Source of the DNA: Promethearchaeia archaeon | Lineage (GTDB): Archaea; Asgardarchaeota; Lokiarchaeia; Sigyniarchaeales; SOKP01 | Reading direction: 5' to 3' | Assembly: GCA_046483985.1 (NCBI GenBank) | Contig: JAWOCD010000016.1 | Location: forward strand, 34,704-98,703 | DNA length: 64,000 bases | In this document: positions 1-64,000 of the stretch, piece by piece | Numbering within the stretch: the stretch's first letter is position 1 | How the letters are laid out: each line of letters starts with the position of its first letter | Notes under the pieces: model-generated | Told to the model about the DNA's origin: nothing | Seen by the model: only the letters and a program-made list of their open reading frames with translations | Database searches by the model: none | Made by a program: the position numbers and the translations under genes

Positions 1-371
1 ATATAAAGGTTTCCTATAATGACTTAACTCAAATTCAAGAAGATCTAACAAATTGTAATGCTCCAGATATTATCAGCTTTGGTTGCCCTCATTGCTCGCT
101 GGAAGAGGTCAAGGAAATAATCGAAAATATAAATACAGATAAAGAAATTTGGATTTGTACTACCCGCGAAATTAAAGCACAATTTAAGGAAACCCCATCG
201 AATGTGAAAATTTTATCTGATACATGTATGGTGGTCGCTCCCGTGGAACAATTAGGGATTAAATGTTTAGCGACAGATTCAACTAAATCCGCGCATTATT
301 CCCAGAATTTATCTAAAATCAAAACAATTGTTAATTCAAGAGAAGAACTTTTAAATGAAATTAAAAGGTAA
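1..371 (+). CDS. Aconitase X catalytic subunit (phosphomevalonate dehydratase large subunit), 5'-truncated by window edge
   Basis: Frame +3 translates to ...PDIISFGCPHCSLEE...DTCMVVAP...ATDSTKSAHY...*, matching AcnX GCPH/DTC motifs; overlaps the start of the DUF126 gene. Confidence 0.85.
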   Translation, partial: IKVSYNDLTQIQEDLTNCNAPDIISFGCPHCSLEEVKEIIENINTDKEIWICTTREIKAQFKETPSNVKILSDTCMVVAPVEQLGIKCLATDSTKSAHYSQNLSKIKTIVNSREELLNEIKR

Positions 372-741
372 AACAATCGTTCCGGGGAAGGTAACGGCAT
401 ATAGTCTAGTTAGTTCAGCCCCCATTTCGTTTCTTGGAGATATTGATTCCAATTCGGGGGAAATAGTAGATAAAAGAAATTCTCTGTATGAGGAATCGAT
501 AGTTGGAAAAGTTTTTGTATTCCCACATGGAAAAGGCTCTACTGTGGGTACATATGTCATATACCAGCTTCAGAAAAATGCGAAAGCTCCAGCGGCAATA
601 ATTAATACACAAGCAGAAGCGATTGTGGCTGTAGGAGCAATTATCTCTGATATTCCCATGATACAAGAAATAGATATGGATAAAATTCCCCATGATAAAG
701 AAATTTTTGTAAATGCCACCGAGGGATATATTGAATTTTAA
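355..741 (+). CDS. Aconitase X swivel-domain subunit (DUF126; phosphomevalonate dehydratase small subunit)
   Basis: PISFLGDID..GEI, FPHGKGSTVG, AVGAIISDIP motifs. Confidence 0.9.
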   Translation: MKLKGKTIVPGKVTAYSLVSSAPISFLGDIDSNSGEIVDKRNSLYEESIVGKVFVFPHGKGSTVGTYVIYQLQKNAKAPAAIINTQAEAIVAVGAIISDIPMIQEIDMDKIPHDKEIFVNATEGYIEF

Positions 742-752
742 AAAATATTACC

Positions 753-1139
753 TTGAAGCCCCCTAAAAGAAGGGAATTCCTACGATTCCATTAAACGTTT
801 GCTACTGGGCATATCTTGGGGCTGTGTGTCATAAAAGATACTATCCATCTATCCAGAAAGGATCCCTCCCTCAAAGAGGGCTGATGCAAGAGGCCAGCAG
901 ACGTGAGAAATTTGGGTCTGATGTTAACGGCTGAATTCAAGTCCCGATCCATTCCGTGACCACAGTGGCAAATAATAGAGCGTTTGGATATTTTTGTTTG
1001 ACTCGTTTCCCGCATTTCGCACATGTTTGTGTTATATAGGATTCATCAATTTTTACTAATCTTTTTTCTATTTTTCATGCCTTATATGTTAAAATTGGAC
1101 AAATCTACCCAATGAACCTCAGACTTCTTTCGCTATAAG
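753..1139 (-). mobile_element. tnpB: Internally deleted IS200/IS605-family element with tnpB 3' remnant
   Basis: Minus strand: left-end stub TTTAA|CTTATAGCGAAAGAAGTC; broken tnpB C-terminus (IDESYITQTCAKCG, CHCGHGMDRDLNSAVNI); right-end hairpin remnant ending TTCAA. Confidence 0.85.
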
Positions 1140-1174
1140 TTAAATTTTTTTAAGATTTCGCATTTATTAACTCA

Positions 1175-1891
1175 ATGAACGAAAACGATAAAAAGGAATT
1201 CTCACGCATACAAGAACTGGAAAGTATAAATCTCTCAACGGAAGCAAATAGAGATTCAGTTGTCCAGACAAAAAAGCAAGTCGCAGCGGACAATAAGCAG
1301 CTTGCCGATCATATTAACGCATCTTTTCGTGAGCATAGTATTAAATCATTCGATATTGTGGGTGCCATTGGTGCGGGAAAGACTGCCTTAATAGAGAATA
1401 TTTGCGAGAAACTTCCTCCATCGCAACGCATATTAGTGGTATGTGGGGATGTGACCACGCGAGTAGACGCGGATAGAATTGAGCAGCATGGGGCAGAAAC
1501 CGTTCAAATTAGTACGGGCAGGGAATGTGCCTTAAATGCTTACCATGTCCTTCAAATCATTAAAAATAAGGATCTGGATAATTATGATATCGTGTTTGTT
1601 GAAAATGTTGGGAATCTTATTTGTCCTTCTGAATTTACTCTCGGAACAGATATGCGTATTACTGTGGTCTCTGTCACGGAGGGAGAATGGGTGGTGGAAA
1701 AGCATCCAATGCTTTTTAAAATGTCTGAAATCGCAATAATTAATAAAGTTGATTTAGCCGAAGTGTTGGGAACGGATTTACGGAAGATGGAAGAAGACGC
1801 AAAAAAAATCAATCCGGATATTGAAGTCCTCTTTACCAGCGCAAAAACGGACAAAAATATTAATAAACTTATTAGCGCGATGGGATTATAA
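1175..1891 (+). CDS. hypB: HypB/UreG-family metallochaperone GTPase
   Basis: GAIGAGKT P-loop, ENVGNLICP, SVTEG..KHP, NKVD, TSAK. Confidence 0.85.
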   Translation: MNENDKKEFSRIQELESINLSTEANRDSVVQTKKQVAADNKQLADHINASFREHSIKSFDIVGAIGAGKTALIENICEKLPPSQRILVVCGDVTTRVDADRIEQHGAETVQISTGRECALNAYHVLQIIKNKDLDNYDIVFVENVGNLICPSEFTLGTDMRITVVSVTEGEWVVEKHPMLFKMSEIAIINKVDLAEVLGTDLRKMEEDAKKINPDIEVLFTSAKTDKNINKLISAMGL

Positions 1892-1923
1892 ATATAATAG
1901 AATAAAGTAACTGTGATTATAAA

Positions 1924-2355
1924 ATGGAAAAGTTAGAAAAGATTAACGATTTACTCAAACAGAAGGAGATAAATGTCGAGCGGGTAAAAGACTGTTTTGA
2001 AACTGTTTTAAAGAAAGAGATATCATATTCTCATAAAATCTCTAAATTTGAAGGAGATTTTCCAACCTTTATTGAGCCCGTCTATATCGGAGAAAATGTT
2101 AAAATCGGGGATGACGTGATGATTGGTCCAAATGTGTATATTGGAAAGAATGTCACAATCTCGGATTATGTAGAAATAACAAACACTATTATTTTAGACG
2201 GTGTCACCATTGGAGAAAATCTCTTTTTTGAAAAGTGTATTGTGGGAGAAGGGAGCAATCTTAACTTTCGCAACGCTCGTATCAAAAACAAGATTATTCT
2301 GGGAGAGGGCCAAAGTCTTGATGAAATAAAACAAGTTCCCATTATAATAAAATAA
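1924..2355 (+). CDS. Hexapeptide-repeat (left-handed beta-helix) protein
   Basis: PVYIGENVKIGDDVMIGPNVYIGKNVTI repeats; no nucleotidyltransferase domain. Confidence 0.75.
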   Translation: MEKLEKINDLLKQKEINVERVKDCFETVLKKEISYSHKISKFEGDFPTFIEPVYIGENVKIGDDVMIGPNVYIGKNVTISDYVEITNTIILDGVTIGENLFFEKCIVGEGSNLNFRNARIKNKIILGEGQSLDEIKQVPIIIK

Positions 2356-2362
2356 AATTTAA

Positions 2363-2670
2363 CGATCTGCGAAAGAAGTCCCCATCCCTTTAGGGTGGGG
2401 ATACGAACTTGATAAAGGTGCTCATTCGGTGTATTCATAATTCTTAACCAAGAAACCGATCTTGATCACATACACATTATATTCAAAACGAAACCACGAC
2501 ACACCTTACAAAATTCATCAATTCGTTGAAAGGAGTATCTTCACGATACCTTTTTCAAGAATTTCCAGAGATAAAAGAAAAATTAATGGATGGGCATATA
2601 TGGTCTCCGAGTTATCTCTTGGTTACGACCGGTCAAGTTACATTAGATCAATTGAAAAAATATGTTGAAT
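2363..2670 (+). pseudogene. tnpA: IS200-type tnpA (Y1 HUH transposase) pseudogene with left-end hairpin
   Basis: Hairpin TCCCCATCCCTTTAGGGTGGGGA, then fragments GYELDKGAHSVYS / NQETDLDHIHI / FINSLKGVSSR / WSPSY..TTGQVTLDQLKKYVE; deletions relative to the copy at 29604. Confidence 0.85.
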
Positions 2671-2883
2671 ATTGGTCTTCTTTCAAATAAAATGGTGATT
2701 ATCAGGGCTGTTGCAGTTGTTGCTACAATGATCTTAATTCTCTATATTCCTCTCTTTCAAGCAATATTTCAAGTAATCCCACTACAACCAGGGGATTGGG
2801 TCTTAGTTCTATTTGTTTCCTTCGCGGCTACTTTTTGGATTGAACTCGTAAAGATCTACAGAATTGAAGCCTCCTTTCCCTAA
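2662..2883 (+). pseudogene. C-terminal fragment of a cation-transporting P-type ATPase
   Basis: SNKM...LYIPLFQAIFQVIPLQPGDW...IELVK resembles the last two TM helices of Ca2+-type P-ATPases; bounded by IS remnants. Confidence 0.65.
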
Positions 2884-2903
2884 AGGAAGGGGAATGAAAT
2901 TCT
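2864..2903 (-). mobile_element. IS200/IS605 right-end remnant
   Basis: Minus strand TTCCCCTTCCTTTAGGGAAAGGAGGCTTCAA: hairpin with CCTTTAGG core and terminal TCAA. Confidence 0.7.
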
Positions 2904-2973
2904 ATTTCGAGAAATAATAATTCTTTATTTTTTTAAATTTTCAATTCTTAGAAGAAATAGGATGTGAAAAAAA

Positions 2974-4041
2974 ATGAAATTTGTTGAATATTCAAAAAAT
3001 TGTAAGCCGAAAATTGATGATCAATTGGGGGATTTTCTAAAGAGTCAAAAAGAAAGAGTAAATCATCCATTTCTTGAGGCCTATTATGAAGAATTGGGAG
3101 AATATCTTCTAACGGGAGGGAAGAGAATTAGACCCTTATTAACAATTGCCACTTACCGGGGGTTTTCTTCTGGAAACGATGACAAAATACTCTTTCCAAG
3201 CATCGCTGTGGAACTTCTTCATAATGCGTCATTAATTCATGACGATATCATCGATAATGATGAATTAAGACGAGGGAAGCCTGCATTTCACTTTCGCTTT
3301 AAAAATTACCATGAAACTCATCAATTACCTTCAATGCAAGCTCAAGAATTTGGTTACAATATGGGAATATTGGGAGGAGATCAAGTCTATTTCTTGGGGC
3401 TTGAGCCCTTGAGCAACAATTCTTTTCCGGACACGCTGAATTTAGAAGCGATTAAACACTATAGAAATGTCTTTACGGAATTGTGCGAGGGTGTGCTAAT
3501 TGAAATAGATATGCTTAACAGATCGGATGTGACAATTGAGAATTATATTAAGATGATTTCGCTTAAGACTGGAGCATTATTGGAAAAGTCAGTCTTAATC
3601 GGTGCAACCTATGCAAATGCACCAGAAGAGATGCAAATATCCCTTTCGAAGTATGCGATTAATTTAGGAATTATTTTTCAAATCAAGGATGATATTCTTG
3701 GAACATTTGGAGATGAAAAATTAACGGGTAAACCGACGGATGGTGATATCCGAGAGGGTAAAAAAACTTCTCTCTTACTTGCCGCGAAAAACAAGTTAGA
3801 TGATGATAAACGGCAACGCCTTGAGTCTCTTATCCAACAAGATGAATTAACGGAAAAGGATATAGAGGAGGTAAGAAACTTATTTAATCAAGCAAATGCA
3901 CTTAATTTTTGCAAAAATTTAGTTGACTCTCACTACAAGGAAGCCTTAGATGCACTTAAAAAGATTAAGCCGAGCTTTGCTTCAACTGAGTACCAATTTT
4001 TACGTGATTTACTAGAATTTGTTTTTACGCGGGAATATTAG
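2974..4041 (+). CDS. Geranylgeranyl diphosphate (polyprenyl) synthase
   Basis: GGKRIRP, LIHDDIIDNDELRRG (FARM), KTG, FQIKDD (SARM), DIREGK. Confidence 0.93.
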   Translation: MKFVEYSKNCKPKIDDQLGDFLKSQKERVNHPFLEAYYEELGEYLLTGGKRIRPLLTIATYRGFSSGNDDKILFPSIAVELLHNASLIHDDIIDNDELRRGKPAFHFRFKNYHETHQLPSMQAQEFGYNMGILGGDQVYFLGLEPLSNNSFPDTLNLEAIKHYRNVFTELCEGVLIEIDMLNRSDVTIENYIKMISLKTGALLEKSVLIGATYANAPEEMQISLSKYAINLGIIFQIKDDILGTFGDEKLTGKPTDGDIREGKKTSLLLAAKNKLDDDKRQRLESLIQQDELTEKDIEEVRNLFNQANALNFCKNLVDSHYKEALDALKKIKPSFASTEYQFLRDLLEFVFTREY

Positions 4042-5570
4042 TAGGAAAGTTCTACTTTTTCTTTTAACTGTTTTAGATATTCTCTCTCTTTCCTCTTGTG
4101 AATTTTTGCCAGTTTTTCTTTTTCTTTTTGCCATTTTTCCCCTTTTAATGGAAAGAAATTCATCGCGATTGCACTAATCAAGATGAAAACGGCGGGAATT
4201 ATTGTAAATCCTAACATTATTCCAAATTGAGCAGACTCTGTTTGCGTGCTGATTTCACTATTAAATCCAAAGGCGCTTATTATTGTAAGGAAAAGTGAAG
4301 CCGCAAGAGACACTGCGGGCTTTGTCAATAAAGCGTTCGCTCCTGAATAGGTAGTTTCTCTGCGTTTTCCAGTACGTACCTCATCATAATCAATCACCTC
4401 AGCCATTACCATTTGTCCCATCAAGAAATAACCAGAAAAACTTATTCCGAGTAATATCATCCCAATTATTGCCGAGGAAAAGTTCCATCCAATAAAAAAG
4501 AAGAGTATGAAGCTAAATCCTGTTGAGGTGAGTGCTATAATATATGCCTTTAATAAGCCAATTCGTTTAACCATCTTATTATATACTGGAATGAAGGCAA
4601 ATACCATTGAAAAAAATAAAATAATGGGGATGATTGAGGTAATTCCGCCTAATTTTAATACATAATCAATATAATAGAAGACAGAAGTTGTTAGGATAGT
4701 CCTAGCCAACACAAAAGAGAAGTTAGAAACCTCAAAAATGAGAAAGGACTTGTTTTTAAAAGTCTCTTTAAGTCCTTTAAGGAAATCCATTGATTCTTCC
4801 ATAATTGTATATTTGTTTTCTTTAATAAAGTAACTGCTTATGAATATGATCAGACCACACGTAATACCAAGTATGACCATAGTTGGGCGAAATAAAGGAT
4901 TGAGATGTGGAGATTGATCCCCCGTTAGTAAAAGCAAAGGAATCACGAATGAAAGCAGAATCCCTAAGCCGTTAAAAATTGCTCCGAATATCATGAGGTT
5001 TGATCTTGTCTTAGATGAGATTGCCATTTCAGCTGGAAGAGAATAAGTGATTAATCCAATTATGGTAAAAAATGTGTCAAAAAGAAATAAGACTAAAATT
5101 AAATTCACAAACAGTGCTATATCATTACTGGGATTTACCACGGGATACCAACACAATATAAAGAGGAAACCATAGAATGGAGCTCCAAATCGTAGGTATG
5201 GAACTCTTCTTCCGTATTTTTCAGATTTAGTACTATCTTCAATAAAACCAAATAGTGGATCATTTAACGTATTCCAAATTATGAATATAACCCATGCAAG
5301 TGAGCAGAGTTCTGCGCTTAACCCAAGTTTTACATTATAGAAGAAAGTAATTGGACCAAATACTATTCCAGATAAGATTGCGCTCGAGATAGTGGTCCCT
5401 CCAAAAGCGAGCTTTGATTTTAAAGGTAATATTTCTTCTTCAAGAAGATCTTCAGTTTGTTGAAAATCGCTTGGTTTTTTCTCTTTTTTACTTTTTTGGC
5501 TCAAAAATAATCCCCTTCCTTTCTCTAAAAAGCATTTAGTAGATAAGAAATGCGAATCTTTGTTTATCAA
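4038..5570 (-). CDS. MFS transporter, GPH (glycoside-pentoside-hexuronide) family; true start probably somewhat downstream
   Basis: WNTLNDPLFG, GRRVPY, DYDEVRTGKRRE motifs; about 12 TM segments. Confidence 0.9.
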   Translation of the reverse strand: MINKDSHFLSTKCFLEKGRGLFLSQKSKKEKKPSDFQQTEDLLEEEILPLKSKLAFGGTTISSAILSGIVFGPITFFYNVKLGLSAELCSLAWVIFIIWNTLNDPLFGFIEDSTKSEKYGRRVPYLRFGAPFYGFLFILCWYPVVNPSNDIALFVNLILVLFLFDTFFTIIGLITYSLPAEMAISSKTRSNLMIFGAIFNGLGILLSFVIPLLLLTGDQSPHLNPLFRPTMVILGITCGLIIFISSYFIKENKYTIMEESMDFLKGLKETFKNKSFLIFEVSNFSFVLARTILTTSVFYYIDYVLKLGGITSIIPIILFFSMVFAFIPVYNKMVKRIGLLKAYIIALTSTGFSFILFFFIGWNFSSAIIGMILLGISFSGYFLMGQMVMAEVIDYDEVRTGKRRETTYSGANALLTKPAVSLAASLFLTIISAFGFNSEISTQTESAQFGIMLGFTIIPAVFILISAIAMNFFPLKGEKWQKEKEKLAKIHKRKEREYLKQLKEKVELSY

Positions 5571-5578
5571 TCTTATTA

Positions 5579-7498
5579 TTATATTTTCTTAACCCATTGA
5601 GCTAAATCTTCTTTAATGAAAAAGCTATCTTCTTGATTTTTGAAACTCGCAATATTAGCAATATTAAGTAACCACATAGTTGATTTTAATTCTCTTTTGA
5701 GTGTTTTTACCTCTTTTATACTATTGTCTAGTGTGTTATTTTTAAGATCTTTCCATACTGACTGGAGAAATTTATTGGCAAAACCGCCAAAATTAGCACC
5801 TAATAATAAACTTTTTGCAATATCGATTCCATTTCGTAAGCCCCCAGTGGCAATGAGAGGTTTATCGGTCAGACGGCGGGAATATAGAATGCTTGCAGGA
5901 GTTGGTATTCCCCATTCGCGAAAGGTTTCTCCTAAGTTTCTGGTATAATGGTTCCCTTCTTTTTTAGTTCTAAGCCCCTCCAGAGCGGCAAAACTGGTCC
6001 CTCCCGCTCCGCCCACGTCAAAACCATCAAATCCGAGTTGATCAAGCAATTTGATGGTTTCCACGTCGAATCCGGTACCGATTTCCTTGGCAAATATCGG
6101 GATATCAATTTGATCTCGAATTTCCCCGAATTTTTCTTCAAAACATTCAAAGGATCTGTCGCCATGCTTTTGTAGGATTTCTTGTAAGGAGTTAAAATGG
6201 ATTGCCATGATATCGGCATCTATCATCTCAATGCAGTTTTGAAACTCATCAACTGAAAATTCTGGACTGCTTATTTGCCCGATCCCAATATTACCCATGA
6301 CTGGGATGTCCTTGGCTTCAGATCGCACGATTCGGAAAGAATCCGTAGTAGATTCATCTTCAATTCCAATCCTTTGGCTCCCGACACTCATCACGATTCT
6401 TTCCTTCTGAGCAACTTGAGCCAAAATTTGATTTATTCGCTTAGCCGTTTCGGTCCCTCCCGTGATTGCAGAGATGAAAATGGGAGCTTGCAGATTATAT
6501 CCATATAATTGAGTTTCGAGACTGATCTTCTCATAATCATATTCGGGGAGGGCATGATGGATAAGTTGGATCTCATCAAAGAAGTTTTTTTCATGTTGCA
6601 CATCGTATTGTATTGGAATTTGAAGATGTTCTGTTTTTCTCTGTTGAATGATTTGCTTTGATTTCTTGGGAGAGATTTTGACACGAGTGGATTTTACTTC
6701 CTCATTACGGAGTCCCTTTAAGATATATTCATCCTTTAAGCCATTAACAAGTTGGACGGGAATTCCCAACTGAGTAATCTTATCTATTGACTTAAGTTTT
6801 CCCTCTATACCCCCAGTAACATCTATCTTTCCCGAGAATTGAGCTAATTTCAGATCAGGGATCTCATGCTCATATATTTCTTCTGCTAACACCGGTCCTT
6901 TATTATCTTCCTGGCTTTGGACAAATATTCCATCCATTTCCATTGCAAAAATTACCTTTCTAACTTGATATTTCTTTAACTTCTTACATAATTGATAGAT
7001 TATTTCATCTCCAGAGAGAATGGAAAAAACTTGACTTGAATCATAGACAATATCACCGTATAATATTGGAATTATCCCTAATTCGAGGGACATTTCAATT
7101 TGTTTAATTCCCATGAACTGTGTACCCCGTTCTTGTTTTAAACAAATGCTTGAAGGTTGTATTGCAAGAGCTGGCTGTTTCTTCATTAAAAACGCATCGA
7201 CCACAAATTGGTTTAATTCTTCCATTGCTGCATGAGTTTCTGCGAGTCCAAGCTCTTGATTTTTTATTATTAGATTTCTTCCCTCTTGGATATTATATTC
7301 CTTCGCAATGGGATGTCCAAATGATCCCCCTCCATGAACTAATATAATCGGTTCTTGACTTTCAATGATCTGCTTTATAGCCTTATTAATAATATCCTTT
7401 CGCAAGGAAAAAGGTTGATTCTTTTCTGTTATCATACTGCCGCCTAATTTTAGTACGGCGATACTCTTTTTATTTGACAATTTGAACTCCTTCCTCAT
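5579..7498 (-). CDS. Fusion of isopentenyl phosphate kinase and type 2 isopentenyl-diphosphate isomerase
   Basis: N-terminal KLGGS, HGGGSFGH, SGD, DVTGG (IPK); C-terminal RK.EH, AITGG, GSQR, KEIG.G, GAGGTS, WGIPT, ATGGLRNG (IDI-2/Fni). Confidence 0.92.
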   Translation of the reverse strand: MRKEFKLSNKKSIAVLKLGGSMITEKNQPFSLRKDIINKAIKQIIESQEPIILVHGGGSFGHPIAKEYNIQEGRNLIIKNQELGLAETHAAMEELNQFVVDAFLMKKQPALAIQPSSICLKQERGTQFMGIKQIEMSLELGIIPILYGDIVYDSSQVFSILSGDEIIYQLCKKLKKYQVRKVIFAMEMDGIFVQSQEDNKGPVLAEEIYEHEIPDLKLAQFSGKIDVTGGIEGKLKSIDKITQLGIPVQLVNGLKDEYILKGLRNEEVKSTRVKISPKKSKQIIQQRKTEHLQIPIQYDVQHEKNFFDEIQLIHHALPEYDYEKISLETQLYGYNLQAPIFISAITGGTETAKRINQILAQVAQKERIVMSVGSQRIGIEDESTTDSFRIVRSEAKDIPVMGNIGIGQISSPEFSVDEFQNCIEMIDADIMAIHFNSLQEILQKHGDRSFECFEEKFGEIRDQIDIPIFAKEIGTGFDVETIKLLDQLGFDGFDVGGAGGTSFAALEGLRTKKEGNHYTRNLGETFREWGIPTPASILYSRRLTDKPLIATGGLRNGIDIAKSLLLGANFGGFANKFLQSVWKDLKNNTLDNSIKEVKTLKRELKSTMWLLNIANIASFKNQEDSFFIKEDLAQWVKKI

Positions 7499-8432
7499 TA
7501 ATGGATGTTATAATATTCTTAAATCCATTTTTCTTTAAAATTTTACTTACTTGTTTCAACTTGTTCCTTTCTCCAACGCCAATAACACACCCACCGAGTC
7601 CAGCACCTGTTAGCTTTGAACCATATAAACCGTGTTCTAAAGAGATTTTATTGATTCTTTCAATTCTTCTATTTGAAACCCCCAGTTTCTCCAATAACTT
7701 CTGATTCTTGTTCATTAAATTTCCCATTTTAATTATGTCCCCTTCTTTTATTGCTTTTTCTGCACGCTGTGTGAGTTGTCCAATAGTATAAAAAAGATCA
7801 TCCACATATTGTTTTTTCTTTTCTCTAAGGTCAGCGATTTTTTGAATTGCTTTCTTGGTAGAATGATCCATATTGGTGTAAGTGATCATTATGTCAAATT
7901 TAGGGATATTATTCAAGATTTTAAATTGCTTATTTTGATAGATGAGAATGTTTCCATAAGTACAAATTGTATTGTCAATTCCCGAAGGCGTTCCATGTAC
8001 TATTTTTTCCATTTCAAACGCAAAATCGGAAATTTGGGAATTTTCTAACGCCAAATCAAAAAAGTCTCCGAGAGCTGTTATTAGGGCTACAGAAGTCGAA
8101 GCAGATGAGCCGAGACCCCCTCCCATAAAAAGTTTCGAAGAAATAATTACTCGTATTCCCAATAAATCGAAATTATATCGATTATAAAGCAAAAGAAGTC
8201 CGCTTTGAAAATTTTTAAACTCCTCCGGAAAATTCTCTTGGATCTCTTTGATGGAAGAAAAAGTAAAGGTACGATTATAATTCTTTAAATGAAAAATAAG
8301 ACTATTTTTGTCAATTTTTTCGATTTCACAGCGAGAATGGATCCCAACCCCCATTGCAATTGCAGGATATCCGTATACTACTGCATGCTCTCCAAAAAGG
8401 ATGCATTTGCCTGGCGCAATAACTTTAGACAT
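7470..8432 (-). CDS. mvk: Mevalonate kinase
   Basis: APGKCILFGEHAVVYG, GLGSSA, HGTPSGID, KLTGAGLGG. Confidence 0.95.
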   Translation of the reverse strand: MSKVIAPGKCILFGEHAVVYGYPAIAMGVGIHSRCEIEKIDKNSLIFHLKNYNRTFTFSSIKEIQENFPEEFKNFQSGLLLLYNRYNFDLLGIRVIISSKLFMGGGLGSSASTSVALITALGDFFDLALENSQISDFAFEMEKIVHGTPSGIDNTICTYGNILIYQNKQFKILNNIPKFDIMITYTNMDHSTKKAIQKIADLREKKKQYVDDLFYTIGQLTQRAEKAIKEGDIIKMGNLMNKNQKLLEKLGVSNRRIERINKISLEHGLYGSKLTGAGLGGCVIGVGERNKLKQVSKILKKNGFKNIITSINEEGVQIVK

Positions 8433-8449
8433 AGTTTTGAAAAATAATT

Positions 8450-9625
8450 CTACGAAGAACCTGATTCTTTGAATTTCCTTTTATGTAAGACCATATGACC
8501 TTGTTGAATCCCTTCTGTTGCCAATGCTCTCAGCGCAGCCAAATTCTGAGCCAGACCAAGGGCCGCCGCAACTTGAGTAAGTTCTTGTCCGCTTTTTACA
8601 TTTAAGATTTTCAGAGCTATTCTTACCATGGGATGGGTGTTAGTCATTCCCCCGATCACCCCTAATGCTAGGGGGATTTCAATCTTTCCAACTAAGTGTC
8701 CATCTTTATTCTTGTAGTAATTTGTTAAAGGGGAATAAATTCCTTTCAATGAAGCGTATGCATGAGCCCCAGCTTCAATAGCTCTTGTGTCATTTCCCGT
8801 GGCTAAGGTAAGGGCGGATATTCCATTCATAATCCCTTTATTATGAGTTGCCGCTCTATATGGATCTGCGAGGGCAAAGTCATAAGCACTTAAAATTCCA
8901 TCTACCACTTCCTCACCACCCAATAAATCCTTATCAAACACAGCCCTACTTTCGGCTATTCGATGCATACATAGGTTGGACACGATCCGAAGATATACCT
9001 TTCCTCCTGTGATTTTTTCTATATATGGAGCAATTGCCTCTGCCATTGTATTTACAACATTTGCGCCCATTGCATCGAGCACATCAACCAATAGATGGAT
9101 TATAACCATTTTGCCCCTACGAGTTGTGAGTTCTCTGATCTTAAAATCGAAAGCCCCACCTCCCAATTCGTTAAGTTTCGGATCTTTTTCATTAGCAATT
9201 TCTAGGATCTTTTTTTTATGATTCCAAAGCGTTTCAATTACTTCAATCTCATCATCGATATCCGTTAATTGAACTTGTGCGATCATCACTGATTTAATCT
9301 CTGAGGATTGAAATCCTCCATGTTTACGAGCTATCTTTGCGGCTTTCGATGCAGCGGCGATAACAGAAGGTTCTTCAATAGCCATAGGTATTAAATAGTC
9401 CTTCTTGTTAACTTTAAAATGGCATGCAACTCCCATAGGCATTTCAAATGTACCGATTACATTTTCTATGAGTTTATTTAGCTCCTCTTCCTTGAAATAG
9501 CCGAAGTTTTGGAGAATCGCCTTTTCCTCCTCTGAGAACTCAAAAAAATCATCTAATCTTTTTTGACGTTCTCCCACTGAAAATTTATAAAAATCTGAAA
9601 TGTCCGAATCTATATTTTTTTTCAT
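8450..9625 (-). CDS. mvaA: HMG-CoA reductase, class II (bacterial/degradative type)
   Basis: ENVIG, EEPSV, DAMGAN, THNKGIMNG, GNDTRAIEAG, GIQQGHM. Confidence 0.93.
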   Translation of the reverse strand: MKKNIDSDISDFYKFSVGERQKRLDDFFEFSEEEKAILQNFGYFKEEELNKLIENVIGTFEMPMGVACHFKVNKKDYLIPMAIEEPSVIAAASKAAKIARKHGGFQSSEIKSVMIAQVQLTDIDDEIEVIETLWNHKKKILEIANEKDPKLNELGGGAFDFKIRELTTRRGKMVIIHLLVDVLDAMGANVVNTMAEAIAPYIEKITGGKVYLRIVSNLCMHRIAESRAVFDKDLLGGEEVVDGILSAYDFALADPYRAATHNKGIMNGISALTLATGNDTRAIEAGAHAYASLKGIYSPLTNYYKNKDGHLVGKIEIPLALGVIGGMTNTHPMVRIALKILNVKSGQELTQVAAALGLAQNLAALRALATEGIQQGHMVLHKRKFKESGSS

Positions 9626-9654
9626 GATATTATTTTAAAAATTAATATGAAAAT

Positions 9655-9905
9655 TTATTTAAATTTATTGATATTTCCTTTCAATATTTCAATTTTAGGA
9701 GAGTTTGGCTTTAATACTTTTGCTTTCTCCCCAATTTTTCCCTCAAGGATATTTAAAGGATTCACAAACGAATTTAATTGTTTTTTTATCGTTTTCTTAT
9801 GTGTTTTAGGGAGCAAGATATTCACGGAAGAACAAGTGTCAAGTGAATAATATACTGGAATTTCTTCATTCATGGATTAATCAACTGAGATGTGGAAGGT
9901 TGTTC
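9655..9905 (-). pseudogene. Probable C-terminal remnant of (di)phosphomevalonate decarboxylase (GHMP family)
   Basis: EEIPVYYSLDTCSSV resembles the decarboxylase (E)GIPVY.S.DTGPSV motif; an upstream frame gives QPSTSQLIN; located between HMGS and HMGR. Confidence 0.5.
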
Positions 9906-9907
9906 GG

Positions 9908-11536
9908 TTAAAAAATTTCATTAGTGGGGAAATATGTAGGAATCCAATTTTTTAATCCGTCAGCGTTATAATTGTCTTCGTCTTTATTCTCGACACTTCT
10001 TAGTTCGTATTCCAAATTACTTCCCTTCTCGAGATTATGGGTGATCCTAACTAATCCTTTGCTCAAAAAACTACAATTTCTCCGATTCTCGAGAATAATT
10101 GGTTCTGAACTTAATTTCGCGTATAAGGGAAAAAATCTCGTGTGAAATCCCTTATGACCTTGCGGGCAATAATTTAATCCTTTTATATTTGGAATAACGC
10201 ATCCTTCATCACAGAAGTTCAATGTGAATCCCCTACGGTTATTCTGTTCGTGCTCCAAGATCTTTCCCACGTAAATTTTTGACTCTAAATTTCCTTCTTT
10301 TAGTTGCTCATACTCATAAATAGTTTTCCGTTCTTTTATTTTGATGAAATCGTTTATATATGGAGGTTTCCTTACGATTTTTTTGTATCCGCGTTTAATC
10401 TTTAGCAATCCTGAAATACATGTTGCCCCCGATCCGTAGGAACCAAAGTAGATTGTGTTACTGGGCTTGCCGTAATTCTCCAATATGTAAATTATTTGCG
10501 ACCATACGGCTGCATTATACATATTCCCAAAGTGGCTGGGAACCCGCAATTGCGGCAGGACTTTTGCTTTTACATTATCAATGAGCCAATGAGAAACATC
10601 TTCCAAGACTTTTGATGAATAGCCCTTTTCTCGTAACTTGAGATACACATATTCGGGCAAAACGGAAAAATCATGCAAAAAATTATCAAGCTTTTTCAGG
10701 ATGGATGAAATAAATCCCCGTACTTTAAATTTGGGTAAATTATTAATATGTGTAATCCACCGTTTTTGAATAATTTGACGCATACATTTAATGGGTAATT
10801 TTGCATATGGGGCATGAAATGTATAATAATCTGCGTGAAAATCCCCGAGATTATCGATCAAATCATCGTAAGCTTTTAATTGGAAGTTTAGATATGCTTT
10901 TACTGAATATTTACCAAAAACTTTTGCATTTTTCTCGTTTGGTAAACGATAAAAGTCATTAATATTCGATGAAACTTTCCCAAATTTTTTGCTAAAGACT
11001 GCAACACGAGGATTTTTAGTTATGACCATGGCAATTGCCCCAGAACCTTGGGTAGGTTCACTTGGGCTATTTAATTTATAGTTAGATATGTCTGCACAGA
11101 TCACAAGCGCTTTATTAATTACACCTTTCTCAATCAGACCAATGGCATTTAAAATAGCTAAAGTCCCTCCGGCGCAAGCATTGTATATATCTTGTGTCAT
11201 GCAGTTATTTGAGATTTCTAAGTAATCTGCAAATATATTAGATACTGACTTTGCCGCATAAGTGATTGTTTCTGTCCCTACAAAGAGGGCATCAATTTCT
11301 TCTGGATCGATATTCCCCTTTTGGAGAGCGTGATACCCAGCTTTAAGTCCCAATGTGACGATATCTTCGCCGATTGCGGGTAGGCGCATTTCAAGAGACA
11401 GAAGTCCCTTAGTATATTTCTCAGGATCAACATCTCTCTCTGCTGCTAAATCCTCTAACCTAATAAAATAACGTGGGGCATAAAAACCAACAGAATCGAT
11501 TCCTATATTGCTGAATAGATGACTATTCCGTAACAT
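9908..11536 (-). CDS. HMG-CoA synthase with internal insertion and Cys-rich C-terminal extension
   Basis: VGTET, NACAGGT (catalytic Cys), EPTQGSGA, FHAPYAKL, GNMYNA, SYGSGA; tail FCDEGC..YCPQGH. Confidence 0.88.
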   Translation of the reverse strand: MLRNSHLFSNIGIDSVGFYAPRYFIRLEDLAAERDVDPEKYTKGLLSLEMRLPAIGEDIVTLGLKAGYHALQKGNIDPEEIDALFVGTETITYAAKSVSNIFADYLEISNNCMTQDIYNACAGGTLAILNAIGLIEKGVINKALVICADISNYKLNSPSEPTQGSGAIAMVITKNPRVAVFSKKFGKVSSNINDFYRLPNEKNAKVFGKYSVKAYLNFQLKAYDDLIDNLGDFHADYYTFHAPYAKLPIKCMRQIIQKRWITHINNLPKFKVRGFISSILKKLDNFLHDFSVLPEYVYLKLREKGYSSKVLEDVSHWLIDNVKAKVLPQLRVPSHFGNMYNAAVWSQIIYILENYGKPSNTIYFGSYGSGATCISGLLKIKRGYKKIVRKPPYINDFIKIKERKTIYEYEQLKEGNLESKIYVGKILEHEQNNRRGFTLNFCDEGCVIPNIKGLNYCPQGHKGFHTRFFPLYAKLSSEPIILENRRNCSFLSKGLVRITHNLEKGSNLEYELRSVENKDEDNYNADGLKNWIPTYFPTNEIF

Positions 11537-11751
11537 TTTAATTAGTATCCCAGTAAATGTTTATTATTGTCTTCAAAATAAAGGAAAAAATAAGTCTTTG
11601 AGTAAAATAAACTTAATACTTTGAATCTTTTCACGTTTTTCAAATTACAAAAATAATTATTCAAATATATATTTAATTAAATTACAAATGTTCTAGATCT
11701 TTCTTATATAATTGTTAATAATATTTAGTTGGTTTACATTAATTTTATTAG

Positions 11752-12489
11752 GTGTTTCGCTTGAGTGACCTTGAAAAATTGGCAAAAAATGGAAACTTAC
11801 CCAAACATATTGGACTAATCTTGGATGGAAATCGTCGCTGGGCGCGAGAACGAGGGATAGACATAAACATGGGCCACTTAGAAGGTTACAGAACGATAAC
11901 CAATATTTTGAAGAGCTTTTTTAAGGCTGGAGTTCGCTATCTTAGCATCTATGCCTTATCGTTAGAAAATTATCATAAACGATCTCAAGATGAATTGGCC
12001 TACATCTATAAAATGATTAAGCGAGCTGTAGGACAGGTGAAAGAGGAACCGATTATTAAGGAAGAGAAAGTTAAGTTCAATGTAATTGGTCGTTGGCAGC
12101 TACTTCCTCAAGATGTTCAAGAGAAGATTAAAGAAGTTAAAGAATATACAAAAAGGCATAACAACGCGTTTATAAATTTATGCTTAATGTATGATGGACA
12201 AGCAGAGATTGTGGATGCGGTTAAGAAAATTATTAAAGATGGAGTAAATCCAGAAGCAATCGATAAAAAGTTATTTAAGAAATATCTTTATACTGAAAAC
12301 TTTCCCGAATTAGACTATATCATAAGAACGGGCATGGAAGATGGAGCGAGAATATCGGGTTTCTTACTCTGGGACGCATCTTACGCAGAATTTAAATTTA
12401 GAAATGAGTATTGGCCTGAATACAATGAAACTATGCTGATTGAAGATCTCAAGGAATATTCAAGAAGAAACAGACGAAAAGGAAAATAG
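11752..12489 (+). CDS. uppS: cis-prenyltransferase (polyprenyl diphosphate synthase)
   Basis: PKHIGLILDGNRRWA, YALSLEN..R, IIRTG...RISGFLLW, RRKGK. Confidence 0.95.
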   Translation: MFRLSDLEKLAKNGNLPKHIGLILDGNRRWARERGIDINMGHLEGYRTITNILKSFFKAGVRYLSIYALSLENYHKRSQDELAYIYKMIKRAVGQVKEEPIIKEEKVKFNVIGRWQLLPQDVQEKIKEVKEYTKRHNNAFINLCLMYDGQAEIVDAVKKIIKDGVNPEAIDKKLFKKYLYTENFPELDYIIRTGMEDGARISGFLLWDASYAEFKFRNEYWPEYNETMLIEDLKEYSRRNRRKGK

Positions 12490-12636
12490 TCGATTTAAAT
12501 TAGAGAATTTTTATAATCAATTAAAAACTCAAACTTACTAAAACTTAAATTTTCTAACCTCAAAATAAAATTAAGAATATTTATTTTTATTAAATAATTT
12601 GGTATTTTAAAATTAAATTGGAAATTATCATTAAAT

Positions 12637-14586
12637 ATGACTTCGCCAACCAACGATCAAACACTTTCGCTAAACATAACTGAATACCCTCAAAATCTCC
12701 TAGTTCCTACAGTTGATAATCTGTTTTCATTTCAAGCAACGTGTTATTTAGACGGAAATCAAGATTTTAAATTCGAGTTTATCGGCGAAAATCTCCAAGT
12801 TGATGTCCCTAATGAATTGAGAGAAAATGTAACATTTAACGGAAGGGAAACAAAGGATTATAATTTAAAACTGATTCCCACGGCAGATGGTTACGGAAAA
12901 TTGACGATAAATATTAATTGGATGAAACTTGTCGAATATACCGTTAAAGTGCAAAAAGTGAGAGATTCAGTATCCTCCAGCGCTCTTCAACGGATCTTTT
13001 CTAAAAGACCTCTGAAAGCATCTGGGGTTGTCGATTCCTTTGATCCTAAAGAATATATCATTGAGATGACGGAAGAAGAAATTCAAAGTCTTCTGCAAGA
13101 AATTGAAAGCAAAAAGCAAAAATATGAGGAATTTTCCGAAATTTTGCAAGAATGGGAACAAGAGAAAAGGGATTATAAAAAGGCACAACAAGAGAGTCTA
13201 AATCCTCAATCTACTATTTCAAATCCGGGACCAAAACCAGTTCGTCAAGTTACCTTGGAAGATATTGATAATTTAATTAAGAAGGTTGCGAAGGCATATC
13301 TCTCTCAAAATAAATTGCAAAAGGCTTTAGATATAATTGAAGATGCTTCAGCAGATCTTGATAAGCAAGCATATTCTTATAAACTTATAAGAGCAAATAA
13401 CTCCATCGATTTGGAAGGAACGCTACATGCTATAGAAAAGCTAAATGACAGTGAAGAGAAACATAAATTAATACGGAAATTAGCGCTTGACAGGGTAAGT
13501 ATTGATCCCGAACAATCTGGAAGAATTGCAATGTTGATAGAACAGTCAGAATTAAAAGACAAACTATTAAAAGATGTGATCATCAAGTCCCTTTCTTCCC
13601 ATCCAGGGAAAGCCAAAAAACTGTGCTATTTAATAGAGAATGATGATATTCAAACCACCTTATTGTTTAATATCGCTAAGCACTATCATAATAATGCTGC
13701 AGACGCAGAGGCAGCTGATATTTTAAGAGAACTTTCTCAAAAACTTCTTAATTCACCTGCTTTTGACTTATCTGCAAATGATTATTCCAATCCGGACTAT
13801 GAGCTTTTTAAAGACGCGCTCAATGCAATTGCAGAATTAGCAACGCCTCACACAGCCGATCAGATTATTGAAAGTTTGAGTTCTCAACCTCTAAAAGAAA
13901 AAATCGCAATGGACCTCTTCGATACTATTTACAAGATGGTCGATGAGGTAAAGACCAAATTAGAGCCGACAAACATCTTATCTCAATATTATATGTTTAA
14001 TGTATATAGTTCAGATGTTGGTCAAAACATTAAACGGTTCAGTCTGAATGGAGGCAACCTTAGCAATAACATTTTACTGCAAGATTTTAATTTTAATGTC
14101 ATATTTGTTTCATTATTTAGTTTTAATTTCAGTATTTTTCCTACCTTTGACAGGATATACATGGATCTTAATCAAAATTCAAATGGTACTTTTGGGTATT
14201 TTATCCACCCCTCAGAGAATAATTATGATAAAAACGAATTTCATATTCTTAAATCTACTTTAAACCACTTTATTTTAAAAAATCAGCATCAAATACAAGA
14301 CGAGGTTTCCCTTTTTAATATTGATTTTATACCATATCTTGGGAAACCCACTGCTATTTTTTCATGTGATGAGTCAACTTTCTCAAGTTTTCAAAAGAAA
14401 GTAGCAAACTTAGGAGAAAGCGTCAAAATTTTTAGAGATGACTCGATCTTTAAAGGAGGCGAAATAACGGAAAAGTTAGAATCTATATTTCCATCCCAAA
14501 AATTTGATATTACGAATTTAGTGTTTAGCTATGAATTTATTAATAATTATAATATTTTTAAGTCATTTATTCAATCAATTATTTAA
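12637..14586 (+). CDS. Hypothetical protein (beta-rich N-terminus, helical-repeat middle, alpha/beta C-terminus)
   Basis: 649-aa ORF; first of three co-oriented genes. Confidence 0.75.
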   Translation: MTSPTNDQTLSLNITEYPQNLLVPTVDNLFSFQATCYLDGNQDFKFEFIGENLQVDVPNELRENVTFNGRETKDYNLKLIPTADGYGKLTININWMKLVEYTVKVQKVRDSVSSSALQRIFSKRPLKASGVVDSFDPKEYIIEMTEEEIQSLLQEIESKKQKYEEFSEILQEWEQEKRDYKKAQQESLNPQSTISNPGPKPVRQVTLEDIDNLIKKVAKAYLSQNKLQKALDIIEDASADLDKQAYSYKLIRANNSIDLEGTLHAIEKLNDSEEKHKLIRKLALDRVSIDPEQSGRIAMLIEQSELKDKLLKDVIIKSLSSHPGKAKKLCYLIENDDIQTTLLFNIAKHYHNNAADAEAADILRELSQKLLNSPAFDLSANDYSNPDYELFKDALNAIAELATPHTADQIIESLSSQPLKEKIAMDLFDTIYKMVDEVKTKLEPTNILSQYYMFNVYSSDVGQNIKRFSLNGGNLSNNILLQDFNFNVIFVSLFSFNFSIFPTFDRIYMDLNQNSNGTFGYFIHPSENNYDKNEFHILKSTLNHFILKNQHQIQDEVSLFNIDFIPYLGKPTAIFSCDESTFSSFQKKVANLGESVKIFRDDSIFKGGEITEKLESIFPSQKFDITNLVFSYEFINNYNIFKSFIQSII

Positions 14587-14613
14587 AAGGAGTTAAGAAA
14601 AGGAGGAACAACT

Positions 14614-16416
14614 ATGGGTTTATTCAGCAGAAAGAAAGATAAGGATAAAGAAGAACCAAAAAGGCGCAGTAAGAATATTTTTGATTTCGGTGACTCAGAA
14701 GAAAAAGAAGAAGCTTCACAAGAGAGCAATGCTTCTACCATACCATTTGAAGGAGGAGGAGAAGGAGAAGGAGGTTATGAAGAACCTGAAGTCACAGAAA
14801 AGAGAAAAGAAAAACCTACAAAGAGAGAAGTAGAACCCGGATTGCCAGAAGGAGTAGAATTAGGAGAAAAAAAGAGTTGGGAAAATGATAAACTATTTGT
14901 CGGAGAAGATTATAGAGAAGTGTTCTCTTGGGAATATGATCGAACTTGGCAAGAAATATTATCTGATACCCAACGATGGAAACCAATGCCTTTTACTTTA
15001 GGAATAGAACAAGAACTAATCATAGCTTACGAGGACGGCTCTTATCCTCCAGGAGAAGAAATGGTTTATCGGATGAAGGAAATTGTAAAGGATGCAATGC
15101 GGATTATGAAACAAATAGTTAACGGGGAACGTAATGATTTCCTACCGATCCCCAATTATATCAGAGAGAAAGTTAAAAAGATTTACGGAAAGCAAGATAA
15201 AGAAAAAGGATATGTAATGGATATTGGCTATAGATTGCCCAACGGTTCTTCAAATTCCCAAGTGGACATCGATACATTCGGAAGGGACGGAAATGTAACT
15301 GCAATTACCTATATTTTGGAATTAGTTACCCCTCCTTGCGAATATATTGAAGAATTAGCATATTGGGCAAGTACTCTCTTTTTGTTAGCTAAAAAAACTC
15401 TTCCCTCAGATCTGCATATTATCGCGTCAGGGATAAATCCGGCACCAAAGAATTATATGAGAGGCTTAACGCAAGCTGATCATTTTCATATAGATCTGTT
15501 CAAGAGTGATACAGAAAAAGCAATGGTCTATTGTATGCTTAGAAATTATATCCCTCATTTAATTGCTCTTTCCGTTAATTCTCCAATTATAAATAATAAG
15601 CCAACTGACGTTGTTAAAGTTATCAAGGAGCGAATTGCAGCCCCTAATTGTATTCGTTCTTTACGGTTAAAACATAATGCTAGTATGTTATCTACGAACG
15701 TGCCTGATGGATTTCTCCCTTATCTTACAACAACTGGCAAAGAGGGTCAAGAGAAATTTTTGAAGGCAGTTAAAAAAGCTAGTCTGGAAGATGGGCGAAT
15801 GCAAGACATATTTCCTTTCACTGAATTTGGAACGATTGAATTTCGAGTGTCCGATGCACAAATTTCAATCTGTAGAAGAATTGGAATGGCGATGATAATT
15901 CAAGCTCTTGCACTAAAAGCACGTAAATTGTTAAAGAAAGGGAATTGGGTCCCTAATGCTGGTGCAGCCACAATCTCAACAAATAGAAAGCGAGCTTATG
16001 AACGGGGGCTAATCTCTTTATTTAGATTTAAAGACATTGATAGGGAATCTTTAGCGCAATATGATCCAGATTTTGCCAAGCAATATATGGGTCCGGAGGA
16101 GGATCCTGTTCGGTATATGACGCAAGCAGTCCAGAGGATGTTTATTTATATCCAGCCAGAGTTAAAAGAATTGGGTTTCTTATACTCTCCTTTCTTAAAG
16201 CCTTTACTTCAATCGGTCTTTGGAAGCGTAACTTATGCGAAACCGCCCATCACCGAAGCAGAGTATCAATTATCCCTTTATGATTATAAGGTTAAACAAG
16301 GAGAAGAACCAAATGTATTGAAAGATCTAATCTATTTTACAGTACAATATTGCCAAGATCCTTTAAATAATCCTTTAACAGGAACACTTACATTACCAAA
16401 AGAAATGAGACGGTAA
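14614..16416 (+). CDS. Glutamate-cysteine ligase family 2 (GCS2/YbdK-like) carboxylate-amine ligase with acidic disordered N-terminus
   Basis: FTLGIEQEL, LELVTPPC, HFHI, LSVNSP, GTIEFRVSDAQ; GGAGG ribosome-binding site upstream. Confidence 0.8.
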   Translation: MGLFSRKKDKDKEEPKRRSKNIFDFGDSEEKEEASQESNASTIPFEGGGEGEGGYEEPEVTEKRKEKPTKREVEPGLPEGVELGEKKSWENDKLFVGEDYREVFSWEYDRTWQEILSDTQRWKPMPFTLGIEQELIIAYEDGSYPPGEEMVYRMKEIVKDAMRIMKQIVNGERNDFLPIPNYIREKVKKIYGKQDKEKGYVMDIGYRLPNGSSNSQVDIDTFGRDGNVTAITYILELVTPPCEYIEELAYWASTLFLLAKKTLPSDLHIIASGINPAPKNYMRGLTQADHFHIDLFKSDTEKAMVYCMLRNYIPHLIALSVNSPIINNKPTDVVKVIKERIAAPNCIRSLRLKHNASMLSTNVPDGFLPYLTTTGKEGQEKFLKAVKKASLEDGRMQDIFPFTEFGTIEFRVSDAQISICRRIGMAMIIQALALKARKLLKKGNWVPNAGAATISTNRKRAYERGLISLFRFKDIDRESLAQYDPDFAKQYMGPEEDPVRYMTQAVQRMFIYIQPELKELGFLYSPFLKPLLQSVFGSVTYAKPPITEAEYQLSLYDYKVKQGEEPNVLKDLIYFTVQYCQDPLNNPLTGTLTLPKEMRR

Positions 16417-16462
16417 TGAATTATATTAATAATGAAAAACCAAATAATTACAAATAAGTAAA

Positions 16463-18013
16463 ATGCTGAGAGCAACTATTGAAAAAAATGGGAAGAAAAC
16501 AATAGAAGATTTTATTGTAATCGATTCGCACAGCCATTTAGGTCAAGATGAAGATGGGGCTGCAATGATGAATCCGTTGGCGCCAGGGTCTGGAAGTTTT
16601 GATTTTTGGAGTAAAATACAAGGAAAATTAAAGACAGAATTAGAAAAACACGATGAAATGTCTTTCTCTACTACTATTGATGGAACTCCGACCAAACTCT
16701 CATGGGCCTTTGAAACCTTTCCCTTTTTTAATGAAATTTATGACTCCTTGGAGAATGTTGGGAAAAGACACGCACATCTGAAGGAACAAACAAAATTTAG
16801 TTCCTTAGTAGACCAAGCCGTTGTCTTTCCCTTTCAAGATATATTTCGAGCAAAAAACAGCGAAGCGCGTTATAGGGCAAGCAATTTAAACGTGTCGAGA
16901 TTCACGACGCGATTCCCCTTCTCTACTCGGTTGATTGGCTATTGCAGAGTAGACCCCCAAGAGGGGAAAAAAGCTGTTAATGAAGTAAAATATGCCAGAG
17001 AAGTTCTCGGATTAAGGGGATTAAAACTTCACCCTCGTTCTGAAGGGTGGGTAGATAAAGTAACCACCGATTTGGCTGTTGATTGTATGGTTGAAGCGGC
17101 AAAACATTCTATGCCCATTATTTTTGATACAAGAGGGAAAAGGACAATAATGGATATTGGAGTTTTAATTTCAAATGCTCGGAATGCCATTAAGCAAAAT
17201 TATCCCGAGTTCTTGCCTCATCTAAAGGTTATCATTGCTCATTTCGCTCAAGGAAATGTGGGAGATTATGAGGTTTATAATACGATAGTTCAGCCTAATA
17301 CTTATGGAGACCTTTCTATGCTTCATGGTGAAGGAGCGGGTAATTTTTTCAGTGATTTTCGTGAATGGTTCAAGCAAAATAAGAAAAAACGGGTGGATGG
17401 AAGAGATTGGTCCGAATATTTATTATTTGCTACCGATTATCCCTATTTTGGAGCTGTTCATGCTGAAAAACTTCTTATTTATATAATTAATAAGCAATTT
17501 TTCGAAACTGGAGGGACTCTAAGGGACACTAAGAATATTCTCGGTTTAAATCAATTAAAGATTTTACCAGAATATAATCTTCCTTTTGAACATAAAAATT
17601 CAAAACCATTACCGAGTACTATAGTATCAACTTTGAAAAATCAACAAAAGAAAAAAACTGCGTATAAAATGGCGTTAGATGCCCTTGCTGAAGCTATTGG
17701 TGACAATAAAATTGATATTAAGAATTTTAGGTTTCAATTTCGAGAATCTTGGGATAATTTATCCGAGGAAGTTACTCTGACGGCGACTCCAAAAGGATCA
17801 GAAGAAGAAATTCCCTTGCAAATAATTAATTTAATCAAGGATAAGATCACATTAGTGGGTTCTCTTAATCCCAACATGAAATGGTCTAAATTTGGCTATA
17901 AATATTTCAATCCCGAAGACCGCGCATCATTTGCCTCGTTATTTGATACATGCTACTTGGGAACAGACCAAAACTCAGTTAAGCAAGGTTTAAATCAAAT
18001 TATTGATAGTTAA
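16463..18013 (+). CDS. Amidohydrolase_2 (TIM-barrel metal-dependent hydrolase) with C-terminal extension
   Basis: IDSHSH, GLKLHP, IIAHF, LLFATDYP. Confidence 0.85.
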   Translation: MLRATIEKNGKKTIEDFIVIDSHSHLGQDEDGAAMMNPLAPGSGSFDFWSKIQGKLKTELEKHDEMSFSTTIDGTPTKLSWAFETFPFFNEIYDSLENVGKRHAHLKEQTKFSSLVDQAVVFPFQDIFRAKNSEARYRASNLNVSRFTTRFPFSTRLIGYCRVDPQEGKKAVNEVKYAREVLGLRGLKLHPRSEGWVDKVTTDLAVDCMVEAAKHSMPIIFDTRGKRTIMDIGVLISNARNAIKQNYPEFLPHLKVIIAHFAQGNVGDYEVYNTIVQPNTYGDLSMLHGEGAGNFFSDFREWFKQNKKKRVDGRDWSEYLLFATDYPYFGAVHAEKLLIYIINKQFFETGGTLRDTKNILGLNQLKILPEYNLPFEHKNSKPLPSTIVSTLKNQQKKKTAYKMALDALAEAIGDNKIDIKNFRFQFRESWDNLSEEVTLTATPKGSEEEIPLQIINLIKDKITLVGSLNPNMKWSKFGYKYFNPEDRASFASLFDTCYLGTDQNSVKQGLNQIIDS

Positions 18014-18103
18014 CCAACCTCTATTGTCAAAGGTAAGGATCCGCATTAGGGAATGTGAAATCCATGCCTTTAGGCGTGAATTTTTTTTTTTTTTTTTTTT
18101 CAA
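18012..18103 (+). mobile_element. IS200/IS605 right-end remnant with poly-T expansion
   Basis: CGCATTAGGG..AAATCCATGCCTTTAGGCGTG..(T)n.TCAA; similar to the ends at 39049 and 61241-61320. Confidence 0.6.
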
Positions 18104-18187
18104 TCAAAAAAATAAAATAGGTTCAATTAATAATTATTATATCGTAATACAAATTTGAAACAAAATCAATTTTAAAGTGATCTTAGA

Positions 18188-19492
18188 TTGAAAGGAATAA
18201 TGATTATCGGATTTAACAAATCCCCTGGAGCTTATATTGATTCTCAGCATCCCGATGATATTTCAGAGAGGTTGAATGTGAAAACTTCTGATTTGATGAA
18301 TATTTATGCACTCCACCGAATGAGAAATATGGAACCAAATTTCATCCAAATGAAGATAAAAAAGGTTAGTGTAGCCAGTTTTTATACGGGCTTTAGTTCT
18401 AAGCATTATGTGGGTAAACCAGATTTTGCAATCACGGTGTTTCTTTCGGATGATGAGAATCCCGATAAGGAGTTTGAAGGAATGTTACGGAGAATGGCTA
18501 ACGAGTTATTACCAGAAAGAGATTCACTGACGTTTGACCAAGATCTTCTCTCTTTTTACGAAGATTTGAAAAGTGAGCGTATTGAACCCTATTGGGAAGA
18601 GGTTATCGAAGGAGAAGGGAGCAAAATCGCCACCATCCATGGGGAGAAAGAGGCTCCGGAAAAAGTTTCCGGGAAACCGAAATCTGAGGAAGAAACGTTT
18701 GAGTTTGAAGAGTTAGATTTTGATGAACAATTTGAGAATTTTGAGAAAGAGGAATTAAAAGAAGAACTAGAAGAGCTGCAAGAATTGGTTACTCAAAAAA
18801 ATAAAAAGATAAGAGAACTTACCAAGAAAATCACCGAGGAAATCTCAGAAAAATCAGAACATACTGAAGAAGTGAATATGTTAAAGGAACAGTTAGAAGA
18901 GAAAAATAAAAAGATAGAGGAATGGAGTGATAAGTTGGTAGACCTCAATGAGAAAAATACAATACTTCAAGAAACGGTACGTAAACTTACCGAAATGTCC
19001 AATCAACAGACTGAAGAGATGGAACAACAAGCTCAAACAATAGGGAAACTGAAAAAGGACCTCAAAAAGAAAGAGGAAAACATCTCAGAGAGGGAATCGA
19101 CCATCGATGAATTAAATAAAGAATTAGAGAACGCAAAAGCAAGGGCTACGGAGAGAGAGGAACAGAGGGTACAACTCCAAGAAAAGCAAGAGAAAATTAG
19201 AGATTTAAGCCAACAATTTGATTCCCTTCAAGAAAAATATGACGAATTAGAGATTGAACGAAATAACCTAAAAGAGCGCTGCGACTCGCTTGAGGAAGAT
19301 AATGAACTTCACTTGGAGACAATTTCTCATTTAAAATTGGATATTAAGGAATTAAAGGAACAATCCTCCTCAGAAGATGGAGTGTATGACGATCTTGCGG
19401 ACCAGATTATTGATCTTAAGAAGGATATTAAGGTTCTTCGCCGCGAACGGGATCATTATAAACAAATAGTGAAAGAGAACGATCTGTTATAA
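18188..19492 (+). CDS. Longin/uDENN-like N-terminal domain plus long coiled coil
   Basis: N-terminal GIMIIGFN...GAYI...HP pattern; heptad E/K-rich region from about residue 180 to the end; domain call is an inference. Confidence 0.65.
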   Translation: MKGIMIIGFNKSPGAYIDSQHPDDISERLNVKTSDLMNIYALHRMRNMEPNFIQMKIKKVSVASFYTGFSSKHYVGKPDFAITVFLSDDENPDKEFEGMLRRMANELLPERDSLTFDQDLLSFYEDLKSERIEPYWEEVIEGEGSKIATIHGEKEAPEKVSGKPKSEEETFEFEELDFDEQFENFEKEELKEELEELQELVTQKNKKIRELTKKITEEISEKSEHTEEVNMLKEQLEEKNKKIEEWSDKLVDLNEKNTILQETVRKLTEMSNQQTEEMEQQAQTIGKLKKDLKKKEENISERESTIDELNKELENAKARATEREEQRVQLQEKQEKIRDLSQQFDSLQEKYDELEIERNNLKERCDSLEEDNELHLETISHLKLDIKELKEQSSSEDGVYDDLADQIIDLKKDIKVLRRERDHYKQIVKENDLL

Positions 19493-19787
19493 CTCGGGCT
19501 TTTAAAAATCAAACAATAATATTTTTTGCGTCCCTTTTCGGTTTTTTATAGCATTATTCAAAAAAAGACGCTTCTTCCTTTCCTAACGCATATCTCATAT
19601 TTTTGAGAGGAAGAGTTGTATGTGAAATCCAAACTAATAAATACCTACAATAACATAAATATATTAATAAGAATTATTTATTGAAGATTAAATAGTTTTT
19701 ATACGATTAAAATTATATATATTATAACAGAATTAGAGTATTTATAAAACAATAAGTTAATATAAAATTCTGAAAAGGTGAATTAAA

Positions 19788-20243
19788 ATTAGTTTAGACA
19801 CACAAAGCTTCGATGAAATCCTCAGTAAGATTATTAAAAGCGAAAGCGGCATTAAAAAAGTTATTTTGGTCGATAGGACTGGACTTACAATCGCAAGCGT
19901 TTCTAAATTTAGTTATTTTCCTGCAGATGTTGATGGGATTGGAGCAATTGCGAGCGCAGTATTCTGTGCTTCCGAAGAACAAGGGAAAAACTTGGAATTA
20001 GGGGATTTGGATATTGTCACTAGTGAATTCTCAGGGGGAAAGATTTTTGCAGCCAGCTGTGGTCCAAAAGGTGTGTTATGTTTAATTTCTGATCCCGAGA
20101 TTAATATTGGATTAATTCGATTAATCCTAAAACGTTCTGGAGAGGAACTCAGAGAAATCTTAGACGAATTTCTCTCAGAAGTACCAGAGACTTTGGATAG
20201 TGGGTTAGATCTGTCTGACTTGGACGAGCTTACGCCAGACTGA
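19788..20243 (+). CDS. Roadblock/LC7 domain protein (probable ATT start)
   Basis: VILVDRTGLTIA, IGAIASAVF, ELGDL..VTSEF..GKI, NIGLIRL; frame open from the in-frame TGA at 19779; AGGTGA precedes ATT at 19788. Confidence 0.85.
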   Translation: MSLDTQSFDEILSKIIKSESGIKKVILVDRTGLTIASVSKFSYFPADVDGIGAIASAVFCASEEQGKNLELGDLDIVTSEFSGGKIFAASCGPKGVLCLISDPEINIGLIRLILKRSGEELREILDEFLSEVPETLDSGLDLSDLDELTPD

Positions 20244-20362
20244 ATAAAAATTAATTTTTTTATCTTCTTTTATTACGCTTAACTCACATCATGAAACTGC
20301 TAAGGGGATTCTACATCTCTTAATTAATTTAAAAATGGGCGAACGTGAATGAACTTTTTTTA

Positions 20363-20390
20363 CCACTAGAGTGCGAGAAATCATCGTCTC
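20363..20390 (+). mobile_element. IS200/IS605 left-end stub
   Basis: CCACTAGAGTGCGAGAAATCATCGTC resembles the left end CCCATAGAGTGCGAGAAAGCACCGTC of the 40641-40864 element. Confidence 0.5.
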
Positions 20391-20524
20391 TTTTTTAATT
20401 TAGTTAACAGACGCATTTAAAATGAGGCGAATCTAACCAATTATTTTTTGGGTCGAAAGGCGTTTAAGTAAATTTTAAAGTAAAAGCTAATACTCAATTC
20501 TAATGAAAATAAGGGAAGGGAGAG

Positions 20525-20908
20525 TTATTTATACCCTTTTCGGACCAATATCGTGCCCAGAATCAGTAATGTTGGTGCGCTAAACTTCATAAAGATCCGC
20601 GTAAAAGGCAACGCTGCTAAAAGATGCACGACCGTGGGGGCGTCAAATCCGCTCCCGAATACAATAAGAACTAATCCAGCGGTAATTAACAAGGCACGTG
20701 TTCTGGCATCTCCCATACTCTGAGAGGCAATATATAAATAAAACACCGCAACGCCAAAGATCATAATAATATAGAGCGGCGCAAGAATATATAAAGGTAC
20801 TGGCACGGAATAATTCACAATCGATAAAATAATAACCACTATGACAAGAATACTAAAGATATAATGCGTTTGCTTCAAGGTGGTCCGCTCTATGAAAAAA
20901 TAGAACAA
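20525..20908 (-). pseudogene. Membrane protein, probably a C-terminal fragment
   Basis: Four hydrophobic segments; ORF begins mid-helix with no convincing start. Confidence 0.45.
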
Positions 20909-20967
20909 AAATAATCTTTAAGTTTTTGACTGGAGATGGAATAATTCATAATCTTCAGTATAATGTA

Positions 20968-22386
20968 TTATTTTGGTCGAAAGTCCTTTATTAGTTTTGT
21001 AGTATTGTGTTCCATTGATTTTTGAACGGCAAATCCCATATAATGAGATTCCATTGCGCTTGAAATGGTGGTCAATCCCGCTTCTTCAGCCGTTTTTTCA
21101 CCTAATAAGACCGCCGTGAATTGGTCCATTAGGAGAGAATCTGCCCCTCCATGATCCCCCTCTAAACTCGCACCGGATTCATGGACAACTTCCTTATTGC
21201 GATATCGAAAATCTGTGATCCATAATTTTTCTCCATAATGCCGAAAATAACCCCTTAAGGTTCCCTTTGTCCCAAAAACGCGTAATTCCCGTCCTTCGTG
21301 TTCTGAAAGGCCATGAACTGTTAAAGTACCGGTGGTTCCGGAAGGGAATTGGAAGGTAGCGACTAAATGATCCACGACATTATTTCCGCATTTATAGATA
21401 CATTTTCCGAATTGTCCTTTGCGGAGTGCTTTCATCTTTCCCTCTGTGGAAAGATCAGCGCCCAAGGCAATTGCGGGAAAATACTGCCAATTCAACACGG
21501 TACGGATGCGTGGGATAAAATAGCTCAGAAATTTTACAAATTTCCGGTGTTTTAGGATCAAATTCGCTCCGAATCTTAACAAGGCGGAATCAGATTCGGT
21601 GCCAATTCGAATCAGTTCTTCTCCTCTCATATATATTCGCGGAGCATACCAAGGACACTTTTTTGCATGGGGACATCCGTCAGTGCACCGTTCTGGAGCA
21701 TCTAAAGGCGCATATTCCTCTTTATAGAAGGTTAAATCCCCTGTTGCTTTGACTTCTTGAGGTTTTCCCAAATTCCAGTACATTAAATCAAGATCGTGAC
21801 AGGATTTTGCTAAGATCAAGGGATTGGATTCTTCTTTCTTTTTGTAAAACCCGCGCACATAAGAATGTCCAAAATGCCAGTATGATACATTCTCAGAATG
21901 CTCATAGTGGATAACTTTTCCAATTCGTCCGGATTCAATTACCTCATGTACCTTTTTCCAGAAAGGGTGGAACCGGAGTACATGCCCAACTTGAACAATT
22001 GTTCCCATTTCTTTTGCCTTTTTTTCTAAGTCCTGGCATTGTTGGAGGGAGGGTGCTATTGGTTTTTCTAATAAGAGGTGATATCCCAAATCTAATGCTT
22101 CCATTGCCGGCTCATAATGAAGCCTATCCCCCATACATACAAATGCGGCATCAGCCATTTTTCCTTGATTTAACAGATCTACCCAAGTATCAAATGCCCG
22201 TTCATCTGGAATATTATGCTCTTCTTGAAATTTCTGGCGTTTTTGTATATCGGGTTCTGCAATTCCGATAAAATTTATACGGTCGGGATGGTTTTGTCCG
22301 TACATCCCATATGCATGTCGCCCGCGGGTACCGGCACCCATCATAACGGCAGTAACTGGTTTTTTTCCGCTAGTTTGTTCATCCAT
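20968..22386 (-). CDS. Gfo/Idh/MocA-family oxidoreductase
   Basis: MGAGTRG, LLEKP, VGHVLRF, HSYVRG, KSCHDLD, HGGAD; start taken at ATG 22386. Confidence 0.9.
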   Translation of the reverse strand: MDEQTSGKKPVTAVMMGAGTRGRHAYGMYGQNHPDRINFIGIAEPDIQKRQKFQEEHNIPDERAFDTWVDLLNQGKMADAAFVCMGDRLHYEPAMEALDLGYHLLLEKPIAPSLQQCQDLEKKAKEMGTIVQVGHVLRFHPFWKKVHEVIESGRIGKVIHYEHSENVSYWHFGHSYVRGFYKKKEESNPLILAKSCHDLDLMYWNLGKPQEVKATGDLTFYKEEYAPLDAPERCTDGCPHAKKCPWYAPRIYMRGEELIRIGTESDSALLRFGANLILKHRKFVKFLSYFIPRIRTVLNWQYFPAIALGADLSTEGKMKALRKGQFGKCIYKCGNNVVDHLVATFQFPSGTTGTLTVHGLSEHEGRELRVFGTKGTLRGYFRHYGEKLWITDFRYRNKEVVHESGASLEGDHGGADSLLMDQFTAVLLGEKTAEEAGLTTISSAMESHYMGFAVQKSMEHNTTKLIKDFRPK

Positions 22387-22422
22387 ATAATTTAAAATTT
22401 GCAATCATTATTGAGTATTATT

Positions 22423-23226
22423 ATGGATTTAGGATTAATCAATAAAAATGTAGTCGTGCTTGCTTCCAGCAAGGGATTGGGTTTGGCATGTGCAAAGCAG
22501 TTATATCGAGAAGGAGCAAATGTCCTTATTTGCAGCCGGTCGGAAGAAAATCTCAAAAATGCGAAGGAAGAGATTAAAAAAGAAGATTCGCTTAGTACGG
22601 ATAATTCTGTGGAGTATATGGTGGCAAATTTATTGTATGAAAAAGATATTAATAATTTGGTCGAATATTGCCTTGAGCGATTTGAAACTATTGATATCTT
22701 GGTACATAACGCGGGAGGTCCTCCTGTGGGACCCGTGGAGGAAATCACCGAAGAGCAATGGACACACTCGATCAATTTAAACCTTCGCTCTTTCATTAGA
22801 ATCTGTGATCTGCTATTACCTCAAATGCAAGAACAGAAAGGAGGAACTATTATTACTATTGCATCTGTCTCCGTGAAACAGCCGCTGGAAAATCTAGTGC
22901 TTTCAAATACAAATCGGTTGGGAGTGGTGGGCTATGCCAAAACGGTTGCAAATGAATACGCATCAGATAATATAAGAGTAAATGTGGTCTGTCCTGGACC
23001 CACACTTACAGACCGGATGAAAGAACTTATTCAAAATAATATGGAGCAAACTGGGAAACCAGAAAAAGAAGTTAAGAAACAGTGGACAGACAAAATTCCT
23101 ATGGGACGATTGGGAAGGCCAGAGGAGTTGGCTAATATGGTAACTTTTCTTGCATCAGACAAATCCAGCTATATCACTGGAACGGTAATTCAAGTAGATG
23201 GCGGCTTTGTAAAGGCACCTTTTTAG
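22423..23226 (+). CDS. SDR-family oxidoreductase
   Basis: MDLGL, ASSKGLG, HNAGGPP, NVVCPG, GRPEE, VDGG. Confidence 0.9.
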   Translation: MDLGLINKNVVVLASSKGLGLACAKQLYREGANVLICSRSEENLKNAKEEIKKEDSLSTDNSVEYMVANLLYEKDINNLVEYCLERFETIDILVHNAGGPPVGPVEEITEEQWTHSINLNLRSFIRICDLLLPQMQEQKGGTIITIASVSVKQPLENLVLSNTNRLGVVGYAKTVANEYASDNIRVNVVCPGPTLTDRMKELIQNNMEQTGKPEKEVKKQWTDKIPMGRLGRPEELANMVTFLASDKSSYITGTVIQVDGGFVKAPF

Positions 23227-23294
23227 CAGATAAAAGATCTATTAATAAACTTACCGATTGTTTTTTCTCCTGTCATTGGTCTTAATTAATGAGA

Positions 23295-24362
23295 TTAAAA
23301 GAAGTGTGGCTCTTCAATTCCTAAGTAATCTTTGATTAAATTCGTGACCTCCTCCTTCGTGCCCATATATGCCAATAGTTCATGGATGGCTTTTCCGTGT
23401 GAGGTGTTGTCGATAGTTTCAAACGGTGCCAATTGAAGTTCTATCTCTCCATATCTTAACTGCGGATCGTTTGGGGATTCGGAATTGTATGATTGAATAA
23501 CACCAATCTCCTCTCTTGGATGATCTCTTGCCACATCCCAACATTTTTCTTGACTTTCGGGGATATCCTCTGAGCGCTTTACCAGGAAGCCATACTCTTT
23601 GGATTCTGGCATTTTTATTACATACCCTATTTTTGATTTTCGACTATAATCTATATCTTCGGGCCGAATAGCGAGTTTATAGATATCCTGCACATCGATT
23701 TTATATGCTACATAATTTTCCGTAATATGAAGTCGCTCTTGGGGGATCGTTCGGAAATAGGAGAGCGGTTTTGCTTTTTGCTTGGTTGGAATTAAGACCG
23801 TTCCGGGATTTGACACTCCGCCACTGATGACATTAGCTAAGCTCCAGCCATTAATCTTTTGATCTGGCTTATATATCACGCAATCATCGATATATTGAAG
23901 TCCGCAATAGTCTAATCCTGTATCTTTAGGATCTGCAATAACAGAAAATTCTCTGGTAATTTCACCTGTTAACGTTTCATCCGTCCTCTGATTTTTTATA
24001 AACAGCTTAGTAGAGAGCGTGCACATGTTGTCCCGTTGCCCTAAGACTTGATAATCCGCGGGATCCAATCCTTTCGGGCAAAACCAATTTTTCCAATTCT
24101 CGGGGTCTTTATAGAAATAATCTTGTTCTGGACTAATCCAAAATCTATCTCCTCCAATTAATCGACTCTTTGTCTCGATCGCTTTTCGAATATTTGGGTC
24201 AATCCAAAGAAGGCTTTTTCCATCTTTCCGAGGGAAAAATCCCAATGGGCGTCCTCCATATTCAGAAATGACAACTTGGCCCCCCTGATCCGAATCCAAT
24301 TCAATTAATGTGGTACTTTTTCCTATCTTATCAATTAAATCTTGCTTGGAAAAATAGTTCAT
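23295..24362 (-). CDS. Conserved hypothetical protein (possibly galactose-mutarotase-like fold)
   Basis: 355-aa ORF with YGGR, GGDRFWISPE, IQSYN, YGEIELQ motifs. Confidence 0.65.
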   Translation of the reverse strand: MNYFSKQDLIDKIGKSTTLIELDSDQGGQVVISEYGGRPLGFFPRKDGKSLLWIDPNIRKAIETKSRLIGGDRFWISPEQDYFYKDPENWKNWFCPKGLDPADYQVLGQRDNMCTLSTKLFIKNQRTDETLTGEITREFSVIADPKDTGLDYCGLQYIDDCVIYKPDQKINGWSLANVISGGVSNPGTVLIPTKQKAKPLSYFRTIPQERLHITENYVAYKIDVQDIYKLAIRPEDIDYSRKSKIGYVIKMPESKEYGFLVKRSEDIPESQEKCWDVARDHPREEIGVIQSYNSESPNDPQLRYGEIELQLAPFETIDNTSHGKAIHELLAYMGTKEEVTNLIKDYLGIEEPHFF

Positions 24363-24486
24363 ATTATTATTTAGTATGAAACTTATAATAAAGATTACAT
24401 AAATAGATCTTAATCATGATTCCGAGCCCTAATAATCTTCTAAATGTCTTCTATCTTATCAATATAAAGAAGATTTTTTATTATAG

Positions 24487-24990
24487 TTATTCTCTACTCC
24501 ACGAATAAGATCTCCACAGACCAATTAAGAAGGAACAAGCGGAGGTCCTCTTTTTATATTTTTTATACTCATCCCCAAACTTCTCAACCAATTTCTCCTC
24601 TTCTATATATATAGTTAAGCCAAATGCTGCGATGGCTAACCCAGCAAAAACAATTATTTCCACGGACTGATTTGGGAAAATCATTGCAATAGCAATCCAC
24701 ATCCCACCCGTATATTGAGGATGCCGAATAATGCTAAATATTCCGCTATCAACTAATTTTTGCGTGTTTTCATAGAAATCCCCTTCTTTCACATTGCCCT
24801 CCTTTCGAAACTTAAAAAAGGGGATTATAATCATTATCATCCCTGGAATCCAAATGAACCAAAATAACATCTCCAGCCACGGAATTGGCAATGCAGAAGA
24901 AGGTGGCGAAGTAAACCATAACAATATCATCTCTACAACTAAGAAAATCCCCCACGAGTGAAGTACCAGCTGATTTTCTTTCCACGACAT
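24487..24990 (-). CDS. Isoprenylcysteine carboxyl methyltransferase/PEMT family membrane protein
   Basis: LVDSGIFSIIRHPQYTG, EEEKLVEKFGDEYKKYK. Confidence 0.88.
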   Translation of the reverse strand: MSWKENQLVLHSWGIFLVVEMILLWFTSPPSSALPIPWLEMLFWFIWIPGMIMIIIPFFKFRKEGNVKEGDFYENTQKLVDSGIFSIIRHPQYTGGMWIAIAMIFPNQSVEIIVFAGLAIAAFGLTIYIEEEKLVEKFGDEYKKYKKRTSACSFLIGLWRSYSWSRE

Positions 24991-25277
24991 ATTTTATCAT
25001 TCAAAAAATTTTTTAATATTTTCTCTCTGGGAAGAGAATCTCATAATCAAATAAATTCGGAAATATTATGAAAGGTTTTATCATAATATAAGAGATTTAT
25101 AAATTAAAGTTTTATAAATATCAAACTGTTATCATTATAATCTTTTGCTATAATAATTTATGTGGTAGAAAGGTCTCCCAAAAGAAGGTCAAAAGGATTA
25201 TGAACTCTAAACTCAGTATTGTGAAAACAGTCCTTGCGAACGGACTATGTATTGTAATATATGTTGTAATCATTTTA

Positions 25278-25320
25278 CTTATAGCGAGAGAAGTTCCCGT
25301 CCTTTAGGGCGATGATGTAT
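25278..25320 (+). mobile_element. IS200/IS605 left-end remnant
   Basis: CTTATAGCGAGAGAAGTTCCCGTCCTTTAGGGCG; same start as the left end at 1121-1139. Confidence 0.6.
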
Positions 25321-25472
25321 TTTGATACAAAATCTTTGTAATTCTTCCTACCGAACCTATAGAATCTACTTCTATATAAACTTCGAGAACCAGCTTGATT
25401 TCCTTAAATTAAAATAATATGAATCGTCTTTCATGTTTATAAAGAAATTAATATATCGGGAAGATTAAAAAT

Positions 25473-26399
25473 ATGTCAAAAAAGAAACTGGTACTTGTTG
25501 GTCCTCCAGAAACGGGGAAGACAACTATAAAAAAGGTTATCTTTAGCGGGGCGGATCCAATAAAATTGTTAGAAGAGCCTTTAATACCTACACGAGGTTT
25601 GGAACCGTCTCTTCATTCTTGGTTGGATCTGGAGTTGGGGGTTTTTGATTCTCCGGGCCAAGAAATTCGAAAACTGTTAGAAGATGAGAAAGTACAATTA
25701 AAAACATTCGGAGATGCGAATGTGGTTATTTATCTTATAGATTTCAAAAGATGGCAGGATAAGGAAGCGGATTTTCTGCAACAAATAAAAATTATCAAAC
25801 AAATACTAAAAAAAAATACTAAGAATGCAAATCTCGCGATATTCTTTCATAAGATTGATCAGCTTCCAGAAGATTCACGAGAGGATCAGATTGAATCCAT
25901 TCGCGAGAAAATTTCAGAACAGTTTGAAATTCCCATTTATTTTACTTCAATTTACCCGAATTTAATTTATAATCTCTATTCTGCATTCTACGATGTTTTG
26001 GGAAACCTTTCTGAAGATACGGCCAACATTAAAGAGATTTTAGACAAGAAAATTACAGACAAGTCTCAAACGATGATATTTGTTACGAACGAGAAAGACA
26101 ATATTGTGGTTCAGACAACGAATCGTGATTTCGAATTTGGGTTGATTAATTATATTCATGAAATGATTGGACAATTAACAGGGACATTAAAGGAGATGAA
26201 AGCCGATGATGAGATTGAACATTTTACCTTGCAAACGGCAAATGAATTTAATATCATCCTCAAAGATATATCTCATTCAAAGCATAATTTACAGAATGTG
26301 GTCTGCATCTCGGGGGATATGAACGCAAATAAACTTATCTTTATGGTGGGAAAACTTTCTCGCGAGATTTACAATTATTACTACAAGAATAAAAAATAA
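25473..26399 (+). CDS. Rag/Gtr-like small GTPase with C-terminal roadblock-like domain
   Basis: GPPETGKT, PT, DSPGQ, HKID, TSI; HKxD and TSI are typical of Rag/Gtr. Confidence 0.8.
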   Translation: MSKKKLVLVGPPETGKTTIKKVIFSGADPIKLLEEPLIPTRGLEPSLHSWLDLELGVFDSPGQEIRKLLEDEKVQLKTFGDANVVIYLIDFKRWQDKEADFLQQIKIIKQILKKNTKNANLAIFFHKIDQLPEDSREDQIESIREKISEQFEIPIYFTSIYPNLIYNLYSAFYDVLGNLSEDTANIKEILDKKITDKSQTMIFVTNEKDNIVVQTTNRDFEFGLINYIHEMIGQLTGTLKEMKADDEIEHFTLQTANEFNIILKDISHSKHNLQNVVCISGDMNANKLIFMVGKLSREIYNYYYKNKK

Positions 26400-26527
26400 A
26401 CATAATTCATTTCTTTGCTTTGAAGCAAAAAATATTTAATGATTTATGAATTTAATAACTCATAAAATTAGTTGAAATGGGAATTTTTAAGTTCTACCTA
26501 CCGATCAATTTCCCATCGAAAATTGGT

Positions 26528-26634
26528 GCCTCAATAGCTCAGCTGGTAGAGTGTTGCCTTGGTAAGGCAAAGGTCGGGGGATCATAGCAATTCATGAAGC
26601 AATTCGCTTCAGTGGGATAAACCCCCTTGAGGCT
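26528..26634 (+). tRNA. tRNA-Thr(GGT) with one T-loop intron (~26587-26620, position ~59/60)
   Basis: Acceptor GCCTCAA/TTGAGGC; anticodon arm TTGCC-TTGGTAA-GGCAA; T-stem GGGGG/CCCCC split by a 34-nt hairpin insert. Confidence 0.9.
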
Positions 26635-26649
26635 CTATTCATATATCAT

Positions 26650-26816
26650 GCCGGCGTAGCTTAGCTGGTTATAGCGCCAGACTCATAATCCTTCTGAAAA
26701 AAGGGTCAGACAGGATGTAAACGGAAGTCGCTAAGGCTCCCAGATGGACTCTGGAGGTCAGGGGATCATAGGAAATGGAGCATTTCGCTCTCTCCGATTA
26801 AACCCCCTCGCCGGCA
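26650..26816 (+). tRNA. tRNA-Met(CAT), elongator type, with a 61-nt insert at 38/39 (26689-26749, probably two tandem introns) and a T-loop intron (26770-26801)
   Basis: Acceptor GCCGGCG/CGCCGGC; anticodon stem CCAGA/TCTGG; BHB helices TCAT/ATGG and GATC/GATT. Confidence 0.88.
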
Positions 26817-26958
26817 CTTACTTCCAAAATAATTTCAATCAAGGAAAGTCTACCTCCTATTTTGAATATTAATATTCTACAATCACAAAATTCTCTCAAA
26901 TTTTGAGAGAAATTAGAAATAATTACATATATTAGATAAGCAGTTTTAAATGTAAATT

Positions 26959-28524
26959 ATGAAAGATGATGAAAAACTAAGTTCTTTAGACATTGGGAAA
27001 TTGGACAAAAATGCAGAGTGGTTGGGTATCCCTCCAACCCATTTAATGGAATGCGCGGGATATTCGTGTGCATCAGAGATCTATGACCGATATCAACTGG
27101 AGAAAAATCCCAAGAAAAAGGTCTGCATTTTTTGTGGAACTGGCAATAACGGGGGCGATGGATTTGTTGTGGCGCGGCATCTTGCTGCATTAGGAGTATC
27201 AGTTTCTCTTCTTCTTATTGGCAATCCCAAGAAAATTCGGTCGGATGAGGCTAATCTGAACTGGAATATTGTTTCTAATAATTTAACGGACTCTGTATGC
27301 TCAGAAATTGCCAAAGATTCCACAGATGTGTTCGAATTTAGAAAGGAAATCGAAGATGATGGGAATTTTGATATAATTGTGGATTCTCTATTAGGGACAG
27401 GGATAAGTGGGACTATTCGGGAACCAATTGCAACAGCAATTGAAGTTATTAATGCTTTAAAGGAGGAAGAAGGAGAAGATCTTAAGGTCGTGTCCGTTGA
27501 TGTTCCTTCTGGCTTAGATCCGGATACGGGTCATGTGAATGATATGGCAATTAAAACTGATCTGGTGATTACTTTTCATAGAATGAAGCAAGGATTCGAT
27601 CTTGACAATGAATATATCGGTGAAATTGCGGTAAAGAGCATCGGCATTCCACCCGAAGCCTCAAGATATGTGGGAAGCGGAGATGTCCTACCCACGCTTA
27701 ATCAGCGTGCTCCCTCCAACCATAAAGGGCAATTTGGCAGACTACTTATTATTGGCGGTTCTAAAAACTATTCGGGAGCACCAGCTTACTCCTCACTTAC
27801 GGGGATAAGTTATGGGATTGACTTAGTCATTACCTATACACCTCAAGTTGTTGCTGATGTGTTGAGAAGTTATTCTCCAAATTTAATCGTCCGTTCCAGT
27901 CCAGGAGATTGGCTGACCATGGATTCCTTTGATGAAATTGCTGAATTGGTGGAGTGGGCAAATAGCATAGTTATCGGTCCTGGTCTAGGTGAAGAAGAAA
28001 GTACAGAAAAATTATTGGTTTCTTTACTGAAAAAATTCCGGAACGAGAGAAAGTCTTATGTGCTTGATGCAGATGGGCTTAAATTAGTGAAAAATCATAT
28101 GGATTTAATTAAGGGAGAATCTGCGATCTTAACCCCGCATGAGAGGGAATTGAAAATTATGACTGGAGTCTCTCTTCCACCAGTAGATCAAAAAAAGGAA
28201 AGAGGAATAAAAGTTTTTGAACTTGCTCGAGAACTGAACGTAACATTATTAGTCAAAGGGCCTTATGATTATATTGCAAATCCAAAGCGGATGAAATCTA
28301 ACAAAACGGGATGTCCAGAGATGGCCATCGGGGGAACTGGAGACGTGTTGGCAGGATTATGTGCAAGTCTGATGGCTACTGGAAATGATCCTTTTGAGGC
28401 TGCTTGCTCAGCGGCGTTTATTAACGGAAAAGTGGGAGAATTTTGTAAGAAAATTTTCCATCAGCGCTTTACTGCAATGGATATGATCGAGAATCTCGGA
28501 GAAGTTCTCGGAGATCTACAATAG
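26959..28524 (+). CDS. nnr: Bifunctional NAD(P)H-hydrate epimerase/dehydratase
   Basis: LMECAG, GTGNNGGDG, DSLLGTG, DVPSG; HKGQFG, GPGLG, LTPH..E, GGTGDVLAG. Confidence 0.95.
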   Translation: MKDDEKLSSLDIGKLDKNAEWLGIPPTHLMECAGYSCASEIYDRYQLEKNPKKKVCIFCGTGNNGGDGFVVARHLAALGVSVSLLLIGNPKKIRSDEANLNWNIVSNNLTDSVCSEIAKDSTDVFEFRKEIEDDGNFDIIVDSLLGTGISGTIREPIATAIEVINALKEEEGEDLKVVSVDVPSGLDPDTGHVNDMAIKTDLVITFHRMKQGFDLDNEYIGEIAVKSIGIPPEASRYVGSGDVLPTLNQRAPSNHKGQFGRLLIIGGSKNYSGAPAYSSLTGISYGIDLVITYTPQVVADVLRSYSPNLIVRSSPGDWLTMDSFDEIAELVEWANSIVIGPGLGEEESTEKLLVSLLKKFRNERKSYVLDADGLKLVKNHMDLIKGESAILTPHERELKIMTGVSLPPVDQKKERGIKVFELARELNVTLLVKGPYDYIANPKRMKSNKTGCPEMAIGGTGDVLAGLCASLMATGNDPFEAACSAAFINGKVGEFCKKIFHQRFTAMDMIENLGEVLGDLQ

Positions 28525-28586
28525 GTTTCTTATCTTTATTTTTTTTCTGTATTCACGTTTAAAAAAAGGAGACCCAAAAAGAATAT

Positions 28587-29270
28587 TTAAATCTCTGAAT
28601 ATAAGTATCCAAGCATTCTTCCGAATGACTCAAATTCTTCTCTTTCTTTTATCTGGATGAGTTTTTCTTCTTTAAAATTAAATAGACTTGTTTGGAATAG
28701 ATGACACAGAGGAGATCTTAACATATCTCCTAAAAACTCGGCTAACTTCTTTTTATAGACTTCTAATCGTTTAAGACTTTCGCATAAGTCGCATTTGTGC
28801 AGAAAAATGTATAATTTTGGTTTAGTTGTATAGATGTGATCCAGTTGCTTTAGATACAGATTTTTAATCAAATCCTCCAAATACTCTAAGGATTGAATAA
28901 ATTTTTCTCTTGGAAGGGGATTAATTACATATAATAACTCATCAAAGCCCGAAAGTTTTTCTAGTTCATTTAACCATCGAATCCGAGATCTGAGCACTCC
29001 ACTATGATCCCATATATAATAGGTTTTATCATTGATTAAAATTGGAGTAATAGACCTTCCTTGGGTTGCCTTCAGATCTAATACGTTCTGGATAGTTCCA
29101 CTTTTCATTGCCTTTACCATTCCCGTTTTTCCGGTATTTTGTAATCCCAAAACCAAAATTTTTCTTGTTTTCTGAATGGAAGTGACAATACAAAATTCCT
29201 TAGGATTTTTATTCTCTATGGTGCAATCCCAACATTTTTCCAAATTAAAATTATCTTTTTCCTTAATCAA
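28587..29270 (-). CDS. Divergent Arf/Rag-like small GTPase
   Basis: GLQNTGKT, WDHSG, HKCD, TSL. Confidence 0.75.
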   Translation of the reverse strand: MIKEKDNFNLEKCWDCTIENKNPKEFCIVTSIQKTRKILVLGLQNTGKTGMVKAMKSGTIQNVLDLKATQGRSITPILINDKTYYIWDHSGVLRSRIRWLNELEKLSGFDELLYVINPLPREKFIQSLEYLEDLIKNLYLKQLDHIYTTKPKLYIFLHKCDLCESLKRLEVYKKKLAEFLGDMLRSPLCHLFQTSLFNFKEEKLIQIKEREEFESFGRMLGYLYSEI

Positions 29271-29492
29271 TTCAATTATAATTAGTTTTTATTACATTTA
29301 TAAGGAGTGGTTAATATCAAATGGGAATAACAACCACCACAACAAACTTTCACTTATAAGGTAATTCCACATATACTTATCTTATGGCTTCAAACCCAAA
29401 AAGAGAGGTCGCAAAAATAATATAGTTTTTTAAAAAAGCAACTTTAATCATATCGACCCTTAATTCTGAAAAGAAGCGTGATATCTGGATAT

Positions 29493-29526
29493 ATATGATT
29501 AAAAATTATTATAGCAAAAGATTATA
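29493..29526 (+). repeat. 34-bp dispersed direct repeat, copy 1
   Basis: ATATGATTAAAAATTATTATAGCAAAAGATTATA; 33/34 identical to 31587-31620. Confidence 0.8.
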
Positions 29527-29603
29527 CATCGTTTCTTTTATATACCTTCCACACCATAAATGGATTATACATATTTTTCGTCGAAAAGCAATAATCTTTT
29601 TAA

Positions 29604-29900
29604 CGATCTGCGAAAGAAGTCCCCATCCCTTTAGGGAGGGGATGAATTTCGTATATTATACAAACATTTTTATATTTGGTTTTTGGTATTATCTTAGTAA
29701 CCAAGTGAATAGAATGGGATACGAACTTGATAAAGGTGCTCATTCGGTGTATTCATTAAATAAACTACCATTACATCTGTTGTGTAAAATCTCGAAGAAA
29801 GATATTCCATACCGATGAAATAATCAATAGATTAAAAGAAATTAATATATCGTTAGCGGAAAAAAATGATATTAAAATTCTTAATCAAGAAACCGATCGG
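29604..29900 (+). pseudogene. tnpA: IS200-type left end plus 5' half of tnpA (frameshifted, truncated)
   Basis: Same left-end hairpin as 2363; ATG at 29714 gives MGYELDKGAHSVYSL, then NYHYICCVKSRRKIF...ILNQETD in a shifted frame. Confidence 0.85.
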
Positions 29901-29977
29901 AATAAAAACTAAATAACAAGTAAGATTGTAATAAAATGATATTTATTGTTTAGTTTTCAAAATGAATCGGATTTAAA

Positions 29978-31213
29978 ATGTCGCAAATTAAACCGCTCGT
30001 TCTCCAAGCTAAAGCGTTCGTGAAAATGATAAACTGGATGGGGAAATTCGCTAATTTCACTACCATCCCGCAAAGTAATTGGGTTGAGGCAATGGGAATA
30101 ATTTTTTGCCGAGATACACCAGATAAATATATCATTGTGGATGCTGAAGGGATTACCTCTGGTGATCTCGTTTATGTTGAGACTAGCCCGCAGCAAGTAG
30201 CAAAGATCACGCAAATAGAGGCAAAACTCCAAAAGAAAGACGCGGGAATTTATGCAGGCGGCTGGTTTCATTCTCACCCTGGCCATGGCATATTCTATTC
30301 TGGCACAGATTTATCCAATCAAGCTTACTGGCAGACGGGAAATCCAAACGGGGTCGGGTTAGTGTTTGATTTAACGAAAGTAACGGAGAATTTCATCGGG
30401 TTTAAATTTTTTCGATTGGATGCTCCCCAAGCCCAAACCTATCATGAGGTTGATTATGAACTCCATGGATTTACCGAAGAGACTCTTATGAAAGCATACA
30501 AACCGATTGGTATTGATGTCAAAACGATCCACCGGTTAGCGAAAAATCTGGGATTAAAATCAAAGGAAGGCATAGTGGAATTCGAAAAAATTAAACTACC
30601 AGAGACAGATAATCCACTCGAAGCTGGGAAAGAAGCGGCTCAGAAAGCGAAAGAAGCCTACTTAGAAGGAAATATTCCCAATGCCCTAAAAAATTACCGC
30701 CTTGCAAACATGTTCCTTAAGAAGACGGCTGAGGGAGATTTATATCTCGACTGCACTATTTCTTTGGCGGAATTATGTATCCATTATGATTATCCCGAAA
30801 CCGTTCATAAACTCATAAAGGAGATTATCTTATTTGCAAAAAAAATGGATATTAGCCCAGATTACTATGTAGGTAAAACGGACATTCTTAAAGGCTACTT
30901 TAATGAATTAAAGGGCAATATAGAGAAAGCGCAGACCCAATATCAAAAAGCATATGAGACATTCAAATCAAAAAAGATGTTTTATGAAGCGTTTCAAGGT
31001 GCCGAATTAGTGGGTGGCACATCTTGGAAACTAAACAAGCCAAATGAGGCCCTTCCACTTTTTAAGGATGCCCTTTATAATCTTACTATGGCGGAGAAGA
31101 AAGATAAAGAAAAACACGAGCCAATTATCTGGAAAACGATCAGGAAGCGGGTATCTTCAAAAATTAAAGATGTTGAACAAGAGCTCGGCGAACAAGGAAT
31201 TGAAAAAGTTTAA
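29978..31213 (+). CDS. MPN+/JAMM metalloprotease domain fused to TPR/SNAP-like helical repeats
   Basis: EAMG..., GWFHSHPGHGIFYSGTD (complete E-HxH-x7-S-x2-D); helical repeats after about residue 210. Confidence 0.85.
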   Translation: MSQIKPLVLQAKAFVKMINWMGKFANFTTIPQSNWVEAMGIIFCRDTPDKYIIVDAEGITSGDLVYVETSPQQVAKITQIEAKLQKKDAGIYAGGWFHSHPGHGIFYSGTDLSNQAYWQTGNPNGVGLVFDLTKVTENFIGFKFFRLDAPQAQTYHEVDYELHGFTEETLMKAYKPIGIDVKTIHRLAKNLGLKSKEGIVEFEKIKLPETDNPLEAGKEAAQKAKEAYLEGNIPNALKNYRLANMFLKKTAEGDLYLDCTISLAELCIHYDYPETVHKLIKEIILFAKKMDISPDYYVGKTDILKGYFNELKGNIEKAQTQYQKAYETFKSKKMFYEAFQGAELVGGTSWKLNKPNEALPLFKDALYNLTMAEKKDKEKHEPIIWKTIRKRVSSKIKDVEQELGEQGIEKV

Positions 31214-31361
31214 ACTTGTAAAGTTCAATCATCATTTTGGACCATATTCGCATTATCTCTCTAGTTCAATTTTTGAGTGATTAGGAGTTTGTCAAACATA
31301 GCCTCTGTGTAGTCTCCACTTTCCTTGTTTTTTTTCTTTAGCATGATACTCTTTCATTTAA

Positions 31362-31403
31362 CGATCGTAGGAATCCCCGTCCTTTAGGGCGGGGAGACTT
31401 CAA
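31362..31403 (+). mobile_element. Minimal IS200/IS605 derivative (left-end tip fused to right end)
   Basis: TTTAA|CGATC (left-end start, as at 2363 and 29604) runs directly into GTAGGAATCCCCGTCCTTTAGGGCGGGGAGACTTCAA. Confidence 0.7.
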
Positions 31404-31586
31404 TTCCAGTACATTATATCTCACTTAAATTATATTCTTCTTTCCGAAACGTTGAGATTAAAAAGCAATGCCGGGATTTTTTAGTTGGATTTTTACTCTC
31501 CCTTAAGATCATGATATTTATAGTCTTTTGCATAAGTTTTTTTACATTTCATAGTTCTGGTTTTTCTAATTTACAAATTTATAATA

Positions 31587-31620
31587 ATATGATTAAAAAT
31601 TATTATAGCAAAAGACTATA
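31587..31620 (+). repeat. 34-bp dispersed direct repeat, copy 2
   Basis: Matches 29493-29526. Confidence 0.8.
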
Positions 31621-31852
31621 TGTTAGGGCTTCTTAATATTTCGTTAGGATATTTATTTATTTATTTATTTATTGCGGTATTGGAACATTCAAATAAGGAA
31701 GTATATGGAGGCATATTTCGTGGGAAAACTTATGGTATATTTATCACTTATTCTTCTACTAAAAAAATTTATAATAGATTTTTGATTTTAATAGTTATCT
31801 TATTTATTTAAATACAAAACCGTGTTAAGAATAAATAAGAGAATGCAACGGT

Positions 31853-32046
31853 GCCAAGGTGGCGTAGCCCGGAGTATTCTGGATTAACCCAAATATGGGT
31901 AAGAACGCACCAGTATATCTTGGATTTCTAAGATATGGTGAGACTGAAGATCTGGGTATCGAGAAAGCCATTTCATTTCGATTGGTTTCGAAAAGGTTCA
32001 AATAATAAGTGCTTTTCGCACTTGCTTGGACGTCCCTCCCTTGGCA
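31853..32046 (+). tRNA. tRNA-Phe(GAA) with four introns (31873-31902, 31914-31942, 31964-31994, 32003-32032)
   Basis: Removing four BHB-bounded inserts gives the 74-nt cloverleaf GCCAAGG TG GCGT AGCCCGGGA ACGC A CCAGA CTGAAGA TCTGG GTATC GAGGG TTCAAAT CCCTC CCTTGGC A. Confidence 0.9.
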
Positions 32047-32169
32047 CTTATTTAAATTTTATTTATGATTTTTTCTGACTGTTTTTTGTTTAAGAAAATT
32101 TTTTCCTTCTTTTTTTTTCTTGTATTTTAATCCTTAATCTCCTTAATTTGAAAGAGGTCCTTGTTTTGA

Positions 32170-32691
32170 TTAAAGATTTTCTGGATCAAAGGGGATATTC
32201 ATATGGGTAGGCGTGAGCTCAAATTCCACGGTGATTGTAGGTATTGTATCTAGATCTATTGTGAGTTCATGCTCCCCTTCCGTAAGTTGTTCGATATATT
32301 TCATCTCTAATTTTAACACAACGGTTAATGCATCCCCCAATCCTAACACTCGACCTCCAGCTTTTCCGGAAAGAAAATCATCCAATCTAAATGCATCTCC
32401 TTGATGATAGATGGTAAGATTATCCCGAACAAAATTGGTATCCACGTTTTTTCTCGAAATATCGATTGGTTCTCCATCCAAGAGAATTTCACCCCACTCA
32501 GATAAATCAAATTCATTGATATCGAAACTCCCTAGATCTATATTTTCAGGGATGGTGAACGGTTGGAATTTGTTAATGGCTTTTAGCTGAATGGCATCTG
32601 GAGAGCCATCACTGTTGGTATCTATGGTAGACACTGCTTTCTTAGGGGGGAAAATCTTTTTAATTAAAAAGGGCGGAATTTTAAAAGGCAA
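32170..32691 (-). CDS. Hypothetical protein
   Basis: 173-aa acidic ORF with TTG start. Confidence 0.65.
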   Translation of the reverse strand: MPFKIPPFLIKKIFPPKKAVSTIDTNSDGSPDAIQLKAINKFQPFTIPENIDLGSFDINEFDLSEWGEILLDGEPIDISRKNVDTNFVRDNLTIYHQGDAFRLDDFLSGKAGGRVLGLGDALTVVLKLEMKYIEQLTEGEHELTIDLDTIPTITVEFELTPTHMNIPFDPENL

Positions 32692-32783
32692 TTATTATCA
32701 CGTGTTTTCAGTTTATTTCTTTAATCTATATATATGGTTTATCTATTTGAATAAATAATTTGAGTTAATACAATAAAAACTTA

Positions 32784-33815
32784 TCATTTTGTTATTTCAG
32801 AGAGTTGGACGGGTCGATTCTCTTCAAATGATCTTTGAGCGGCTTTTGCCACCACCACATTTTGTAACCCATCCCATCCATCGGGTTTTGGATCTTTATC
32901 TTCAAGGATGCAATCGATGAATGACTGTATTTCCGTAGCATACGAGCCCATATATCGTTCGAGAAAGAAATATGGAATTTTATCTTTTTTGGTCTTTTCG
33001 GCAGTATATACTTCAACCGTATTTGGTGTATCATTATCCGCCCGTGCACATCCTTTTGAACCGAACACTTCTGCTCTTTGATCATATCCATAGACTGCTT
33101 GGCGAGAATTATCGATAATTCCCAATGCTCCATTTTTAAACTTGAGGGTTGCCACAGCGGTGTCGATATCCCCTTCTCTTCCAATTTCTGGATCAATTAA
33201 TACTGCACCATTGGCATAAACCTCCTCTACCTCACTTTCTGCCAGAAATCGAGCCATATCCCAATCATGGATAGTCATATCTAAAAAGATTCCACCCGAT
33301 CCTTTAATATAATCTATTGGGGGGGGTTCTGGATCCCGAGCAGTAATTTTTATGATATGCGGCTTGCCTATAGTACCCGAGATGACCGCTTTATGGAGAC
33401 GCGCAAAATTATGATCGAACCGACGGTTAAAGCCTACCATGAACTTTACATCCTCTTCCTCGATGATATCCAAAGTTTCCTTTATTCGTTCTATATTAGT
33501 GTCAATAGGTTTTTCACAGAATACTTGCTTCTTTGCTTTAGCCGCTTTTTGGATAAATTCTGCGTGGGTATCCGTAGAAGATGCAATAAGAATTGCGTCT
33601 ATCTCTGGATCGTCAAAAATCAGATGCGGATCATCCACTAATTTCGGTACCCCCATTTCGGTACACCAATGCTTTAACTCATCCGTGATCATTACATCTG
33701 CGACTACTTCAAGTTGAGCATTTTTGACTTCTTTCAATAAGTTTTCAATATGCACGCGCCCGATTCGGCCCGCCCCAATGATGCCTACACTAATCTCTTT
33801 TGACAACCTTATCAA
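32784..33815 (-). CDS. iolG: myo-inositol 2-dehydrogenase
   Basis: GAGRIG, FCEKP, GFNRRFD, RDPEPP, SGGIFLDMTIHD, YGYDQRAE. Confidence 0.9.
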   Translation of the reverse strand: MIRLSKEISVGIIGAGRIGRVHIENLLKEVKNAQLEVVADVMITDELKHWCTEMGVPKLVDDPHLIFDDPEIDAILIASSTDTHAEFIQKAAKAKKQVFCEKPIDTNIERIKETLDIIEEEDVKFMVGFNRRFDHNFARLHKAVISGTIGKPHIIKITARDPEPPPIDYIKGSGGIFLDMTIHDWDMARFLAESEVEEVYANGAVLIDPEIGREGDIDTAVATLKFKNGALGIIDNSRQAVYGYDQRAEVFGSKGCARADNDTPNTVEVYTAEKTKKDKIPYFFLERYMGSYATEIQSFIDCILEDKDPKPDGWDGLQNVVVAKAAQRSFEENRPVQLSEITK

Positions 33816-33914
33816 CTATATGTTTTTATTCTATTTTATGTTGATCTATATAACATTATTTTGTTTAATTTATTATTTTATGTATAAAATTGTTTCTTGT
33901 AAAGTGATTGAAAA

Positions 33915-35096
33915 ATGAAAGTAGTAGAATTAGATGCAGAATGGGCTCCGAAGCCGAGTTATACACTCGGTTCGAAGGACATTGAGGGCGAACTCACCTA
34001 TTTGGGTTCCAAGGTGTGGAAAGATCCGAAGATTCGGGTCACGGAAAAGGAAAAACCGACCATTAACGACGATGAGGTATTAATTAATGTCAAGCGGTGC
34101 GGTATCTGTGGCTCGGATGTTCATATGGCTCAGACCTACGAAGATGGCTTTATTTATTATCCTGGATTGACAGCGTTTCCAGCAGTTCTTGGTCATGAAT
34201 TTGCGGGAGAGATCGTGGAAGTGGGAGAAAATGCGATAAATAAAAGAACCAGAAAGAAATATGAGGTTGGGGAACCAGTTACTGTGGAAGAAATGGTATG
34301 GTGCGGAGAATGCAGACCGTGTTGTGATGGATATCCAAATCACTGTGAATCCCTTCAAGAAATTGGCTTTTCAATCGATGGTGCCTACGCTGAATATATT
34401 GCGGTGCCAGCAAAACTCTGCTGGAGCTTAAAAAAGTTGGAGGGAGAGTACGGTGATATTTTTAAAGCCGGAAGTCTGGTTGAGCCGACCTCTGTTGCCT
34501 ATAATGCCGTAATTGAGCGGGGCGGCGGGATTCGACCTGGTGAGAATGTAGTGATATTAGGTGCCGGTCCTATTGGGATCGCAGCGACTCGAATCCTAAA
34601 ATTTGCTGGAGCCGCAAATTGTATCGTTTCAGAACCCAATGAACATCGCGCAAAACTGGTCAAACAGATGGGTGCAGACTATATCATCAATCCCGAAGAA
34701 GAGGATTTTGTGGAGAAAGTGAAAGAATATACTGGAGATGAAGGAGCAGCTCTCTATCTCGAAGCGACTGGTCTTCCCCACATTGTGATTGAGGATATTC
34801 AAAATGCCATATGGGAGTGTAGTGCAGTTAATAGTACGATAGTCGTTGTGGCGCGTGCAGAACAAGATATGGAGATCACTGGAGAATATCTTCAGGTCAG
34901 ACGGGCACGTATTATTGGGGCGCAAGGTCACAGCGGACATGGGACTTTCCCGAATGTGATTAGTTGCATGGCAGCGGGCATGGATATGACCCCCATGATT
35001 ACGAAAGAAATAAGTTTAGACGATGTTCCCGAAAATCTGAAATTACTGCAAACAGACCGAAAAAATTGTAAAATTTCTGCGGTTATCGATCAATAA
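33915..35096 (+). CDS. iolM: scyllo-inosose 3-dehydrogenase-like Zn-dependent dehydrogenase
   Basis: CGICGSD, YPGLT.FP..LGHE, CGECRPC..G..NHC, GAQGHSGHGTFP; next to iolG. Confidence 0.8.
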   Translation: MKVVELDAEWAPKPSYTLGSKDIEGELTYLGSKVWKDPKIRVTEKEKPTINDDEVLINVKRCGICGSDVHMAQTYEDGFIYYPGLTAFPAVLGHEFAGEIVEVGENAINKRTRKKYEVGEPVTVEEMVWCGECRPCCDGYPNHCESLQEIGFSIDGAYAEYIAVPAKLCWSLKKLEGEYGDIFKAGSLVEPTSVAYNAVIERGGGIRPGENVVILGAGPIGIAATRILKFAGAANCIVSEPNEHRAKLVKQMGADYIINPEEEDFVEKVKEYTGDEGAALYLEATGLPHIVIEDIQNAIWECSAVNSTIVVVARAEQDMEITGEYLQVRRARIIGAQGHSGHGTFPNVISCMAAGMDMTPMITKEISLDDVPENLKLLQTDRKNCKISAVIDQ

Positions 35097-35365
35097 TTTT
35101 TGGTTTTTTTTCTTTTTTTTGAAAAATTTTAATTTTTATAGCGATCTTAGCCTTTTTTGAGTTGTTGACTAAGCGTTCTATGCCCAATTTTAGGAAATAG
35201 AGATATAAACTTATCAATTATGATCTATCTTCCTTTAAAAATCAACTAGATTTAAACGAAAGATTTAAATATGTTTTTTTACTTAATCAATATGAAGTTT
35301 GTAAAGTCAATCTTTACAAACCAAAAATTAAGTAAAGTTAAAAAAATAAATTGGAGGTTAGTATT

Positions 35366-35881
35366 ATGTCAGAGGAAGAAAAAGAATCTGAAGAACAAAA
35401 GTCGCGAGAAATTGCCGTACGAAGGGAAAACCCATTTTCTCTCTTTCAAGAAATGGATAAATTATTTGATGAATTATCCCGGAACTTTTTTGATTTTCCG
35501 AGGAGAAGAAGGTCGTTTGATCTCGGCATACCCGAAGAAGGCCCTATCTTTAGGACACCATTATCAAATATAACGGAAACAGAAGATAACTTTGAAATCT
35601 CCGCAGAATTACCGGGACTTGATAGGGAAGACATTGAAGTCACCATCCACGACGGAAATTTGGAAATTAAAGGCGAAACAAAGGAAGAAGAGAAGGAAGA
35701 AGAGGAAGGAGAAGTCGTCCGAAGAGAATACAGGAGCTCCAGTTATTACCGGGCGTTTAGCTTACCGGAAAATATTGAAGAGGATGACATCGATGCTCAC
35801 CTAGAAAAGGGAGTGCTTAAAGTTTCCATTCCGAAGGCGGAACTTCCTGAGAAAGAGAAAAAGAAGATTGAGGTCAAATAG
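35366..35881 (+). CDS. Small heat-shock protein (Hsp20)
   Basis: AELPG, RAFSLPENI, A.LEKGVLKVSIPK; GGAGG ribosome-binding site before ATG 35366. Confidence 0.93.
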   Translation: MSEEEKESEEQKSREIAVRRENPFSLFQEMDKLFDELSRNFFDFPRRRRSFDLGIPEEGPIFRTPLSNITETEDNFEISAELPGLDREDIEVTIHDGNLEIKGETKEEEKEEEEGEVVRREYRSSSYYRAFSLPENIEEDDIDAHLEKGVLKVSIPKAELPEKEKKKIEVK

Positions 35882-36021
35882 TGACCTTTTATCTCCAATC
35901 TAATTTCCAATTTTTTTCCTTTTTTTTTCCCAAGATTTATTCTAATATGAGATAAACTTAAATAGAATCAAAGTTGATTGACATTAATTTTATCGGGAGT
36001 TAAGCGAGGTGAATGATAAAA

Positions 36022-36328
36022 ATGATGGCATTTATACAAGAATTTAATGTTTCGTTACTTTTTATTGCCATCCTCGGTCGGTGTTACTCAGTTCTCCGAA
36101 TGCATTCTTTCAGCTTTGGCATTTCTGATCTACTTTATTTTGAATGATTACGTAAAAATTATCTTTACTATCCAAATGGCGGTGATTATGGTAATTTCAG
36201 GTGCCTTTGCGGCTCCTCTTGGTGCTTTGGTGCCAAAAAAATTGAAAGAATCGACGGCGAGAAAAATAGTGGGGATATCTTTGATGACTTTAGGGGTCAT
36301 TACCCTATTACGCATATTGTTCCTATAA
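36022..36328 (+). pseudogene. TauE/SafE-like permease pseudogene with internal deletion
   Basis: RBS and MMAFIQEFNVSLLFIAILG join out of frame to SVGVTQFSE...GAFAAPLGA...ARKIVG. Confidence 0.55.
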
Positions 36329-36482
36329 CATATAACTCATTTTTTCTTATTCGTTAATTGCTAAGTCTGCGTGAGAATCTTTTTGGAAGTAATCATTACT
36401 CCTTTATCTTTATTCTATAAAAGTATTTCTTCATTTTGAATATAAAATTTGATCATTCAAAAAACTTTTTTTATCCCTCGTT

Positions 36483-37304
36483 CTACTCACGTATCCCAAT
36501 CTTTTTGAGATGTTCGACCGTCTGCTGGGCCACGTCTTTGAAGGATGGTTTCATAATAGTCTCCACTGAGATATACCCTTCAAATTGGGCGTTTTTGAAA
36601 ATCTTCAGAAATCTTTTGAAATTGAAACATCCAGTACCTGGCGCCCGTCGGTTGGTATCCGCAAGATGGATATGTCCAACGGAATCCGAATTCTCGTTTA
36701 AATAATCCCATACAGTCTCTGGATTTTCTTCCAAATTGGTATGGTAAGTATCGACAAGCAGTTTGATATTGTTGTTATTTATCTCGTTAATCAAAGCAAG
36801 GGAATCTTCAAAGGTGTTAAAGGAATCAATTTCAAACTGATTGATGGGCTCAAATAACAAGGTCACTCCAAATTCTTCTGCAATCTCAGAACATTTCCGA
36901 AGAGAATTTTTGATATTTTTCCGTTCTATGGCGGGGTCACTTTCATAGGAATATCTGCCTCGAATTAGCCCGATGACCACGTTTGAATCCGTCTGAGCAC
37001 CAAATTCACAGAATTTTCTGATCCGATTCAACGCTTTTTTCCGCATTTTCTGTTCATGATGCCCCAGTGAATATCCGAACCGAATAAAGGTTCCACCAGT
37101 TCCCAATGCAGAGATGTCTAATCCATATGATGACCTTATCTCATTAATTGAATCCACGGGGACTTTTTCGGGCTCTAATAAACCCAATTCCACCGCATCA
37201 TACCCTAATGAGTCGAGGAGGGTGCAAATATCTTGAAATTTCTCTTCTACTTTTTCTGTTTGGAGGGTCGATTCATTAAGACCCGAAACAATGCTTAATT
37301 TCAT
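36483..37304 (-). CDS. iolO: Sugar phosphate isomerase/epimerase (5-keto-L-gluconate epimerase IolO-like)
   Basis: ALGTG, IGLIRG, FEPIN..E, DTYH.N.EE, HIHLADTNRRAPGTG, SVE; iol gene context. Confidence 0.75.
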   Translation of the reverse strand: MKLSIVSGLNESTLQTEKVEEKFQDICTLLDSLGYDAVELGLLEPEKVPVDSINEIRSSYGLDISALGTGGTFIRFGYSLGHHEQKMRKKALNRIRKFCEFGAQTDSNVVIGLIRGRYSYESDPAIERKNIKNSLRKCSEIAEEFGVTLLFEPINQFEIDSFNTFEDSLALINEINNNNIKLLVDTYHTNLEENPETVWDYLNENSDSVGHIHLADTNRRAPGTGCFNFKRFLKIFKNAQFEGYISVETIMKPSFKDVAQQTVEHLKKIGIRE

Positions 37305-37406
37305 ACTTTAAATGAAGAATAAATCGAAATTAAAGTTTTATCTTAGGATTCAATATTCTATAGTATACTATTTTAATTTTTTATGACAAAAAAGAGATGA
37401 GGATAA

Positions 37407-38372
37407 ATGACTGATTGGAAACTTCCTCCAGAAGGAGGACATATGGATTTAGCAGATGGTCTTTATCTGCAAAATATGAGTATAAAACAAATAAAAGAAC
37501 GTGTGGAAGAGAATGATGTAATTATTATCCCTATAGGCTCTACGGAAAACCATGGTCCTGCTGCGTGTATCGGCGAAGATACGTTTTTAGTCACCCGTAT
37601 GGCGGAGAAAGTTGCAAAACAAACGGGCTGTACAATAGCACAACCGATATGGTATGGAAGTCATCCTTACCATCACGTGGGGATGCCAGGCTCCATTATT
37701 GTCCCCGAAGATATCTTTAAGGGGCAAATACGTGCGGTAATCGCGGGATTATGGAATATTGGCTTTCGAAAGCAAATTCTTTTGAATGGGCACGGACAAG
37801 AGTATGTTATTCCTTCGGCTATTCACGAATGGGCTAAAAATTATCAATTACCTGCAGTGTTATGCAACTTTAATTGGTATCATGCAATCCCCGAGCTATG
37901 TAAAGATCAAGAGCATGGTGGACCTTTCGAAACACCCTTTATTCATGCCGATGAAGCTGAAACCTCCTTTTCTATGACATTATTCCCGGAGATGGTAAAT
38001 TTAGAAGATGCGGTAGATAACGAACCAGTAGGTTGGATGCCAGAAGGACATGCAGATAAGGCGGGAAATGTATATCAGCAACCTATTCGATGGTACGGGC
38101 AAGTTGGATTCGGTCCAATAGAAGTGGCCGCTTATCCCGAAGGCAATGTAGGAAGTCCAAGTAAGGCCACCCTTGACAAAGGAAAGCCCGGGATTGAAGC
38201 CGTCCTCGATTATTTGGAAAAATTGGTAAATGATATTTTAAAAACATTTCCACCAGGAAAACTCCCTCCGATTGAGAAGATTACTCAGAGAGATCCCGAA
38301 GAGGTTAAAGAGTATCTTAAAGGACCGCTTAACGGAGGAAAAAGTATCTACGAGCTGCGTTATCCCCCATAA
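37407..38372 (+). CDS. iolN: Creatininase-family hydrolase (3-dehydro-scyllo-inosose hydrolase IolN-like)
   Basis: PIGSTENHG, GED, WYGSHPYHH, NGHGQE, HADEAETS; iol gene context. Confidence 0.78.
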   Translation: MTDWKLPPEGGHMDLADGLYLQNMSIKQIKERVEENDVIIIPIGSTENHGPAACIGEDTFLVTRMAEKVAKQTGCTIAQPIWYGSHPYHHVGMPGSIIVPEDIFKGQIRAVIAGLWNIGFRKQILLNGHGQEYVIPSAIHEWAKNYQLPAVLCNFNWYHAIPELCKDQEHGGPFETPFIHADEAETSFSMTLFPEMVNLEDAVDNEPVGWMPEGHADKAGNVYQQPIRWYGQVGFGPIEVAAYPEGNVGSPSKATLDKGKPGIEAVLDYLEKLVNDILKTFPPGKLPPIEKITQRDPEEVKEYLKGPLNGGKSIYELRYPP

Positions 38373-38461
38373 AGGCACTTAAATTTCATTAATTTAATAT
38401 CTTTTTCTTTTTATTTCTATCAAAATATTTTATTTATTTTATTAAAAAGGAAAAAATAGAT

Positions 38462-38950
38462 TTAATCAATACTGGCGCCGCAAAATTCGCAGAACTTGGC
38501 ATCTTGTTTCTTTAGTAGTGTTCCACAGCGGGGACAATATTTTGGTTGCGATTCTTCAATTTTTACTTCTTCCTTCTTTGGTTCTTTTTTCAATTTTCCT
38601 GTCTTACTTGAAAATTTTCCTTTCAATTCTCCGTTCGCTTTTAAATCGAAAATTGCTGCATGCACGTCCTTTTTAGATATGCCTGTCTTGGTGCTTACTT
38701 CTTTAATGGATGCGTTGGGATCTTCCTCAAACTCAGTTTTCACAATATTGCGGATCTTACTTTTATTTGTCAAGGCACGTATTTGCCCCGTTAAGATCGC
38801 AATACCTATACTCAGCCAGAGAAACCCAATCCAGTTGAAGCCGTAAAGACCTTCCCTTAATGTACTAATTCCCCAAAACATAAAAGCACCGGCGATAATT
38901 AATCCACATATATTGAAACCTTCACTATATTGGTTCTTTTCATATTTCAT
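38462..38950 (-). CDS. Membrane protein with HTH-like middle and C-terminal zinc ribbon
   Basis: Two TM segments; CPRCG...FCEFCG. Confidence 0.8.
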   Translation of the reverse strand: MKYEKNQYSEGFNICGLIIAGAFMFWGISTLREGLYGFNWIGFLWLSIGIAILTGQIRALTNKSKIRNIVKTEFEEDPNASIKEVSTKTGISKKDVHAAIFDLKANGELKGKFSSKTGKLKKEPKKEEVKIEESQPKYCPRCGTLLKKQDAKFCEFCGASID

Positions 38951-39048
38951 TTGTTATTATCATCATCTCATAGATTCAATCTTATTATTATTAAAAAATA
39001 CTTAGTTTAAATTTGTTTTATAGTCCAATTTTCCCTTACGAAAAATTA

Positions 39049-39094
39049 CATTAGGGAGCACGAATCCACCGCCCTTTAGGGCGTGGTAGTTCAA
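39049..39094 (+). mobile_element. IS200/IS605 right-end remnant
   Basis: CGAATCCACCGCCCTTTAGGGCGTGGTAGTTCAA. Confidence 0.75.
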
Positions 39095-39113
39095 GTGAAT
39101 ACCAAGTGCATAA

Positions 39114-39476
39114 TTATGGAGGATTAGTGGATTTGTTTATAATGCGAAACACTTGTTTCATTTCTACTTGGTCGGTGGTGAGAAGAATAATAATATTTTT
39201 AAGTATTTTGACGGAAATGATATAATAATCATCGGAATGGATTAAATTAAAATCAGGATTATGTAGTCCAACTGAATCCGTTATCTCCTCGGCAAGTTCA
39301 TAAAGTTGTGAAACATTAAGGGATATGGCAGCTTTGTTGAACTCGTCCTCATTGATATAGGATTTTTTTACGACGCCATTCTCTGAACTAATTAAGCAGA
39401 AAAAAATCTTTCCTTCTAATTCATTTACTAGGTTGCTTAACAAGTCGCCGAGATTCAAATCAAGATCTGTAACCAT
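39114..39476 (-). CDS. Roadblock/profilin-like small protein
   Basis: Helix followed by CLISSENGVV strand pattern; 120 aa; fold call is an inference. Confidence 0.6.
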   Translation of the reverse strand: MVTDLDLNLGDLLSNLVNELEGKIFFCLISSENGVVKKSYINEDEFNKAAISLNVSQLYELAEEITDSVGLHNPDFNLIHSDDYYIISVKILKNIIILLTTDQVEMKQVFRIINKSTNPP

Positions 39477-39649
39477 TATTTTAATGATAAAAGTTCTATA
39501 AATATATAATTTTAGTATTTGATCTTTAATTTTTTTAATATGTAATTTTCCGAAATGAAATGTGAAACTTCTGCTTTAAAAAAGAGGATTGAAAAATACA
39601 AGCCATATAGAATTTAAAAGAAATGGAACAATCAGTAAGATGAGTAAGA

Positions 39650-39755
39650 TGGTGGCCTTGGGAGGATTTCCGCGAGAACACGAGAGGTGTCCTTTTTTCG
39701 AACCCCCGATAGCCCAGTCCGAAGCCGGGTGCCTTATCCACTAGACTACAAGGCC
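39650..39755 (-). tRNA. tRNA-Arg(TCG) with a 30-nt intron at 59/60 (39667-39696); CCA encoded
   Basis: GGCCTTG/CAAGGCC acceptor; CCCGG-CTTCGGA-CTGGG; BHB helix TTCG/CGGA. Confidence 0.92.
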
Positions 39756-39896
39756 AAAAGTATTTATTTATGTATATTATATATCAGATTAATAACAACT
39801 TTTATTAAAATTAAATATTGAAATAAAAGTTCTATGGTATAATCTATTAAGGATTTCTAAAAAAATTTTTTAAAATTAAATTTCTATTATTATATA

Positions 39897-40130
39897 ATGA
39901 AAAAATCGGAAAAAGAATCAGTAAAAGAACATACAGTCGAAATCGCGAACTTCCTTTTACGAGATACAGAATCATTACGCAATGAAATCCAATTTACAAA
40001 ATTAACAGATATGGTTCATCCACTTACATTTACCTATGATTTGAAAAACCAGGAGCATCTAAATCTTATTCCGGCGGTTTCTTCAAGAAATGAAGAATTT
40101 ATTAGAAAATTCTTAGATTTGTACAAATAA
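39897..40130 (+). CDS. Small hypothetical protein or fragment
   Basis: 77-aa ORF after AT-rich promoter-like DNA. Confidence 0.4.
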   Translation: MKKSEKESVKEHTVEIANFLLRDTESLRNEIQFTKLTDMVHPLTFTYDLKNQEHLNLIPAVSSRNEEFIRKFLDLYK

Positions 40131-40140
40131 GTAGAATTCC

Positions 40141-40572
40141 TTATTTTTTTCTCAACAATTCTTTAATTAATTTAACGCTATAATTGATAAGATTTCGGGC
40201 TCTAATCGCATAGGATAAATCTCCTTTTAACTTTATAACTCCTTTCATATATGCTTCAGAAATTGTTATTGTAGAATCATATATTTTTCGTATCGTTTCT
40301 TCATCAATAGAAACGCTTAAATCCGGATTGGGATGTTTCCCATGTCCATATGAGATGTGCTGGTTTTTAAGTTCAATCCAAAAATTAATCTCCTGATCCA
40401 AAATTTCGATCTGATAGATTTCATTTAATTCTGAAATTTCTTCTTTTATTTCTTCAAGAATATTGAGATAATTGATTATATGCTTAATTAATTTCTCAAA
40501 CAAGCGACTAATACTTCGTTTTGGGTCTTCTAATGATTTTAATATAGATTCAACTTGTTCAAAATTTCGCAT
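40141..40572 (-). CDS. SCP2 sterol/lipid-binding domain protein
   Basis: PDLSV.ID, AYMKGVIKLKGDL..A. Confidence 0.85.
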   Translation of the reverse strand: MRNFEQVESILKSLEDPKRSISRLFEKLIKHIINYLNILEEIKEEISELNEIYQIEILDQEINFWIELKNQHISYGHGKHPNPDLSVSIDEETIRKIYDSTITISEAYMKGVIKLKGDLSYAIRARNLINYSVKLIKELLRKK

Positions 40573-40640
40573 ATTTTTCTCATACCCGCTGTTAGGTCTC
40601 TAAATATTAGATGGATTTTATAGTATATAAATGATTTTGT

Positions 40641-40864
40641 TTGAACTACCATGTCCTAAAGGGTGATGGATTCGTAATTCATCGAGAATCGCCGACACAG
40701 ATAACATAGGTCTTACATCCTTTCCAAATGCCAACCCCGTAGTCCTTACGGTTGGGGATGAACTTGGTTATCGTCTATCAATTACATTATAGTAGAGCTC
40801 CTTTATAAATATATATGCGATTCATTACCACCCTTTAGGACGGTGCTTTCTCGCACTCTATGGG
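40641..40864 (-). mobile_element. Complete ~224-bp IS605-derived MITE, no ORF, with putative omegaRNA scaffold
   Basis: Left-end hairpin CACCGTCCTAAAGGGTG; TTTATAAA box; AACCGTAAGGACTACGGGGTT; right end CGAATCCATCACCCTTTAGGACATGGTAGTTCAA. Confidence 0.75.
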
Positions 40865-41146
40865 TAAATCATTTAGGGTGATTGTAAAAACTCAAATAAA
40901 TGCTCAAACACATTAATAAAGATCATCATGGTTGTTAAATCCCCTTGAGCTTTAATTAATTCTTTCATTTATGCTACTCTTCCCCGTATTTTCTCAGATA
41001 ATATTTTTTAATAAAATTCTTTATCTATTTTCACCCTTAAGTCTGTGTTTGGATTTTTTTAAACTTTTCTTTAGTTTTCTGCGTTTTCCTTTAAATTAAG
41101 AATTGTTTTCCTTAAATCTCCCATAATAAGAACCTATTTTTTTCTC

Positions 41147-41827
41147 TCATTTAAATTTCTTTGGATTTGGCTGAAATTTAACGCAAATAGAAGTTGGCGC
41201 TACGAACTCTTTAAGGACTCCGCAATATTGCTTTTCTTGTTGATAATTTGCACATTTATTACAACTTAATCTCCGATCTGTAAGCTTATTTTGGAGTGCT
41301 AATAGAGCCGTCTTGTATTTCTCCTCATCCAAATCACTTTTGGGTTTTTTCACCCCAATGTCAACAAAATCGGCATATAATTCTATTGCAGAAGGCGGGG
41401 TCCAAAACCTTCTCAGTTTCTTGACAGTCCCATTTTCGGTCTTTATTTCTTGGACTTCTCTGTGCTTTTTCTTTCTTTCTAAATTTCTTAAAAACTTCTC
41501 CGCCGCAGTCCGAATTTCATGGTCTTCAGAGTCTAAATGTGCTTCCAAAGCCTCCTTAATGTTATCTTGATCAACCTCGGATAAACGGTCAAAAATATTG
41601 GGTCCTTCCTTAACATCCAAGGTCTGTTTATAATAATTCATAAGCATATTCCATATTGCAGGATCTTTCATAGAAAAAAACTGCGAAAAGACCCCCTTTG
41701 TCCGCTGATAACTAAATTTATCCATTAAATGCTTGATAGCTGATCGCATTTGAATAAATTGCTTTAAAAGCTGCTTGAAAGCTTTCATATTCTCTTTTTT
41801 GGTCATTTTATCTAGTCCTTCTGCCAT
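41147..41827 (-). CDS. Hypothetical protein with C-terminal Cys cluster
   Basis: 226-aa ORF; CNKC...YC...IC. Confidence 0.7.
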   Translation of the reverse strand: MAEGLDKMTKKENMKAFKQLLKQFIQMRSAIKHLMDKFSYQRTKGVFSQFFSMKDPAIWNMLMNYYKQTLDVKEGPNIFDRLSEVDQDNIKEALEAHLDSEDHEIRTAAEKFLRNLERKKKHREVQEIKTENGTVKKLRRFWTPPSAIELYADFVDIGVKKPKSDLDEEKYKTALLALQNKLTDRRLSCNKCANYQQEKQYCGVLKEFVAPTSICVKFQPNPKKFK

Positions 41828-41932
41828 TTTTTTATTGGGTACATTGATTTAACATTTTATCTGATTATGTGATGTAACAATTGATCCCTCTAAATATGTT
41901 GCATTTAGCATCGAATGGTGAAAAAGAAATAA

Positions 41933-42071
41933 TGGCGCCCACAGCGGGAATCTCATAAAACGGCGAACTGCTGCTTTTATTTTGAACCCGCGTCGTAGGA
42001 GTGACAGTCCCAAATGCTAGTCCGGGGTTTGCCATGTATAGAATTTATACGAATGTCTACACTATGTGGGC
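41933..42071 (-). tRNA. tRNA-Asp(GTC) with two introns (15/16: 42027-42056; 59/60: 41950-41980); CCA encoded
   Basis: GCCCACA/TGTGGGC acceptor; TGGGA-CTGTCAC-TCCTA; BHB helices TTCA/TGAG and TGT/GCA. Confidence 0.9.
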
Positions 42072-42806
42072 AAATGAAAAACCAAGAAAATTTTCTCAAA
42101 TTATTAAAAGAATTATAACAAATGAAGTTTATGAAAATATAAAAATTTTTTTCTTCTTCACTATTTTCTCTTCTCTCTCATTTATTCCTCCACATTTTTT
42201 CCTTTTATATGACTTTTTCCGATTGAAATTAAACATTTGATTGACATTTAATTGTGTCATTTCAGTTGTTTGAGTAGTTCAATTGAGGCGTATGAATTTT
42301 AATATCATGAAGGGAACATGAAAATTATCGATAAGAGACAAATTGTTATATTTCTTGTATTTGGGACTCCTATTCGCGAAATTCTTTCGGGGGGGGGGGG
42401 GGGAGGGTTTCCACTTACCTACTCGGAGATAAGATTCTTTAAATCTAATGAATATTAGAGTAAGAAAAGGGAATGGAAAAGAGTCTAATCCTTTCATACA
42501 TTTATCTACTTAAAGAATCCTTTCGATCTTCCCCCGAAAATTGTGTCTCCAACTGACCAAGTAGAATCTCCTTCTTAAGGAAATTATTTCAGGATTCAAA
42601 TGGTTCCTTAAACTTCTTGTTATAATAATGGTGCAAATAGCCGTGTTTAACTTTTTAGAGAACGAAGGAAAAGGGGTGATTTTATTCTTATCTTCTTACA
42701 AAAGATATAACACTTAGTCCGAAAAGAAAAAAAAAAGTATATTGAAAAGTTAGTTTCGTTTCTTTGTTGTTTTGCTTGTTCTGTTTTTTTGTAGGAGATT
42801 ATATTA

Positions 42807-43241
42807 TTACATTTCGTCAAGAAGATCCTCAAAAGCTTCCATAGCAAGCTCGATAATCTCTTGAAATGCCATGGCGTCTTGGAGGTTTCCTTCAACGGTA
42901 ATATCTCCGGCCATATAGGCGCTTGTTGCGTCTACTTCACCGAATAACATACCAGCTCCTACTTCCATAGTGCAAGAAAAGGTGAATGAGGCGTTGTCAA
43001 CTTCTCCTTCGCCAAATTCAATATTTCCTTCTATGGCTTTAATCCAGAACTTTTTATCTTTGTCGGTAATAACCATTTGTACAATGATGTCCATATCTTC
43101 TAATTCTTCAGCAAGTTCTTCATTTTCTTGAGAAACTTGTTCGAAGAAATCGAAAACTTTTAAGACATCTGCTGGTTCGGCAGCATCTGCTCCCGCGTCC
43201 ATTTTTTCTTCTAGTTCTTTTACTACGTCTTCATCAACCAT
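42807..43241 (-). CDS. SCP2 sterol/lipid-binding domain protein (very acidic)
   Basis: GEVDATSAYMAGDITVEGNLQDA; start taken at MVDED. Confidence 0.88.
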   Translation of the reverse strand: MVDEDVVKELEEKMDAGADAAEPADVLKVFDFFEQVSQENEELAEELEDMDIIVQMVITDKDKKFWIKAIEGNIEFGEGEVDNASFTFSCTMEVGAGMLFGEVDATSAYMAGDITVEGNLQDAMAFQEIIELAMEAFEDLLDEM

Positions 43242-43745
43242 TTTAATAACCTTTGTTTTGATTGTTTGTTGCATTTAGATTTAGTTGATATTATATACAA
43301 GATATATAATATTTTGTACATATTTACAAAATCCTTACTTATTTAAAAATCTTATAATCATTTATAAATGAAAGTTCTTTGGCAAAATGTTAAAAAAATT
43401 AGATACGAAGGATTTACGTTTGAGCCCTTCTTCTCCTCAACTGCAAGTGGTCTTGACAATGGAAACAGACCTAAATAAGGAGTAACGAGAAATGAAAATG
43501 AGAGAAACAAATTCATAAGCCTCAAGAAGGTCTAATATTTTCCGTTCTTGTAAATAATAGCCCGTATATTGTTTCATCAAAAACTGCAAAAGAATCTCCA
43601 TATTTAGCTCCTCGACATTTGTATGAGGACTTAATGGAACACTCTTACGTTTAATACGTTCATATGAAAAGTTCTTCCCCAAATAAAAAAATTAATAAAA
43701 AAATGCAAAATTAAAAAAAAGAAAAAATATTGATAATTTAAATCG

Positions 43746-45488
43746 TTAAAAAAGACCAAAGAAACTATAGGGGCTAATTTGGAAGAAGATATAAAACAAT
43801 ATTAACCCGATGATAAAGCAGAGTATCGCCCAAAAATAGGTAAGATGTTTTCTATAGTTCTTATAGGTTTTTTCTGGTGTTTCGATTCGATCAACTTGCA
43901 GATACGGGCTCGGTCCACGTCGATACCATCCTCGAATTCTGACTTTTTGTCCCACCAGTTTTCGTGCCCCTTTGAGGGCAAAGAAGAAATCTACGAGTCC
44001 TATACCAAATTGGTAATCAATATACATGATTCCTGTACCGTCGTCCAAATAGAGGTCTTCGGCAAAGTAATAACCAGGAATTCCTTTTCCCACGATAACC
44101 CCCTCAACATAAGCGGGAATTGCACGAATCGGCGATGCTTTCACGCGTGAGACGAGTTCACGGATCTTTTTTGGTTCATATCCGCTTTTATACATAAATT
44201 TGGTGCGAATAATAAACCCAAATCCAATGATGTAAAAGCCAATTGCCCAGATAAGGAGTAAATCGATGAGCTCAATTGAGGCAAAGAAGGCAGACAAGAA
44301 ATCTATTCCGCTAAGTAAATTCACAACACTAAATAACCAAGTAATGGAAAAGCCAACTAAAACTAAAAAGAGAAGTGTTGGAAGGGACTTGATGGTCAAA
44401 TCTACTAAAAACTCATCAAGTAACGTTTTTCCCGCTTGTTCTTCTTTGATTTCGCGGGATCGGGAAAAATCGATTTCGGGACGAATTCCTTTATCTTTAC
44501 ATTGTTTATTGAGTTTTTGGATTCTTTTCGCCGGTAATGGGTGGGTGCTAAATAATTGGTAATATTTCGCCCACGGGTTGTATAAATCCCACGCTGCTGC
44601 CGCGTCAATCGCCTCTTTTGAGTATTTCTCTTTGGATTGAAAGGTCGAGGTACTGATAGCAGCCAGCCCTTGTGCTTTACTTGGATCAAATATACCAAGC
44701 CCTCGAAGAGCTCTGACCGCACTTTTTTTTTCTTCTTCTCCAGCACCTTCTCTAACTAATCCGTAAGCAATTTTTACAAGTCCAGTGGATAACGCATTGG
44801 GATCTTCTAACAAATCTGCGGAGTGTTCATCCGCATAATATTCCCGTATTCTGGATATAAACAGCGAAATTAGATACCCAATATAATAGGCAACATAGGA
44901 GAGGACTGCAACAGCAATGAATACTAATCTCATATAACTTCCTCCCCTTTGAGAGCTTCTTCCTCCGCTGAAAAATGAAGCGTAGTAGGCCCATCGAGCG
45001 ATTGTTAACAAAAGTAAAGGGATTGCAAAGACTACAGTCATTAAGATAAAGTCATTATGAACCACATGTCCTAATTCATGCGCCATTACGGCTTTCTGTT
45101 CCTCTTTATCCAAATAATCGAGAATTCCAGTCGTAATAACAATCCGGGCATTATTTTTCGTGTGTCCAAAGGTAAAGGCATTTGGATTTCCATCCTGGAT
45201 AACACCGACTCTGGGCATTTTAATTCCCCGCAACTCAACTGCTCTTTTTACCGTATCCGCAAGATGAGGAAATCGCTGTTGATACCGTTCGAAAGGAATC
45301 CACTCAATTTTATATGTCCATTGAATAATGTACGGTGATATCAAATACTGGAAAAAGACAATACCAGCTGTTAAACCTATCATGAGCCAGAGACTCCATT
45401 GATTCCAAACACCTATCACAAAAACTAATGCGTAGACGAGTCCAAATAACGCTGTGAGTGCTAAAGTTGATCTAAGCTTTAAACCCAC
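43746..45488 (-). CDS. htpX: HtpX-like M48 membrane zinc protease with C-terminal extension
   Basis: PNAFTFG, AVMAHELGH, SRIREYYAD, STHP...RI. Confidence 0.88.
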   Translation of the reverse strand: MGLKLRSTLALTALFGLVYALVFVIGVWNQWSLWLMIGLTAGIVFFQYLISPYIIQWTYKIEWIPFERYQQRFPHLADTVKRAVELRGIKMPRVGVIQDGNPNAFTFGHTKNNARIVITTGILDYLDKEEQKAVMAHELGHVVHNDFILMTVVFAIPLLLLTIARWAYYASFFSGGRSSQRGGSYMRLVFIAVAVLSYVAYYIGYLISLFISRIREYYADEHSADLLEDPNALSTGLVKIAYGLVREGAGEEEKKSAVRALRGLGIFDPSKAQGLAAISTSTFQSKEKYSKEAIDAAAAWDLYNPWAKYYQLFSTHPLPAKRIQKLNKQCKDKGIRPEIDFSRSREIKEEQAGKTLLDEFLVDLTIKSLPTLLFLVLVGFSITWLFSVVNLLSGIDFLSAFFASIELIDLLLIWAIGFYIIGFGFIIRTKFMYKSGYEPKKIRELVSRVKASPIRAIPAYVEGVIVGKGIPGYYFAEDLYLDDGTGIMYIDYQFGIGLVDFFFALKGARKLVGQKVRIRGWYRRGPSPYLQVDRIETPEKTYKNYRKHLTYFWAILCFIIGLILFYIFFQISPYSFFGLF

Positions 45489-45647
45489 TGTGTTTTCACC
45501 TTATTTTTTAAATTTTTTTTTATTTTATTATGTTAATATGATAATTAACAATTAAACTAAATCAAGTTTTTGTTAAATAAATTTAATTACTTAGAAATAG
45601 TAATTAAAATTATTATTATTAATTTAATTGTTATCATTAGTTAATTT

Positions 45648-46304
45648 TTGGGTGAAAATATAACGCAGAAAAAGAAGAGAATTATCCGTCTTCATAACGC
45701 AACGGAGAATCTAGTCAATCAGCAATTTTACCTCCAAGGAAAAGATATAATCATCGGAAGAACTCCCGAAATTCAAGTGAAAATCCAATATTCAGGGCAA
45801 ATCATATCAAAATTTAAACATATGTTTAAGGATAATATTAATCTTTTTCTGAATCAAGATTATTTCCAATTTCTAAAAACATTCACTAAAATTCACGGAA
45901 TTACGGAACCACTTATTAATGAAATATATGAAAATCTAAAAGTAAAATTAGATCAGTTGGAAGAGAACCTTGATGACTCGGATGATAGCTTGATGGTCTT
46001 ATATACCATTGTTTTAAGTGCTATTATTACAAAAATTCGGGAAATTCATTTTGAGAAGTGTTTACAGGAGATTCGTAAAAAATTGAAAAAGCAAAATCCA
46101 GCTTTTAAGAAAAAAAATATCGAGAAGGAATTAACTTACCTTTTTATGCGGAATAATAAGAATATTTCGATTCTCTATAATCTCTCTTATCTTCGTGCAC
46201 TTGCCCAAACTTTCAATTATAAAAAGGTTAAACGAGTCTGTAGCATTCAGCGCACTAAATTTATTAACAATACGGTGAAAAAAATAATTTCCCGGTTGAA
46301 GTGA
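45648..46304 (+). CDS. Hypothetical protein
   Basis: 218-aa ORF divergent from htpX. Confidence 0.65.
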   Translation: MGENITQKKKRIIRLHNATENLVNQQFYLQGKDIIIGRTPEIQVKIQYSGQIISKFKHMFKDNINLFLNQDYFQFLKTFTKIHGITEPLINEIYENLKVKLDQLEENLDDSDDSLMVLYTIVLSAIITKIREIHFEKCLQEIRKKLKKQNPAFKKKNIEKELTYLFMRNNKNISILYNLSYLRALAQTFNYKKVKRVCSIQRTKFINNTVKKIISRLK

Positions 46305-46306
46305 GG

Positions 46307-46447
46307 GTGAATTTAATATATTTTCTCTCGGTCAAAGTCATTGCTTGTGCTAATGATGCTTTAACATTAGAAACCGAAAAAGATGGTAAAAAGTTCCTAA
46401 CTCACATCGCGATTGAGAAAATAATAACAATCTGGAAACTAGTCTAA
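46307..46447 (+). pseudogene. Fragment of a small Sm-like (MM0924-type) protein
   Basis: KVIACANDALTLETEKDGKKFLTHIAIEKIITIW; family recognised from memory only. Confidence 0.35.
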
Positions 46448-46583
46448 ACCCTATATTTTATTTAAATTTTTTTACCCTTTTTCTTTTATAATGAAACATC
46501 TAAATTTATTACTAACATCCCAATTATATAACTATGGCATTTCATGAATTAAAATTCCAAAGTAACAATTAGAGGAAAAAATT

Positions 46584-48032
46584 ATGCCTTTAAAAACACC
46601 AGGAGAGTATGAAGAATCAATTAAAAGAGATGTTAATCTCTATATGTTCGGGGAAAAGGTGAAGGAATTCTGGAAACATCCTATTATTGCTCCCTCGATT
46701 AATACGGTAAAAAAAATATATGAATTGGCCCAAGATGATGAATATAAAGATTTGATGACTGCTAAATCTCATATAACGGGAAATACTATTAATAGATTTA
46801 CTCATATTCATCAATCCGTTGATGATTTAATTAAAAAGGTGAAAATGCAGCGATTACTTGGGCAAAAAGTGGCGTGTTGTTTTCAGCGATGTGTGGGCTT
46901 TGATGCCGCAAATGCGTTATATAGCGTGACTTATGAAATCGATCAAAAATATGATACCTGTTATCATGAGCGGTTTAAAAACTATTGGCTCGAAGTACAG
47001 AATCAAGATTTAATGGTGGGAGGCACCATGACCGATTCAAAAGGAAATCGAGGTGTGCGTCCCGGAAATCAAAGTGATCCTGACCAATTTCTACACGTAG
47101 TAGATGAAAATGATGATGGTATTGTGATCCGGGGGGCAAAAGTGCATCAGACGGGTTTTCTTAATTCGCATCGGGCGATTATCATGCCCACGCTCAATAT
47201 GCGGCAAGGAGAGGAAGAATATGCGATCAGTTGCGGAGTAGAAACCAATAAAGACGGTATAATCATGATTTACGGAAGACAAGCAAACGATACCCGTAAA
47301 TTGGAAGAGGGAGGATTAGATGCGGGGAATTATAAGTACGGAGGTCAAGAAATCTTTGTAATATTTGACGATGTCTTTGTTCCTAAGGAAGATGTGTTTA
47401 TGAATGGGGAAATAGAATTTTGCGGCGATTTGGTGAATCGGTTTGCAGGTTTCCATCGCCAATCCTATGGTGGTTGTAAGGTAGGAGTAGGGGATGCCCT
47501 TATTGGAGCAACTTCATTATTGACAGAATATCAAGGTGTTTCCAATTCTTCCCATATACGAGATAAATTAGTAGAAATGGTTCATTTAAATGAAACGCTT
47601 TATTCAAGTGGGATTGCGTGCAGTTCTCAAGGGTTTCAGCGGGAGGCTGGCAATTATGAGATGGATATGCTATTGGCAAATGTGTGCAAACAAAATGTGA
47701 CGCGATTTCCTTATGAGATTTGCAGACTGGCCGATGATCTGGCAGGAGGGATTATTGCAACCCTTCCTTCGGAAGCTGACTTGAATGCAGAAGAAACATA
47801 TGCCTATCTTCAAAAATATTTAAAAACTGCCGATGATGTTGATGTGAGAGCACGATATAAGCTCCTTAGATTCATTGAAAATATGAGCTTGGGTCTAGCT
47901 GGAGTAAGTTATAAGGTTGAATCAATGCATGGGGCGGGCTCGCCTCAAGCACAGAGAATTATGATTAATCGGCAAGCGAACTTTGAAAAAAAGAAAAAAC
48001 TGATAAAGGACATCTTAGAACTTCCAGATTAA
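46584..48032 (+). CDS. abfD: 4-hydroxybutyryl-CoA dehydratase (AbfD/HpaB-like family)
   Basis: CFQRCVG.D, TD.KG.R, GAK.HQTG, HRQSYGGCKVG (Fe-S ligands), ESMHGAGSPQAQ. Confidence 0.85.
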   Translation: MPLKTPGEYEESIKRDVNLYMFGEKVKEFWKHPIIAPSINTVKKIYELAQDDEYKDLMTAKSHITGNTINRFTHIHQSVDDLIKKVKMQRLLGQKVACCFQRCVGFDAANALYSVTYEIDQKYDTCYHERFKNYWLEVQNQDLMVGGTMTDSKGNRGVRPGNQSDPDQFLHVVDENDDGIVIRGAKVHQTGFLNSHRAIIMPTLNMRQGEEEYAISCGVETNKDGIIMIYGRQANDTRKLEEGGLDAGNYKYGGQEIFVIFDDVFVPKEDVFMNGEIEFCGDLVNRFAGFHRQSYGGCKVGVGDALIGATSLLTEYQGVSNSSHIRDKLVEMVHLNETLYSSGIACSSQGFQREAGNYEMDMLLANVCKQNVTRFPYEICRLADDLAGGIIATLPSEADLNAEETYAYLQKYLKTADDVDVRARYKLLRFIENMSLGLAGVSYKVESMHGAGSPQAQRIMINRQANFEKKKKLIKDILELPD

Positions 48033-48039
48033 TTTTTAT

Positions 48040-48255
48040 TTCTTGAAGAGTAGGATCTTACGTTTTTAAGCCCCTCATGTTCTCATCGCTCAAATTTTCC
48101 TCGTCCGCATTCATATTTTACGTTCACGGTGGAATTTTCATCCAGTAATTAATCCACCATTGGCAGCAATTGGGTGTAATCGTGAGTGTTAGCGAGGTAA
48201 TATTGACTTTTGCTGGGATTTTTTTATCGATCAACACATGGACGCGATAACACAA
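48040..48255 (-). pseudogene. Degraded IS4/IS5-type DDE transposase fragment
   Basis: Minus strand YRVHVLID..IPAKVNITS, then ANTHDYTQLLPMVD after a frameshift. Confidence 0.45.
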
Positions 48256-48380
48256 ATATAATTTAGAAAAAGGTTTTAATTCATGGAAAACTAAATATTA
48301 AGCAAACCCTTGAAAAAAATAAACATGATTATACAACAAATTCTTTTTTAATAACAATTAAAAAAATTATTGATTAAAAA

Positions 48381-50087
48381 ATGCGAAGATTCTCTAGCAT
48401 TGATTTCCTCAGAGGTACAGCGATAGTGCTAATGCTTTTCATCCATTCATTTATGTTGGTATTGGATTATGGCACTATAGGGAATATAAACAATCTTCCC
48501 TTGATCGCGATGGTTGCATTACTTCTAATCCCCTATATGGGAGCAATGGCCGGGTTTTTCTTATTGGTTTCAGCTATTGGCAATATGATTTCAATGCAAC
48601 GCCATTTACAAAAAGGAAAATCCGTTAAATCGTTGGCAATCCGGCAAGTCATGGGAGGCATACTTTTGTTAATTTTCGCTGTCCTTACAGAGGCGTGGAT
48701 TGGATATCATGGAGCTTTAGGAGAAGCAATCAGATTAAATGAACATGCCTTAGAGATAGGCTTTTATAGAGGGTACCATACAGAAACTATCCATACCATC
48801 GCGTGGTGTATTATTATAAACGGAATTATCCATGCATACCTCTCCCGTAATGGAAAATGGAAACATACCAATCAGATCGTCAAAAATTATCTAATCCTAA
48901 TTGTTATTATTGTTGCTTTAACCCTGCCGGTTTGGCTATTGGTTAGACAAATTGTTCCGGGATATCCCTATGCTACTTACAATGGGGCTGACAGAATTGT
49001 TCAATATCCTCTCTTGGGAAAAACGACTATTTGGGAGTATATTTATCTCTTTCCTTTGGCGGCAATAGCAGGACACCCCGAACCGATCTTCCCTTATTTG
49101 GCGATTTCGTTTGCAGGCTCGATTATTGGAATTTTAATGAGCCAAAAGCGGAAAAAAGTCCCCTTAGACTTCCCGAAAAAGGGAATGTACCTTGGCTTTA
49201 TCATATTTCTTGTTGGTTTGGCTGGACTCATTGTTACTCTTTTAGATGTAATGATGCGCACATCTTTTACGGGGATGCTTGATGCTTATTTGCATTTATT
49301 TGACCATAGGGGTTTTACTCCATATGGACCCGCAAATACGCACTGGTTCGGCTGGTTATTCCAATTCCTTTGCGTAAATGGAGCGGCACTTTGGGTAACG
49401 TTATTTATTATCTATTTAGTTGAATTTCGCGGAAAGGGGGAAAAATTTGGTAAAAAAACGACAACAATAAGACGGTATGGATTTGTAGCTTTTACCGTGT
49501 ATAACAACCAATGGATAATCTATATTGCTCATCTCTTGGTTACGCTGATGCTTGGATTGCCTATATATACAGAATTAGGCTTCGGTGGCGTCTTTATTGT
49601 AATGGCAATTACATTTTTAATGACCCAAGTGATGTTAATTTTATGGGAAAAGGTTGACTATGTGGGATCCTTGGAATGGATGATGGGAACCATCGGATTA
49701 CAGCTTATCCCTGCCAGAAAGAAGGCAGCTGAAGAAAAAGAGGAATCTGTTCCCTCCGAACCCCCGTGTTGGTGGAAAGAAGGTTGTCCCAAGGTGGATG
49801 AGGCATTTTATAACCCAGAATGGCTAAACATAGTGGAAGAATCGGAAATAAATCATAAGAATAAATCGGAGTCTCGACTTGCCTTTAAAATTTCGATTAT
49901 TGGAATATTCTTGTTTCCGTTCGCTATTCTATCCTATAACATCGCTAAAAACTCGTTTGAGACAGAAAATAAAAATAAATACAATAAACGAGCTCGGTTA
50001 TTTTCTATTATTGGAATTATTATAGGCATTACTTGGGTAACTATCGCGGTAATATTCACTCCCAGCTCTCTCGGTATAAGTATTTGA
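48381..50087 (+). CDS. Multi-pass membrane protein, DUF1624/DUF418 (acyltransferase-like)
   Basis: RFSSIDFLRG.AI.LM...H; C-terminal GSLEW; many TM segments. Confidence 0.75.
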   Translation: MRRFSSIDFLRGTAIVLMLFIHSFMLVLDYGTIGNINNLPLIAMVALLLIPYMGAMAGFFLLVSAIGNMISMQRHLQKGKSVKSLAIRQVMGGILLLIFAVLTEAWIGYHGALGEAIRLNEHALEIGFYRGYHTETIHTIAWCIIINGIIHAYLSRNGKWKHTNQIVKNYLILIVIIVALTLPVWLLVRQIVPGYPYATYNGADRIVQYPLLGKTTIWEYIYLFPLAAIAGHPEPIFPYLAISFAGSIIGILMSQKRKKVPLDFPKKGMYLGFIIFLVGLAGLIVTLLDVMMRTSFTGMLDAYLHLFDHRGFTPYGPANTHWFGWLFQFLCVNGAALWVTLFIIYLVEFRGKGEKFGKKTTTIRRYGFVAFTVYNNQWIIYIAHLLVTLMLGLPIYTELGFGGVFIVMAITFLMTQVMLILWEKVDYVGSLEWMMGTIGLQLIPARKKAAEEKEESVPSEPPCWWKEGCPKVDEAFYNPEWLNIVEESEINHKNKSESRLAFKISIIGIFLFPFAILSYNIAKNSFETENKNKYNKRARLFSIIGIIIGITWVTIAVIFTPSSLGISI

Positions 50088-50171
50088 AATTAAAAACCTT
50101 TTTTCTTCTTTTTTCAACTCATTGCTCTCTACGTGAAAATTTTTTAAACTACTAAGAAAAAAAGAAAAAGC

Positions 50172-50240
50172 AATTTGGTGAAGTATGGCTAACTTTTAGG
50201 ATACAATGTCAAGTCTTTACCATTGAACCCTTACCAAATT
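50172..50240 (-). promoter_or_regulatory. Long 3'-UTR hairpin; candidate Sec-insertion (SECIS-like) element
   Basis: AATTTGGT-AAG..ATGG..GACTT-loop-AAGTT..CCAT..CTT-ACCAAATT, directly after the stop of the UGA-containing gene and before a U-tract. Confidence 0.5.
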
Positions 50241-50718
50241 AATTATTTATTTGTTCAAGCATTGTGAATAACTCTTTATTTTCCGGAATATCCTTCATTG
50301 AATCCCCGTAATAGGCATACTGAATAATTCCATCTTTATCCACGATAAGGAGTCCCGGTAATCTTCCCAGTTTTAGCAGTTTTACTTCTTGATGTAGCAG
50401 TTCGGGCACCTCTTTGTCCGGATCATAATAGACTGGATATTTTCTCGTATATTTTTTCTCCATCTTTTTAGCATTCTCCTCGCTATCTGCTAAAATCGGA
50501 AAAAGTACGGTATTTAATTTCCTAAATTTATCCAGACCACGCCGTAAATGTGCGGCATGCCACCGGCAGTAAGGTCAGTGAATACTCCGGAATAATATAA
50601 TTACCACATTATTACCCTCTAAGTCTCTGATATTTACGGTTTCATTTCTGGAATTCGGTAATGAAAACTCTTGGATTCGCGTACCGACTAAATCAAACTT
50701 ATCTTTCATCATTCTCAT
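50239..50718 (-). CDS. Peroxiredoxin-like (AhpC/TSA) selenoprotein candidate with UxxC motif
   Basis: Continuous frame MRMMKDKFDLVG..EFSLPNS..VVIILFRSIH-TGA-PYC-RWH..ILAD..RLPGLLIVDKDGII; TGA at 50575-50577. Confidence 0.85.
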
Positions 50719-50785
50719 ATAAATTATAAGCACCCAAAGTTATTAAAAAAATAGATTATAAAAAAAAGAACGAATAAATTTATTT

Positions 50786-52351
50786 TTATAGGATGCTTAT
50801 TGATAAGGACGGGATTATTCCCAACACGCTCAAAACAATCCATATTATCGTTATGACTATTGGAAGAAGTATCAATATAATCCCTCTAATCGAATTTTTC
50901 AGCGTGACCTTATTTGAGAACAGTTCCTTTACTTGGAAATCCCTCTGCGTCTCTTCTTTGGGAAAATAAATCTCGAAGGTGTCGGTTTTCTTTCTGGATG
51001 CGGGTTGCTGTGCTGGAGTCACTCTGAGATAAGATAGGGGAAATATATAGATTACCCCAATCAGAATAAGGATTCCGACTATCACGATAAAATACAAGAT
51101 CGTAAAGAGATTCTCCGTGAAGAAATATCCCGGAAAGCTGAAAATATTGTAGAGCGTCCATACAATCTCCATAATTGGAAAGAAAAACCAGACATATTCG
51201 AGAAAGTGCGGTGTTCTTGGAGCATATATGGGGTCAATATCGCGTACTTGTGAATAGTACTCCACGGATACCCCAAAGATTCGGTTTTTCCGGACGATTG
51301 ATAAATTCCCGTCGTTTTGACTTACCTTTTGCTGAGAGAACCATCCATTCTGAACAATACCCACCAGGAAAAAGAATGCCGCCACAATAATGAAATAATC
51401 GATGGGAAATGTAAAGCCCATTAGGAAAAAATTGGGAATGAAGTGGGGGAAAAGCACGATCACTAAGAGGACCAGCCCAAACAGAAATGAATTACGAGGG
51501 AGATGGGAAAATTCCTTACTCTGAATTTTATCCTTCACCACTTCTGGATATTCTTCGGGTAATTTTCCCTGTTTACTTTCCTTATTCTCTTTCTCACCTT
51601 TCAACCGTAAAAACGGATTCATGTAATCTAAAGATATATCATTGTCCATTTTTTTCTCAATTTCAAAATCAACGTAGTCAAATTTTACCAGAGTCTCTGA
51701 AGTTTCTATTTTGCACAGTTTTCTCGGGAATAGGGTAAAAGGAAGTAAGATTCCCGCAATATAAAAAATATTTAGCAAGATAAACCAACGCATCGAGTAT
51801 TCCATCCCAAAAAAGGTGGTTTGAATATCGAATGTTGGGTCGAGAAAGTTCATAAAGTCGCTTAACAAGAACATCACATAGACCATGGTGGCAACCGTGA
51901 CCCAAATGACAAACCGCTGGTGGCGTTTCCCTAATGAAATGTGCTGGAGTTTATCTTTTATCCGAAAATCGATTTGCGTATCTAATAGGATATTTCCCCC
52001 CAATTCCTTAATATATCGTGCTTTGCCACCTTTGTACATGAGCAAGACGATTGCTCTTCCCGTGATAAGTGAGAAAGCAATAAATATTATCCCAATGACT
52101 AGGGGTAGGAGCCCAGCCGTTAAATAGAAGGTCAATGACCCTCCGAAGAAAAAGGTTGGCTTTCCCGAAAAATTGAAGGTTATTTGACCTAACTCTGGAT
52201 TGTAGAGCAATGGGATATTGATAATGGCCAATATAATAAAGAGAATACCGTTTAATATGGTCACTTTATTGAGCCGATGAAATCTTACTGAATATGCTAT
52301 ATCCTCGTCTAAATATTCCTTCTGGTTTTTGCTTTTGTCTGTTTTTTTCAT
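50786..52351 (-). CDS. Hypothetical multi-pass membrane protein
   Basis: 521 aa, about 9 TM segments; AGGTGA ribosome-binding site. Confidence 0.75.
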   Translation of the reverse strand: MKKTDKSKNQKEYLDEDIAYSVRFHRLNKVTILNGILFIILAIINIPLLYNPELGQITFNFSGKPTFFFGGSLTFYLTAGLLPLVIGIIFIAFSLITGRAIVLLMYKGGKARYIKELGGNILLDTQIDFRIKDKLQHISLGKRHQRFVIWVTVATMVYVMFLLSDFMNFLDPTFDIQTTFFGMEYSMRWFILLNIFYIAGILLPFTLFPRKLCKIETSETLVKFDYVDFEIEKKMDNDISLDYMNPFLRLKGEKENKESKQGKLPEEYPEVVKDKIQSKEFSHLPRNSFLFGLVLLVIVLFPHFIPNFFLMGFTFPIDYFIIVAAFFFLVGIVQNGWFSQQKVSQNDGNLSIVRKNRIFGVSVEYYSQVRDIDPIYAPRTPHFLEYVWFFFPIMEIVWTLYNIFSFPGYFFTENLFTILYFIVIVGILILIGVIYIFPLSYLRVTPAQQPASRKKTDTFEIYFPKEETQRDFQVKELFSNKVTLKNSIRGIILILLPIVITIIWIVLSVLGIIPSLSISIL

Positions 52352-52364
52352 TTATTTCACCTTC

Positions 52365-54155
52365 TTAGAGAATTTCAAGATATTTGGCCATCCAATAGAC
52401 GGAAAGATATTCGGGCCCCATGGGTACTTGTGTTGTTCCCGGATTGCTCTCAATCCCTTGGGTAGTTCTCACCGTAAATGAGCGACGCTGCCACATAATA
52501 TCCTCATCGTCGCGCATATCCACGGGCAGACTCGCGTTCAAGATCCCGTCGTCCTCTATATTTCTTCCTGCCATCCCTAACATGCTGGTAATCAAGTTGT
52601 CCGTGTCAGTCGTGGGCTCCCAATACCCGTAGTCAGGATAAGGGGTAATATATCCGCTCAAATTAATGGGTTGCTGATGCACATTCGGAAAGGTGTTCGG
52701 TGCAGTTGCAAAATAATAATTCCGATTAGGATATCGCTTCTTCGCATACCTAATCAAGCAATCCTTGATATCTCTTACTATAAAGTCCTTGACATAGTTC
52801 TCATCATTTGGCTTCTTGATATTTGCATTTTCCCAGATTTTCATATCTTCATCGTCTAAAGTTATCTGTTCGGGCGCAGCATACTGGTTATCGATATTGA
52901 AATCCGATTGACAGAGGAGATAGACAACATCAAAGTTTGCGTTGCGATGAAGTTTTGTAAAATCATGCAGCACGTTGAGCCATTGTTTGATATAAATCTC
53001 TTTTAAAACAGGATCCTCTTCCAGTAAAATTAAGGTTGGTGCGTTATTATAGAGAAAGTTACAGCCGTAGTAGGCATCAAATATTTTGGGTGTCAAATCA
53101 ACGCCCATTCTCATGGTTCGTCCAATACTAAAAGCCATTCCCCTGTCATAGGCGTACTTTTTATAGATTGGGCTCCATTTCTTTGGCTTCACTTGCTTGG
53201 CAGCCTGCAGAAAAGTGAGGATAGTCCCTCCCTCTTCCAATGGTCGTCCGGCAAGAAAATCCCCGGATGTATGTTGCATTCCGTCCGTGTCAATGATTCT
53301 CCAATTACAATCATACCAGTAACTCACGGTCTTATCAATGATACGTCCTGCTGTCTCCCTCAGCTCTGCATCGTCCACAAACGCATAAGTCATTGACAAC
53401 CCATAGATGATTCCGATGGACACATCTCGAGAGATATGTCGTGATAAGCTCCAGTTCATTCCCTTGTATTCCTCGATGTAATGGTCCTCGTGAGCCCAAT
53501 ATCCCGGAAATTTTGCTCGTGCTTTTTCTGTATCGGGTAGTGCATAGCGCACCAATGCCGAAGTGTCCGACACATTGCTAAGCAGATCATAGGCTTTTAC
53601 AATTTTCCAAATCCGATCTTTTGCTGCGGTCATGTTTCCCTCATTTCCATTCCGTTTTGCCCATGCGTATCGGAAGGCTTCTCCGGCGCAATAAACTCCC
53701 TCATAGAGGGCGGTATGTGCTCTATCTCCAGTATAGGTCATTAAGCTCTTATTATTATACGGAGAGCTCATGTTTAACGGCTTAAATGTATCTAACAACT
53801 GCGAATTGTTATAAAACGCAGCGTCAGGATCCACGGAGGAATAATCCCATGTAATGGATATCGGAGGATAATAATCCCATCCCTCTCCGGTCATATTATA
53901 GGGAATATGGTATCGCCCGATTAATTTTTCATAATTTTGGGCTCTACTATCCAAGAAGGAAATGTCAATATACTCCTCATCAATTAATGACGATTCTACG
54001 TCAAAGTCATTAAAAAACAAGTCAAATTCGTTCTTTGAGTTCATCATTGTCGTTAAAAACCACCCATAAACCCCGCCGAGTGCTATCACGGTGATGATAA
54101 AGATTCCCTTATAGAAACGTTCCCACGTAAAATTCTTATCTTTTCTTTGAAACAT
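52365..54155 (-). CDS. Hypothetical membrane-anchored extracellular protein
   Basis: Single N-terminal TM; aromatic/Asp-rich helical body (SRD, RNANFD, EYLSVYW); several NxS/T sequons. Confidence 0.75.
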   Translation of the reverse strand: MFQRKDKNFTWERFYKGIFIITVIALGGVYGWFLTTMMNSKNEFDLFFNDFDVESSLIDEEYIDISFLDSRAQNYEKLIGRYHIPYNMTGEGWDYYPPISITWDYSSVDPDAAFYNNSQLLDTFKPLNMSSPYNNKSLMTYTGDRAHTALYEGVYCAGEAFRYAWAKRNGNEGNMTAAKDRIWKIVKAYDLLSNVSDTSALVRYALPDTEKARAKFPGYWAHEDHYIEEYKGMNWSLSRHISRDVSIGIIYGLSMTYAFVDDAELRETAGRIIDKTVSYWYDCNWRIIDTDGMQHTSGDFLAGRPLEEGGTILTFLQAAKQVKPKKWSPIYKKYAYDRGMAFSIGRTMRMGVDLTPKIFDAYYGCNFLYNNAPTLILLEEDPVLKEIYIKQWLNVLHDFTKLHRNANFDVVYLLCQSDFNIDNQYAAPEQITLDDEDMKIWENANIKKPNDENYVKDFIVRDIKDCLIRYAKKRYPNRNYYFATAPNTFPNVHQQPINLSGYITPYPDYGYWEPTTDTDNLITSMLGMAGRNIEDDGILNASLPVDMRDDEDIMWQRRSFTVRTTQGIESNPGTTQVPMGPEYLSVYWMAKYLEIL

Positions 54156-54317
54156 ATTTCTCTCTCTCTTGTTATTTATATGTTTTAGAGTTCATTTTTT
54201 AATGGATTGTACTATTATTAATTTTTGTTAATTTAGTAAATAAATTTTCTAACTTTTCAATCGGTTTTACTTCATCAATAAAAAATTAATATCCGATAAT
54301 TATCATATAATATAATA

Positions 54318-56237
54318 ATGTCAGAAAAATCAGAAGAAAGATCACGATTGTTGGATAAATACAAGGATAAAGAGGTGTCGCTTACTAAGGCAATTAAAGA
54401 TTTCATTGACCCTGGCGATCGGATTTTTATTGGGTCGGGATGTGCGGAACCGTTAGAATTGACCAAGAAATTGACGGAACTAGGCCCCCAACTCCCAGAC
54501 GTGCAAATGATACATTTTCTCAATTTAAGCGATTTGGACTACTATAAAACCGTTGGAAGCGAAAAGGATGTTTTCAGACATAATGTATTCTTTATCGGAG
54601 AAAATTTACGTGAACCAATTGAGAAAGGCCAAGCAGATTATACCCCAATGTTATTGTCTGAAATTCCCGGATTATTCAAATCAGGACAAATTCATCTTGA
54701 TACTGCTCTGGTTAAAGTAAGCTCACCAGACAAATATGGTTTTTGTAGTTTTGGGACGAACGTTGATATTGTGAAACCTATTGCAGAAGAAGCTGAATAT
54801 GTGGTGGCAGAAATTAATCAAAATATGCCACGTACATTAGGAGACTCTTTTATTCATATGGATGATATTGATGCGTTTGTAAGGACCGATGCTCCTCCCA
54901 TTGAATTTTCATATGAACCGCCAGGAGGTGTTGCTCAAAAAGTAGGAAAATATGTTGCCTCGTTAATCGAAGATGAATCTACCATCCAAATGGGTATTGG
55001 ACAGATTCCTAACGCAGTGACAAAGGAGTTGATAGATAAAAAGGATTTAGGGGTTCATACCGAAGTCTTTTCCGAAGGAGTTGTAGATTTGGTGGAGGAG
55101 GGAGTTATTACATGCAAGAAAAAGACCCTACATAAAGGAAAAATCATTTGCTCCTTCGTGATGGGTTCCCAGCGATTGTACGATTTTGTTGACGATAATC
55201 CAATGGTGGAATTTCATCCCGTAGATTACGTGAATGATGTTACCATAATCAGTCAAAATAAAAAGCAAGTTGCCATTAATGCGGCTTTATCTGTAGATTT
55301 AACCGGACAAGTAAACTCAGACTCTATTGGTCATAGATTCTATAGCGGAATCGGTGGCCAAGTTGATTTTGTGAGAGGTGCAGGACGTGCTAAAGAGGGG
55401 AAACCAATTATGGTTCTTCCTTCCACGGCAAAATTAAAAGATGGAACAATCGTTTCTCGGATTGTACCGACTCTACAGCCTGGTTCGGGTGTAGTTATCA
55501 CCCGCGGAGACGTACATTATGTAGTAACAGAATGGGGGATTGCAGATTTATATGGGAAGAGTGTGAGGGAACGAGTTTTGCAATTGATCAATATAGCTCA
55601 CCCAGATTTCCGAGAAGAATTATTAGAGCATGCGAAAGAATGGAATTATGTGTATCAAGACCAGAAATTGCCGAAATCGATCGAGGGCCGTATCAGCATA
55701 TACCCTGAGAAATATGAAACCACTATCGAATTAGATAATGAAAAAGAGGTCCTTATCCGTCCTGTAAAACCGACAGACGAAAGAATGCTTCAAGAACTTC
55801 ATTACTCCTTGGATGATCAAGACCGTTATTATAGATTTTTCCAACCAGTAAAGAAATTTGGACATAAGAAGATTCAGCCTATGGTGAACATCGATTACTC
55901 AACCAGTATGATTCTGGTTGCGGTTAACAAAGAGGGAAGTGATAAGCAAATCATTGCGCAAGGAGCATTCTTTAAGACGAATCGCCCCTCGATGGGGGAA
56001 TTAGCGTTTATCGTGCATAAGGACTGGAGAGGACTAGGAATAACAAAATTCCTTCTTAATTATTTAGTCCAGATTGGAAGAGAACTTGGGTATAAAAAGT
56101 TCGGAGGAACTATTCTTTTAGATAATAAACCGATGCTTCATATCATTAATAATGCTCCTTACCCCATGACCTTAAAGAAGATTGAGTCTGGCGTGACTGA
56201 ATTCCAAATAGATATAACGAAAAAAGAGGAAAAATAA
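54318..56237 (+). CDS. Acetyl-CoA hydrolase/CoA-transferase fused to a C-terminal GNAT domain
   Basis: GCAEP, QMGIG.IP, HTE, YSGIGGQVDF, VVTEWG; IRPVKPTD, YYRFF, WRGLG. Confidence 0.9.
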   Translation: MSEKSEERSRLLDKYKDKEVSLTKAIKDFIDPGDRIFIGSGCAEPLELTKKLTELGPQLPDVQMIHFLNLSDLDYYKTVGSEKDVFRHNVFFIGENLREPIEKGQADYTPMLLSEIPGLFKSGQIHLDTALVKVSSPDKYGFCSFGTNVDIVKPIAEEAEYVVAEINQNMPRTLGDSFIHMDDIDAFVRTDAPPIEFSYEPPGGVAQKVGKYVASLIEDESTIQMGIGQIPNAVTKELIDKKDLGVHTEVFSEGVVDLVEEGVITCKKKTLHKGKIICSFVMGSQRLYDFVDDNPMVEFHPVDYVNDVTIISQNKKQVAINAALSVDLTGQVNSDSIGHRFYSGIGGQVDFVRGAGRAKEGKPIMVLPSTAKLKDGTIVSRIVPTLQPGSGVVITRGDVHYVVTEWGIADLYGKSVRERVLQLINIAHPDFREELLEHAKEWNYVYQDQKLPKSIEGRISIYPEKYETTIELDNEKEVLIRPVKPTDERMLQELHYSLDDQDRYYRFFQPVKKFGHKKIQPMVNIDYSTSMILVAVNKEGSDKQIIAQGAFFKTNRPSMGELAFIVHKDWRGLGITKFLLNYLVQIGRELGYKKFGGTILLDNKPMLHIINNAPYPMTLKKIESGVTEFQIDITKKEEK

Positions 56238-56392
56238 CCAAAGGATTTTTAAAAACTTATTCTCTTTTTTTCCATAAAGAAACTAAGATGTGGTGAAGGT
56301 ATTGGCAACATCACTCAGTGAAATTCCTTTGCTTAGATTATTTTTAATAATCATTAACTTCTTATGTCCATCTAAGTTATCTTTTATATCAC

Positions 56393-57253
56393 ATGCTCAT
56401 TAGTCAATTTCATAATTTTTTTCAAAAAGAAGGATTATCGGAGAAAGTTATTTCCACTTTTCGAGCTATAATTTATGGCTTTTATAGGCGATATGGGAGA
56501 GAATTTCCGTTCCGTGAAAAAATAACGCCATACAAGGTCCTCGTGTCAGAAATGATGTTGCAACAGACACAGACAAGTCGAGTCTCAGAAAAGTTTTTAG
56601 CCTTTATTGAACTTTTTCCTTCCTTCAAGGATCTTGCTAATGCACCGCTTTCTGATGTATTATGTGCATGGCAAGGATTAGGCTACAATAGACGGGCGAA
56701 GGCCTTGAAAAAGATTGCTGAGCGAGTTTTTAAAAAGCATAATGGGGAACTCCCCTTTGATTATGAAACCCTTAAGAGTTTCCCTCATATCGGTAAGGCA
56801 ACCGCATCTTCCATTCGTGCGTTTGCATTCAATATTCCGAATGCTTTTATAGAAACAAATATCCGCCGAGTTTATTTATACTTCTTTTTTCCAGGAAAAC
56901 GAAATATAAAAGATGAAGATATTTATCCCATAGTGGAAGCCACACTAGATGAAAAAAATCCCCGGAAATGGTATTATGCATTAATGGATTATGGAGTTAT
57001 GCTTAAGAAGAAGTTTCCCAACTTAAATAAAAGGAGTGCTAAATACCGAAAGCAAAAATCTTTTAAGGGGTCCAACCGGGAAATCCGTGGAAAATTACTT
57101 AAATTTTTTTTGAAAGAACCAAAAGCGACGCTTTCACAGCTAACCAGAAAGTTGGGAACGAAAAAATCGAGATTGGAACAAATTTTGGAAGATCTCTTAA
57201 ACGAAGGGTTCATAGTAAAAACAGATGATGGCTTTCAGATAAAGCAAGATTAG
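56393..57253 (+). CDS. mutY: A/G-specific adenine glycosylase-like (HhH-GPD, short form)
   Basis: VSEMMLQQT, WQGLGYNRRA, HIGKATA, ETNIRRV, ALMDYG. Confidence 0.85.
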   Translation: MLISQFHNFFQKEGLSEKVISTFRAIIYGFYRRYGREFPFREKITPYKVLVSEMMLQQTQTSRVSEKFLAFIELFPSFKDLANAPLSDVLCAWQGLGYNRRAKALKKIAERVFKKHNGELPFDYETLKSFPHIGKATASSIRAFAFNIPNAFIETNIRRVYLYFFFPGKRNIKDEDIYPIVEATLDEKNPRKWYYALMDYGVMLKKKFPNLNKRSAKYRKQKSFKGSNREIRGKLLKFFLKEPKATLSQLTRKLGTKKSRLEQILEDLLNEGFIVKTDDGFQIKQD

Positions 57254-57268
57254 AATGAACTTACTAAA

Positions 57269-58549
57269 TCAGCCATTATTCTTCTTCCTAAAATATTCAG
57301 AGATTTTTAATGCCAACTTCTCTTGCTTCCGCCAGTTTCCGTACAAATTTCCATGATAATTAATATTCTGCAATTTTTTCTTTAGGTTTTTATCTAACTT
57401 TGACGCTTTTTTTGTTTCAAAAGGGGTTTGCGGTAAGGGGATAAAAGTATGTGCGTGTATTCGCCCACCAAGTTTGATTAAATCCTCCATTACATGAATG
57501 GTTTGTTTAATGTCTTCGGTTTTTTCAGGGGGAAGTCCAAAAATAAAATCAATATTCGCTTGTAACCCCATTTTATTAGTTATTTTAACAGCTTCATAAA
57601 TATTCTCAACTGTGTGACCACGATTGCATAAATCCAATATTTTCTGGCTTCCAGATTGAGCACCAATTATTATATTATCATTATCACCATATTTTTTAAT
57701 CAAGGCGAGTGTCTTTTTGCAAACGTGCTCAGGTCGTACTTCTGAAGGGAATGAACCGAAGAATATACGTCCAGATTCTCCGATTATTTTTTTGACTCGT
57801 TTCAGCAATTCTTCTACTTTTTCGAGATTTAGTTCTTTCCCGTCCTTGGATCCATAAGCAAATGCGTTTGGGGTGATGAATCGAATGTCTGTAAGATTTT
57901 CGTTCTCTAAGATGGTAATGTATTTACAAATCTCTTCGATACTTCTATGCCGTGGTTTTTTCCCACAGAGAAAAGATGTTTGGCAAAAATAGCACATATA
58001 GGGGCATCCACGGGTTATTTCTATTGGACCATAATTAGTATGCTCCAATGGAAAAGGAGGATATTTATCCAAATCGAGATATGATCGCTGACCAGTATAT
58101 ATATATCTGTTGTGATCATCAAAAAAACTGATCCCTTTAATTTGATCCTTCTCTTTTCCATTTTTGATGGATTTTATAAGTTCCGGAAAAGTTTTTTCTC
58201 CTTCTCCATGAACCACAAAATCAAAACCCATTTCGAGAGTACCCTTCGGATCTCCGGTGGGATGAGATCCTCCGGCGATAGCTATAATTTTATCCCCCAC
58301 CGTCCTTTTTATTTTCCCAATTAGTTTTTTGACCTCCCATAACTGCGGAGTAAAAAAACTGAAGAGTAAAAAGCTTTCTTGGGAAGTTTTTGTGCATTTT
58401 TTTAATGTTTTGATTAGTTTTCCTTTCTTTTCAATTACAAAGAAATTACTCTTCTTAAGTTTCTCATCTTTCTCTGCCGCTGCGATGAGAGCGTTCATAC
58501 TGTAACGATTTTGGGGACAGTAATAAAAGATCAAGTTCATTTTATTCAA
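57269..58549 (-). CDS. B12-binding domain radical SAM protein
   Basis: AGGSHPT, GEGE, EITRGCPYMCYFCQ, FPSEVRP. Confidence 0.9.
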   Translation of the reverse strand: MNKMNLIFYYCPQNRYSMNALIAAAEKDEKLKKSNFFVIEKKGKLIKTLKKCTKTSQESFLLFSFFTPQLWEVKKLIGKIKRTVGDKIIAIAGGSHPTGDPKGTLEMGFDFVVHGEGEKTFPELIKSIKNGKEKDQIKGISFFDDHNRYIYTGQRSYLDLDKYPPFPLEHTNYGPIEITRGCPYMCYFCQTSFLCGKKPRHRSIEEICKYITILENENLTDIRFITPNAFAYGSKDGKELNLEKVEELLKRVKKIIGESGRIFFGSFPSEVRPEHVCKKTLALIKKYGDNDNIIIGAQSGSQKILDLCNRGHTVENIYEAVKITNKMGLQANIDFIFGLPPEKTEDIKQTIHVMEDLIKLGGRIHAHTFIPLPQTPFETKKASKLDKNLKKKLQNINYHGNLYGNWRKQEKLALKISEYFRKKNNG

Positions 58550-58656
58550 TTTTTTATGTTATTAGAAGAAATTTAAATTAATTCTTAAATTTAAAACCAA
58601 AAACATATATTGATAGAAATTAATTAAAATTTAATTAAATTATTAAAGTGAATTAA

Positions 58657-59124
58657 ATGACATTATTAAATTGGCTTGTTGCCACCGATATTGACGAAGT
58701 TGGCATTAGTGCTTTCGATTTTTACAGCATAGGGCATATATGTTTTGGATTAGGAGCACTTTTGTTTTTCTCCTTGTTCTATTTAATTCCCAAATACCAT
58801 GAGAACGACCCGATTTTTCCCCTCTGGTTAGTGTTTGTTTTAACCATGACTGTGCTTATCGCTTGGGAATTCTTTGAGAATCTAGTCCTCATAGAGTTAG
58901 GACTCAAGTTTGAGAATAGGGCAGATAGTCCCATAAACATTACTACCGATATCATTCTTGGTACCATTGGAGCAGCAGTTAATACAGTTGCTGCGTACGA
59001 GGTCGATAAAAAGAACCAGCATTACAAGCTGTATTACTTGGAAGGCTTAATTGCATTTGGAATTTGGGTTGTAGTCTTCGTTATTCTGAGATTTTTCACA
59101 TATTGGGCTTCTGCTTTCTACTAA
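58657..59124 (+). CDS. Small membrane protein
   Basis: D.YSIGH, WEFFEN, DS..N...D motifs; four TM segments. Confidence 0.75.
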   Translation: MTLLNWLVATDIDEVGISAFDFYSIGHICFGLGALLFFSLFYLIPKYHENDPIFPLWLVFVLTMTVLIAWEFFENLVLIELGLKFENRADSPINITTDIILGTIGAAVNTVAAYEVDKKNQHYKLYYLEGLIAFGIWVVVFVILRFFTYWASAFY

Positions 59125-59369
59125 TCTATTTAACCTCTTTTTTTTCTTATTCGCTTATGTGACTTAGGTTTTTTGTTGTTCACGCATCGTGCATTTACTA
59201 AGAAAAATAAGATCATCCCTTATTATGCTTTTGGATTTATTATTATTACTATTTGTTTATCTTCGTTATCCTTCGCTATGCAAGATATTTTGCTGGAACA
59301 TTTATATAATACGATCTCTTCTCCTTGACATTTCTTGGAAGTTAAAAAAAAATAAAATGAAGAATAAGA

Positions 59370-60845
59370 TTAAGATGTTTCCTCTTCTTCCTTTAGATTT
59401 TCAAGATACTTTCGCCGTTTCTTTTGATGGATTTTATGGATCTCTTGTTTTTTTTTTTGCCATTCTTCTCCTTCTAATGGGAAAAAATACAACGCAATTA
59501 ATCCTATGGTCAAACATAGTGTTGGGATTAGGGTAAAAGCAAAGATTACTCCTGTACCCACGGAAACTGGTTGTTCTGAAGGGGGAGGTGCTGGTATCCC
59601 TGCGCCAGGAGACTGCTGAAAGCCAAAAAAGGACATAATGACTAAGAATAAAGCCCTTCCAATTGAAACCGCTGGTTTTGTTATTAGAGCATTTACTCCA
59701 GAATAGGTTGTTTCTCTTCTTTTTCCAGTCAAGATTTCATCGTGATCTATACAGTCGCCCATGAGCGGTTGACTTAATAGCATAAATCCTACATACCCAA
59801 ATACGACAGCTGCTAATGGACCAAATAATATTATAAAAGGCATTTTATTTTTTTGATTTATTCCTAAACCAACTCCCATAACTAAAAGTACGAGAAATCC
59901 CACTATCGACACGATTCCCCCCAAAAACATTAATCGTTTTATCCCATATTTTTCAATATTAGAGGTGAGCCACCAGATTGATAACCCTAATATCGCAATC
60001 AGAATAAGAAGCGCGATTATATTCACGGAATTAATGACAACTTTTACCACGTAATCAAAAAGAAAGATGAAATACCCTTGTATAACTTGCGTCATTATTG
60101 CACTGGCAAAAATTGTAATCTCTGCTATTAGAAAAGGTTTATTCTTAAATGTTTCCGTTATGCTCTCGAAAAACCCCAAGCTCTCTTCCATCACCGTGTA
60201 CCGGTTTTCTTGAATATAAAAACTTGCCAAATATATTATCAGTCCCGCCGCTATTCCACTAATCACCATCGTGATCCGAAATGCTCCCACGTTCAGAATT
60301 TCTCCTTGTAAAAAGATCAAGGGAACTATAATATTGCCGACGGTTCCTAAAGCTCCCAAAGCAGTCGAATATACCATAATTTTCCCTCTTTCTTTTTGAG
60401 TTACTGCCATTTCTGCGGGTAACGAATAGAAAATGAGCCCCATCATACTATATACCGTGTCGAAAACATAAAGCATTAACAAGTGATTCCAAAAAAGCAA
60501 TTGTTGTTGGTTTACGAAGGGAAACCAGATCCAAATAAAGGTAATTACATAGATAATGGATCCGTAGCGAAGATAGGGTATCCGTCTGCCTATATCTGTT
60601 TTTGTTTTATCTTGTAGAATACCAATTAAAGGGTCGTTCACCATATTCCACACAATGAATAAAACCCATGATAGTGCCATCAAAGAAGGGTCTGCGCCCA
60701 ATACTTTGAGATAAAATACATCTATTGCCCCTAACCCAATTCCTGAAAGATACATATGTGCGGAATTTCCAATTCCATATCCCAGCTTTGCGCTTACTGG
60801 TACTTCTTCGTCAATAACCAATTCTTGTTCTTTCTTGTCTAGCAT
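59370..60845 (-). CDS. MFS transporter, GPH family
   Basis: WNMVNDPLIG, GRRIPY, DHDEILTGKRRETTYSG; paralog of 4038-5570. Confidence 0.9.
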   Translation of the reverse strand: MLDKKEQELVIDEEVPVSAKLGYGIGNSAHMYLSGIGLGAIDVFYLKVLGADPSLMALSWVLFIVWNMVNDPLIGILQDKTKTDIGRRIPYLRYGSIIYVITFIWIWFPFVNQQQLLFWNHLLMLYVFDTVYSMMGLIFYSLPAEMAVTQKERGKIMVYSTALGALGTVGNIIVPLIFLQGEILNVGAFRITMVISGIAAGLIIYLASFYIQENRYTVMEESLGFFESITETFKNKPFLIAEITIFASAIMTQVIQGYFIFLFDYVVKVVINSVNIIALLILIAILGLSIWWLTSNIEKYGIKRLMFLGGIVSIVGFLVLLVMGVGLGINQKNKMPFIILFGPLAAVVFGYVGFMLLSQPLMGDCIDHDEILTGKRRETTYSGVNALITKPAVSIGRALFLVIMSFFGFQQSPGAGIPAPPPSEQPVSVGTGVIFAFTLIPTLCLTIGLIALYFFPLEGEEWQKKKQEIHKIHQKKRRKYLENLKEEEETS

Positions 60846-60996
60846 CCGTATTGGAGAAATATATAATATTCTAATTAAATTTTGAGAAATAATTTCTTTC
60901 TTATGTGGTATGTACTCTTTAAAAAAATTTGCTTCCTCTAAGATGAAATTTAAATCTCCCTAGTAACATTTATTTGCCAGATTCAAAGTTTTTTAT

Positions 60997-61320
60997 CAAA
61001 AAAGCAAAAGAAAACTACATCCTTTAGGATGGAAATGAATTCTACGTTTAAATCATTAAATATCGTAAGATCATATTTTTAAATAGGTCAATATCTAACT
61101 TATAATTATATTTATTATCGTAATTATAAAAAGAAGCAAAACCGTAATTACGACATTATCGTAATTATAAAAAGAAGCAAAACCGTAATTACGACATTAT
61201 CGTAATTATAAAAAGAAGCAAAACCGTAATTTACGGTTGGAGAACCAAGCCATATTGTCTAATGTACTAATCACGCATTAGAGATTATAAATCTCACGCT
61301 TTTAGGCTTGAGTAATTCAA
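60997..61320 (+). mobile_element. IS605-derived MITE containing a tandem repeat
   Basis: Left-end-like CATCCTTTAGGATG..ATGAATTC; right end CTCACGCTTTTAGGCTTGAGTAATTCAA. Confidence 0.6.
61114..61231 (+). repeat. 41-bp tandem repeat, about 2.9 copies
   Basis: ATTATCGTAATTATAAAAAGAAGCAAAACCGTAATTACGAC repeated without spacers. Confidence 0.95.
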
Positions 61321-61372
61321 AGGGTTCAAATATTCTCAAATACAACTATAAAAGAAGATAAATTGAGAAGAT

Positions 61373-63754
61373 ATGATTTTTTCTAAAAAAAATAAGGATA
61401 AATTTAAAAGTGCTGGCAATATTAAAAAAGTTGAAGAGATTGAGCGAGGTCTCTCCTTAGAGTTTGAAAGCGCAAAAGGGAAGATCCACATCTTTTCTCC
61501 AGAACTTCTTCAATTTGTAATGACTTTCAATGAAGAATTTGATCTGAAACATTCTTATGCAGTCATTAAGCCCTTGGAAGAATGGGATAAATGTGAATAT
61601 GATATTGATATTTCCTCGAAAAGAATTACAATTACCACTGATAGTCTTATATGTACAATCGCACGAAATCCTTATAGCTTACTTATTAATGAAAATAAGC
61701 CCAACGAAAAGGTTTTATGCGAAGATCTTAAGAACAGTTTTGGAGCTTGTGTCCATCAAGAGGAGGGTATTGTCCGCTCGTACAAGAAGCTCAAAAAAAA
61801 GACTCATTTTTATGGCTTTGGCGAAAAATCAGGTCCTTTAGACAAAAAGGGCGAACATCTAATTATGCACGGACGGGATTCCCCATACAAAGCTAAGGGA
61901 CCATTATATCAAAATCATCCTTATTTTATACAGATACGGGATGGAATTGCGCATGGACTCTTTTTAGATAATATTTCTAAAACAACCTTTGATATGGGAA
62001 ATAAGAACTCAGAAGAATACTATTTTGATGTGGATACTGGAGATTTAAATTATTATTTTATCTATGGACCCACTATTGATGATATTTTGAATAGGTATAC
62101 AGAACTCACCGGAAGAATTGAGATGCCACCTAAATGGAGCATCGGTTATCATCAATGCCGTTATTCTTATGAAAATAAAGAGGAGATAAAAGAAATTACA
62201 TCGAAATTTCGGGAACACTCCATCCCGTGCGACACCATCTGGTTTGACATCCATTACATGAGAGGTTATCGCACCTTTACCTTCGACCATGACCGTTTTC
62301 CCGACCCAGAGGCCATTATGAAAGACCTAAAGCAGAATGGATTTAAACCAGTAGTGATTGTAGATCCTGGTATTAAGGTGGATGAAGATTATCAAATTTA
62401 TCAAGAATTGATTAAAAATGAATATTATACCCCCAAAGAGAATGGGGAGCCTTCGATAGGTTTAGTCTGGCCGGGCCTTACGAATTTTCCCGACTTTACA
62501 CGAGAAGAAGTGCGTGAATGGTGGGCGGATAAGCATAACTTCTATTTCAATCTGGGGGTGGAGGGAATCTGGAATGACATGAATGAACCTGCCTTTAGTA
62601 TAAACTTCCTTAAATCCAAAATAAGGCGGATAGACCATCAAGATATGTATTTAGACAACCAAGGGCGTCATACTCCCATTGAGGAATGTAAAAACATTTA
62701 CGCTTTATGTGAATCTATGGCCACATGGAAAGGTTTTAAAAAATATATGCCCGACAAACGTCCATTTATTTTGACCCGATCGGGATTTGCAGGGATCCAA
62801 CGCTATGCGGCCATATGGACCGGGGACAATTGGACTAACTGGAGTAATATAACATTAGCAACTCGAATGCTTGTTAATCTTAATCTTTCGGCCCAAGTGT
62901 TTGTAGGTTCTGATATTGGAGGCTTTGCGGGAATCTTAAAATATGTACTCCACGATAAAAAGCAATTCATTCGATGGATACAATCTGGAGTATTTTATCC
63001 CTTCTGCAGAGTGCATACTTGTAATGGCAGTAAAGATCAAGACCCTTTTTCATACGGCGAGAAAGCCCAAGCAATTTCAAAGAGATATATTAAACTGCGA
63101 TACAAACTGCTTCCCTATTGGTATACACTTTTCTATAACGCTTATGAAGAGGGTTCACCTATTTTAAGGCCCTTGTTTTATCAATCGTTAGAAGATGAAC
63201 AGTGTTTTGAACAAGAATTTGAAAATCAGTTCTTTGTGGGAAAGGATATGTTGATTATCCCTATCGGTAAGCGCCGTATAGAGAATAAGTTAGTTTATTT
63301 ACCAGAAGGAGATTGGGTGCATTATTGGAACTTAAAGGAATACGAAGGGGGAAAGACCCATATTATCCCAGTTACCTTAGAAGATATACCAATATTTGTG
63401 CGGAAAGGGGCAATTATTACTATGCAAGAATCTGTTGATTATATTGGTCAGAAACCGATTGAAACATTAATTCTGAAGATATTTTTGGGAGATCCCGGAA
63501 CTTCTACTTCCATTACCGTTTACGAAGACGATGGAAGCTCAATGGAATACGCAAATAAGGATATGTTTTGTACCCTCACCATGAGATGCCAATTTGAGGA
63601 TAGTTACTGTTCCCTCTTGCTTAATCCTCTTAAGAGTGATTATACCCCTTCTTGGAAGCAAATTAAGTGTGAACTCTATGCTGACGGAGAGAAAAAGAAA
63701 GAAGAGATTGTACCATTTGACCGGAGAGGAAAAACAATTGACATTTCCTTTTAG
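61373..63754 (+). CDS. Glycoside hydrolase family 31 (alpha-glucosidase-like)
   Basis: GYHQCRYSY, WFDIHYM, GIWNDMNEP, WTGDN, GSDIGGF, FCRVH. Confidence 0.95.
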   Translation: MIFSKKNKDKFKSAGNIKKVEEIERGLSLEFESAKGKIHIFSPELLQFVMTFNEEFDLKHSYAVIKPLEEWDKCEYDIDISSKRITITTDSLICTIARNPYSLLINENKPNEKVLCEDLKNSFGACVHQEEGIVRSYKKLKKKTHFYGFGEKSGPLDKKGEHLIMHGRDSPYKAKGPLYQNHPYFIQIRDGIAHGLFLDNISKTTFDMGNKNSEEYYFDVDTGDLNYYFIYGPTIDDILNRYTELTGRIEMPPKWSIGYHQCRYSYENKEEIKEITSKFREHSIPCDTIWFDIHYMRGYRTFTFDHDRFPDPEAIMKDLKQNGFKPVVIVDPGIKVDEDYQIYQELIKNEYYTPKENGEPSIGLVWPGLTNFPDFTREEVREWWADKHNFYFNLGVEGIWNDMNEPAFSINFLKSKIRRIDHQDMYLDNQGRHTPIEECKNIYALCESMATWKGFKKYMPDKRPFILTRSGFAGIQRYAAIWTGDNWTNWSNITLATRMLVNLNLSAQVFVGSDIGGFAGILKYVLHDKKQFIRWIQSGVFYPFCRVHTCNGSKDQDPFSYGEKAQAISKRYIKLRYKLLPYWYTLFYNAYEEGSPILRPLFYQSLEDEQCFEQEFENQFFVGKDMLIIPIGKRRIENKLVYLPEGDWVHYWNLKEYEGGKTHIIPVTLEDIPIFVRKGAIITMQESVDYIGQKPIETLILKIFLGDPGTSTSITVYEDDGSSMEYANKDMFCTLTMRCQFEDSYCSLLLNPLKSDYTPSWKQIKCELYADGEKKKEEIVPFDRRGKTIDISF

Positions 63755-64000
63755 AAATAAAAGATAAAAATCTCTTAATCCTTCTTAACACTTTTTTAAA
63801 TCAGCTAAATGAGTGTATTTTAGAATTTAAATAATGAATCGAAAATTAAAAATCTATCAACTAAGGGCGACAAAATTTTCATCTATATCACCTTGAGATT
63901 TGTCGGAAAAAAAGTGTGCTCAAGAATGATCAAGACTCGCAATTTTCTCATCGAAAATGGACAAAAAAGACGATTTTCCTTCAAAAAACATCATCCCATC

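What the first reader, a model, noticed from the sequence alone, without database searches (positions are those of the whole stretch)
26528..42071. All five tRNAs carry uniform ~30-nt non-canonical introns with a shared apical loop: a candidate mobile intron family
Seen: 11 intron units (10 if the Met pair is one) of 29-34 nt at positions 15/16, 19/20, 30/31, 38/39, 51/52 and 58-60; none at 37/38. All five genes have a T-loop intron. Eight units have a related loop: GC-AATTC-GC (Thr), GC-ATTTC-GC (Met), TC-ATTTC-GA, GC-TTTTC-GC and G-ATTTC-T (Phe), GC-AGTTC-GC and TA-AATTC-TA (Asp), AC-CTCTC-GT (Arg). Established: BHB splicing depends on junction structure, not loop sequence, and intron transposition has been proposed in Thermoproteales. 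Inference: shared length and loop imply common descent by spreading, or a binding factor/function for the excised circles. T-loop introns would also break the tRNA 3' att sites used by integrative elements.
Basis: partly seen in the sequence, partly recalled or inferred. Interest (0 to 1): 0.85.

Follow-up and report, generated by a model that had tools for sequence, protein, structure and literature searches.

The report
Stereotyped 30-base introns in Loki tRNAs
The five tRNA genes of this Asgard (Loki-type) archaeon are split by protein-spliced introns, which is already known in Asgard archaea, but the introns in the T-loop share one fixed 30-base design with a U-C-tipped hairpin that recurs across the whole family and in three protein-coding genes, a clue to the open question of how such introns arrive.

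Summary
Confirmed: five tRNAs with 11 bulge-helix-bulge (BHB) intron units of 29-34 nt, in a Lokiarchaeia genome. The window is not typical of the genome: 43 introns in 29 of 46 tRNA genes, 19-51 nt, seven at 37/38, only 12 in T-loops. The shared design belongs to the T-loop class: 1 nt + 9-bp stem + 5-nt loop ending UC + 4-nt helix strand + 2 nt = 30 nt. NNYUC caps 11 of 12 T-loop introns here (shuffles 0.6). In 14 genera most are 29-31 nt and about 60% end in UC while stems are scrambled; no 37/38 intron does. Three mRNA introns of this genome (EF-2, AMP phosphorylase, WecC) have the same layout and cap. Copying between tRNAs occurs but is rare and position-preserving; Met took its T-loop from neighbouring Thr. 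So this is an old, family-wide intron class with a constrained cap, not a recent burst. Environmental RNA contigs skip two introns exactly, but an intron-less strain is not excluded. Intron-rich Asgard tRNAs are published; I found no paper on the cassette. This scan has noted it before in other Asgard genomes.

The parts
26528..26634 (+). tRNA-Thr(GGT) gene; mature T-loop has A54 and U58
   Evidence: same T-loop in intron-less relatives
26587..26620 (+). T-loop intron 59/60, 34 nt, loop AAUUC, relaxed BHB
   Evidence: exact 34-nt skip in RNA-library contigs X3 and X5
26650..26816 (+). tRNA-Met(CAT) gene; T-loop exon matches the adjacent Thr gene, unlike Met genes of relatives
26689..26720 (+). 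Met intron 38/39, first unit, 32 nt; old, shared by most relatives; no UC cap
26721..26749 (+). Met intron 38/39, second unit, 29 nt, added at the 3' splice site of the first; seen only in this genome; loop GCUAA
26770..26801 (+). T-loop intron 58/59, 32 nt, loop AUUUC, full BHB
   Evidence: exact 32-nt skip in contig of run X1
31853..32046 (+). tRNA-Phe(GAA) gene with four introns
   Evidence: same four in G006 and G014
31873..31902 (+). Phe D-loop intron 19/20, 30 nt, no UC cap
31914..31942 (+). Phe anticodon-stem intron 30/31, 29 nt; loop differs among orthologues
31964..31994 (+). Phe T-stem intron 51/52, 31 nt, relaxed BHB, weak stem
32003..32032 (+). Phe T-loop intron 59/60, exact 30-nt cassette, loop UUUUC
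39653..39755 (-). tRNA-Arg(TCG) gene
39667..39696 (-). Arg T-loop intron 59/60, 30 nt, loop CUCUC
41936..42071 (-). tRNA-Asp(GTC) gene
41950..41980 (-). Asp T-loop intron 59/60, 31 nt, loop AGUUC
42027..42056 (-). Asp D-loop intron 15/16, 30 nt, loop AAUUC, relaxed BHB

Best explanation
These are ordinary BHB introns in how they are removed: cut by a broad-specificity EndA and joined by RtcB (inferred from known archaeal splicing and from the genes present). The T-loop introns, and a few mRNA introns, form an old, family-wide class with a fixed build: a 9-bp stem of almost any sequence, a 5-nt loop ending U-C, and a 4-nt strand that pairs with the exon, 30 nt in all (shown). The class keeps moving slowly. 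Between tRNAs it moves by DNA-level gene conversion through the near-identical T-arm, so copies land at the same position and can carry exon bases with them (partly shown). Rarely it reaches unrelated sites such as EF-2 by an unknown, homology-free route (the gain is shown, the route is not). The U-C cap and stem length are held by weak selection, most likely a contact with a host RNA-binding factor that favours gain or efficient processing; they are not needed for splicing as such (inferred).
For: Geometry and cap: columns 2-10 pair with 16-24, U14 in 60 of 74 and C15 in 50 of 74 30-nt T-loop introns. 11 of 12 in this genome. 52 of 83 well-folded T-loop introns end in UC against 0 of 10 at 36-39. 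With a pattern allowing 13-43 nt, 90 of 117 family hits are 29-31 nt. Stems are scrambled: mean identity between tRNA types 0.41-0.43, close to a null that keeps fold and loop (0.41). In orthologous pairs loop positions 11-13 differ in 28 of 69 cells, positions 14-15 in 7 of 46 (Fisher p = 0.004). Same-position copying: 8 of 243 within-genome pairs from different amino acids are at least 70% alike against 0.45 expected, and 0 of 213 at different positions. Co-conversion: 27 of 28 Met genes of relatives have C54, while this Met has the A54/U58 loop of the adjacent Thr. mRNA copies: EF-2, AMP phosphorylase and WecC introns have the exact layout, loops AUGUC, GCAUC, GUAUC, and their removal restores conserved motifs; the EF-2 intron is in 1 of 71 genomes. 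EndA has the K-P-R loop of broad-specificity enzymes (PMC12397907); two RtcB genes are present. Exact skips in RNA-library contigs.
Against: No factor is identified. The cap is dispensable: of 21 orthologous AMP phosphorylase introns 10 end in UC, 5 in UA and 6 in neither. The second Met unit looks newly gained yet has no UC cap. No donor was found for the three mRNA introns (best core identity 0.67-0.70) and no reverse transcriptase. Only 2 of 43 introns are in 80% families, in line with the preprint's finding that copying is not general in Asgard. Orthologue pairs are related genomes, so the p-value overstates. The Met/Thr match rests on one genome. The EndA beta gene is missing from this assembly.
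Confidence: 0.55

Rival explanations
1. Processing constraint only: introns arise independently, and those in hard contexts (T-loop, mRNA) survive only if they offer a 9-bp stem and UC tip that EndA or a helper uses as a ruler in place of the tRNA body. Copying is incidental.
For: Stems are no more alike than the fold-and-loop null. The cap is confined to T-loop and mRNA introns and absent at 37/38. No donors found. The preprint found no general copying.
Against: The cap is lost in functional orthologues. Other Asgard families splice T-loop introns of 14-43 nt with other loops. The excess of same-position look-alikes needs some copying.
Confidence: 0.22
2. Neutral birthmark: one founder intron had this loop and length; descendants keep it only through common descent, while template-switch repair scrambles the stems quickly.
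For: Caps differ between lineages (UGCG-type loops in families f7 and f16). The cap decays in old orthologues.
Against: Positions 11-13 of the same loop change nearly three times as often as 14-15. The cap holds with C-G, G-C and A-U closing pairs and occurs in a second family (G026).
Confidence: 0.15
3. Recent local burst of one mobile intron through these five neighbouring genes (the literal first reading).
For: 5 of 5 window genes have a T-loop intron against 12 of 46 genome-wide (hypergeometric 6e-4, post hoc). Thr and Met introns share about 13 of 15 central bases.
Against: The Phe introns, the Asp T-loop intron position and the first Met intron are shared across genera. Apart from Thr and Met the window introns are not alike; no window pair reaches 70%.
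Confidence: 0.05
4. The cassette derives from IS200/IS605 end hairpins, which are common in this genome and also carry a C-G-closed pentaloop.
For: CUUUA is the commonest genomic pentaloop; about 165 such ends in the genome, four in the window.
Against: IS stems are GC-rich and fixed, intron stems are AT-rich and unrelated. Intron cores have no extra genomic copies (3 against 4 in controls).
Confidence: 0.03

Closest known systems
Multi-intron tRNA genes of Asgard archaea (Valentin-Alvarado 2024, PMC11291895; Goswami 2026, bioRxiv 10.64898/2026.10.13.758758)
   Same: Non-canonical BHB introns, several per gene, T-arm and D-arm hot spots, repeated gain and loss; this genome has 0.93 introns per gene, matching the 0.91 given for non-focal Asgard families.
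   Different: Neither paper describes a fixed 30-nt layout, a loop cap or mRNA copies; the preprint tests only whole-intron identity (80%), which misses a cap on scrambled stems, and does not name Lokiarchaeia in its main text.
Transposed tRNA intron families of Thermoproteales (Fujishima 2010, as summarised in PMC4033280 and PMC4090602)
   Same: Related introns in different tRNA types; DNA-level gain proposed; BHB defines where they can sit.
   Different: There 28% of introns are in 80%-identity families; here 2 of 43. The likeness here is in geometry and loop tip, and copies keep their position.
cbf5 pre-mRNA intron of Crenarchaeota (own knowledge; named in earlier scan notes, paper not read here)
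   Same: BHB intron inside a coding sequence.
   Different: Here at least three unrelated genes carry one, each with the build of the tRNA T-loop introns; splicing is not shown.

Membership tests
Archaeal BHB (EndA/RtcB) tRNA introns | Two 3-nt bulges around a 4-bp helix at the junctions | tested here: met
   4/4 helix in 8 of 11 window units by sequence, 3/4 with flanking helices in Thr, Phe 51/52 and Asp 15/16; the two Met 38/39 units were read by eye
Archaeal BHB (EndA/RtcB) tRNA introns | Removal restores a canonical cloverleaf that matches intron-less orthologues | tested here: met
Archaeal BHB (EndA/RtcB) tRNA introns | Host encodes EndA and RtcB | tested here: met
   EndA alpha with K-P-R loop; two RtcB; beta paralogue in 4 of 4 relatives, not in this assembly
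Archaeal BHB (EndA/RtcB) tRNA introns | Spliced out of the RNA in vivo | tested here: inconclusive
   Exact skips of the Thr and Met T-loop introns in RNA-library contigs of a related strain, one study, no DNA control
Thermoproteales-type transposed intron families | A large share of introns in 80%-identity families across tRNA types | tested here: not met
   2 of 43 against 28%
Thermoproteales-type transposed intron families | Any excess of cross-type look-alikes over chance | tested here: met
   8 of 243 against 0.45, same position only
Autonomous mobile introns (group I/II, homing-endonuclease introns) | Catalytic RNA core or intron-encoded endonuclease or reverse transcriptase | tested here: not met
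   Units are 29-34 nt with no ORF; no Rfam intron match in the window; no PF00078 in the genome
IS200/IS605-derived elements | Stem sequence shared with IS ends and dispersed copies | tested here: not met

The most novel reading that the evidence does not exclude
The 30-nt UC-capped hairpin is a non-autonomous mobile RNA element. The excised circle (a dumbbell with a 5-nt cap and a 7-nt guide loop) is recognised by a dedicated host factor, reverse-spliced by EndA and RtcB into any RNA that pairs with its 4-nt guide, tRNA or mRNA alike, and then fixed in DNA. That would be an active intron-gain system seeding protein-coding genes in the closest prokaryotic relatives of eukaryotes.
Probability: 0.15. 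Interest if true: 0.9.

Novelty: new variant of a known kind. Interest (0 to 1): 0.62.

Why it matters
A 2026 preprint calls the arrival of Asgard tRNA introns the central open problem and found no copying signal by sequence identity. A fixed 30-nt layout with a constrained loop tip, shared by T-loop and mRNA introns, is a signal that identity tests miss. It gives direct experiments (loop and stem-length mutants, pull-downs), points to recent gains that can be studied (EF-2 here, the second Met unit), and implies that essential genes such as EF-2 depend on tRNA-type splicing. It also matters for annotation: ARAGORN found none of the five tRNAs.

Tried and rejected
ARAGORN and Rfam miss these genes; a custom insertion-tolerant scan was needed. 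A collection-wide scan with the Thr junction 16-mer gave only chance hits. The look-up of the neighbouring NnrE protein found nothing. Using the cassette alone to predict introns genome-wide does not work: 28 hits against 19-26 in slid controls, so further mRNA introns may be missed and rRNA introns were not specifically assessed; no covariance model was built. No extra genomic copies of intron cores. No donors for the mRNA introns. No reverse transcriptase. No duplicated tRNA 3' ends marking integration, only paralogue matches, so the att-protection idea has no support here. The EndA beta gene was not found; the two weak candidates were unrelated. Reading the Thr and Met T-loops with A58 (intron at 57/58) was rejected because it forms no BHB and intron-less relatives show U58. 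The first relative set was picked with a 25-33-nt window and by eye, so length was re-tested with a 13-43-nt pattern; those hits were not all checked to be tRNAs. RNA contigs gave no information on the Phe, Arg or Asp introns. Ala(TGC) and Arg(CCG) genes were not found in the assembly.
Full report
Host. The window lies on contig C24 of a 4.06-Mb, 35% GC assembly. The nearest named homologues of its splicing endonuclease are from Promethearchaeota/Lokiarchaeota, it has a Sec tRNA, and the window encodes Rag- and Arf-like GTPases. It is a Lokiarchaeia genome.

Observation. Standard tools miss the genes. A profile scan that allows long insertions without using the splicing motif recovered all five. 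The Met insert is two tandem introns, because relatives carry only the first. Seven of 11 units have a hairpin centred on NNYUC, against 0.3 in two kinds of shuffle.

The window against the genome. The genome has 46 tRNA genes found, 29 with 43 introns of 19-51 nt; seven are at 37/38 and 12 in the T-loop. So 'none canonical, all uniform' is a property of the window. The loop signal holds outside the window (8 of 32, null 0.6) and is concentrated in T-loops: 11 of 12 against 4 of 31 elsewhere. Among real genomic pentaloop hairpins NNYUC is 4.3% and NNNUC 7.7%. Five of five T-loop genes in one window is unlikely by chance (6e-4, post hoc); inheritance of the Phe and Asp introns and a Thr-to-Met transfer explain part of it, and the rest is unexplained.

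The class across relatives. I collected 343 introns, 143 of them in T-loops, from 34 genomes in 14 genera. T-loop introns have a fixed build: one bulge base, a 9-bp stem, a 5-nt loop, the 4-nt strand that pairs with the exon, and two bulge bases, 30 nt in all. U14 is present in 60 of 74 and C15 in 50 of 74; the closing pair is mostly C-G at 59/60 and A-U at 58/59. By region, UC ends 52 of 83 well-folded T-loop loops, 6 of 23 in the D-arm and 0 of 10 at 36-39. A pattern allowing 13-43 nt gave 90 of 117 hits at 29-31 nt in this family; four of six other Asgard families sampled had 24-31% in that range and other loop types, while one (f23) was as tight and one was too small to judge. A complete genome of a sister family has one such intron with loop AUUUC.

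Descent or constraint. Stems of T-loop introns in different tRNA types are about as alike as a null that keeps only fold and loop (0.43 against 0.41). In 23 orthologous pairs the first three loop bases differ in 41% of cells, the U-C in 15%, stems in about 23%. That pattern indicates weak continuing constraint on U14-C15, with the caveat that genomes are related. The cap is not required for splicing: the orthologous AMP phosphorylase intron has lost it in 6 of 21 genomes and has UA in 5.

Movement. Only 2 of 43 introns here fall in an 80% cross-type family, far below Thermoproteales (28%) and near the Asgard figure of the preprint (1.5%). Yet 8 of 243 within-genome, same-position pairs from different amino acids reach 70% in the core, against 0.45 expected, and none of 213 at different positions does; examples are Lys/Ala/Thr here and adjacent Ser/Lys genes in G058. 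The Met gene of this window has the A54/U58 T-loop of its Thr neighbour, whereas 27 of 28 Met genes of relatives have C54, and the two introns share their centre. Exon bases moving with the intron region fit DNA-level gene conversion; this is one case. No reverse transcriptase was found.

Beyond tRNA. Following leads from earlier scan notes, I scanned for BHB inserts whose removal joins two reading frames. Three are convincing because they restore conserved motifs: EF-2 (C115:48042), AMP phosphorylase (C32:149457) and a WecC-like dehydrogenase (C45:48366). All are exactly 30 nt with the same layout and a UC-ended loop. The EF-2 intron is present in 1 of 71 genomes, so it is a recent gain; no donor was found. 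The second Met unit also looks recent but lacks the cap.

Machinery and RNA. EndA is most like the Aeropyrum catalytic subunit and keeps the K-P-R loop linked to broad specificity (PMC12397907). Four of four relatives have a second paralogue, missing from this draft. Two RtcB genes are present. Contigs from salt-lake RNA libraries skip exactly the 34-nt Thr intron (two runs) and the 32-nt Met intron (one run) at the predicted borders. They come from a related strain and one study, with no DNA control, so they show precise absence, not proven splicing.

Verdict. Removal by EndA and RtcB is known chemistry and intron-rich Asgard tRNAs are published (PMC11291895; bioRxiv 10.64898/2026.10.13.758758). 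What I did not find in five literature searches is the stereotyped, capped 30-nt class shared by T-loop and mRNA introns. The best reading is an old family-wide class that still spreads slowly and whose cap is weakly held by a host factor (0.55). The scan has noted the same build in other Asgard genomes; those notes are leads, not independent support. New variant of a known kind; interest 0.62.

Noticed in passing
window 26576-26625 and 26760-26806: Mature Thr(GGT) and Met T-loops have A54 and U58 in place of the near-universal U54 and A58; the same loop is in 11 of 21 Thr(GGT) genes of relatives, 6 of them intron-less. Met genes of relatives have C54.
   Followed up: partly
G000 C115:48042 (L314), C32:149457 (L315), C45:48366: 30-nt BHB introns with in-frame stops in EF-2, AMP phosphorylase and a WecC-like gene.
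   Followed up: yes
G000 C17:70440-70594: tRNA-Ile with a TAT anticodon (eukaryote-like AUA decoding), with two introns; also seen in many relatives and G026.
   Followed up: no
L073 4332-4477 (G016) and G126/G056 Met genes: The old Met 38/39 intron sequence appears shifted to another position in the anticodon arm or variable region, as if by duplication of the arm: possible intron sliding.
   Followed up: no
window 25297, 31377, 39069, 40828: IS200/IS605-type end hairpins with no transposase beside them, three of them within about 1.1 kb of a tRNA gene; about 165 in the genome.
   Followed up: partly
G000 C56:8115-8214 (L316): tRNA-like element with acceptor stem and T-arm but no recognisable D or anticodon arm; weak Rfam tRNA hit.
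   Followed up: no
G000 C37:24400 and C66:103302 (L310, L311): Two full-length RtcB paralogues, while the EndA beta gene present in relatives is missing from this assembly.
   Followed up: partly
window 33915-38372: scyllo-inosose dehydrogenase (IolM) and hydrolase (IolN) above their NCBIfam cut-offs: Thermotoga-type inositol catabolism.
   Followed up: no
window 25473-26399 and 28587-29270: Rag/Gtr-like and Arf-like small GTPases flank the Thr-Met-NnrE block; a JAB-domain protein lies at 29978-31213.
   Followed up: no
families f7 and f16; G179: Other Asgard families cap T-loop introns with UGCG-type loops, and G179 has about 20 T-loop introns, mostly 17-21 nt.
   Followed up: no
L230 (G033): A Sec tRNA carrying both a 37/38 intron and a 30-nt T-loop intron.
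   Followed up: no

Follow-up and report, generated by a model that had tools for sequence, protein, structure and literature searches.

Introns are extremely frequent in the tRNA genes of Asgard archaea: in three complete Asgard genomes, 92-95% of these genes are interrupted, often at non-canonical positions and by more than one intron (PMC11291895). The accessible text of the 2026 census of Asgard tRNA introns describes repeated gains, re-use of positions and partial similarity between inserts at the same site, and in that text neither a general route of arrival nor general evidence for copying or reverse transcription was found (bioRxiv 10.64898/2026.10.13.758758). The insert analyzed here is most similar to the non-canonical and multiple BHB introns of Thermoproteales and of the Asgard groups Atabeyarchaeia, Freyarchaeia and Jordiarchaeia, which, as far as the accessible parts of these sources go, are short, protein-spliced, located outside position 37/38, often several to a gene, subject to rapid gain and positional turnover and missed by standard finders (PMC11291895, PMC4090602, bioRxiv 10.64898/2026.10.13.758758). 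In contrast to these introns, the addition at our locus is not found at a separate position of the gene. It is located next to or within an intron that is conserved throughout the order, and it duplicates the anticodon-pairing tail of this old intron. Moreover, the present lineage is Loki-type (Promethearchaeota) and lies outside the focal families of the census, whose accessible text does not contain the words "nested", "adjacent" or "tandem" (bioRxiv 10.64898/2026.10.13.758758).

Two further systems show some likeness. The part of PMC3728597 that was accessible mentions archaeal tRNA introns that are "nested" and removed in a fixed order. Such an order is also the logic of a two-step model for our locus. 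The nested introns of Sugahara et al. from 2007 reportedly sit at different positions, whereas the two units of our locus would have a single 5' junction in common and no intervening exon. In eukaryotic twintrons, stwintrons and recursive splicing, one intron abuts or interrupts the splice signal of another, and in stwintrons consecutive reactions regenerate a splice site, according to the accessible part of PMC5587772. This remains an analogy only, as those introns depend on the spliceosome or belong to group II/III, in contrast to splicing by EndA and RtcB. The literature that was covered, with Sugahara 2007 and Tocchini-Valentini 2011 outside its scope, contained no description of two abutting units with one junction.

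Relaxed splicing motifs are known as well. The formats hBH and HBh' have been described for EndA of the (alpha-beta)2 and epsilon2 types in the accessible parts of PMC4090602 and PMC5829648. The relaxed substrates of these broad-specificity enzymes resemble the insert described below in that one cut lies beside a 4-bp helix and the other one in a loop, an arrangement for which we use the label bulge-helix-loop. The difference is that a single EndA gene of 200 aa, known from its sequence, was found here.

Anatomy of the tRNA(CAU) gene and its 61-nt insert

The tRNA(CAU) gene is located at 26650..26816 (including the discriminator A) of the window, by which we mean the whole stretch of 64,000 nucleotides that was analyzed; the host genome (G000), in which the window corresponds to C24:34704-98703, is a 97%-complete MAG of 4.06 Mb in 128 contigs with a GC content of about 35%. 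All features of the gene discussed below lie on the plus strand. Its acceptor stem reads GCCGGCG/CGCCGGC, and the 5' strand of the anticodon stem, CCAGA (26677-81, read from the sequence), is followed by the anticodon loop CTCATAA (26682-88) with the anticodon CAT at 26684-86. An insert of 61 nt (26689-26749) separates this loop from TCTGG (26750-54), the 3' strand of the anticodon stem, and the 3' splice site was placed at 26749/26750. The gene is interrupted a second time by a 32-nt T-loop intron at position 58/59 (26770-26801), which has a strict hBHBh' motif and the hairpin GGAGC-ATTTC-GCTCT. Deletion of 26689-26749 and 26770-26801 yielded a perfect tRNA-Met(cat) cloverleaf of 74-75 nt in ARAGORN, and this restoration by precise deletion is the behavior expected of tRNA genes interrupted by BHB introns.

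The gene is of Met type by its anticodon, with Ile2, the CAU tRNA for AUA, as the alternative identity. It is present as a single copy in the host genome (one match), and its exons are intact. The only other CAU tRNA detected in this genome is the initiator (C37:91378-91510), and a search of the genome for a third one, either Ile2 or a second Met, found none, so that the gene could encode elongator Met or Ile2. The initiator itself has the A1-U72 pair and the GGG/CCC anticodon stem, and by eye its D and T loops are interrupted by inserts and its anticodon loop is not.

Standard tRNA finders overlook or misread genes of this kind. ARAGORN in default mode, i.e. without the intron option, reported no tRNA in the whole 64,000-nt window, and the Rfam tRNA model matched only the neighboring gene. 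With introns allowed, ARAGORN misread the Met precursor spliced at the T loop as tRNA-Pro(cgg). We rejected the underlying 34/35 parse because it would give differing anticodons on the same tRNA body across the orthologs.

Inserts in the T loop are common in this region. At least five tRNA genes of the window are interrupted in the T loop, each by about 30 nt (26528-26634, 26650-26816, 31853-32046 and, on the minus strand, 39654-39755 and 41937-42071). After removal of these inserts, the mature T loops would read ATCATAA in the tRNA-Thr (26528-26634) and ATCATAC in the tRNA(CAU) (26760-26808), with A54 and T58 in both tRNAs instead of the usual T54 and A58. Since the intron-less relatives also have a T arm of this type, GGGGG-ATCATAG-CCCCC, the ATCATA-type T loop seems to be a trait of the lineage and not a misprediction of splicing.

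The 61-nt insert can be divided into two units, as described in the original prediction, and the division into 32 and 29 nt, the hairpin of unit 1 and the ATG-TAA and ATG-GAC ends were all recovered at the positions given there. Unit 1 (26689-26720, 32 nt) has a hairpin in the MFE fold in which TCTGA (26693-97) pairs with TCAGA (26706-10), extended by CC/GG, so that the unit folds as TCC-T-TCTGA[AAAAAGGG]TCAGA-C-AGGA. It contains the conserved octamer GGGTCAGA at 26703-10 and ends with a tail consisting of ATG (26715-17) and TAA. Unit 2 (26721-26749, 29 nt) forms the hairpin GG-A-AGTC[GCTAA]GGCT-C-CC with the loop GCTAA (26723-26741 in the MFE fold), and its tail, ATG (26744-46) followed by GAC, adjoins the anticodon stem. 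In the MFE structure (-21.9 kcal/mol), the anticodon arm adopts a three-way junction with both hairpins. The extra 29 nt are flanked by two copies of the direct repeat GATG at 26714-26717 and 26743-26746, and ATGG at 26744-47 can form 4 bp with T33-C34-A35-T36. The sizes of both units, which had been proposed to match those of local introns, are indeed in the range of the T-loop intron of the same gene (32 nt) and the T-loop insert of the tRNA-Thr (about 33 nt by eye).

Orthologs with unit 1 alone and the origin of unit 2

When 40 relatives were searched by BLAST with the locus as query, 31 yielded an ortholog. In most genera of the same family, CTCATAA is followed by an intron of 31-34 nt, TCCTTCTGAAAAAnGGGTCAGACnGGATGnnn, and then directly by TCTGG. 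The 134 other genomes of the family were scanned with exact patterns for two classes of inserts at the tRNA(CAU) site. An insert of 26-38 nt, homologous to unit 1, was present in 73 of these genomes, and an insert of 40-70 nt was detected by this exact-pattern scan in none of the 134. In the family genomes outside the 73, exon or intron sequence varies, the intron has slid or the locus is absent. Unit 1 is homologous to the entire intron of L002-L011, L154, L087 and L101, and orthologs with the single unit are kept across 10 genera. A single metagenome scan, queried with the distinctive T arm of the gene, added one true relative, L154 (SDBT01008288.1), which also contains unit 1 only and is distant from our locus, as the sole alignable flanking stretch is 65% identical. 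Orthologs with only one unit, which the original prediction had named as a check, therefore exist in the form of unit 1 alone.

For unit 2 the picture is different. The counterpart of this check, an independent occurrence of unit 2, did not materialize, as it was found alone in 0 of the 153 genomes of the order (allowing up to 3 mismatches over 23 nt) and nowhere else among the sequences searched. These collections contain no further genome of the genus. An exact 18-mer of unit 2 matched only three unrelated bacteria among the species-representative genomes (GTDB), and a blastn-short search of the host genome gave chance matches of 10-12 nt only and no paralogue. In viral contigs, seven exact matches to the 18-mer were obtained, of which six are near-identical copies of one stretch; none of them shows similarity beyond about 19 nt, and about 2 matches would be expected by chance according to a rough estimate of the collection size. 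As the short intron occurs alone in the relatives and unit 2 was found nowhere else, unit 1 is the ancestral intron and unit 2 an addition on the branch leading to the host genome. The absence of a long insert from all recovered orthologs likewise marks the extra 29 nt as a later, separable addition, and because orthologous genes of related genomes carry unit 1 alone, the division into two units is more than an artefact of how the sequence was read.

The source of unit 2 was addressed with shuffling tests. A local alignment with unit 1 is not significant, since 1512 of 5000 shuffles reach its score; for the 3' halves alone the number is 326 of 5000, where the shared ATG is functionally forced. 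A tandem duplication of unit 1 was rejected on this basis, and so was an origin from the T-loop intron family (778/5000 and 1831/5000 shuffles reach the score). The hairpin motif GC-ATTTC-GC was matched in a tRNA context only in the two tRNAs of the window (regex search). A closely similar intron in another tRNA gene, the mark of a transposed intron family of the Thermoproteales type, was not found in the host genome.

The same comparisons bear on the idea that the metagenome assembler joined two strain alleles of the intron in tandem. This would fit a MAG and a locus whose intron content varies among relatives. Against it, the units share only GATG, which is no repeat long enough to mislead an assembler, their similarity does not exceed that of shuffled sequences, no exon sequence is duplicated between them, and the distal tail lies in the exact functional register. 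We regard such an artefact as highly improbable.

The point at which the extra 29 nt entered the old intron can be narrowed down to a short stretch. They are bracketed by the GATG repeat and, more loosely, by CAG(G)ATG. The tails of single-unit orthologs end in ...GACAGGATGTAC or ...GACAGATGATC, and both possible ancestral tails, CAGGATGTAN and CAGATGNNC, are present among the orthologs. Because of the repeat and the two tail forms, the insertion could have occurred anywhere within about 26713-26721 (about 8 nt), and the exact old junction would be one of several equally parsimonious placements. The original prediction of a second intron inserted at the splice junction of the first one is thus retained with regard to a later, separable addition and loses its precision with regard to the junction.

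Two side observations concern the old intron in its relatives. The octamer GGGTCAGA, or at least GGGTCA, is conserved in the intron of the tRNA(CAU) gene in all four families of the order, as seen in L002-L030 and in the 73 family genomes with the short intron. Its pairing context varies. Most members of the family use TCAGA as the 3' arm of a stem, whereas in the genus g8 it lies in the loop of a different stem (CTTAT/ATAAG) and in L013 GGGT pairs with ATCC. As the sequence is conserved independently of the local structure, this suggests that the octamer may be recognized in trans by a protein or an RNA. A search of the intron for a box C/D guide for C34 revealed no candidate with extended complementarity, and Rfam gave nothing meaningful on the intron up to an E value of 10. 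The second observation concerns the 3' end. The genera g8 and g10 have a tail of the 37/38 type (TAAG-ACA or AGAG-AAA, which pairs with C32-A35) like the outgroup families, as judged by hand, and most of the family has an ATG-NAN tail that is 2 nt shorter and implies position 38/39. Given these two tail types, the splice site would have moved by one position within one family.

Splice geometry and the pathway of removal

The cleavage sites were predicted with the BHB rule, in which a central helix of 4 bp is flanked by bulges of 3 nt and each bulge is cut after its second base. Applied to two controls, the rule returned central helices of 4/4, with outer and inner helices of 4 each for the canonical 37/38 intron of tRNA-Pro(GGG) and of 3 each for the T-loop intron at 26770-26801. 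For the anticodon insert, the sole register that combines CAT/ATG pairing with a loop of 7 nt has its central helix on T33-C34-A35-T36 and the 5' cut at 26688/89 (position 38/39). The 3' cut falls 2 nt past the base opposite T33, i.e. at 26720/21 if the ATG of unit 1, ATG(1), is used and at 26749/50 with that of unit 2, ATG(2). The partition into 32 and 29 nt is exactly what an EndA ruler of this kind would give. The claim that each unit has its own ATG able to pair with the anticodon CAT holds in this geometry, and the boundaries given in the original prediction coincide with the predicted cuts. As to other positions, the central helix fails at 37/38, and positions 39/40 and 40/41 would result in the same mature sequence and offer no motif when inspected by hand. 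CTCATAA does not change from ortholog to ortholog, in contrast to the three final bases of the intron, which vary freely, and this favors 38/39 over 37/38 as the probable splice position.

None of the possible excisions corresponds to a strict hBHBh' motif. For removal of all 61 nt, TCAT (33-36) and ATGG (26744-47) form a central helix of 4/4, as expected for a BHB substrate; the outer helix, displaced by one base from the strict register, counts 0 and the inner helix 1 bp. Unit 1 of the host genome taken alone has a central helix of 3/4, an inner helix of 3 and an outer helix of 0, and its 3' cut would lack an exon helix. Between its own ends, unit 2 forms only T.G, G.T and T-A pairs and no credible BHB. 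In the single-unit orthologs, the tail spacing is the same and, by inspection, the outer helix is one base off register. As no strict motif is present here and the outer helix of the orthologs is likewise out of register, the class of introns as a whole appears to have a relaxed BHB. The half-site at ATG(1) corresponds to the ancestral 5' half, with an AAT bulge between CAT/ATG and CC/GG, and the half-site at ATG(2) represents the 3' half beside the anticodon stem. The central helix of the distal tail comprises 4 bp vs 3 bp in most orthologs.

The CAT/ATG helix itself seems to be independently supported by introns that have moved. In five relatives (L005, L012, L022, L026 and L028), the same GGGTCAGAC intron has slid from 38/39 to 32/33. 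In L005, L012 and L022, the former anticodon loop has degenerated and yet retains its pairing with the old tail (CACAT/ATGTG), and this pairing is the inner helix (4) of the new motif at 32/33, whose central helix is CCAG/CTGG (4/4). The 3' junction of this intron is therefore evolutionarily labile in sister genera. As a side result, the five slid orthologs provide a step-by-step picture of intron sliding: the old anticodon loop (ACATAC-like in L005) is now part of the intron, and a new CTGGAC+TCATAA is located at the 3' end. One of them, L026 (genome G019), has two introns in the anticodon loop, the slid GGGTCAGAC at 32/33 and an unrelated one of 34 nt, which by hand fits the canonical position 37/38 (CTCA/TGGG with an AGA bulge). 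The two introns are separated by a micro-exon of 5 nt, TCATA, which holds the anticodon.

Taken together, we consider it probable that the 61 nt now constitute one composite intron, which arose by a lineage-specific insertion of about 29 nt, located at the old 3' junction or directly beside it, and is removed in one step via the distal ATG tail. With regard to the mechanism of insertion and the one-step pathway, we infer the following course. The ancestor would have had a non-canonical intron of 31-34 nt at 38/39, which was kept in most of the family and whose 3' tail, (G)GATG-NAN, paired with the anticodon CAT to form the central helix of a relaxed BHB. In the lineage of the host genome, about 29 nt would then have been inserted at or a few bases from the old 3' end, and this insert brought a new hairpin and a second CAG-ATG-NAN tail, flanked by the GATG direct repeat. 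As only the distal tail abuts the anticodon stem, it would now set the productive 3' cut at 26749/50, and the 5' cut would have stayed at 26688/89. EndA and the RNA ligase RtcB would thereby take out all 61 nt in one step from a bulge-helix-loop arrangement, and what remains of the old 3' half-site would be the proximal ATG-TAA, folded into the hairpin of unit 1.

The thermodynamic ensemble points weakly in the same direction. The anticodon pairs with the distal tail with a probability of 0.26-0.40 in the register of the central helix and of about 0.57-0.59 when shifted by one, and pairing with ATG(1) has a probability of about 0.001 or less. The latter is explained by the hairpin of unit 1, which absorbs ATG(1) (A38-T26716 with a probability of 0.89 and T26689-A26715 with 0.99). 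The model would thus favor a single excision in which the distal tail is used and the 5' site is located in a loop. We treat this preference as weak evidence, because the folding model does not predict the central helix with the anticodon even in a single-unit construct (the host sequence with unit 2 deleted), a form that the orthologs must splice. Once the distal tail is paired, the position of the 5' cut lies in a multibranch loop and not in a clean 3-nt bulge. The best 5' half-site, an AAT bulge with CC/GG, depends on the proximal ATG, so that both sites are not presented in canonical form by any one static fold.

The host genome encodes the splicing machinery on which BHB introns depend, namely one EndA gene of 200 aa with N and C domains (C32:38230-38829, PF01974 and PF02778) and two genes for RtcB (C37:24400-25707 and C66:103302-104609). 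A second EndA paralogue was sought in this genome and none was detected. This single gene speaks against the composite intron, since it gives no sign of a broad-specificity enzyme of two subunits. It is a separate observation that many tRNA introns of this genome are non-canonical and yet a single EndA gene was found; most Asgard genomes have two EndA paralogues according to the accessible text of the 2026 census (bioRxiv 10.64898/2026.10.13.758758).

The absence of a strict BHB for the excision of 61 nt could also mean that the insertion crippled splicing, that the gene is decaying or poorly functional and that another, unassembled CAU tRNA does the work. A MAG in 128 contigs in which a third CAU tRNA was not found may indeed represent an incompletely recovered tRNA set. 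On the other hand, a perfect cloverleaf is obtained from the intact exons, the gene is the single copy in a genome that is 97% complete, and the same relaxed geometry is conserved in single-unit orthologs of 10 genera. Furthermore, the new tail restores an ATG followed by 3 nt, aligned exactly with the anticodon stem, and offers the 4-bp central helix, which is what selection for splicing would keep. We therefore think it very unlikely that the gene is crippled.

A more serious competitor is the arrangement proposed originally, in which two separate introns are stacked at 38/39, with stepwise or alternative splicing. The second BHB-type intron would have entered precisely where the first one is cut at its 3' end, e.g. 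by a reversed EndA/RtcB reaction. Unit 1 would leave first via ATG(1), the rejoined junction A38/A26721 would form a second motif together with ATG(2), and unit 2 would follow. This stepwise route appears geometrically possible; unit 2 cannot be removed before unit 1. In line with such a course, the cleavage ruler cuts at the unit boundaries for both ATGs, and all single-unit orthologs share the 5' half-site of ATG(1) (central helix 3/4, inner helix 3). Removal of unit 1 in silico leaves unit 2 with a central helix of 4 bp and a 3-nt AAA bulge, and the base of its hairpin could then serve as inner helix. The two introns spaced by 5 nt in the loop of L026 indicate that second gains nearby do occur, and archaeal tRNA introns whose motif forms only after removal of another intron are mentioned in the accessible part of PMC3728597. 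Several points argue against stacked introns: unit 2 was never found alone or elsewhere in the genomes searched, the placement of the junction is ambiguous owing to the GATG repeat and both tail types of the orthologs, the 3' cut of unit 1 would have no exon helix, and the ensemble probability of the pairing between the anticodon and ATG(1) is very low, which is weak evidence. In addition, no reverse transcriptase (RVT_1) was detected in the 97%-complete genome, and the accessible text of the census, as mentioned above, is without general evidence for gain by copying or reverse transcription. On balance, two stacked introns are possible and clearly less probable than the composite intron. The strictest version, in which unit 2 is a fresh intron placed exactly at the old 3' site of EndA, with a foreign RNA ligated into the cut precursor and fixed in the DNA, and in which recursive splicing releases products of 32 and 29 nt, seems to us rather doubtful.

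Implications for the growth and arrival of Asgard tRNA introns

Heavily and variably interrupted tRNA genes are a published feature of Asgard archaea, and the accessible text of the census leaves the arrival of their introns open (bioRxiv 10.64898/2026.10.13.758758). The composite insert of 32+29 nt is a new form of this known phenomenon. Its value lies in a clean natural comparison: dozens of relatives have 32 nt where one lineage has 32+29 nt, and the added piece, placed at an existing cleavage site or directly beside it, forms the anticodon-pairing tail anew. The two units are evolutionarily separable and consistent with the cleavage ruler, and it is possible that unit 2 is an independent intron. 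If the insertion took place at the junction, new intron sequence would seem to enter at the splice site itself. An insertion off the junction would still mean that introns can grow by internal insertion together with duplication of the splice signal and that a relaxed motif tolerates a doubled intron size. Should unit 2 after all be a fresh intron with recursive splicing, the locus would represent the arrival of an Asgard tRNA intron caught in the act and the first abutting pair of protein-spliced introns. In either case, the tRNA(CAU) gene provides a single clean example that bears on how Asgard tRNA introns grow or arrive.

Follow-up and report, generated by a model that had tools for sequence, protein, structure and literature searches.

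A tRNA-Phe(GAA) gene of 194 nt is located at positions 31853-32046 of the window (the whole stretch of DNA that was analyzed, 64,000 nt in length). The host belongs to the Lokiarchaeia (Promethearchaeia), to a family of 135 species, and its assembly (G000) comprises 4.06 Mb in 128 contigs at 97% completeness. The gene consists of five exons (20, 11, 21, 8, and 14 nt) and four BHB introns of 30, 29, 31, and 30 nt, 120 nt in sum, that interrupt the tRNA at 19/20, 30/31, 51/52, and 59/60 (position numbering includes 17a). It is bordered by a 411-aa ORF on one side and a convergent 173-aa ORF on the other, and the ORF downstream also adjoins several orthologues. The locus harbors the following features:

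31807-31814, + strand: putative TATA-like element TTTAAATA upstream of tRNA-Phe, inside a 9-bp inverted repeat (31798-31806 / 31832-31840)
31853-31872, + strand: exon 1, positions 1-19 with 17a; 5' strands of acceptor and D-stem, and D-loop up to G19
31873-31902, + strand: intron 1 at 19/20, 30 nt; central helix GCCC/GGGT (4/4 pairs), intron helix of 5 bp, exon-side helix absent
31903-31913, + strand: exon 2, positions 20-30, 11 nt; contains the last bulge base of BHB1 as well as central helix and bulge of BHB2
31914-31942, + strand: intron 2 at 30/31 (anticodon stem), 29 nt; central helix CACC/GGTG (4/4 pairs), intron helix of 10 bp
31943-31963, + strand: exon 3, positions 31-51; anticodon GAA and variable loop
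31964-31994, + strand: intron 3 at 51/52 (T-stem), 31 nt; relaxed central helix ATCG/CGAA (3/4 pairs, A-A mismatch), intron helix of 6 bp
31995-32002, + strand: exon 4, positions 52-59, 8 nt
32003-32032, + strand: intron 4 at 59/60 (T-loop), 30 nt; central helix TTCA/TGGA (4/4 pairs), 7-bp hairpin
32033-32046, + strand: exon 5, positions 60-73; last base is the discriminator A73, no encoded CCA

At all four BHBs, two 3-nt bulges flank the central helix, and the cut is predicted after the second bulge base. Coordinates, lengths, and boundaries agree with the original prediction, which had been made from the letters of the gene and had described 120 nt of intron in 194 nt; its BHB reading also holds, with fully paired central helices in introns 1, 2, and 4 and a relaxed one in intron 3. 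In exon 4, one base is the last of the bulge of BHB3, one is a spacer, and the remainder provides the central helix of BHB4 plus two bases of bulge. At least 7 nt are needed for an exon to accommodate two neighboring BHB cores next to each other, and exon 4 exceeds this by one base. The TATA-like box may be the promoter element of the gene. The inverted repeat around it is mostly conserved in three relatives (G002, G006, G014) and possibly represents a regulator site or a leader hairpin.

The joined exons, one of them only 8 nt long, yield the 74-nt tRNA that had been foreseen: ARAGORN identifies the product as tRNA-Phe(GAA), 21/21 stem pairs are formed, and the conserved bases (U8, A14, G18 G19, U33, the T-loop UUC, A58, and A73) are present along with the GAA anticodon. 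When the 16 possible intron subsets were run through ARAGORN, Phe was obtained solely with all four introns removed; the other 15, i.e. the alternative splice patterns, gave no tRNA or a spurious one and were discarded. A split or permuted tRNA gene is excluded, the five exons being colinear and on one strand. The unspliced gene was detected neither by ARAGORN nor by Rfam RF00005, which bears out the expectation that standard scanners miss it.

An intron-aware tRNA profile scanner was written for this work and trained on intron-less tRNAs, no Phe included. Applied blindly to the 4.06-Mb genome, it placed the same four boundaries in tRNA-Phe with a score of 87, the best noise reaching at most 34. 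The genome scan revealed 46 tRNA genes, which account for 44/46 standard archaeal anticodons and further include Sec and a second Cys; together they contain about 42 introns, i.e. ~0.9 per gene. tRNA-Phe is the most interrupted of them; no other gene exceeds two introns, unless a stacked insert in tRNA-Met is counted as two, which makes three. An intact tRNA-Phe elsewhere, the possibility raised with the original prediction, was not encountered: no second tRNA-Phe(GAA) was found among the 46 genes of this 97%-complete draft. An ARAGORN call of Phe(AAA) on contig C50 is in fact Arg(UCU) with a D-loop intron. Genes for Ala-UGC, Arg-CCG, and Ile2(CAU) were not found by the genome scan.

Several other tRNA genes of this host are interrupted as well. 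Within the window, the elongator tRNA-Met(CAT) (26650-26816, + strand) carries a T-loop intron and a 61-nt anticodon-loop insert made of two stacked units, 26689-26720 (32 nt, 3/4 pairs) and 26721-26749 (29 nt, 4/4 pairs after removal of the first), and thus probably has three introns. ARAGORN missed tRNA-Thr(GGU) (26528-26634, + strand; one T-loop intron), tRNA-Arg(UCG) (39653-39755, - strand; one intron), and tRNA-Asp(GUC) (41936-42071, - strand; two introns, at 15/16 and 59/60). Elsewhere in the genome, a tRNA-Ile with a UAU anticodon (G000:C17:70440-70594) harbors two introns of 29 and 51 nt, and a tRNA-Tyr on contig C116 shows a 46-48-nt anticodon-loop insert, for which the best BHB (35/36) leaves a 6-nt loop and a cut at 37/38 implies a relaxed motif. 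Two different tRNA-Cys(GCA) genes exist (contigs C30 and C37), one of which has an unusual D-loop and a T-loop beginning with UGC.

The gene was compared within a set of 78 tRNA-Phe genes from 74 genomes of the family, retrieved by a search that required an intact 15-nt 5' end and hence misses alleles differing there. Their mature sequences are nearly identical. Three orthologues (G060, G076, G077) encode nearly the same mature tRNA without any intron (G060 differs at 4/74 positions), and two more (G114, G141) combine an identical mature sequence with a single intron. Precise removal of the four introns restores the sequence of the intron-less orthologues, and one intron-less DNA contig joins exons 1, 2, and 3 directly. 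The intron-less and partly interrupted orthologues therefore define the junctions independently of the BHB motif.

The motif itself is conserved by pairing. Among 178 orthologous Phe introns, the central helix has four pairs in 124 and at least three in 176, compared with four pairs in 1.4% of shuffled introns, and the 3' end of the intron changes in concert with the exonic half of this helix. The helix of intron 2 shows a compensatory change from CACC/GGTG to CACT/AGTG in G092, G105, and G122, and the relaxed helix of intron 3 has perfect ATCG/CGAT counterparts at 51/52 in G063 and G069. In G000, G006, and G014, which represent three genera, 74/74 exon bases are identical, and the four introns are homologous but drifting; the four-intron allele is therefore old. 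A metagenome contig likewise combines invariant exons with four diverged introns. Constant exons beside varying introns agree with purifying selection on the exons.

Removal of such introns requires an endonuclease and a ligase. A single EndA gene was found (alpha subunit; G000:C32:38230-38829, 200 aa), which matches both Pfam domains (PF01974, PF02778), aligns best with the catalytic subunit of Aeropyrum EndA (3p1z, E 3e-35), and has kept both the catalytic Tyr/His/Lys and the lysine-bearing loop at the N-terminus (ISKPR against VEKPR). Its nearest named homologues, at 76% identity, come from Promethearchaeia (Lokiarchaeia) genome bins. By these features, the protein would be of the broad-specificity type with an L1/CSL loop, a loop tied to cleavage of non-canonical and relaxed motifs; Asgard EndA is described as (alpha-beta)2 with an L1 loop (PMC5829648). 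A beta paralogue was not found in the assembly by PF01974, PF02778, phmmer, or tblastn with the second paralogues of three relatives; a weak match on contig C95 was rejected as an unrelated protein. Most family genomes show two matches to the EndA protein. RtcB is encoded by two full-length genes (contigs C37 and C66).

Assembled contigs from four RNA runs contained no spliced tRNA-Phe joint. The single match in an RNA library is a 234-nt contig from a salt lake, an unspliced relative of ~95% identity that may be a precursor or carried-over DNA and is therefore taken neither as support nor as a hint of habitat. The failure to find a spliced joint fits a pseudogene, i.e. a decayed tRNA with hairpin insertions whose working counterpart lies in unassembled DNA, as do the draft state of the genome with its 128 contigs, the two further anticodons (Ala-UGC, Arg-CCG) undetected in the scan, and the EndA beta subunit undetected in the assembly. 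However, a decaying gene does not agree with three genera that have all 74 exon bases in common despite drifting introns, with one mature sequence type in 74 family genomes, nearly always as one copy and interrupted in 75/78 cases, or with BHB enrichment far above the null. A pseudogene is thus judged extremely improbable. The locus is very probably a working tRNA-Phe(GAA) gene, present in a single copy, with four archaeal introns of the ordinary protein-spliced kind at non-canonical positions.

For this functional gene, a route of maturation can be proposed from established archaeal biology. A precursor of ~200 nt would be transcribed from the upstream TATA-like site; EndA, most likely as (alpha-beta)2, would cut each BHB twice, amounting to eight cuts; RtcB would ligate exons four times; and RNase P, RNase Z, and the CCA-adding enzyme would finish the ends. 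Each BHB must borrow exon bases of the cloverleaf, which argues for stepwise splicing. Folding models (ViennaRNA) place the state with all four BHBs forced together ~16 kcal/mol above the minimum-energy fold, single BHBs costing 1.3-5.5, and by these costs, stepwise splicing is likely. Intron 2 is predicted to be the best pre-formed BHB, and BHB1 is nearly missing from the predicted ensemble (p about 0.00-0.02). The cost of the intron 4 BHB falls from 4.6 to 2.0 after removal of intron 3, and that of intron 1 from 5.5 to 2.7 after removal of the others. Intron 2 would probably leave first, intron 3 ahead of intron 4, and intron 1 late, this exact order being a prediction of the folding models.

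Across the family, the intron number per Phe gene ranges from none (3 genes) through one (15), two (29), and three (19) to four (12), with a mean of 2.26-2.28. Other tRNAs show lower means, 1.33 for Asp (n=27) and 0.95 for Arg-UCG (n=22); rank tests of this difference count related genomes as independent, and their p-values are left aside. The comparison covers Asp and Arg-UCG, since Trp and Met lack conserved 5' patterns in the family. Seven of the 12 four-intron genes share the position set of the host gene, and five use 15/16, 37/38, or 58/59 instead; the 19/20 site is occupied in 37/78 genes. No five-intron Phe gene was found in the 78 family genes or 14 metagenome matches. Apparent rows with five or six introns had false 3' ends and vanished after de-duplication.

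Short exons recur (7 nt nine times, 8 nt seven times). Introns at 15/16 and 19/20 occur together once versus 10.4 times expected, and 58/59 and 59/60 never in the family Phe genes; sites whose BHBs would overlap thus exclude each other. A tRNA-Phe gene of G051 (L072) has introns at both 15/16 and 19/20, separated by a 5-nt exon, and its splicing must be sequential, because the helix of the second motif overlaps the bulge of the first.

Close relatives differ in their intron sets. On a FastTree phylogeny of 70 genomes (MEMO1 and EndA), which did not recover the genus labels, intron presence requires 114 changes and is about as scattered as shuffled labels. Given the weak tree and the draft genomes, this scatter is consistent with turnover of intron sets in the family, short of proof.

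Two kinds of explanation have to be weighed for the presence of these introns. One is that selection maintains them, e.g. because they hide the tRNA gene from integrating viruses or act as a gate on how the only Phe tRNA matures or becomes modified. The anti-integration idea, reportedly introduced by Randau and Soll in 2008, counts in its favor. Most two-intron genes of the host (Asp, His, Tyr, both Met) have no second tRNA to read their codons, and the 51/52 intron occurs solely alongside a 30/31 and a T-loop intron (15/15), but this co-occurrence may stem from shared ancestry. Moreover, some Phe genes of the family have no intron, the alternative sites, ten or more in number, are interchangeable, and viral contigs yielded no match to the Phe 3'-end pattern, i.e. 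none with it as an attachment site. Altogether, maintenance by selection is considered improbable. The 113 matches of a 15-mer, considered as viral attachment sites or donors, were rejected since they did not align as tRNA.

Most likely, the introns are tolerated passengers, gained and lost only where a BHB can form. A supplement to this reading is that they, being real, are part of a family of BHB mini-introns of ~30 nt that is actively mobile, passing from site to site and among tRNA genes and mRNAs, with Phe as a hotspot. Lengths are narrowly distributed (28-31 nt in 144/178 or 81% of Phe introns, 28-32 nt in 59/77 non-Phe introns), presence is scattered on the tree like shuffled labels, and the Phe load exceeds that of Asp and Arg-UCG. 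G024 (at 53/54) and G129 (at 59/60) have a similar core hairpin (75% identity). However, likeness of intron cores at the 70% level falls inside the shuffle range, G000, G006, and G014 share a four-intron allele that is old and stable, the tree misses the genus labels, contamination of draft genomes inflates the scatter, and a donor element was not found in viral contigs.

Copying between tRNA genes bears on the same point. At least 80% identity across tRNA types is found for 2/40 host introns (5%, 0% after shuffling), and a recent preprint gives 28% for Thermoproteales, which counts against a mobile family. All four Phe introns stay below 80% identity to the introns of other host tRNAs. A trio of 59/60 introns in Lys(UUU), Thr(CGU) (both on contig C37), and Ala(GGC) (contig C99) is 73-80% identical, which speaks for mobility and is a candidate for T-arm copying or gene conversion. 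Judged from such likeness, copying between tRNA genes is weakly supported.

Inserts of this kind are also found in protein genes. The EF-2 gene contains a 30-nt strict BHB insert (G000:C115:48042-48071) with stops within the P-loop codons, removal of which restores AHIDHGKTT with its DHGKTT motif. An AMP-phosphorylase-like ORF on the minus strand of contig C32 (~12894 nt into the reverse complement) has a 30-nt BHB insert whose removal restores DKHSTGG. Both match the Phe introns in size and shape and favor mobility; sequences were compared for the C32 insert, to which the four Phe introns are 53-63% identical, no more than AT-rich hairpins, which argues against it. A strict BHB-hairpin scan of the whole genome gave 129 sites versus 143 in the reversed control, no enrichment by itself, and two ORF-rescuing matches, one of them convincing. 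A translation-GTPase match with one internal TAA (L406; G000:C40:2821-3414, - strand) is possibly a further case of an mRNA mini-intron.

In sum, an actively mobile family is given close to an even chance, just short of it. The fuller proposal, that tRNA-Phe in this 135-species family is a hotspot of one still-active ~30-nt BHB mini-intron class, quickly gained and lost, packed to the steric limit (7-8-nt exons), and invading essential mRNAs such as EF-2, is tentative, with the balance somewhat against it. If true, the enzymes that splice tRNA would serve close relatives of eukaryotes as a general intron system without a spliceosome, and ongoing intron gain could be caught at the Phe locus. 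As a single gene, tRNA-Phe of this host is of modest importance; what interest is left comes from turnover at the Phe locus across the family and the possible link to mRNA mini-introns. A multi-intron Phe gene also shows how tRNA-Phe can seem "missing" from Loki genomes.

To our knowledge, tRNA genes of Thermoproteales carry at most three introns each, and the original prediction had placed four introns at or beyond this archaeal limit. This claim fails, because four- and five-intron Asgard tRNA genes have already been published: four introns are tabulated for Ile2(CAT), Arg(TCT), and Leu(GAG) of Freyarchaeia and Trp(CCA) of Atabeyarchaeia-2 (PMC11291895, Supplementary Data 4), and in a preprint, as many as five intervening sequences are given for an individual Asgard tRNA gene (Goswami et al., 2026; bioRxiv 10.64898/2026.10.13.758758). 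In three Asgard genomes, 92-95% of the tRNA genes bear introns, and Phe has three of them in both Atabeyarchaeia genomes (Valentin-Alvarado et al., 2024; PMC11291895). The tRNAs of Atabeyarchaeia and Freyarchaeia resemble the host Phe in having several non-canonical BHB introns per gene, in being missed by standard annotators, and in repeated gains and turnover. The host tRNA-Phe is thus a member of an already described class of multi-intron Asgard tRNAs. No paper on a four-intron tRNA-Phe in Lokiarchaeia was found in the literature searched, which covers few subscription journals and excludes the tables of the preprint.

The preprint describes repeated gains, BHB enrichment, and no general arrival route, and treats splicing in Asgard as lacking experimental proof (Goswami et al., 2026). 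Lokiarchaeia, the class of the host, are absent by name from its main text. Its focal families reach 2.2 introns per gene and non-focal Asgard families 0.91, compared with ~0.9 in the host, where Phe is an outlier. The 28-31 nt of the Phe cluster in the host family differ from the medians of 22-23 nt given there.

Thermoproteales (Pyrobaculum, Thermofilum), as far as they are covered by the sources at hand, show non-canonical BHB introns in D-arms, anticodon arms, and T-arms as found here (Sugahara, 2008; Fujishima, 2010). Introns of their multi-intron tRNAs are cut by an (alpha-beta)2 EndA with a CSL/L1 loop, and their transposing intron families shared across tRNAs are common (the 28% mentioned above, at ≥80% identity) and rare in the host. 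The stepwise order proposed for the host Phe has a model in the three-intron tRNAs of Cyanidioschyzon merolae, in which BHB introns leave in order of BHB stability and position, as shown by RT-PCR (PMC3728597). C. merolae, however, is a eukaryote with up to three introns per tRNA, one usually at 37/38, a position not used in the host Phe (PMC3728597).

For protein genes, EndA-type introns have a precedent in systems described before as well as candidates in the present genome. The cbf5 pre-mRNA of Crenarchaeota contains a BHB intron; this concerns one gene, whereas Loki genomes apparently harbor many protein genes with inserts. With the host gene, four-intron tRNAs are extended from Frey-, Atabey-, and Jordiarchaea to Lokiarchaeia, and the 78 orthologues, with a near-fixed mature sequence and 0-4 introns at about ten sites, represent a test system for intron arrival and BHB packing that bears on the arrival question left open in the 2026 preprint.
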